In this document: piece by piece, positions 1 through 24,000 of the stretch
Layout: each line of letters opens with the position of its first letter
Numbering within the stretch: position 1 is the first letter of the stretch
Assembly: GCA_910579285.1 (NCBI GenBank)
Contig: CAJTTT010000003.1
Coordinates: 21,475 to 45,474, forward strand
From: an uncultured Lachnospiraceae bacterium
Lineage (GTDB): Bacteria; Bacillota; Clostridia; Lachnospirales; Lachnospiraceae
Reading direction: 5' to 3'
DNA length: 24,000 nt
The notes under the pieces: model-generated
Databases searched by the model: none
Seen by the model: the letters and a program-made list of their open reading frames with translations, nothing else
What the model was told of the DNA's origin: nothing
Position numbers and translations under genes: made by a program

Positions 1-1
1 T

Positions 2-715
2 CTGGTGGAAAAGCCAGGATTTGCGGCAGATACCGGCGATGAGATCACGCTGGAGACCTCGCAGGGCACACAGCAGGTAACGGTGGCCGGGATCCTAAAG
101 AATGCGCCATTTGACGGCGGGGAAGATGTGGGTACGCTGATCTGCTCAGAAGGGTTGTTCCGGGAGCTGACAGGAGAGAATGGCTATACGATTCTGGATA
201 TCCAACTGCGGGACAGATCAGATGACGCAGTGGAAAAGATACGCAGTACGGTGAAAGAGGCGTACAGCTTTTCTGACAGCCGGGCCCACAATCGGGAAAT
301 GCGGGCAGTTTACTTTTCCTTTGCCCTGTTTGTTTATGGGTTCCTGGCGGTAGTTGCGCTGATTGCCGCTTTCCATATCATCAACAGCGTTGGCATGAGC
401 GTATCTGCGCGTATTCGGCAGTATGGAGCCATGAGAGCCATCGGAATCAGTATAAGGCAGTTACAAACGATGGTTGCTGTGGAGACGCTCACTTATCTGT
501 TTGGCGGCCTGGCAGAAGGTCTGCTGCTTGGTCTGCCCCTTCATTACTGCCTGTACCGGCAGGTGATTACCACAAGATGGGGGGATGCATGGGTCCTTCC
601 GCTTGCGGAATGTCTCGTTATTGCGACGGTGATGACTGCTTCGGGGGCAGCAGCCTTGAACGGGCCGATACGAAAAATGCGGAAGATGTCGGTGGTAGAC
701 ACGATCAGTATGTAA
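2..715 (+). CDS. ABC-transporter permease, FtsX/MacB type, C-terminal part (5' end outside window)
   Basis: The reading frame is open to the window edge. The translated C-terminus has several hydrophobic helices and the segment MRAIGISIRQLQTMVAVETL, typical of the FtsX permease domain. A strong terminator follows. Confidence 0.8.
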   Translation: MVEKPGFAADTGDEITLETSQGTQQVTVAGILKNAPFDGGEDVGTLICSEGLFRELTGENGYTILDIQLRDRSDDAVEKIRSTVKEAYSFSDSRAHNREMRAVYFSFALFVYGFLAVVALIAAFHIINSVGMSVSARIRQYGAMRAIGISIRQLQTMVAVETLTYLFGGLAEGLLLGLPLHYCLYRQVITTRWGDAWVLPLAECLVIATVMTASGAAALNGPIRKMRKMSVVDTISM

Positions 716-745
716 GAGTTGCGTGAGCGACGAAAATGATGAAAG

Positions 746-784
746 GAAAATCATTTGTCTGTGGGCAGATGGTTTTCTTTTTTT
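746..784 (+). terminator. Rho-independent terminator after the permease gene
   Basis: GAAAATCATTTG (746-757) pairs with CAGATGGTTTTC (766-777) over 12 bp, including two G-U pairs. The loop is 8 nt and a T7 run follows (778-784). Confidence 0.7.
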
Positions 785-792
785 GGCGAGTA

Positions 793-846
793 TTGACAAA
801 CAGTTATTTCTGCACTAAAATAGTTCGAAATTGAAATATTCAATTT
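793..846 (+). promoter_or_regulatory. Sigma-A-type promoter plus palindromic operator upstream of the MarR gene
   Basis: TTGACA (793-798), a 17-bp spacer, then TAAAAT (816-821). A perfect inverted repeat AAATTGAA-ATA-TTCAATTT (828-846) lies between the -10 and the RBS, as expected for MarR autoregulation. Confidence 0.55.
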
Positions 847-871
847 TGTATAAATGAGAAAGGGGAGTCAT

Positions 872-1306
872 ATGAAAACGAGTATTAAGATGGCGCGCAA
901 TCTTTTACAGGCATACAGCGAAAGGTGTAAACCGCTTTGTCAAGAAATGGGGATCCCGCAGACCGCATTTGACATTCTGTTGTTTTTGGCCAATAATCCC
1001 GGTTTCGACACGGCCCGGGATATTGTTGAGACAAGATATATCAAGGCGAATCTGGTGTCCGTGAACGTGGACAGTCTTGTGAGAGAAGGGTATCTGCAAA
1101 GGGAGAAAAGCCCCGGTGACAGGAGAAAGGTCAGGCTTGTATGCACGGAAAAAGCCCGGCCCATTGTGGAGAGGGGCAGGCAGCTTCAGGAACACTTTAC
1201 GGACGAGCTGTTTCAGAATGTGGATGAACGGCTGAAGGCTGATTTTTTCCGTGTTCTTAGCATGATGGAGACAAACCTTAAGACAATGAGGGAAGGACGG
1301 GATTAA
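872..1306 (+). CDS. MarR-family transcriptional regulator
   Basis: Winged-helix core (NLVSVNVDSLVREGYLQREKSPGDRRKVRLVCTEKA) is typical of MarR. I prefer ATG 872 (MKTSIK...) because AGGGGAG lies 5 nt upstream. The ORF-track start at 854 has no RBS. Confidence 0.9.
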   Translation: MKTSIKMARNLLQAYSERCKPLCQEMGIPQTAFDILLFLANNPGFDTARDIVETRYIKANLVSVNVDSLVREGYLQREKSPGDRRKVRLVCTEKARPIVERGRQLQEHFTDELFQNVDERLKADFFRVLSMMETNLKTMREGRD

Positions 1307-1307
1307 G

Positions 1308-2093
1308 ATGAACTGGTTATGGATGATTGTGGTCACATTTTTTGCGGGAATGGGAGCAGGTTTGGGGACAGGATTTGCCGGGTTGAGTGCGGCGGCCGTC
1401 ATCAGTCCCATGCTGATTACCTTTCTGGGCATGGATGCTTATATGGCGGTGGGGATTGCCCTGTCCTCAGATGTGCTGGCCAGTGCAGCGTCGGCGTACA
1501 CTTATGGGAAGAACAGGAATCTGGATGTCAGAAACGGTCTCATTATGATGGGCAGTGTGCTGACTTTTACTGTGGTTGGAAGTTATGCGGCGAGCCTTCT
1601 TCCATCGACAGCGATGGGCGGTTTTTCCGTGTTTATGACATTTTTGCTGGGCGTTAAGTTTATCCTGAAACCCGTGATGACTACGAAGGAAGCGATGGGA
1701 GAGACCGCGGCGGGGAAGCGGGCGGTGCAGTCTCTCACAGCAGGTGTGATAATCGGCTTTATATGCGGTTTTATCGGTGCGGGCGGCGGCATGATGATGC
1801 TCTTAATTTTGACATCGGTCCTGCATTATGAATTGAAGACGGCGGTCGGCACCAGTGTATTTATTATGGCCTTTACCGCCTTTACAGGAGCGGTGTCCCA
1901 CTTTGCCATAGGAGGAATGCCGGACTGGCCGGTGTGGATGCTGTGCGTGATCTTTACGTTTATCTGGGCGAGGATCGCGGCGGTTTTCGCCAATAAGGCA
2001 CAACCAAGGACGCTGAACCGGGCAACGGGCATTGTGCTGGTGGCGCTTGGGGTTGTGGTGATGGGATTTCAGTTTTTGACCCGGGCGGCATAG
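1308..2093 (+). CDS. TauE/SafE (DUF81) family anion-exporter-like membrane protein
   Basis: 261 aa with a Gly-rich multi-TM profile. Two halves are separated by a short hydrophilic linker, the internal-duplication pattern of TauE/SafE permeases. The start is 1 nt after the marR stop, with GGAAGGA as RBS. Confidence 0.8.
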   Translation: MNWLWMIVVTFFAGMGAGLGTGFAGLSAAAVISPMLITFLGMDAYMAVGIALSSDVLASAASAYTYGKNRNLDVRNGLIMMGSVLTFTVVGSYAASLLPSTAMGGFSVFMTFLLGVKFILKPVMTTKEAMGETAAGKRAVQSLTAGVIIGFICGFIGAGGGMMMLLILTSVLHYELKTAVGTSVFIMAFTAFTGAVSHFAIGGMPDWPVWMLCVIFTFIWARIAAVFANKAQPRTLNRATGIVLVALGVVVMGFQFLTRAA

Positions 2094-2191
2094 AGCCGTG
2101 CAGGTTTGGGGTTGACAGCATTTGGGAAAGTGTGCAAGACGAGAGCAAGCACTTGCGTGTGGCTGCGGGAGAGCGGCCGAATGGGAGAGAC

Positions 2192-2770
2192 ATGGACGAG
2201 ACAAGCCGGAAGATTATTGATGCGACGATGTCCTTGGTTCGCGACAAAGGCTATGTTGCAACGACGACAAAGGATATCGCACGTTTGGCGGAGGTGAATG
2301 AGTGCACGCTGTTCCGCAAGTTTGAGAATAAGAAGGATATCGTTATGGATGGACTGGCACAGGAAAAATGGCGTGCCAATGTGAATGCGGCGGTCTTTCA
2401 GCATTTGAAGTGGGAGCTGCAGCCGGATCTGGAACTGTTTATGAACGCCTATATGGAGAGAATCACACTCGATTTTGTAAATCTGTCCATCGGCCTGCGG
2501 GCGCCCCAGCTCTATGCCGATACAACTCCCATGATTATGAAGGTTCCCCAGACATTTCTGGAGGCTTTGACAGACTATCTGAAAAAGATGGCGGAGCTTG
2601 GTAAAATCGCGGAAACAGATTTTGCAAGTATGGTTATGACCATATTTTCTTCCACTTTTGGCTATACTTTTTTAAAAGCATCCTTCGGGCAGGCGCTTTC
2701 CAAGGTGGAGCAGGAAACATTTATCAGAAACAGTGTGGAACTGTTTGTGGAGGGAATTGCGAAGGGGTAA
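2192..2770 (+). CDS. TetR/AcrR-family transcriptional regulator
   Basis: N-terminal HTH IIDATMSLVRDKGYVATTTKDIARLAEVNECTLFRKFENKKDIV is a typical TetR_N domain. I prefer ATG 2192 (MDETSRK...), preceded by GGGAGAG, over the track start at 2132. Confidence 0.88.
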   Translation: MDETSRKIIDATMSLVRDKGYVATTTKDIARLAEVNECTLFRKFENKKDIVMDGLAQEKWRANVNAAVFQHLKWELQPDLELFMNAYMERITLDFVNLSIGLRAPQLYADTTPMIMKVPQTFLEALTDYLKKMAELGKIAETDFASMVMTIFSSTFGYTFLKASFGQALSKVEQETFIRNSVELFVEGIAKG

Positions 2771-2803
2771 ATCAAGATAAGAGAATGCGAAGTATTCTCT
2801 GAG

Positions 2804-2831
2804 CCGCCGCGGCCGGGCGGCGGTATTTTTT
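2804..2831 (+). terminator. Rho-independent terminator after the TetR gene
   Basis: CCGCCGC (2804-2810) pairs with GCGGCGG (2817-2823) across a 6-nt loop. TATTTTTT follows (2824-2831). Confidence 0.75.
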
Positions 2832-3078
2832 AAAGCTTATGCAAGTAAGCACTTGTGTGGATGGCATAAATAGGATATTCCATATTCTATTAACAGTGAC
2901 TACTCAAAATACCATATTTATGTGTTGTTAATGTGTACTACATGTCGTAAATGTTGCTTTCCACTCAAAGCTAGTAAAATCACCACGATAAAAGACTTTA
3001 ATAAAAAGGCGACTCAGTAAATTAAATAGTATTGGAATGTTTAAGGATTTATACATCCTTTACCAATGCGTTAGAGTT

Positions 3079-3094
3079 TGAAAAAATGTAATTT
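3079..3094 (+). repeat. Left copy of a 16-bp imperfect direct repeat (TGAAAAAATGTAATTT)
   Basis: Matches 12010-12025 (TGAAGAAATGTAATTT) at 15 of 16 positions, including an exact 11-mer AAATGTAATTT. Confidence 0.5.
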
Positions 3095-3097
3095 ATA

Positions 3098-3126
3098 TAT
3101 ACAATTCTCAGTGCTTATGGTATGAT
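3098..3126 (+). promoter_or_regulatory. Candidate extended -10 promoter of the island operon
   Basis: TATACA (3098-3103), a 17-bp spacer with TG at 3118-3119, then TATGAT (3121-3126), i.e. TGgTATGAT. It lies about 40 nt upstream of the first island gene. AT-rich context makes this weak evidence. Confidence 0.35.
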
Positions 3127-3164
3127 TATAGTAATGTAGATTGTTTCATAAGAGGTGATTTATT

Positions 3165-3443
3165 ATGACGATGGACTTATTTTTGAATGATTATTATAAA
3201 CTGCTAAAGCTGTTGTATAACAATCAGACAATCGTACTTGATAAAAAAGTTGTTCCTTTGACGCAGATGGAGATATGCGCTGTTCTTAATATGTCAAAGG
3301 TAAAGGTCAATACAATTTTTGTTGAACTTCAAAAGGAAAATCTGCTTATTCAGGAAACAAGGGGAAAGTACAGTCTAACGGACAAGGCAGAAACTATAAT
3401 TGAAGGTATAGGTAAAATAGAGAACAAATTAACGGGGGTTTAG
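3165..3443 (+). CDS. Small winged-helix DNA-binding protein (92 aa), putative regulator of the R-M operon
   Basis: RBS AGAGGTGA lies 7 nt upstream. The segment LTQMEICAVLNMSKVKVNTIFVELQKENLLIQETRGKYSLTD has the helix-turn-helix-wing pattern of MarR/Crp-C-terminal-type wHTH domains. The stop is 3 nt before the hsdR ATG. Confidence 0.7.
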   Translation: MTMDLFLNDYYKLLKLLYNNQTIVLDKKVVPLTQMEICAVLNMSKVKVNTIFVELQKENLLIQETRGKYSLTDKAETIIEGIGKIENKLTGV

Positions 3444-3446
3444 AGT

Positions 3447-6400
3447 ATGGCATTTAATGAAAACAGCAGGGTAAAGATTCCCGGATTGCTTCATTTCCTT
3501 AGAATTGGATACATATATCAAAGTAAAAGAAATATGGACATTAGGTCACACAATAATATTTTTGCGGATGTGTTTAAGCAGTCAATCAGAAATATCAATG
3601 GAAAAAATTATTCAGATGAATGTTTAGAAGAAGCGATTAAAGAAATAGAAATTACTACGGAAAATAGAAAAGATAAAGGTCAGGCATTTTATGACAGGAT
3701 GAAAACATATAGCGATATGATGTTAGTTGACTTTGAGAAACCATTGAGGAATGATTTCCGTGTTGTGTCGGAATTGACTTTCAAAGGTGAAAGAAATGTG
3801 AAATTTCGCCCTGACATTACCATACTTGTAAATGGAATACCGTTAGGATTTGTTGAGGTGAAAAAACCCAATAATGTGAATGGCATACAAGCAGAGTTTG
3901 AAAGAATGAAAAAGGAGAGACTCTGCAAGGATGAACTTGTGCCTTTTTTCAATCAGTTTCAAGTTTTGGGATTTACGAATAATCAAAATTATGATGATGA
4001 AGCCAGAATGAAGAAACAAGGCAGTTATTATTCTACTCCCAATGGTACTTCGGTAGCGTATAACCATTTTAGAGAAGAGCAGGAGATTGCTGTAAGTGAA
4101 TTTATTTCAGATGAAGATATAGATACTGTGCTGTCCGACAATAATATGATGTCGATAAAAAATGACGCAGAGTTTAAGCAAAACATGAAAACAGATACTT
4201 TTGCCAATAGATTTATTACGTCTGTATTTTCACCAGAAAGGCTTATTTTTTTCATCAGATATGGGATTGCATATGTGAACAGTCCAGTTGATGGATTTAA
4301 TAAACATATCATCAGGTATCCACAGTATTTTGCATTGCAGGCATTATTGGCAGATTTAAAGGCGGGCATAAAAAGAGGGGTTCTTTGGCATACACAAGGC
4401 TCTGGAAAAACAGCTTTTTCATATTTCGCAACAAATGTATTGAGGGACTATTATCAGACAAAGAAGATTATCACAAAATTCTATTTTGTGGTAGACAGAC
4501 TTGACCTTTTACGACAGGCAAAAATGGAATTTGAAGCCAGAGGCATGACTATAGCGCAGATAGAAAGTAAGGCAGATTTTATTACCAATATACAATCTCC
4601 TGTAGTTATGGATGGCTCAAGCCAGCGGGGTACATATAAAGAAACAATGAATGTTGTAAATATTCAGAAGTTTTCAGATGAATCAACAGTTGTTCCTGAT
4701 GCCGACACAGTTATTCAAAGAATTTACTTTCTTGATGAAGTACATAGGGGATATAAGGAGAAAGGTACTTTTCTGGGAAATCTGTTAGGAGCAGATCCTA
4801 ATGGTATTTTCATCGGCTTAACAGGAACGCCGATTATTGATGATAAGCCAGATGAAAATGGAAGAAAACGCATAAAGAAAAAATTTAAAACAACAGATTT
4901 GTTTTGTAAGTACATACATAAATACTACTATGATAAGAGCATTAAGGATGGATATACCCTGAAAATCAAAAAAGAAAATATTGATACAAAATTTAGGACA
5001 GACTTACGAGCCATGCTGAATATTAAAGATGATGAATCTATATCTGTTGAGCAGTGGAAAGCAGCGACAAGGACACCAGAATATGTAGATCAGTTGTGCC
5101 AATATATAGTAAATGATTTTTCGATTTTTGAAGATACATACCATGATGATTCTATGGGATTTATGGTTGTTTCTACATCAACGAAACAGGCAAAAGAAAT
5201 ACAGAAATGGTTTGAAAATAATTCTGATATTCCGACTGCATTAGTTCTTTGTAATGAAGATGATAATAAAAGCAAACAAGAGTATTTCAGAGGAAAAAGA
5301 GATAATGCGACTGGTGAAACCATCATCAAATACAAAGGTGTGGTTGTATATGATATGCTTTTAACAGGATTTGATGCGCCGAGATTAAAAAGACTTTATT
5401 TGCTTAGGACTGTAAAAGAGCATAATCTATTACAAACACTTGCTAGAGTGAACAGACCATATAAAACCATGAATTATGGGTATGTTGTTGATTTTGTTGA
5501 CATTACAGAAGAATATGAGGAAACAAACAGAAGATATCTTGAAGAATTGCGTGCTGATTTAGCGGATGAAGATGGAAATTCTAATACAGAAGATATTTTT
5601 GTAGATGTTGATGCTGCAAAGAAAGGAATTGCCCATTTAGAGAATACGCTGTTTGCCTATATGGGAAATATAGAAAATAATTTAGAATCATTCAGAATGC
5701 AGATTGAACCATTGGGTGAAAAGACGGTGAGAGCCATTCATGCAGCTCTGGTTGAATATAGGGAGTGCTACAACGAATTAAAAATGTCACATGAGGATGT
5801 AAGCAATATCCCTATTGACAGGCTGGATATGGCACGCCATGAAGCAGCACACAGAATTGATATTCTTGTGGCTGAACGTTTACTGGAAAGCGATGATCCA
5901 GAGAGCGAATCAATAGATTTTACAGATTTAATTGTGGAATTTTTGAAGAGTGGGGAAATTGATTTAGACTTTACTTCTGAAGATGATTTGCTGGACATTA
6001 TAGGGAAATTTAATAATGCAAAGTCCTCAAATACTGATAAGAAAGACCCTTTGTTCCAGGATATTTATAATCGTTACAAGCAAGCTATCAAGGACTTTAA
6101 ATGTGACGTGGCAACAACAGTGAAAATTAAAGAGTTTAAGGATTCCATAAATTCGTTGACTAAAGAAATGCAAAATCTTAATGAGAATAATAATAGCTTA
6201 ACAAACAGATACCAGGGCAGTGAAGAATACATGCGGATTCATAAACGCATTGTTGAAAATTATTCAGAGAATCTGAATGATGTTGCGACTTATAAAGTTA
6301 TGGTTGATATAATTGCTGCGATTGATGATTTGTTAGGACATATGGCAAATCCGTCCCAAAATGTTGTTAAAAGAGATTTATGTAGGCCTGTTAGAGATTC

Positions 6401-6488
6401 TTTGAAAAAACAAGGGTTTACAGATGTGTCAAAGCGACAGGTAGAAAACATTATTTACATTTTTATAGATGATAAATTTACCGACTAA
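3447..6488 (+). CDS. hsdR: Type I restriction enzyme, R (restriction/translocase) subunit
   Basis: 1013 aa. The N-terminal PD-(D/E)xK nuclease motif is RPDITILVNGIPLGFVEVKKP. SF2 helicase motifs are present: HTQGSGKT (Walker A), LDEVHR (motif II) and GLTGTP (motif III). A long helical C-terminus follows, and hsdM and hsdS lie directly downstream. Confidence 0.95.
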   Translation: MAFNENSRVKIPGLLHFLRIGYIYQSKRNMDIRSHNNIFADVFKQSIRNINGKNYSDECLEEAIKEIEITTENRKDKGQAFYDRMKTYSDMMLVDFEKPLRNDFRVVSELTFKGERNVKFRPDITILVNGIPLGFVEVKKPNNVNGIQAEFERMKKERLCKDELVPFFNQFQVLGFTNNQNYDDEARMKKQGSYYSTPNGTSVAYNHFREEQEIAVSEFISDEDIDTVLSDNNMMSIKNDAEFKQNMKTDTFANRFITSVFSPERLIFFIRYGIAYVNSPVDGFNKHIIRYPQYFALQALLADLKAGIKRGVLWHTQGSGKTAFSYFATNVLRDYYQTKKIITKFYFVVDRLDLLRQAKMEFEARGMTIAQIESKADFITNIQSPVVMDGSSQRGTYKETMNVVNIQKFSDESTVVPDADTVIQRIYFLDEVHRGYKEKGTFLGNLLGADPNGIFIGLTGTPIIDDKPDENGRKRIKKKFKTTDLFCKYIHKYYYDKSIKDGYTLKIKKENIDTKFRTDLRAMLNIKDDESISVEQWKAATRTPEYVDQLCQYIVNDFSIFEDTYHDDSMGFMVVSTSTKQAKEIQKWFENNSDIPTALVLCNEDDNKSKQEYFRGKRDNATGETIIKYKGVVVYDMLLTGFDAPRLKRLYLLRTVKEHNLLQTLARVNRPYKTMNYGYVVDFVDITEEYEETNRRYLEELRADLADEDGNSNTEDIFVDVDAAKKGIAHLENTLFAYMGNIENNLESFRMQIEPLGEKTVRAIHAALVEYRECYNELKMSHEDVSNIPIDRLDMARHEAAHRIDILVAERLLESDDPESESIDFTDLIVEFLKSGEIDLDFTSEDDLLDIIGKFNNAKSSNTDKKDPLFQDIYNRYKQAIKDFKCDVATTVKIKEFKDSINSLTKEMQNLNENNNSLTNRYQGSEEYMRIHKRIVENYSENLNDVATYKVMVDIIAAIDDLLGHMANPSQNVVKRDLCRPVRDSLKKQGFTDVSKRQVENIIYIFIDDKFTD

Positions 6489-6501
6489 AGTGGAGGATAT
6501 C

Positions 6502-8094
6502 ATGGGATACGAGGAATACCTGAATAGTATTAAGAAGATGATTGACGATTTAAAAGCAATGACTGCTGATTTAGGACTTGCTAATACTGGCGATGAGTAT
6601 AAAGTCATTTCAGAGCTTTTTACATACAAATTCTTAAATGACAAATTGTTATATTCTTATGAGAATAGAGATGATAAATCAGAGAGTTTTGATGAATATA
6701 TTGATTTTGCCGATTCACAGATTGCAAGTATTGAGGAACAGTATTTGTTAAATAACCTTTTTCAGCGAAGCAACGAAAAAGATTTTCATAAAACATTTGA
6801 TAAAGCTATGATTGCTGTTAGTGATAGAAACCAAGATGTATATTCTATTGAAACAAGTACAGGGTCAAAGAAGCCTTTATTTGAACCATTAAGTGCATAT
6901 TTGCGTGACCCAGACAAGGAGAATGAACTTGCTAAACGTGCAATAAATATTCTGTGCAAGTATAACTTTGGAGATATTTATAATAAGGGATGGGATTATT
7001 TTTCATCTGTGTTTGAGTATTTGATTAAGGATTTTAATAAAGATTCTGGAAAATATGCGGAATATTATACTCCTGCATCGGCAGGAGCAATTATGGCAGA
7101 TATTCTTTATAATGATACGCCAGTTGACAATGTCACTCTTTACGACCCCGCTGCAGGTTCTGGAACGTTACTTTTATCTATGGCGGATAAAATTGGGACA
7201 AGGAATTGTACTCTTTATAGTCAAGACAGAGCGCAGAAGTCGACACAATTTTTGCGTGTCAATCTGATTCTGAATAATTTGGCACATTCCCTTGAAAATG
7301 TTGTAGAGGGAAATACGATGATAGCACCTGCTCATTTAAAGGGAGATAAAATACAACAGTTTGATTTTATCGTTTCCAATCCACCATTTAATGTAGATTT
7401 TTCGGCAGATGTTGAAACAATGAAAGTTGATAAATACGGAAGATTTTTTGCAGGCATACCTAATATCCCGCCGAAGGACAAGTCTGATATGGCAATTTAT
7501 TTGTGCTTTTTGCAGCATATACTATCATCTTTAAATGACAAGGGTAAAGCGGCGGTTGTTGTTCCTGCTGGTTTTTTGACAGTAAGCAGACGTACTTCTA
7601 AAATTGCATATATGATAAGAGAAAAAATAACAGATAAAAACTGGCTAAGGGGTGTCATTTCAATGCCAAGTAATATCTTTGCCACTACAGGAACCAATGT
7701 ATCTATTTTGTTTATTGATAAGACACGAACAAAAGAAGATAAAGATGTTATTCTGATTGACGCATCTAAGCTAGGAGATAAAGTTAAATTAGATGATGGG
7801 CAAAGGACAATTTTATCATCGGATGATGAAAAATATATTATAGATGTTTTTAAGAAAAAGAAAAAGATTGATAATTTTTCCGTTGTTGTATCAAACGAAA
7901 GAATCAAACAGCGGAAATATTCATACAGTGCAGGGCATTATTTTGACCTAAAAGTTGAATTTGAAGAAATTTCAGATGAAGAATTTTCAGAAAAAATTTC
8001 CACATACTCTACAAATTTAGATAATTACTTTGCCATAGGAAATAAACTTGAAAAAGAAATCAAACAATGGATTGAGGTATTCAAACATGAGTAA
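6502..8094 (+). CDS. hsdM: Type I restriction-modification system, M subunit (N6-adenine DNA methyltransferase)
   Basis: AdoMet motif I is DPAAGSGTLL and catalytic motif IV is SNPPFN. YYTPAS lies upstream of motif I. I prefer ATG 6502, with GGAGG 7 nt upstream, over the track start 6469, which overlaps hsdR. Confidence 0.95.
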   Translation: MGYEEYLNSIKKMIDDLKAMTADLGLANTGDEYKVISELFTYKFLNDKLLYSYENRDDKSESFDEYIDFADSQIASIEEQYLLNNLFQRSNEKDFHKTFDKAMIAVSDRNQDVYSIETSTGSKKPLFEPLSAYLRDPDKENELAKRAINILCKYNFGDIYNKGWDYFSSVFEYLIKDFNKDSGKYAEYYTPASAGAIMADILYNDTPVDNVTLYDPAAGSGTLLLSMADKIGTRNCTLYSQDRAQKSTQFLRVNLILNNLAHSLENVVEGNTMIAPAHLKGDKIQQFDFIVSNPPFNVDFSADVETMKVDKYGRFFAGIPNIPPKDKSDMAIYLCFLQHILSSLNDKGKAAVVVPAGFLTVSRRTSKIAYMIREKITDKNWLRGVISMPSNIFATTGTNVSILFIDKTRTKEDKDVILIDASKLGDKVKLDDGQRTILSSDDEKYIIDVFKKKKKIDNFSVVVSNERIKQRKYSYSAGHYFDLKVEFEEISDEEFSEKISTYSTNLDNYFAIGNKLEKEIKQWIEVFKHE

Positions 8095-9367
8095 CATTGT
8101 AAGATTAAAGGACTTATGTATAGGGCATGGAGAATATGGAATTGCTGCCGCAGGTGAACCATACAGTGAAGATAAGTATAGATATTTAAGAATAACAGAT
8201 ATTTCAGACTATGGAGAATTACTTGATTCGGAGAAAAAATCTATATCATGTGATGGATGTGAAAACTATTTTTTGGAAGAAAATGATATTGTATTTGCAC
8301 GAACAGGAAATTCAACTGGCAGGGCTTTCCTTTATGAATCAAGATATGGGAGGTTAGTATATGCAGGATTCCTTATTAAATTCCATTTAGATGATAAAAA
8401 AGTGAATCCCAAATATGTAAAGTATTATACTATATCAGATATTTATAAAAAGTGGATTACTTATAATCCAGACGGAAGTACAAGAGGGAATATGAACGCT
8501 GATGATTTGGCGGAAATACCTGTTATATTGCCGCCCAGGGAGTTTCAAGATAAAATCGTTGGTTTATTAGAACCTATATTTTTGAAAGTTGAGAACAATA
8601 ATAAGACGATTGAGGAATTGGAGAGATTTGCTAATACTATCTTTCAATATTGGTTCCTTCAATATAATTTTCCAGATGATGATGGAAAACCTTATCAATC
8701 GTCTGGTGGGGAAATGGTGTGGAATAAGAAACTTAATAGAAAAATCCCTGTGGGATGGAAAGTCAAAGAATTAAAAGAGTTTTTTACATCAGGGCGAGGT
8801 GTATCATATACTTCTGCTGAAATTGATAATGGTGGAGTTCCAATGATAAATCTGGCGTCATTTAGTCCTGATGGAAGTTATAAAGTTGATGGGCTGAAAA
8901 CATATTCTGGAAATTATACAGTAGATAAGATGCTAAAACCTTATGATTTGATTATGTGTAATACTCAGCAAACTGCTATTGACTATGAAAAGGATATTAT
9001 CGGCAAGACGCTTTTAGTTCCTGATATTTTCGAGGGTGATATTATATCTTCTCATCATGTTACAACATTAAAGGTAAAAAATCAGAATATGAAATTTTGG
9101 CTAAACAGGCTTTTTAATACACATTTCTTTCACGAATATGCAGCGCATAATACAAATGGAACAAATATATTAGGGCTTATTTTTGATGGGATAGAATTAT
9201 GTGTGATGGATATTCCAGATGAGCGTGTATTAAAGTCATTCGCAGATTTTTCTTTAGCAATAGAAAGAGAAAAAAGCAAAATTTTTCTTGAAAATAAGGA
9301 ACTTACATCAATGAGAGATTTTTATTTACCGTTGTTGATTAGCGAGCAATTACAATGTAAACAGTAA
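8087..9367 (+). CDS. hsdS: Type I restriction-modification system, S (specificity) subunit
   Basis: Two variable target-recognition regions are separated by a conserved helical spacer (ILPPREFQDKIVGLLEPIFLKVENNNKTIEELERFANTIF). The protein ends in a second helical conserved region (IPDERVLKSFADFSLAIEREKSKIFLENKEL). ATG 8087 overlaps the hsdM stop as ATGAGTAA, and GAGG lies 9 nt upstream. Confidence 0.9.
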   Translation: MSNIVRLKDLCIGHGEYGIAAAGEPYSEDKYRYLRITDISDYGELLDSEKKSISCDGCENYFLEENDIVFARTGNSTGRAFLYESRYGRLVYAGFLIKFHLDDKKVNPKYVKYYTISDIYKKWITYNPDGSTRGNMNADDLAEIPVILPPREFQDKIVGLLEPIFLKVENNNKTIEELERFANTIFQYWFLQYNFPDDDGKPYQSSGGEMVWNKKLNRKIPVGWKVKELKEFFTSGRGVSYTSAEIDNGGVPMINLASFSPDGSYKVDGLKTYSGNYTVDKMLKPYDLIMCNTQQTAIDYEKDIIGKTLLVPDIFEGDIISSHHVTTLKVKNQNMKFWLNRLFNTHFFHEYAAHNTNGTNILGLIFDGIELCVMDIPDERVLKSFADFSLAIEREKSKIFLENKELTSMRDFYLPLLISEQLQCKQ

Positions 9368-9404
9368 TTTTTTGTATGATGTTTATTGAGTGAGGATTAA
9401 TCAA

Positions 9405-9950
9405 ATGTTGGAAGTATTTTTAAAGGTGATGGACAAAATACATATTAAAGAAATAGCCTTTTCTGTATTAGTTGTCTGCGGAATTATTTTGTTTGTCCCA
9501 GATACTTTTATGGAGACATTAGGGTTATTCTTGTGGCGGGATAAATATAGAAGCTTGGTGGGACTGATATTTTTATTCTGTTTAACATGTTGCATAGTAT
9601 GGCTTTTCATTTATTTGAAAAGAGAAATAAGCCACGGGAACTTGCGGTTAAGGAGAGTAACAAGGAAATATTTAAAGAGTCTTATATCGACAGAGGAGAA
9701 AAATTTTTTGATTGAAAATTATTATGACCCTACAATGAAAGAGTTTTCTAATATGGCGAGAGTTGATTTAACTAGCGGAAATGTTGTTTCATTATCAGTA
9801 GCACATATAATTTATACGGGTAACAGAATGGGTCATGGACCTACTAATTGGTCATATAATTTACAACCTAGTGTTAGGATGTATCTTAATAAAGCTGTTC
9901 GCAAAAAGAAAATTGTTGTAGACAAAGATGGATATACATGGAATTTATGA
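9405..9950 (+). CDS. Two-TM membrane protein, possibly superinfection-exclusion SieB-like (function unverified)
   Basis: Starts 37 nt after hsdS on the same strand, with AGGA about 8 nt upstream of ATG 9405. Two hydrophobic helices (IAFSVLVVCGIILFV and SLVGLIFLFCLTCCIVWLFIYL) precede a basic stretch and a soluble tail of about 110 aa. The resemblance to the SieB family layout comes from memory, not from a search. Confidence 0.65.
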   Translation: MLEVFLKVMDKIHIKEIAFSVLVVCGIILFVPDTFMETLGLFLWRDKYRSLVGLIFLFCLTCCIVWLFIYLKREISHGNLRLRRVTRKYLKSLISTEEKNFLIENYYDPTMKEFSNMARVDLTSGNVVSLSVAHIIYTGNRMGHGPTNWSYNLQPSVRMYLNKAVRKKKIVVDKDGYTWNL

Positions 9951-10227
9951 TTATAAGGCTTGTTTAAAATAGAAACAAATACAAAACACCTGTAACGACA
10001 GAAGTGGTTAAAATTAATAAAAGACTTTTCATATACAATTTCCTCAAAATTGTTTTAACGGGGCAAAAAAAAGAAGATTCTGAAAAGAAAATCCAGAAGC
10101 AGGTAGCGAAGTACGAAAGAGATTTAAGGTACGGCGGAATTGATTGTAATGGAAATTTTACGCGTCTACATAATAGAAATGAAATATATTACTAACGATA
10201 TCTGCTTTTTAACAATTTACAGAAATA

Positions 10228-10785
10228 ATGGAGGATATTATTTTGGAACCAGCAGAAGCATGGAATGTAATCATTTTATTGGTACAGGCAGCAATACTTA
10301 TATGGCAAGTAATTTTAAGTAAGCAAATTCATAAGCAAACGATATCAAAAGAAAAAGGCTATTTTATTATTGATAGGACAAATGCTATCGTGCCAGAAGA
10401 AAATAGAAACGATGTTGCTGGAATATTTAATCTGAAAAGTAAAAATGGAATTAGGTTTTATGTGTCAGGAAATGCCGATGTTATTGTTTGTGATTCAGGG
10501 TATTCAATAAATGGCATTGTCCGTAAAAATTATGCAACACCAAGTGATGCCTATTTTACATTAGATGATAGATTCAATAAGTTCATTATTGAAATAGAAA
10601 TTTCTGATAATGAGGAAAAGCAAAAACAGCTTGATTTTGAATTTGTTTTTAAACTTAAAAATGCCATTGGATATAAATATGCGGAGAAAATAGATGTAAC
10701 ATTTGAGAAAATGGAAGGCGGCGCTTCTATATGGGGAATTAGGAAATACAATACAATGTTTTTAAAATGGAATCAGGTAAAATAA
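10228..10785 (+). CDS. Single-pass membrane-anchored protein of unknown function (185 aa)
   Basis: The ORF has island-like composition. An N-terminal hydrophobic helix AWNVIILLVQAAILIWQVIL is followed by a soluble region that looks beta-rich. An alternative start is TTG 10243, with GGAGG 8 nt upstream. I recognise no family. Confidence 0.6.
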   Translation: MEDIILEPAEAWNVIILLVQAAILIWQVILSKQIHKQTISKEKGYFIIDRTNAIVPEENRNDVAGIFNLKSKNGIRFYVSGNADVIVCDSGYSINGIVRKNYATPSDAYFTLDDRFNKFIIEIEISDNEEKQKQLDFEFVFKLKNAIGYKYAEKIDVTFEKMEGGASIWGIRKYNTMFLKWNQVK

Positions 10786-10803
10786 AATGAAAGCAGAAAG
10801 ACA

Positions 10804-10905
10804 ATGGGTAAATTAGATGTTATTGAAATGCACAGGAATTGTTTAGATTTTCTTTTAAAATGGCAGTTAGAACATGAAGATTTTTACTTTGTGCCTAGAA
10901 AATAA
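10804..10905 (+). other. Out-of-frame 33-codon segment that reads as the N-terminus of the downstream nuclease-like gene
   Basis: ATG 10804 gives MGKLDVIEMHRNCLDFLLKWQLEHEDFYFVPRK, then TAA at 10903. The downstream ORF's frame is open back to 10899 (KINNNGRRDKG-MYFRG...). A -1 shift in AGAAAATAA joins the two into one continuous plausible sequence. Confidence 0.45.
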
Positions 10906-10931
10906 ATAACAACGGCAGGCGTGATAAAGGC

Positions 10932-11768
10932 ATGTACTTTCGTGGTAATGATGATTATATTGTGATTTCATTCTGGAATAAAACAGATGTAGTTGACAAG
11001 ATTTATCTGATTAATTGGGATTGCAATACATCAGGAGAAGTATCTATTACCCTGTCTTGTCGGAATGACCCCAAGAAGTTGCCTTATATTCTTGCGATTA
11101 AAGATATGATAGAGGACACGGGCAAGAAGTTTGAGCAATTTTCGCCAAATAAAAATAAATGGAAATGGTATTATCCTGCGGATATGACTTACATAGAAAC
11201 TCTGGAGGATTTTATTACGCATGAGAAACCTATGATTGATAAGTACCTGCTTGAACACCCTGAAAGCGACATACCTTTAGCAGACACGGAGATTGATGAT
11301 AAGTATGTAAAAACAATTTCTGGGTATTATGACCATGTTACAGATATTTTAATACAGAAGAAAGCAGGGAATGTGGAAGCAGTCAAGTCTGAATATATAA
11401 TGACGCTGAAGCATAACAACCTTTCAAATGAGATGGTGAAGTATTTGAAATGTAAAGGCTATACTGATGTTGTTACAGATAAGGACTTTGTTGATATTCA
11501 GGCTGTAGACCCACAGGGTAATAAGATATATTTTGAATTGAAAACAGCGGACACTGTAAAACTGGCTATAAGGCAGGCATTGGGGCAGCTTTTGGAATAC
11601 AATCATTACCCAAACAAAAATAATGCCGACAAACTTATAATTGTGACAGCATTGGAAATTACTCAACAGGATATGCAATATCTGATAGGGATGCGGAGCA
11701 GATATAATATTCCAGTATATTACCAACAATTTGATATGGATAAAAAATTATTGTCAAAAGAGTATTAA
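10932..11768 (+). CDS. PD-(D/E)xK-like nuclease-fold protein with an uncharacterised N-terminal domain; probably frameshifted (full unit 10804-11768)
   Basis: The C-terminal 110 aa show the restriction-endonuclease-like pattern: a helix with Glu (LSNEMVKYL), VDIQAV (Asp), IYFELKT (E-x-K) and AIRQALGQLLEY. There is no convincing RBS before ATG 10932, consistent with an upstream continuation. Confidence 0.65.
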   Translation: MYFRGNDDYIVISFWNKTDVVDKIYLINWDCNTSGEVSITLSCRNDPKKLPYILAIKDMIEDTGKKFEQFSPNKNKWKWYYPADMTYIETLEDFITHEKPMIDKYLLEHPESDIPLADTEIDDKYVKTISGYYDHVTDILIQKKAGNVEAVKSEYIMTLKHNNLSNEMVKYLKCKGYTDVVTDKDFVDIQAVDPQGNKIYFELKTADTVKLAIRQALGQLLEYNHYPNKNNADKLIIVTALEITQQDMQYLIGMRSRYNIPVYYQQFDMDKKLLSKEY

Positions 11769-11791
11769 AGAGAATGTTCATATTAAAAGAA

Positions 11792-11800
11792 TGTTATAAT
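11792..11800 (+). promoter_or_regulatory. Candidate extended -10 element (TGtTATAAT) upstream of the small Asn/Gln-rich ORF
   Basis: TG at 11792-11793 and TATAAT at 11795-11800, 44 nt upstream of ATG 11844. A direct repeat AGAATGTT occurs at 11771-11778 and 11789-11796. I see no good -35. Confidence 0.4.
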
Positions 11801-11843
11801 GAAGACGCTACAAAAATATAGGTCAGGGAAGGAGGATTCAGAT

Positions 11844-12008
11844 ATGAGCAAATGTTCTGGTAATACACACAGCCAGTCACAGATGAACTATCATGCGAAT
11901 CAAGGCAATCCAAACAACAGGGCGCATGTGGTTAGTGCTAATAATCGTTCAAATCAATGCAACCCCAATAATAGCGCTTACCATTCCAGCCGTAGCGGCG
12001 GAAAGTAA
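11844..12008 (+). CDS. Small Asn/Gln/Ser-rich protein (54 aa) with a tandem NQxNPNN motif
   Basis: A strong RBS (AAGGAGGA) lies about 8 nt upstream of ATG 11844. The peptide MSKCSGNTHSQSQMNYHANQGNPNNRAHVVSANNRSNQCNPNNSAYHSSRSGGK contains two copies of N-Q-x-N-P-N-N. It has no hydrophobic core. Confidence 0.5.
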   Translation: MSKCSGNTHSQSQMNYHANQGNPNNRAHVVSANNRSNQCNPNNSAYHSSRSGGK

Positions 12009-12278
12009 ATGAAGAAATGTAATTTCCCGACAGAGAGGTGTCCCGCTTACATCACGGATTTCATCAGTCTGGCAGTGTGCTATGGGGCGAAGGGAATCCG
12101 TGTGACAAAAGAGGAAGAAAGCGCGGCCGCCCTGGAGACGGCGAGACATACGGATAAAGTGCCTACCATCATTGAGTTTATCATAGAACAGGAGGCAGAT
12201 GTATGGCCGATTATCCCGTCGGGCAGGGGGCTGGAGGAGATGCTTGCAGCGGAGGAGATATGCCGCCTAAAGAATTAG
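12009..12278 (+). pseudogene. Orphan C-terminal fragment of an acetolactate-synthase-type (ThDP-dependent, large subunit) gene
   Basis: YITDFISLAVCYGAKGIRVTKEEESAAALETARHTDKVPTIIEFIIEQEADVWPIIPSGRGLEEML matches the conserved C-terminal end of AHAS large subunits (PDFVKLAEAYGAKG..RV ... P.LIE..ID.EENV.PM.P.G). About 470 N-terminal residues are missing. The ATG at 12009 lies inside island-derived sequence. Confidence 0.65.
12010..12025 (+). repeat. Right copy of the 16-bp imperfect direct repeat (TGAAGAAATGTAATTT)
   Basis: 15/16 identity to 3079-3094. It ends exactly where the sequence turns G+C-rich (CCCGACAGAGAGG from 12026). Confidence 0.5.
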
Positions 12279-12283
12279 GAGGA

Positions 12284-12305
12284 GCGGCCCAAACACAGAG
12301 GCCGC
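12284..12305. terminator. GC-rich hairpin between convergent genes (possible terminator)
   Basis: GCGGCC (12284-12289) pairs with GGCCGC (12300-12305) across a 10-nt loop. U-tracts are poor on both strands. Confidence 0.35.
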
Positions 12306-12328
12306 ATGCCCATCCTGAACTCCATCCG

Positions 12329-12913
12329 TTAACGGATCCGGCCGTTTTTGGCTTTGCATATGAGCTGTGTCATGGTGCCCATAGGGCAGTACACGCACCA
12401 GGAGCGGGGCTTGCATAAAATCATGGTGAAAAGCCCCAGTACGGTGGAGGTGAGCATTACGCTGTAGAAGCCGAATGCAAACTGTGCGATGCCATCGGAA
12501 AACAGGGTGCCGTGGTATGCCCAATGCCACGGAAGCTTGAATGTCCAAAGCAGCGTTACCACAGTGCCAAGATCTCTGGCTCCGGCAAAAACCAGCCAGG
12601 TGTTCCACAGCATAAGGAAAAACATGGTGAAGAAAAAGAGTAAAAATCCGTATCGGAAATAGCTGGATTTCATCCATTTTGGGATATCCTTTTTCCGAGA
12701 CAGTCCGAGGCGGCCGCCGAGCAGGGCAAATAACTGCCCTCTGCCGCAATATTTGTTACAGTAAGCTTTATTGCCTTTTATAATCGCTATCAGAAGCGGT
12801 ATAAAGAAGCAGAGCAGGCCAAGCCAAGCAAAGAGGATGTTGAAAAAGCCCAGGATCAGATAGGTAAGCGAGACAATCCAGAGATAATCATACCATTTTT
12901 TCTTTTTTTTCAT
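12329..12913 (-). CDS. Integral-membrane 4Fe-4S-binding protein (Fer4_5-like)
   Basis: True start is ATG at 12913 (MKKKKKWYDY...), with GGAGGTGG upstream. It has multiple TM helices plus Cys motifs YCNKYCGRGQ and SWCVYCPMGT, typical of membrane Fe-S proteins of this family. The ATGA overlap with the upstream ferredoxin stop suggests translational coupling. Confidence 0.8.
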   Translation of the reverse strand: MKKKKKWYDYLWIVSLTYLILGFFNILFAWLGLLCFFIPLLIAIIKGNKAYCNKYCGRGQLFALLGGRLGLSRKKDIPKWMKSSYFRYGFLLFFFTMFFLMLWNTWLVFAGARDLGTVVTLLWTFKLPWHWAYHGTLFSDGIAQFAFGFYSVMLTSTVLGLFTMILCKPRSWCVYCPMGTMTQLICKAKNGRIR

Positions 12914-13107
12914 GCTTCTTCCACCTCCAACGAGAGAATGCTGGCAGGGCATTCTCTGACACATATTCCACATCCGACACACAATGCTTTGTCTACCACG
13001 GCATGGATGCCATCGGGAACGGTGATCGCATGCCGCGGACAAACTTTTACACAGCATCCGCAGGCAACGCATTCCCGGATACTGACAACTGCTTTTTTCT
13101 TTACCAT
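12910..13107 (-). CDS. Small 2x[4Fe-4S] ferredoxin (65 aa)
   Basis: MVKKKAVVSIRECVACGCCVKVCPRHAI...CVGCGICVRECP carries two CxxCxxCxxxCP motifs. AAGGAGCC lies upstream of ATG 13107. The longer track ORF (to 13275) has no support. Confidence 0.8.
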   Translation of the reverse strand: MVKKKAVVSIRECVACGCCVKVCPRHAITVPDGIHAVVDKALCVGCGICVRECPASILSLEVEEA

Positions 13108-13228
13108 AGTAAGGCTCCTTTTTCTTTCATTATACATGATGATACATGAAAAAAGAATAGCCGGACAGAAAAAGGAAGCGGATAGGGCAGCTGCAGGACG
13201 CAGAGGAAAAGTTTGGAACTGATGCCGG

Positions 13229-13915
13229 CTATGCATGGTTTCCAGTTTCCAGACACCACTTTGCAATCTTCTCAATCAATGCCGCGTCGATCTTGCCATA
13301 GGGAATGCGGATCGTTCCCTTATCTGTTTTGTATCCTCGGAGTTCTTCCGCAAAATGCATGACAGCTTCCGGGCCTGGATAAAATCCGATGTGCCCCTTT
13401 GAGGCGGCAAAATGAAGAATATTATGTTTTTTCCAGAAGGTGGGCATACTCCAGGAGATCCGTTCTTCCGCTTCCGGCAGTGCACTGTGGAGAATCTGGC
13501 GGATATACTGCAGTTCTTCCTGCTTGTCTGCATCCTGACGCAGAATGTACTCGTCAATGGTTTTTGGCTTTTCGCCACAGTAATGACTCTGTTCTTTTTT
13601 CTGAAATTCCCTTCCACATTTTGGGCATTTCCACATAGTCGTTTTTTCGCTTTCTCTTTCTTGCAGAACCACTTCGACAACATCGCCAAAGCTCTTGCCA
13701 AGCTGTCTGCGGATCTGTTTGGTAACGCCGATGATGTAACAGGGCGTACCCATTTTTACAACCTGTCCCCGGTAAGGAATGCCGTCGAAAGTGGCATTTA
13801 CAAGCAGGCGTCCTTTGCCAAAGAGCTCTTTGATATCATAGGGGACTTCTACATAAGCGGCATCCATCGTTCCGTTTTGCAGTATTGTCGCACGAAAAGT
13901 CAATTTGTTTTTCAT
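13229..13915 (-). CDS. DUF1905 / DUF1801 (YdhG-like) two-domain protein
   Basis: The N-terminal segment LTFRATILQNGTMDAAYVEVPYDIKELFGKGRLLVNATFDGIPYRGQVVKMG is DUF1905-like. A CPKCG...YCG zinc-ribbon linker follows. The C-terminal segment ISWSMPTFWKKHNILHFAASKGHIGFYPG is DUF1801-like. Confidence 0.8.
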   Translation of the reverse strand: MKNKLTFRATILQNGTMDAAYVEVPYDIKELFGKGRLLVNATFDGIPYRGQVVKMGTPCYIIGVTKQIRRQLGKSFGDVVEVVLQERESEKTTMWKCPKCGREFQKKEQSHYCGEKPKTIDEYILRQDADKQEELQYIRQILHSALPEAEERISWSMPTFWKKHNILHFAASKGHIGFYPGPEAVMHFAEELRGYKTDKGTIRIPYGKIDAALIEKIAKWCLETGNHA

Positions 13916-13965
13916 TTTATGTTCCTGTCCTTTACAAAGATTCCTTTAGAGCTGGTATTCCACTT

Positions 13966-13994
13966 ATTATATGGCATTTATCAAATAATAACAA
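13966..13994 (-). promoter_or_regulatory. Candidate sigma-A promoter for the DUF1905/DUF1801 gene
   Basis: On the minus strand: TTGTTA (13989-13994), a 17-bp spacer, then TATAAT (13966-13971). Confidence 0.4.
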
Positions 13995-14019
13995 TCTCTA
14001 AGGCTTTTGGAAAGTGTAA

Positions 14020-14069
14020 TTGACATTAGTATAACGCTGTGTTATATTTAATGCATAACATAATGTTAT
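14020..14069 (+). promoter_or_regulatory. Promoter with two ATAAC-N5-GTTAT dyads (BlaI/MecI-type operators)
   Basis: TTGACA (14020-14025), a 17-bp spacer, then TATATT (14043-14048). Dyad 1 is ATAACgctgtGTTAT (14031-14045) and overlaps the -10. Dyad 2 is ATAACataatGTTAT (14055-14069) and lies just downstream. Confidence 0.6.
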
Positions 14070-14089
14070 ACATAAAGGAGAAAACGCCG

Positions 14090-14470
14090 ATGACGAATAG
14101 TTTATCCGATGCAGAGTTTGAGATTATGAAAATCATTTGGGAGAACGCGGAGGAGACGACGCTGTTTTCCTATCTTATGGAGGAGCTGGCGGCGCAGGGG
14201 AAGCCCTGCCAGAAAAACACGCTGATTGTCCTGTTATCCAGACTTGTCAGCAAGGGATATCTGAGCGCGACGAAAATCGGACGGCGCAATGAATATGTGC
14301 CCCTTATTTCGGAGCAGGCATATCAGACGGCACAGACCCAGCATTTTATAGATAAAGTCTATGAAGGGAGCGTGAAGGGGCTGGTCACCAATCTGATCGC
14401 AGGAGATCTGCTCACGGAGGAAGAGTATGAGGAGTTGAAAAAACTGCTGGAAGGAGGGAGGAGAGGATGA
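14090..14470 (+). CDS. BlaI/MecI/CopY-family transcriptional repressor
   Basis: LSDAEFEIMKIIWENAE...TLIVLLSRLVSKGYLSATKIGRRNEY is the typical penicillinase-repressor wHTH. AAGGAG lies upstream of ATG 14090. The stop overlaps the next gene's start as ATGA. Confidence 0.9.
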   Translation: MTNSLSDAEFEIMKIIWENAEETTLFSYLMEELAAQGKPCQKNTLIVLLSRLVSKGYLSATKIGRRNEYVPLISEQAYQTAQTQHFIDKVYEGSVKGLVTNLIAGDLLTEEEYEELKKLLEGGRRG

Positions 14471-16596
14471 CACGGATTTTTATGACGGTTTTGTCCATGT
14501 CTCTGTCGGGGGCGGTTCTTATTTCGCTGGTGCTTTTAGCGGGGCGGGTTCTGAAGGGAAAACTTGGCAGACAGTGGCAGTATTATATCTGGCTGATTGC
14601 CGTGATGCGGCTTCTTATTCCCTTTGGGCCCAAGGAAAGTCTGATGGGCCTGGCGTATCAGACGGCAGACAGCGTAATCACACAAAGAACGCAGGTGACG
14701 CACGAGGCAGGATTGAGCGGACAGACTATGGGACAGGATTCCTGGCAGATGACGGGACAGAGTAATGGGCCGGGCGGCGGAAAGGAAGACGGGCTGAGTC
14801 TTGAGAAAAAACCCGGACAAAGCGCGGGGCAGGACACAGGTGCGAAAGGCGCTTCTTTTCTTGTGCATGCGGCAGCCTTTGCAGGAAAATATTTGTGGAC
14901 GGTCTGGCTGGCCGCAGCGCTTGCCATGCTGATACGCAAAATAACCATTTACCAGAGTTATACGCGGTATGTGAAAGCGGGAGCGGAGCCGGTCTGCGAT
15001 ATGCCGATTTTGGATCGGCTTACAGTGACGGCGCAGAGGCTGGGAATCGGCAGGCCGGTGGAACTTTGCGTGAATCCGCAAGTCTCTTCGCCGATGCTTG
15101 TGGGATATTTTCATCCCTGCATCATTCTGTCCGGCGCGGACATTTCGGAAAAAGAGTTTCAGTGGATTGCCATACACGAGCTGATGCATTACAGACGGAG
15201 GGATATTTGGTATAAATGGCTGGTGCAGGTTACGGTCTGTCTGCACTGGTTCAATCCGTTCGTTCATCTGATGAGCCGGGAGATAGACAGAGTCTGTGAG
15301 TTTTCCTGCGACGAAGCGGTGGTTGCGAAGACGGGGTATGACCATGCGGCGGATTACGGGAAAACATTGCTTAACGCTATGGCAGCAGGCGGAATATGCA
15401 GAGAACCTTTTGCAGCTGTTACCATGAGCGCCAACAAAGAACTGTTGAGAGAAAGGCTGGGTGCAATTATGAATTGTAGGAAAAAGTCGAAAGCGACGGG
15501 TATCATAACGGCAGGGTTGACGGTGGGTATTGCCCTGGGAGCAGTTTTTCTTGGGGTGTACCCGGCAGTGACTGTGGCGGCGGAGCCTGACCGTGCCGGA
15601 GAAACGGCGTTATCCGCAAAGGAGAATGGGAAAGCGGGAGCCGGGAGCCGGGAAGAGCAGGCTGGCGCAGGTGAGACGGAGGCATGGGAGAAAGCAGAAC
15701 AGTATTACGAATCGCGCAGTCTGCCTATGATCCATATCGTGTTTTACGAATTGGAGGAAAAGGAGCAGGAGCTCTGGCTTGACAGGTTCTATGCGGACAA
15801 CGAGATTGCCTTCTTTTCTGTCGGTGCAGGGAGTCTGGATGCAGACAATCCTCTGATACAGGCTTATGCAGAAAAGTTTTATCAAGCGGATGAAATTGCC
15901 TTTTTCTCTGTTCTCACGGATATGATGGAGAGGGAAGCGCTGGAGGGATGGCTGGACCGGGCCCTTGCAGATGAGAAGAGGAGCTTTTGTTCGGTTCTCT
16001 ATGATGAGCTGGGCATGGACGAGGAGGGGAAAAAACTGGAAAAGGAGATGGAGGAGGAACTGCGGGAGGAATACCGGGCAGCCGGCGTTACCTGGAGTGG
16101 GAAAAACTATTATTATCAGGGACAGCTTGTGAACATTTTTCTGGATATCCATACACCGAACGGAGCCTTTTATACGCTGAATATGAATCCGGCGGGGAAG
16201 GTCAACGTTAAGATTGTGCGCGCACAGGACGGGAAAATTACGGGCGTGGCATATATGACAGAAGCGGAAGTGGAGGAACTGTTTGGGGATTTATATGGAG
16301 AGGAAGAGGGCAGCGGTAATGAGGCGGACGGGGAGAACGCGGTGGCATTTCCCGAGGAAATGACCGTGTGCATGCCCGCGTGCTATATCAGGGAAGGCGC
16401 CGGGGCGGAGTTTCAGGCGGTGGGACTGCTGGGTGAGGGAGAAATTGTCACTGTTCTTGGCAGGAAAGAGGACATCGGAGGCCAGATGTGGTATCTTCTG
16501 GATCAGGAGTCACTTCCAGAACGGCTGGATGTATCTGTGAAAGCGTGTTATATTAGAGGGGACTTGCTGGAAAAGAACATAGTTAGGGAGGACTGA
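14467..16596 (+). CDS. M56-family (BlaR1/MecR1-like) membrane metalloprotease/signal transducer with a non-PBP C-terminal region
   Basis: N-terminal TM helices and the zinc motif HELMHYRRRD (HExxH) are present. A later TM segment (ITAGLTVGIALGAVFLGVY) is followed by an acidic repeat region and a C-terminal SH3-like segment. No SxxK/penicillin-binding sensor domain is visible. Confidence 0.85.
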   Translation: MTRIFMTVLSMSLSGAVLISLVLLAGRVLKGKLGRQWQYYIWLIAVMRLLIPFGPKESLMGLAYQTADSVITQRTQVTHEAGLSGQTMGQDSWQMTGQSNGPGGGKEDGLSLEKKPGQSAGQDTGAKGASFLVHAAAFAGKYLWTVWLAAALAMLIRKITIYQSYTRYVKAGAEPVCDMPILDRLTVTAQRLGIGRPVELCVNPQVSSPMLVGYFHPCIILSGADISEKEFQWIAIHELMHYRRRDIWYKWLVQVTVCLHWFNPFVHLMSREIDRVCEFSCDEAVVAKTGYDHAADYGKTLLNAMAAGGICREPFAAVTMSANKELLRERLGAIMNCRKKSKATGIITAGLTVGIALGAVFLGVYPAVTVAAEPDRAGETALSAKENGKAGAGSREEQAGAGETEAWEKAEQYYESRSLPMIHIVFYELEEKEQELWLDRFYADNEIAFFSVGAGSLDADNPLIQAYAEKFYQADEIAFFSVLTDMMEREALEGWLDRALADEKRSFCSVLYDELGMDEEGKKLEKEMEEELREEYRAAGVTWSGKNYYYQGQLVNIFLDIHTPNGAFYTLNMNPAGKVNVKIVRAQDGKITGVAYMTEAEVEELFGDLYGEEEGSGNEADGENAVAFPEEMTVCMPACYIREGAGAEFQAVGLLGEGEIVTVLGRKEDIGGQMWYLLDQESLPERLDVSVKACYIRGDLLEKNIVRED

Positions 16597-17100
16597 ATGA
16601 ATACCTATATTTTTTTATATCCGAACACATCCTTTTTTGAGGTAACGCTGGCTGCTTATTTTATGAAAACGAAAGGCAGTGTCTATATCGTTGCGGAGGA
16701 GGAATACCAGGTGATATGCACGAATGAAGGAATCAGGGTTCAAAAGGATATAAGCCTTTCCCAGATGAAAGCAGAAAGTGTGGATGTGTTTATTCTTTGC
16801 GGCGGTGAAATTGACAACATTCATAATAAGGAACTGCTATTTGAAATCATCAAGAAGTGTATAGAGGATAAGAAAATTGTCGGCGGCATCTGTGCAGGAA
16901 GAAGGCTTATCGCGGATGCTGTCGGAGATTTGAAATTCCCTGAAAAGACGTGCGTTTTGGATCATATGATCCTAAGTCCGGGAAATGAGTACGTTGATTT
17001 TGCTTTGGAGGTGGGAAAGGCGGCAGATATTTTTGTGGACGAAGAAGATTACCAGGAAACCGTAGATTACTTTAAATATTTCAAATATATCGGCAACTGA
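16597..17100 (+). CDS. DJ-1/PfpI-family (class I glutamine-amidotransferase-like) protein
   Basis: VDVFILCGGE ... KIVGGICAGRRLIADAVG contains the nucleophile-elbow Cys typical of DJ-1/PfpI. The ATG directly follows the blaR1-like stop. Confidence 0.75.
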   Translation: MNTYIFLYPNTSFFEVTLAAYFMKTKGSVYIVAEEEYQVICTNEGIRVQKDISLSQMKAESVDVFILCGGEIDNIHNKELLFEIIKKCIEDKKIVGGICAGRRLIADAVGDLKFPEKTCVLDHMILSPGNEYVDFALEVGKAADIFVDEEDYQETVDYFKYFKYIGN

Positions 17101-17143
17101 GAAAAAGATCCATCTTCGTTTTAAAGGAAAACGATCCGGCGCT

Positions 17144-17485
17144 TTAGCAGCCGCCGTCCGCCTCCACCTGTAAAATATCCTCAAATCGAATTTTCGTGTT
17201 CACGATCTGCAATAACCGGCTGGTCTCGTCGATGCGGGCGACCAGGCCGGTTATTTTGATATATTCCCCGTTTTGAAAATAGACGACAGTGGCCATGTTT
17301 CCTTTGGAGAGCAGATGCATCCGCATGTCCAGCTCCTCCTCCATTTCCGGGGAAAGCACGATTTTCGGGACGAGAATTTTTTCTTTTTTTGCGAGGGCGT
17401 CTGGAAGCCCGCGCAGCGCCGCAAAGGGCATAAACTGCTTGGCTCTCTCTTCTATGGACATTTTGGTTTTCGGTTTTTTTGTCAT
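17144..17485 (-). CDS. YolD-like protein
   Basis: MPFAALRGLPDALAKKEK ... VVYFQNGEYIKITGLVARIDETSRLLQIV fits the YolD-like family, which classically follows Y-family polymerase genes in Firmicutes. The start is uncertain: 17485 is preferred, with 17497, 17512 and 17551 as alternatives. Confidence 0.75.
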   Translation of the reverse strand: MTKKPKTKMSIEERAKQFMPFAALRGLPDALAKKEKILVPKIVLSPEMEEELDMRMHLLSKGNMATVVYFQNGEYIKITGLVARIDETSRLLQIVNTKIRFEDILQVEADGGC

Positions 17486-17528
17486 TTTTCCTTCCATTTC
17501 CGGCGGTATCATCAGCCGTCTGGAGCAT

Positions 17529-18788
17529 TTACTCGGCCCTATGGCCTCCAATCTGGTGATTCCGCTCTCTGGTGGTGGCGCCTTCCTCCAGATTCATGCC
17601 TTTCAGGATGGCGTCCTTTCCGAATTTATTTTTAATGCTGATGACAGCCTGCTGTACCTTGCGGTTTTTCTCGAGTTCTTCGGCATCCACGAAGAAGTGG
17701 TACTGGTGGTATTCTTCCGGCATTACATGGTTGCATGTCAGATTGACGCGGTGGACCGGCCACTCGGGGTTCACGATTTTTTCATAGAGGGCTGTCACCG
17801 CGGGAATGAGAATGAGGTCTGAGCTGGTGTCCGTCTGTAAGTCGGCTGTGCCGTGGGCAGATGGCGCATTCATGCGGTTGGAGTAGCCGACGTGGAGTGT
17901 GACGGAGCGGGTGACCAGATTCTTTTCCACCAGATCCAGACACAGAAGATCCATCATCTCCTTGACAATGAGAAGTCCTTTGTCAAAGGAATAGTCGCTG
18001 CCAAGCACCTGCCCGCTGGTGAGACAGTTGGTGTGGGGCCGGTAGTTTTTGATGTCGGCGATGGTGACAGGTTCCCGTCCCCAGGCGTGGTCGATCAGAA
18101 GTTCCGCGTCAATCCCGAAAAGCTTATATAAGAGATCCTCGTCTGCGGCGGCCACATCCTCCATCGTGCGGATGCCGAAGGTATCAAGCCGTCTGGCGGT
18201 GCCTGCGCCGATGCGCCAGAAATCCGTGAGGGGTTTGTGTGCCCAGAGTGTTTTGCAATAGCTCTCCTCCGTCAGCTCACCAATGAAGTCATCGGCGTGT
18301 TTGGCGGTGATATCCAGCGCGACTTTGGCCAGATACAGGTTGGAACCAACACCGCAGGAGGCACGGATGCCGGTCTGCTCATAGATGTCCTGCATGATCT
18401 GAAAACCGAGCTGTCTGGCGGAGAGCCGGTAGAGCGTAAGATAATCCGTCACATCCATGAATGCCTCGTCGATGGAGTAGACGTGGATGTCCTCTTTGGA
18501 TATATATTTCAGATAAATTTCATAGATGTCGGCGGAGACATCCACATATTTCTGCATACGGGGCGGAGCCACGATATATGCCACTGATTTCGGAATCTCA
18601 AATATGCGGCAGCGGTTTTTAATGCCAAGCGCTTTCATGGCTGGGGTGATGGCAAGACAGATGGTTTTCTCCGTCCGGCTCGGGTCGGCTACGACCAGGT
18701 TGGTGGTCATGGGATCCAGGTTTCTTTCCACGCATTCCACTGAGGCGTAGAAAGATTTCAGGTCTATACAGAGATAGGTGCGGCTCAT
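17529..18788 (-). CDS. Y-family (translesion) DNA polymerase, ImpB/UmuC/DinB superfamily
   Basis: The N-terminus YLCIDLKSFYASVECVERNLDP...VVADPSRTEKTICLAITPAMKALGI and SIDEAFMDVT are hallmark Y-family palm motifs. AAGGAG RBS is present. Confidence 0.95.
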   Translation of the reverse strand: MSRTYLCIDLKSFYASVECVERNLDPMTTNLVVADPSRTEKTICLAITPAMKALGIKNRCRIFEIPKSVAYIVAPPRMQKYVDVSADIYEIYLKYISKEDIHVYSIDEAFMDVTDYLTLYRLSARQLGFQIMQDIYEQTGIRASCGVGSNLYLAKVALDITAKHADDFIGELTEESYCKTLWAHKPLTDFWRIGAGTARRLDTFGIRTMEDVAAADEDLLYKLFGIDAELLIDHAWGREPVTIADIKNYRPHTNCLTSGQVLGSDYSFDKGLLIVKEMMDLLCLDLVEKNLVTRSVTLHVGYSNRMNAPSAHGTADLQTDTSSDLILIPAVTALYEKIVNPEWPVHRVNLTCNHVMPEEYHQYHFFVDAEELEKNRKVQQAVISIKNKFGKDAILKGMNLEEGATTRERNHQIGGHRAE

Positions 18789-18850
18789 TTCCAGCTCCTT
18801 TTACAATCAGTCATCGTGTCCGTGTTTCGTTGCTTTTCTTATCTAGTCAT

Positions 18851-18879
18851 AGCATACCACAAGAACATATGTTTGGCAA
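18851..18879 (-). promoter_or_regulatory. SOS promoter: LexA (Cheo-type) box between the -35 and -10
   Basis: On the minus strand: TTGCCA (18874-18879), a 17-bp spacer, then TATGCT (18851-18856). The spacer contains AGAACATATGTTTG (18862-18875), matching the Firmicutes LexA consensus CGAAC-N4-GTTCG in its GAAC-N4-GTT core. Confidence 0.65.
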
Positions 18880-19036
18880 GAGCAAGTGCAGTGACAAAGT
18901 GACGGAAGCGGTGCGGTAGGATGCCGGTCATTTTATGCCGTCTGTATGATTTATTTTGGACAGGAAAAAGAAAAATAAGGACAAATTTGTAATTTAATGT
19001 TAGAATACCCTTATATGTATGAAGGGGTAAAGGAAT

Positions 19037-20308
19037 ATGAGCGTTATCAGCAGTAAGGATGTCAACGAGATCATCCGAAAAACTCTCGGCATCATCAACA
19101 ATAAGATTATGCATCATGGGGAGATCACGGGGTATATCTTATATAAGATGATGGAGTACGAAAATGCCTACACCGATCAGAATTACACGGAGCAGGAACT
19201 GGTGGATTACACCATGCTCGGTATTCTGCATGACATCGGTCTTTATAAGGAAGACAATGTCAAAAATGTGTCGGATTTTGAAACGAAAAATCTCTGGCCG
19301 CACTCGATCTACGGCTTTCTCTTTTTGAAGTATCTCTCACCCATAGGGGACAGGGCGGAGATCGTGCTTTATCATCATCTGGATTATAACCGCTACAGTA
19401 TGATACAGAGCCGCTATCTGCATGTGACGGAACTTCTGAATCTGGCGGACAAGATGGATACGGTTCTGCATCTGAAAGAGGAGAAACTGGAGCAGGATTA
19501 TTTTTCAAAGTACCGCAATATCAAATTTTCGGGTGCGGCGATGGATCTGTTCCAGAAAGCGGAAAAGTGTTATGGGATAACGGATAATCTCGTGACCGGC
19601 AAATATCGTGAAGAGCTGGATGTGCTGCTGGCGAAGAGAGCCTTTTCCGAGCAGTACAAAAAAGGCTTTTTGGAGATGCTTGTCTATACCATTGATTTTA
19701 GAAGCGAGCATACGGTGATCCATACGCTGGCGACGGTGAACTTTGCGGAGAAGCTTGGCAGGCTTGCGAGAGTTTCCGGCAAGGATCTGCGTGATCTGCA
19801 TTACGGCGCGCTTCTGCATGATCTCGGCAAGATTGCCATTCCTTTACATATTCTGGAGTCCACGGGACGGCTGAGTGACGATGAGATGAAAGTGATGAAA
19901 GCCCATGTGCGGATCACGGAGATGATTCTGGAGGGCGTTGTGGATGATGCAGTGCTGCAGATCGCGGTCAGACATCACGAAAAACTGGACGGGACAGGCT
20001 ATCACAGGGGGCTTTCGGCGGCGGATCTGACTCTGCCCCAGCAGATCATTGCGGTGGCGGACATTTTGAGTGCGCTTTACGGCAAACGCAGCTACAAGGA
20101 GGCTTTCAGCAAGGAGAAAATTCTCGACATTATGAACTCTGACGCGGATAAAGGCAAGATTAACCGCAATGTGGTGACAACCCTCGAGAAAAATTATGAC
20201 AGCATTATCGAAGAGTTTGAGAAAGAAAAAGAAAACACCATCGGATTATACTTGAAAATCAAGGAGCAGTATGCGATAATGATTGAACGTTTCAAAAGGT
20301 TTGGCTAA
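19037..20308 (+). CDS. Tandem HD-domain protein; C-terminal HD-GYP-type (cyclic-di-GMP phosphodiesterase family) domain
   Basis: The second domain has HDLGKIAIP and HHEKLDGTGYHRGL (HD ... HHExxDGxGY). The first domain retains HDIGLYK and YHHLDYNRYS but lacks the GYP segment. Confidence 0.88.
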   Translation: MSVISSKDVNEIIRKTLGIINNKIMHHGEITGYILYKMMEYENAYTDQNYTEQELVDYTMLGILHDIGLYKEDNVKNVSDFETKNLWPHSIYGFLFLKYLSPIGDRAEIVLYHHLDYNRYSMIQSRYLHVTELLNLADKMDTVLHLKEEKLEQDYFSKYRNIKFSGAAMDLFQKAEKCYGITDNLVTGKYREELDVLLAKRAFSEQYKKGFLEMLVYTIDFRSEHTVIHTLATVNFAEKLGRLARVSGKDLRDLHYGALLHDLGKIAIPLHILESTGRLSDDEMKVMKAHVRITEMILEGVVDDAVLQIAVRHHEKLDGTGYHRGLSAADLTLPQQIIAVADILSALYGKRSYKEAFSKEKILDIMNSDADKGKINRNVVTTLEKNYDSIIEEFEKEKENTIGLYLKIKEQYAIMIERFKRFG

Positions 20309-20340
20309 ACAGTAGAAAAGAAAAGGAGGCATGATTCTAT

Positions 20341-21459
20341 ATGGAACAGGCAAAGGTATATTTTACATCCTTTAAGGCTACGGAGCATGAGAACTTATTA
20401 CAGAAGCTTCACCGGCTGATGAAGACGGCAGGTTTCGAGAACATTGATTTTGCGGACAAGTATACAGCGATCAAGATTCATTTCGGTGAGTACGGAAATC
20501 TGGCCTTTCTGCGCCCGAACTACGCAAGGGTGGTGGCGGACTATGTGAAGGAGCTGGGCGGCAAGCCTTATCTGACAGACTGCAATACCCTCTATGTAGG
20601 CAGCAGGAAAAATGCGCTGGATCATCTGGAAACAGCTTATGTGAACGGCTTCTCTCCTTATCAGACAGGATGCCATGTTATTATCGGAGATGGTCTGAAA
20701 GGGACAGACGAGACGCTGGTACCCATCAATGGTGAGTATGTGAAGGAGGCGAAGATCGGACACGCGGTCATGGATGCGGATGTGTTCATCTCCCTGACAC
20801 ATTTCAAAGGGCATGAAATGGCAGGTTTCGGCGGCGCACTGAAAAACATCGGTATGGGCTGCGGTTCCAGAGCTGGCAAGATGGAGCAGCACTGCGACGG
20901 TAAGCCGGAGGTGGATCAGTCCCTCTGTGTGGGCTGCGGCGCATGCGACAGGATTTGTGCCCACGGCGCGCCTGTGATCGGGGATGGCAAGGCGCATATT
21001 GACCATGACAAATGCGTGGGTTGCGGACGGTGTCTTGCGGTTTGTCCGAAAGATGCAATTTCTGCAAGTTTTGAGGATTCCATCGCCATGCTCAATTATA
21101 AGATGGCGGAGTATGCGTGGGCAGTCTGCAAAGATAAACCGTGTTTCCATGTATCTCTGATCTGCGATGTGTCGCCCAACTGTGACTGTCATGCAGAAAA
21201 CGACATTCCGATTATCCCCAATGTGGGAATGCTGGCCTCTTATGACCCGGTGGCGTTAGACCAGGCATGCGCTGACCTGTGCAATAAGATGGCCCCGGTG
21301 GAGGAGAGCGTGCTCGGTGAAAATCTGCATAAGCACGGCAACGAGGAAGGGCATGACCATTTCTTTATGACCCACCCGGACACGGAATGGAAGTCCTGTA
21401 TTGCCCATGCGGTGAAGATCGGGCTGGGGACTGACCAGTATGAGCTGGTGACGATCTAA
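20341..21459 (+). CDS. DUF362-domain protein with an inserted 2x[4Fe-4S] ferredoxin module
   Basis: KVYFTSF...AIKIHFGEYGNLAFLRPNYARVVADYVKELGGKPYLTDCNTLY is DUF362-like. CVGCGACDRICAHG and CVGCGRCLAVCP are ferredoxin motifs. AAGGAGG RBS is present. Confidence 0.85.
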   Translation: MEQAKVYFTSFKATEHENLLQKLHRLMKTAGFENIDFADKYTAIKIHFGEYGNLAFLRPNYARVVADYVKELGGKPYLTDCNTLYVGSRKNALDHLETAYVNGFSPYQTGCHVIIGDGLKGTDETLVPINGEYVKEAKIGHAVMDADVFISLTHFKGHEMAGFGGALKNIGMGCGSRAGKMEQHCDGKPEVDQSLCVGCGACDRICAHGAPVIGDGKAHIDHDKCVGCGRCLAVCPKDAISASFEDSIAMLNYKMAEYAWAVCKDKPCFHVSLICDVSPNCDCHAENDIPIIPNVGMLASYDPVALDQACADLCNKMAPVEESVLGENLHKHGNEEGHDHFFMTHPDTEWKSCIAHAVKIGLGTDQYELVTI

Positions 21460-21506
21460 AGAGAGGGCAGCAGGAAAACAGAAAGATAGAGCATAAGAGA
21501 TAGAGA

Positions 21507-21570
21507 AAACGGCCGCCGACAGTCAGCGTATTGCTTGAGTGTCTGGAGGCCGTTTTCCTTTTTGTATTTT
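21507..21570. terminator. Long imperfect hairpin between convergent genes (likely bidirectional terminator)
   Basis: AAAACGGCCGCC (21507-21518) pairs with GGAGGCCGTTTT (21545-21556) with one mismatch. The inner arms GACAGTC/GAGTGTC pair partly. CCTTTTTGTATTTT follows on the + strand. Confidence 0.5.
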
Positions 21571-21647
21571 GCGCATCTGAGTACGCGATTGTCTGCCGCA
21601 TCTGACAAAACGAATGATTTACGCTTTGGCGGATCAGCCTGTGCGGA

Positions 21648-23072
21648 TTACCGTGCTTCGCCTGCGTGGGGAATATCGGTATGTTCTGAAATTTCCCGGC
21701 TGATCGTACACAGGTCGTCCACGGATAAGCCGTGAATGTCTGGATTGCCGGTGATGCGGGCAAACGTCTTCAGCTCCTCAGCGGAACATCTCAGATAATT
21801 TTCCACCCGTTTTGCGGCGGCGTCAATATGCAGTCTTTCCCGCAGTTTTTCGTCCTGTGTCGCCACACCCACCGGGCACATGCCGCTGCCGCATATGCGA
21901 TACTGCTGGCAGGCAGCAGCGACCATAGCGGCGGATGCCACGGCGACAGCGTCCGCGCCCAGGGCGATCGCTTTGGCAAAATCGGAGGACACGCGCAGGC
22001 CCCCGGTGATGACCAGATCAATGTCCGTGCCAACGGCATCAAGGTATTTCCTTGCCCGGCAGAGGGCGTAGATGGTCGGCACACTGGTGGAGTCCCGGAT
22101 GATGGCGGGGGAAGCCCCGGTTGCGCCGCCGCGGCCGTCTATGGTGATGAAATCGGGTTCGGCGTAGACACAAAATTCCAGATCTTTCTCGATCCGCCCG
22201 GCAGCGATCTTGATGCCGATGGGCCTTCCTTCGCTTCGGGTGCGCAGTTCTTCTACCAGTTTTTTCAAATCATCTGCACTGTCTATACCGGGGAATTTGG
22301 AAGGGCTGATGACGTCCTCCCCAAGCGGCTTGTTTCTGATTTTTGCAATTTCCGGGGTTACCTTACCGCCGGGAAGATGGCCTCCCATACCCGGTTTTGT
22401 ACCCTGACCGATCTTGATTTCAATGGCGTCGGATGTTCTCAGATTTTCATCGGTAACGCTGTACTGGTTCGGGACATATTCAAATATGTATTTGCAGGCC
22501 GCGGCCTTTTCTTCCGGGAGAATGCCTCCTTCCCCGCTGCACATTGCCGTTTCCACGGCAGCGCTGCCTCTTGCCATCGCGATTTTTGTCTCCCGGGAAA
22601 GGGCGCCGAAGGACATATGGGAGATGTAGACCGGCATGGCAAGGGTCATCGGTTTTTTTGCGTGTTTGCCGATCACAGTCTGCAGAGATACCTCGTCATG
22701 TTCATTTAGGGGCATCGGGTTTAACTGTGCGCCAAGAATCAGGACATCGTCCCAGCCCGGCATTTTCATCTGCGTGCCCATAGCCTCTATTGCAGATTTC
22801 CCGGTGACAGCCATCTCGTGAATCTCTTTCATATAGCGGTAACTGCTGTCTGTTTTTCTGGTTTCCTTCGGATAACTTAAATCCAGGTCTCCGGCGTTTT
22901 TACAAGTTTCCCCATTTTCCGGCTCCGCGCAGGCGGCGGGTGTTTCGGATTCCAGCGCGTTGAATTTCTCCGGCGGCTGTTTGCAGATGGGACATTCCTT
23001 CAGCTCTGAAAAGGGCTTTCCTTCCTTTTCTTCATCGTATTCATACCCACAGATGCTGCATTTGTAGATCAT
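21648..23072 (-). CDS. Rubredoxin-fused glutamate-synthase-related FMN protein (GltB domain-2 like)
   Basis: The N-terminus MIYKCSICGYEYDE...CPICKQP is a rubredoxin-type CxxC...CxxC knuckle. The body (ISHMSFGALS, KIGQGTKPGMGGHLPG, ITIDGRGGATGASP, ITGGLR) matches the FMN-binding glutamate-synthase domain. AAAGGAGGAA lies upstream of ATG 23072. Confidence 0.9.
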   Translation of the reverse strand: MIYKCSICGYEYDEEKEGKPFSELKECPICKQPPEKFNALESETPAACAEPENGETCKNAGDLDLSYPKETRKTDSSYRYMKEIHEMAVTGKSAIEAMGTQMKMPGWDDVLILGAQLNPMPLNEHDEVSLQTVIGKHAKKPMTLAMPVYISHMSFGALSRETKIAMARGSAAVETAMCSGEGGILPEEKAAACKYIFEYVPNQYSVTDENLRTSDAIEIKIGQGTKPGMGGHLPGGKVTPEIAKIRNKPLGEDVISPSKFPGIDSADDLKKLVEELRTRSEGRPIGIKIAAGRIEKDLEFCVYAEPDFITIDGRGGATGASPAIIRDSTSVPTIYALCRARKYLDAVGTDIDLVITGGLRVSSDFAKAIALGADAVAVASAAMVAAACQQYRICGSGMCPVGVATQDEKLRERLHIDAAAKRVENYLRCSAEELKTFARITGNPDIHGLSVDDLCTISREISEHTDIPHAGEAR

Positions 23073-23124
23073 TGCAATTTCCTCCTTTGTAGTTTTTGTA
23101 TTTTGACAGGGATAACATATCAAA

Positions 23125-23169
23125 AATTAGAATTATTCTAATTATAATATAGATTTCGATGTTTGTCGA
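23125..23169 (-). promoter_or_regulatory. Promoter with a perfect 7-1-7 (extendable to 9-1-9) Fur-family-type palindrome
   Basis: On the minus strand: TCGACA (23164-23169), a 17-bp spacer, then TATAAT (23141-23146). The palindrome TTAGAAT-n-ATTCTAA (23127-23141; AATTAGAATtATTCTAATT at 23125-23143) overlaps the -10 and +1. Confidence 0.55.
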
Positions 23170-23190
23170 GGAAAGACTTGACGTGACAGA

Positions 23191-23222
23191 GAGGAAAAGG
23201 AATACCGGCACTATCGTGCCGG
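23191..23222 (-). terminator. Terminator hairpin embedding the stop codon of the DUF2461 gene
   Basis: CCGGCAC (23205-23211) pairs with GTGCCGG (23216-23222) across a 4-nt loop. On the minus strand UAUUCCUUUUCC follows. Confidence 0.45.
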
Positions 23223-23894
23223 CATTCTGAAATCCGCGAGCGCGCGGTTCAAATAATCATTGAAAGGTTTCATCGCCTCAAAAATCTCTACCATTTTCGG
23301 CAGGAATGTCCCGATATCCAGCAGATCCTGGTCCTTGACAGGGTATTCGAGATACCAGCTCTTATATTTTAAGTATTCGGCCTGCGGATGATCCTTGTCA
23401 TACCCGGCCGGCACCTTTTTGAGAGCTGTCCCCTGTACCGTAAAATATTTGGTAAAGGTGTCCGCATGAATGATCTGTTCCCATTCGTCTGGATATTTCA
23501 CGATATAGTCCCGCACCATGACGGTGGCTTCCTTGAACATATCGGCAAACAGTCCGCCGCCCAGAAAGGATTCATCACCGGGCTTTATCATCAGATAATA
23601 TCCAACCGGGACAGGGAGTTTTCCCATCGCGCCGATGTGGGCGCGGAAGGCGGGATTGTACGGTGACTTGTCGTGACTGAACCGGGTATCCCGCACCAGC
23701 TTAAAGGTAAGATCCTTGGGCACATTCTGGAGGATACTGCTGTCTGTCTTTCCGATAGCCAGAATCAGTTCCTGCACCAGCTCTTCAAACTGCGTGTTTG
23801 CGTCTTTGTATTCTGTCTTATGCTGATGATACCATTCCCGGTTGTTGTTTTCCTTTAATTCGGATAAGTATTTGAAGATCAGTTCTGTGTTCAT
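23211..23894 (-). CDS. DUF2461 (TIGR02453) family protein
   Basis: LSELKENNNREWYHQHKTEYKDA...RDTRFSHDKSPYNPAFRAHI is the characteristic DUF2461 signature. GGGAGG precedes the tandem ATGs at 23897 and 23894. The track start at 23996 lacks an RBS. Confidence 0.85.
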   Translation of the reverse strand: MNTELIFKYLSELKENNNREWYHQHKTEYKDANTQFEELVQELILAIGKTDSSILQNVPKDLTFKLVRDTRFSHDKSPYNPAFRAHIGAMGKLPVPVGYYLMIKPGDESFLGGGLFADMFKEATVMVRDYIVKYPDEWEQIIHADTFTKYFTVQGTALKKVPAGYDKDHPQAEYLKYKSWYLEYPVKDQDLLDIGTFLPKMVEIFEAMKPFNDYLNRALADFRMPAR

Positions 23895-24000
23895 CATTTC
23901 CTCCCATTCCTTCCGGGCACAGATAAAATGCGAAAGGTGCTTTCTCACATAGCAATGTGAACTTTTATGCGTCTTCTGTGCCAGAACTTTTTTCATGTGC

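Follow-up and report, generated by a model that had tools for sequence, protein, structure and literature searches.

A probable mosaic of accessory genes, including two candidate anti-phage factors, behind a Type I restriction-modification operon in a Lachnospiraceae genome

The window analyzed here is a stretch of 24,000 nt from contig CAJTTT010000003.1 (GCA_910579285.1; 21,475 to 45,474 of the forward strand), and coordinates below are window positions unless a locus is named. Base composition reveals an island with a G+C content of 0.30 to 0.38 over 3000–12000, compared with 0.42 to 0.55 in the flanks, and an abrupt increase at 12001. The plus strand of the island carries a winged-helix regulator (3165–3443; Pfam HTH_Crp_2, E-value 1.4e-5, 25.4 bits, slightly below the cut-off of 27) and a Type I restriction-modification (R-M) operon comprising hsdR (3447–6488; PADLOC REase_I, 7e-37), hsdM (6469–8094; MTase_I, 8e-188), and hsdS (8048–9367; Specificity_I, 4.5e-58). 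The same regulator (phmmer, 1.3e-43) stands at the head of other cargo in loci L019 to L022. The right boundary is formed by what is left of the 3′ end of a thiamine-pyrophosphate enzyme gene on the plus strand (12009–12278), where G+C rises to 0.53; the remnant matches Pfam TPP_enzyme_C (4.4e-5) and covers only the last 42 positions of that profile. The stretch from 9405 to 12008, referred to here as the tail, holds genes 1 to 4. The ORF list of the window places the tail ORFs on a single strand at the coordinates given in a first-pass annotation of this DNA, and the reading of the setting as part of a low-G+C, horizontally acquired, defence-type island is supported. That annotation had also reported no terminator between hsdS and gene 1, and indeed the plus strand from 9200 to 12330 showed no terminator-like site, so the tail may be transcribed by read-through from the hsd operon. 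All of the tail genes could then lie on one transcript, although such read-through would be co-transcription and not a single mechanism.

Gene 1 (9405–9950, plus strand, in an ORF opening at 9390 or 9405) starts 37 nt after hsdS and encodes a 181-aa protein of the SieB family (superinfection exclusion or abortive infection type). It matches Pfam PF14163 with an E-value of 4.3e-15 and 56 bits, above the gathering threshold of 26, and residues 26–169 align to positions 4–146 of the 147-position profile. The earlier view that the tail genes could be placed in no characterized system is thus wrong for gene 1; it stands in part for gene 3, whose N-terminal domain is shared with the Septu PtuA1 model (see below). 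Hydropathy, the only basis used, gives two N-terminal hydrophobic segments (residues 11–42 and 47–75), in agreement with the two transmembrane segments annotated previously, and these are followed by a basic C-terminal part (pI 9.5). SieB proteins are small inner-membrane proteins with hydrophobic N-terminal segments and a soluble C-terminal part. Gene 1 resembles SieB of P22- and lambda-type prophages in its near full-length match to the model, its small size, its hydrophobic N-terminal segments, and its position among other anti-phage genes. It differs in its setting, a Clostridia-type genome where it follows a Type I R-M operon on the chromosome instead of lying in a prophage immunity region, and a tblastn search of GenBank phages gave no match at an E-value of 0.01 or better. 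In P22, SieB halts a superinfecting phage midway through its lytic growth cycle (PMC10883804). By family membership and analogy with the P22 protein, the gene 1 product would shut down macromolecular synthesis as a superinfecting phage develops.

The interval between genes 1 and 2 (9951–10227) had been treated as empty, but it contains a conserved small ORF on the plus strand (10004–10195; phrog_37778, E-value 1.3e-5), the start codon of which is uncertain in the window. Its conserved core of ~46 aa includes ...KYERDLxxGGIDCNGNFTRLHxRNEIY, and the region has no Rfam match. The ORF is kept upstream of gene 2 in L019 to L022.

Gene 2 (10228–10785, plus strand) encodes a 185-aa protein in which a single N-terminal membrane anchor precedes a β-sandwich domain; its family is unnamed. 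The single transmembrane segment originally proposed corresponds to the one hydrophobic segment detected by hydropathy (residues 8–34), and the AF2 model (pLDDT 91.5) has a helix at residues 8–41 followed by β-strands. Basic residues follow the membrane segment which, by the positive-inside rule, suggests that the β-sandwich domain is cytoplasmic. No match was found in Pfam, PADLOC, or NCBIfam, those in PHROGs were at chance level (E-values of about 0.05–0.2), and comparison of the model with the PDB and BFVD returned no significant structural match. An exhaustive search identified 75 representative clusters in the family, members of which trail R-M operons at three independent sites: the window, L162, and L154. 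In L162, hsdM-hsdS is followed by 10 nt containing GGAGG and then the gene 2 relative; in L154, a Dam-like methylase gene is followed by an EcoRV-like endonuclease gene and, 55 nt after the latter, by the relative. Both relatives are on the same strand as the R-M genes and have their own ribosome-binding sites. A comparable layout is provided by prrC, an abortive-infection gene inside the prr Type Ic locus, and the positions of SieB and of the L162 relative, 37 and 10 nt after hsdS respectively, recall such a second line behind R-M. The likeness is one of gene layout, as opposed to physical coupling to the R-M enzyme, and neither sequence nor fold showed any resemblance to PrrC or RloC. Our best guess, held with low confidence, is that gene 2 might encode a second-line exclusion or abortive-infection factor.

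Gene 3 (10804–11768, plus strand), the most interesting gene of the tail, is a pseudogene in the window strain. Its two parts (10804–10905 and, in another frame, 10932–11768) derive from a two-domain protein of 321 aa. The frameshift had been noticed previously and was located here to the A-run at 10899–10902, where the window has four adenines and intact alleles have five; among 14 other contigs of the lineage, four share the window's version and ten have the fifth adenine. Repair with a fifth adenine yields a 321-aa protein, and this is the commonest length in the family (most members have 313–325 aa). Because the 1-bp deletion costs the protein both the invariant motif FYFVPRK and helix 1, gene 3 is, as judged from its sequence, very likely inactive in this strain.

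The repaired protein has an N-terminal domain at residues ~4–164 and a C-terminal domain at ~185–321, and the earlier description of a PD-(D/E)xK-type C terminus behind an unusual N-terminal domain proved accurate for both. By motif and fold, the C-terminal domain is a member of the PD-(D/E)xK nuclease superfamily. Residues H204, D231, E245, K247, Q262, and E265 are invariant in 58 family sequences down to 39% identity, and the catalytic motif, D231 (VDI) and E245-L-K247 (FELKT), maps to strands 230–235 and 241–246 of an AF2 model (pLDDT 90) with a restriction-endonuclease-like α/β fold. The top Foldseek matches in the PDB were XisH (the best), NucS/EndoMS, EcoO109I, SfsA, YaeQ, and the Can2/Card1 nuclease domains, with probabilities up to 1.0 and E-values of only 2e-3 to 0.1. 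Assignment to the Type II endonuclease TdeIII (PF09520/RE_TdeIII) was rejected, with scores of 20.2–20.6 bits falling below the Pfam cut-off of 27.2. The N-terminal domain matched positions 2–158 of the 584-position PADLOC model PDLC00287 (Septu PtuA1) with an E-value of 5.4e-15. This model recognized all 58 family members tested (best 4.1e-25), and further N-domain matches were obtained for L054 (7e-34) and L049 (3e-27). Residues 1–200 had no match in Pfam at E-values up to 10, and a profile search of PDB sequences for a reader domain produced chance-level matches only. PADLOC contains no full-length model for gene 3 or gene 2.

The relationship to Septu is partial. Homology extends over the ~160 aa of the N-terminal domain, and in gene 3, as in Septu (PtuA ATPase plus PtuB HNH nuclease), this domain is coupled to nuclease activity. 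Gene 3 differs in having no ATPase domain (the PDLC00287 match ends at position 158), and no Walker A motif (G-x4-GK[ST]) was seen on reading its N-terminal half. It also has no conserved HNH partner (PtuB) beside it in 20 genomes, with one HNH match among 109 neighbors; the nuclease is instead fused in cis and has a PD-(D/E)xK fold, not an HNH fold. Gene 3 was not classified as a member of Septu, since it has the PtuA1 N-domain and lacks both the ATPase domain and an adjacent PtuB. Another comparison for gated nucleases of defence islands is Mrr and the Escherichia coli immigration-control region, hsdRMS-mrr-mcrBC. Like Type IV enzymes such as Mrr, gene 3 has a sensor-like N-terminal domain followed by a C-terminal PD-(D/E)xK nuclease and no conserved cognate methyltransferase nearby (any single model matches at most 2 of the 109 neighbors). 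As in the immigration-control region, it is found beside Type I R-M genes in the window and in Anaerocolumna, and distant relatives occur near hsdM. Unlike Type IV enzymes, its N-terminal domain matches no Pfam modified-base reader (SRA, EVE/PUA-like, YTH, or Mrr_N). Gene 3 may therefore be pictured, by analogy, as a stand-alone sensor-plus-nuclease in which the PtuA1-like domain would sense or bind a trigger and the PD-(D/E)xK domain would cleave nucleic acid. Because it travels without a cognate methyltransferase, such a nuclease would have to be gated, as are Type IV restriction enzymes and abortive-infection nucleases.

The gene 3 family comprises >140 homologous clusters in Clostridia, and 42 genome loci were surveyed, 20 of them with full-length genes in different species. 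The neighborhoods are variable and include a prophage end. In Anaerocolumna, a Type I R-M locus and AbiH precede gene 3, with a gap of 11 nt after AbiH, and the neighbors in Sporotomaculum include an HsdR_N fragment, HNH_2, Mrr_N, and Mrr_cat; Avs2, mREase_IV, PbeA, pAgo, RT-Toprim, and a NERD/UvrD helicase were found elsewhere. Relatives that consist of the C-terminal domain only reside in cassette arrays of Vibrio, where TIR, AbiH, and GIY-YIG genes are their neighbors, and also near hsdM in L058 and L064, with overlapping ORFs in the latter.

Gene 4 (11844–12008, plus strand, in an ORF opening at 11799 or 11844) encodes a basic peptide of 54 aa from a family of 43 clusters. The peptide contains 22% Asn, 18.5% Ser, and 7% Gln, with two NQxNPNN repeats, consistent with its annotation as Asn/Gln-rich, and the promoter element attributed to it, the extended −10 sequence TGtTATAAT, is present at 11792–11800. 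A ribosome-binding site (AGGAGG, 11830–11835) precedes the ATG at 11844 by 8 nt, and the 54-aa form is supported by the homologues, which begin with MSK or MAK. Residues Q20, P23, N24, N25, N34, N37, Q38, N40, P41, and N42 are invariant. Family members were located on IMG/VR viral contigs (66 loci) and at the edges of integrase-bearing elements. Gene 4 may thus be seen as a small basic peptide associated with phages or mobile elements that sits at the island edge and would have no functional relation to the other tail genes.

The first-pass annotation proposed that genes 1 to 4 form one novel four-gene module, with the caveat that they might equally be independent single-gene modules. It is the caveat that agrees with the comparative data; the proposal itself is contradicted by the absence of a shared gene order, by separate distributions, and by independent decay. 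Co-occurrence and order, as expected of one system, are not kept across unrelated genomes, and family searches gave each tail gene a distribution of its own. Among the 20 species genomes with full-length gene 3, gene 2 adjoins it in one. The gene 4 family is found beside gene 3 in none of the 20, its occurrence there being confined to the island's own lineage, and a relative of the window SieB is likewise found in none, in a search with a single SieB sequence as query that distant relatives could escape. Clustering of the neighbors in these genomes identified no family common to the gene 3 loci. Decay is equally uncoordinated. In the window, genes 1 and 2 are intact and gene 3 is frameshifted; in L019 to L022 the N terminus of gene 2 is destroyed (in L020 by stop codons within the membrane segment) and gene 3 is intact; and in a sister haplotype, ~99.8% identical to the window where compared, three adenines in place of four at 9715–9718 cause a frameshift in SieB. 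Natural haplotypes thus have one of the two genes broken, SieB or gene 3, a reciprocal pattern that could reflect a cost of keeping both. The cargo is also reshuffled: in L020, a wHTH gene and a gene for a 272-aa protein come before the small ORF, a degraded gene 2, and gene 3, whereas in L152 SieB follows a gene whose 280-aa product is 60% identical to that 272-aa protein. Collectively, these results indicate that the tail is probably a mosaic of independently acquired and independently decaying accessory genes, placed 3′ of a Type I R-M operon.

Within such a mosaic, context and domain homology make genes 2 and 3 candidates for defence roles. That their families are genuine new single-gene anti-phage factors is a tentative proposal, to which we give somewhat less than even weight. 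A joint role is unlikely. Here, genes 2 and 3 would constitute a two-gene system of this sub-lineage, in which a membrane-anchored sensor or partner serves a cytoplasmic nuclease effector and the two travel together as a cassette with the small-ORF repeat at its borders. The genes are separated by 18 nt in the window and are adjacent in three backgrounds: after R-M and SieB (window), after the wHTH and 272-aa protein genes (L019 to L022), and in L030, a different species-level MAG. This spacing and adjacency make a local functional pairing possible. In L020, a second copy of the small ORF lies downstream of gene 3 (direct repeats at 1633–1779 and 3391–3536 of that locus), and in L030 degenerate copies occur on either side of the pair; in these relatives the repeat marks the edges of the gene 2–gene 3 cassette. 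Opposing this reading, 19 of the 20 species genomes with full-length gene 3 have no gene 2, and close relatives of gene 3 (80–91% identity; L029, L031 to L034, L036, and L047) are among the loci without it. Conversely, at least five contexts, both behind R-M operons and elsewhere, have a gene 2 relative and no gene 3, and each gene is found intact next to a broken partner, gene 3 in L020 and gene 2 in the window.

It is quite improbable that the tail is unrelated to defence and represents decaying mobile-element cargo, with gene 3 possibly a recombination- or excision-type PD-(D/E)xK protein (XisH- or resolvase-like), gene 2 possibly an unrelated membrane or surface protein, and gene 4 a phage peptide. 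XisH, an element-excision factor, is the best PDB match of gene 3 among fold matches that are all weak; pseudogenization is frequent at the locus; many neighbors of gene 3 are housekeeping genes, such as those for SmpB, LepA, DegV, and ETF; and neither the ORF list nor a profile search of the window proteins revealed a recombinase in the island. Such cargo fits poorly, however, with a gene 1 score above the SieB cut-off, a gene 3 N-terminal domain in common with the Septu ATPase model, the recurrence of R-M, AbiH, Mrr, Avs2, and similar genes beside gene 3, and the location of gene 2 behind three independent R-M operons. Also counted against it is an IMG/VR viral contig in which gene 3 lies upstream of two adjoining ORFs with, in our reading, serine-recombinase-like N-termini. 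A single new multi-gene defence system made up of the four or five tail genes, with or without the Type I R-M operon, is highly improbable: the genes share one strand with short gaps and no terminator detected from hsdS to 12330, and several metagenome contigs of the lineage repeat the arrangement, but those contigs are one locus at 99.8% identity and so do not count as independent evidence, there is no synteny outside the lineage, each family is distributed separately, and there are natural haplotypes in which one or the other of SieB and gene 3 is broken.

As read from sequence and predicted structure, the tail is then an ordinary defence-island mosaic with two decent new single-gene candidates, genes 2 and 3. 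If the proposal for gene 3 is true, it would represent a new architecture, in which a Septu PtuA1 sensor domain is fused directly to a PD-(D/E)xK nuclease to give a self-contained, ATPase-free "mini-Septu" or a Type IV-like restriction enzyme. Were the family active, the PtuA1 N-domain would be a portable sensing module, able to act through an ATPase and its HNH partner in one case and through a cis-fused PD-(D/E)xK nuclease in the other, and would offer a handle on the trigger of Septu-type systems. Gene 2, if the same holds for it, would be a membrane-tethered β-sandwich back-up found specifically behind R-M operons, and its activity would point to a membrane-based back-up layer that moves with these operons in gut Clostridia, of which, to our knowledge, few defence genes have been tested. 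More generally, where several uncharacterized ORFs follow an R-M operon, the default reading would be a mosaic of single-gene cargo rather than one system.

An ORF check confirmed the observation made in the first-pass annotation, and all four open reading frames (ORFs) of the tail were present where it had placed them: gene 1 (9405-9950), gene 2 (10228-10785), gene 3 (10804-11768), and gene 4 (11844-12008). The island genes lie on the + strand throughout and comprise a small winged-helix regulator (3165-3443), the Type I R-M genes hsdR (3447-6488), hsdM (6469-8094), and hsdS (8048-9367), and the tail. G+C content in the window is 0.30-0.38 over 3000-12000 and is back up to 0.53 from 12001. 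Many metagenome contigs carry the same locus, as does the metagenome-assembled genome (MAG) GCA_951801875.1 (contig CATOOQ010000004.1). No terminator-like site was found on the + strand from hsdS to 12330, so read-through from the hsd operon into the tail would be possible. A promoter scan returned fewer sites than in shuffled sequence and was therefore uninformative on operon structure. An Rfam scan of 2700-12500 found no RNA families.

Gene 1 had been described as one of four genes that could not be placed in any characterized system. That description does not hold for this protein, which matched Pfam PF14163 (SieB) at 56 bits against a cut-off of 26 (E 4.3e-15), with an alignment covering profile positions 4-146 of 147. 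Hydropathy analysis identified two hydrophobic segments, both N-terminal. Together, the profile match and the two segments identify gene 1 as a new member of the known SieB family, a characterized kind of phage-exclusion protein. A PADLOC scan of gene 1 gave no matching model, and tblastn against GenBank phages gave no match.

In the window, gene 3 is broken and is a pseudogene. The frameshift site reads AGAAAAT, with four adenines (A4) at 10899-10902, and the frameshift eliminates helix 1 and the invariant FYFVPRK motif. Ten contigs of the window lineage carry an A5 allele (AGAAAAAT) that encodes an uninterrupted 321-aa product; the five of these aligned in full share ~99.8% identity with the window. 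The A4 frameshift was also seen in four other assemblies and is therefore a real allele. Programmed frameshifting was ruled out because the intact allele has simply one A more in a short A4/A5 run and because intact homologues are read in one frame throughout.

SieB is itself frameshifted in a sister haplotype, which has A3 rather than A4 at 9715-9718. Haplotype A (the window and contigs L001, L002, L023, and L025) has an intact SieB and a frameshifted gene 3; haplotype B (L003-L005, L007, and L024) has a frameshifted SieB and an intact gene 3. Apart from these reciprocal single-A indels the two haplotypes are 99.8% identical. A further contig, L010, combines the SieB frameshift with the A5 allele but ends within gene 3. 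Among the window-species contigs compared, none had both genes intact. The reciprocity could reflect a cost of having both genes, or it may be coincidence, since the contigs effectively represent two lineages. In L003-L007, what had looked like a distinct 71-aa gene ahead of gene 2 was rejected as such, because it is the C-terminal half of the frameshifted SieB.

The repaired gene 3 protein matched 142 clusters at E ≤0.001, most of them 313-325 aa in length. None of these clusters contained a Pfam domain, and the few that are named (Lachnospiraceae, Mobilitalea, Anaerocolumna, and Sporotomaculum) are all "hypothetical". In the C-terminal half, D231, E245-x-K247, H204, Q262, and E265 are invariant in 58 sequences, down to 39% identity. 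The best fold matches of the AlphaFold model (pLDDT 90) were PD-(D/E)xK nucleases, namely XisH, NucS/EndoMS, EcoO109I, SfsA, YaeQ, and the Can2 nuclease domain, and these matches were weak (E 2e-3 to 0.1). Taken with the invariant D231 and E245-x-K247, they support the PD-(D/E)xK-type C-terminus that had been proposed for this protein. Weak fold-search matches to type III secretion chaperones and a match to a cystatin-scaffold Affimer (E 0.003) were judged uninformative. PDB sequence searches with the gene 3 profile and with two longer relatives (L054 and L058) returned nothing significant.

In the N-terminal half, residues 4-164 align to positions 2-158 of the 584 in PADLOC model PDLC00287 ("PtuA1|PtuA", the Septu ATPase) with E 5.4e-15, and the N-terminus of this model was matched by 58 of 58 gene 3 family members (best 4e-25). 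Compared with Septu PtuA, gene 3 has the PtuA1-type N-domain but not the ATPase part, and no Walker A motif was seen in its N-terminal half by inspection. In a distant Omnitrophota relative (L054, 9995-11539), the N-domain is followed by a middle domain (ICWNxxGWxxPSGxKGKS...EEWLF) and a gene 3-type nuclease. Two likewise distant Bacteroidota relatives (L058, 8741-10369; L064, 8762-10372) carry the same type of middle domain and nuclease behind another N-terminus; both are near hsdM, which the ORF in L064 overlaps. Neither Pfam nor PADLOC matched this middle domain. In L049, the gene 3 N-domain occurs on a 272-aa stop-to-stop ORF that has a different N-terminal extension and ends soon after the domain. 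The two domains of gene 3 recombine independently, and the gene belongs to an unnamed, sizeable two-domain family in which a PtuA1-type N-domain is fused to a predicted PD-(D/E)xK nuclease.

A genome scan with gene 3 gave 42 loci, 20 of them full-length and each of these in a different species. When five genes on either side of gene 3 were compared by all-against-all clustering, no neighbour family was common to more than three loci. Gene 2 was next to gene 3 in one of the 20 genomes (L030, a MAG of a different species), the gene 4 family in none, and this SieB, sought with a single sequence, also in none. The counts for genes 2 and 4 do not support the proposal that genes 1-4 form a single novel defence module. 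The surroundings of gene 3 vary, with defence genes at several loci. Among 109 neighbours from the 20 genomes, strong matches included Avs2, a NERD/UvrD-type helicase, mREase_IV, PbeA, pAgo, RT-Toprim, Vsr, and AbiH; housekeeping genes such as SmpB, LepA, DegV, and ETF were present too. The order in Anaerocolumna sp. MB42-C2 (L011) is hsdM-hsdS-hsdR, a YgjP-like gene, three unannotated ORFs, AbiH, and, after 11 nt, gene 3, with resolvases and a HEPN protein close by. The Sporotomaculum copy is surrounded by an HsdR_N fragment, DUF6602, HNH_2, Mrr_N, Mrr_cat, and transposases. Relatives with the C-domain only occur in Vibrio plasmid cassette arrays beside TIR, AbiH, GIY-YIG, and HEPN-associated genes; on a Vibrio tubiashii plasmid (L080) such a relative is followed by AbiH. 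AbiH-family genes and gene 3 relatives are thus direct neighbours in two unrelated organisms (L011, 8829-10963; L080, 6716-8370). An IMG/VR viral contig carries a 57%-identical gene 3 homologue upstream of two ORFs with serine-recombinase-like N-termini; ORFs further upstream look like tail and lysis genes, these neighbours having no family-scan annotation. Gene 3 had no tblastn match in GenBank phages.

An orphan Type II endonuclease was ruled out as the identity of gene 3, which scored under the family cut-off of Pfam RE_TdeIII and has no conserved methylase nearby. We read gene 3 instead as a candidate stand-alone, horizontally mobile nuclease of the defence-island type. Since no methyltransferase is conserved with it, its nuclease activity would have to be gated, either by a Type IV-like specificity or by trigger-dependent (abortive-infection) activation through the N-domain.

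A word-indexed search with gene 2 found only 12 close clusters; an exhaustive HMMER search gave 75 representative clusters, which are ~165-185 aa long and align end to end. The AlphaFold model (pLDDT 91.5) consists of a long helix at residues 8-41, hydrophobic over 8-34, followed by an all-beta domain. Foldseek searches of PDB and BFVD returned generic beta-sandwich matches only (best E 0.038 and 3.9e-3, respectively), none of them significant. A Pfam scan of 49 family members gave single chance-level matches and no family; scans of genes 2 and 4 against Pfam, PADLOC, PHROGs, and NCBIfam gave nothing useful, and a search of viral contigs with gene 2 alone found nothing. The family occupies R-M tails in three of five independent contexts, five being few. 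In P0180 (37% identity to the window protein) it completes an hsdM-hsdS-gene 2 operon, 10 nt past hsdS with GGAGG in the spacer; in P0176 (42%) it follows a Dam-like methylase and an EcoRV-like endonuclease gene after 55 nt; and in the window it stands behind hsdS, SieB, and a small ORF. The remaining two copies are without gene 3: P0128 (76%) shares its element with a large serine recombinase, GmrSD_N, and SSB and is followed by a CAP-domain gene, and P0179 (44%) is behind an acyltransferase-3 gene and a 139-aa ORF. Our guess is that gene 2 encodes a membrane-tethered exclusion or abortive-infection accessory.

The small ORF in front of gene 2 (10004-10195) encodes 63 aa from a GTG start and matched phrog_37778 at E 1.3e-5. 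Its last 40 residues (C-terminal) are conserved in L019-L022, relatives with other cargo; its upstream part shows no in-frame conservation, and the TTG start of L020 is missing from the window. In L020, a ~150-nt direct repeat containing the small ORF lies on both sides of gene 2-gene 3 (1633-1779 and 3391-3536). Degenerate copies also lie on either side of this pair in L030 (353-430 and 2077-2220), one of them with an in-frame stop. The repeat had no match in Rfam and so is not a known RNA element. The small ORF may be a small leader gene that is copied along with each cassette, or it may mark a cassette border. The longest homopolymer noticed in the tail, A8 at 10064-10071 (GGGGCAAAAAAAAGAAG), lies in this region; in the sister haplotype its second A is a G.

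The order in L019-L022 is a winged-helix homologue, a 33-aa ORF, a 272-aa membrane protein, a small ORF, gene 2, and gene 3; the N-terminus of gene 2 is wrecked by stop codons and gene 3 is intact. The winged-helix gene of the window, whose stop is 3 nt upstream of hsdR, is a close homologue (phmmer E 1.3e-43) of the gene that heads this different cargo, which suggests a portable regulator heading a cargo-swapping island. In another locus, L152, a 280-aa protein 60% identical to the 272-aa protein precedes a SieB that shares 75% identity and carries an in-frame interruption. The genes further upstream include an ORF with an NPPY motif, which we read as methylase-like, a 1132-aa protein, and two ORFs that look like a nucleotidyltransferase/HEPN pair. 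The unannotated 272-280-aa protein (L020, 769-1587; L152, 6111-6950) has a hydrophobic stretch near its C-terminus and adjoins the gene 2-gene 3 cassette in L020 and the SieB homologue in L152; it is one more of the parts that these islands shuffle. Its L020 copy had no PADLOC match and has no Pfam match on record.

Gene 4 can be read as a 69-aa or a 54-aa form. The ATG of the longer form falls inside the -10 element; the shorter has AGGAGG 8 nt upstream, and homologues start with MSK or MAK. On these grounds the 54-aa form is taken as the real one. The peptide is basic (pI 10.1) and Asn- and Ser-rich, with two invariant NQxNPNN repeats. Its family comprises 43 clusters and was found at 66 loci on IMG/VR viral contigs (L085-L150), frequently on contigs of 30-70 kb. 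No PHROG model matched gene 4, and tblastn against GenBank phages gave no match, although the low-complexity filter may hide this protein. Some members are the last gene of integrase-bearing elements beside rplL, and others belong to elements that also encode a phage-lysozyme-domain protein, TnpB, and a DNA methylase. Gene 4 was never found beside gene 3 outside the window lineage. In our view it is cargo of a mobile element, sitting at the edge of the island. At this right edge, 1 base past the gene 4 stop codon, starts an acetolactate-synthase-like ORF of 89 aa (12009-12278). It is what remains of the 3' end of a thiamine-pyrophosphate enzyme gene, which the island appears to have either replaced or cut short. 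A 16-nt direct repeat (15/16 identical) lies near the left end of the island at 3079-3094 (TGAAAAAATGTAATTT) and exactly at its right end at 12010-12025 (TGAAGAAATGTAATTT); it may mean nothing, since AT-rich DNA should, on a rough estimate, contain several such pairs by chance alone.

The fallback offered in the first-pass annotation, independent single-gene modules, fits the data, which show a mosaic with no shared neighbour family, separate contexts, and independent decay. For the unnamed gene 2 and gene 3 families there is reasonable contextual evidence for a role in defence; for gene 3 this is joined by domain-level evidence, in that a PtuA1-type N-domain is fused to a predicted PD-(D/E)xK nuclease. 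The tail therefore offers two leads, the architecture of gene 3 and the recurrent placement of gene 2 relatives at the end of R-M operons, and the latter is the most interesting new lead, albeit from five contexts.
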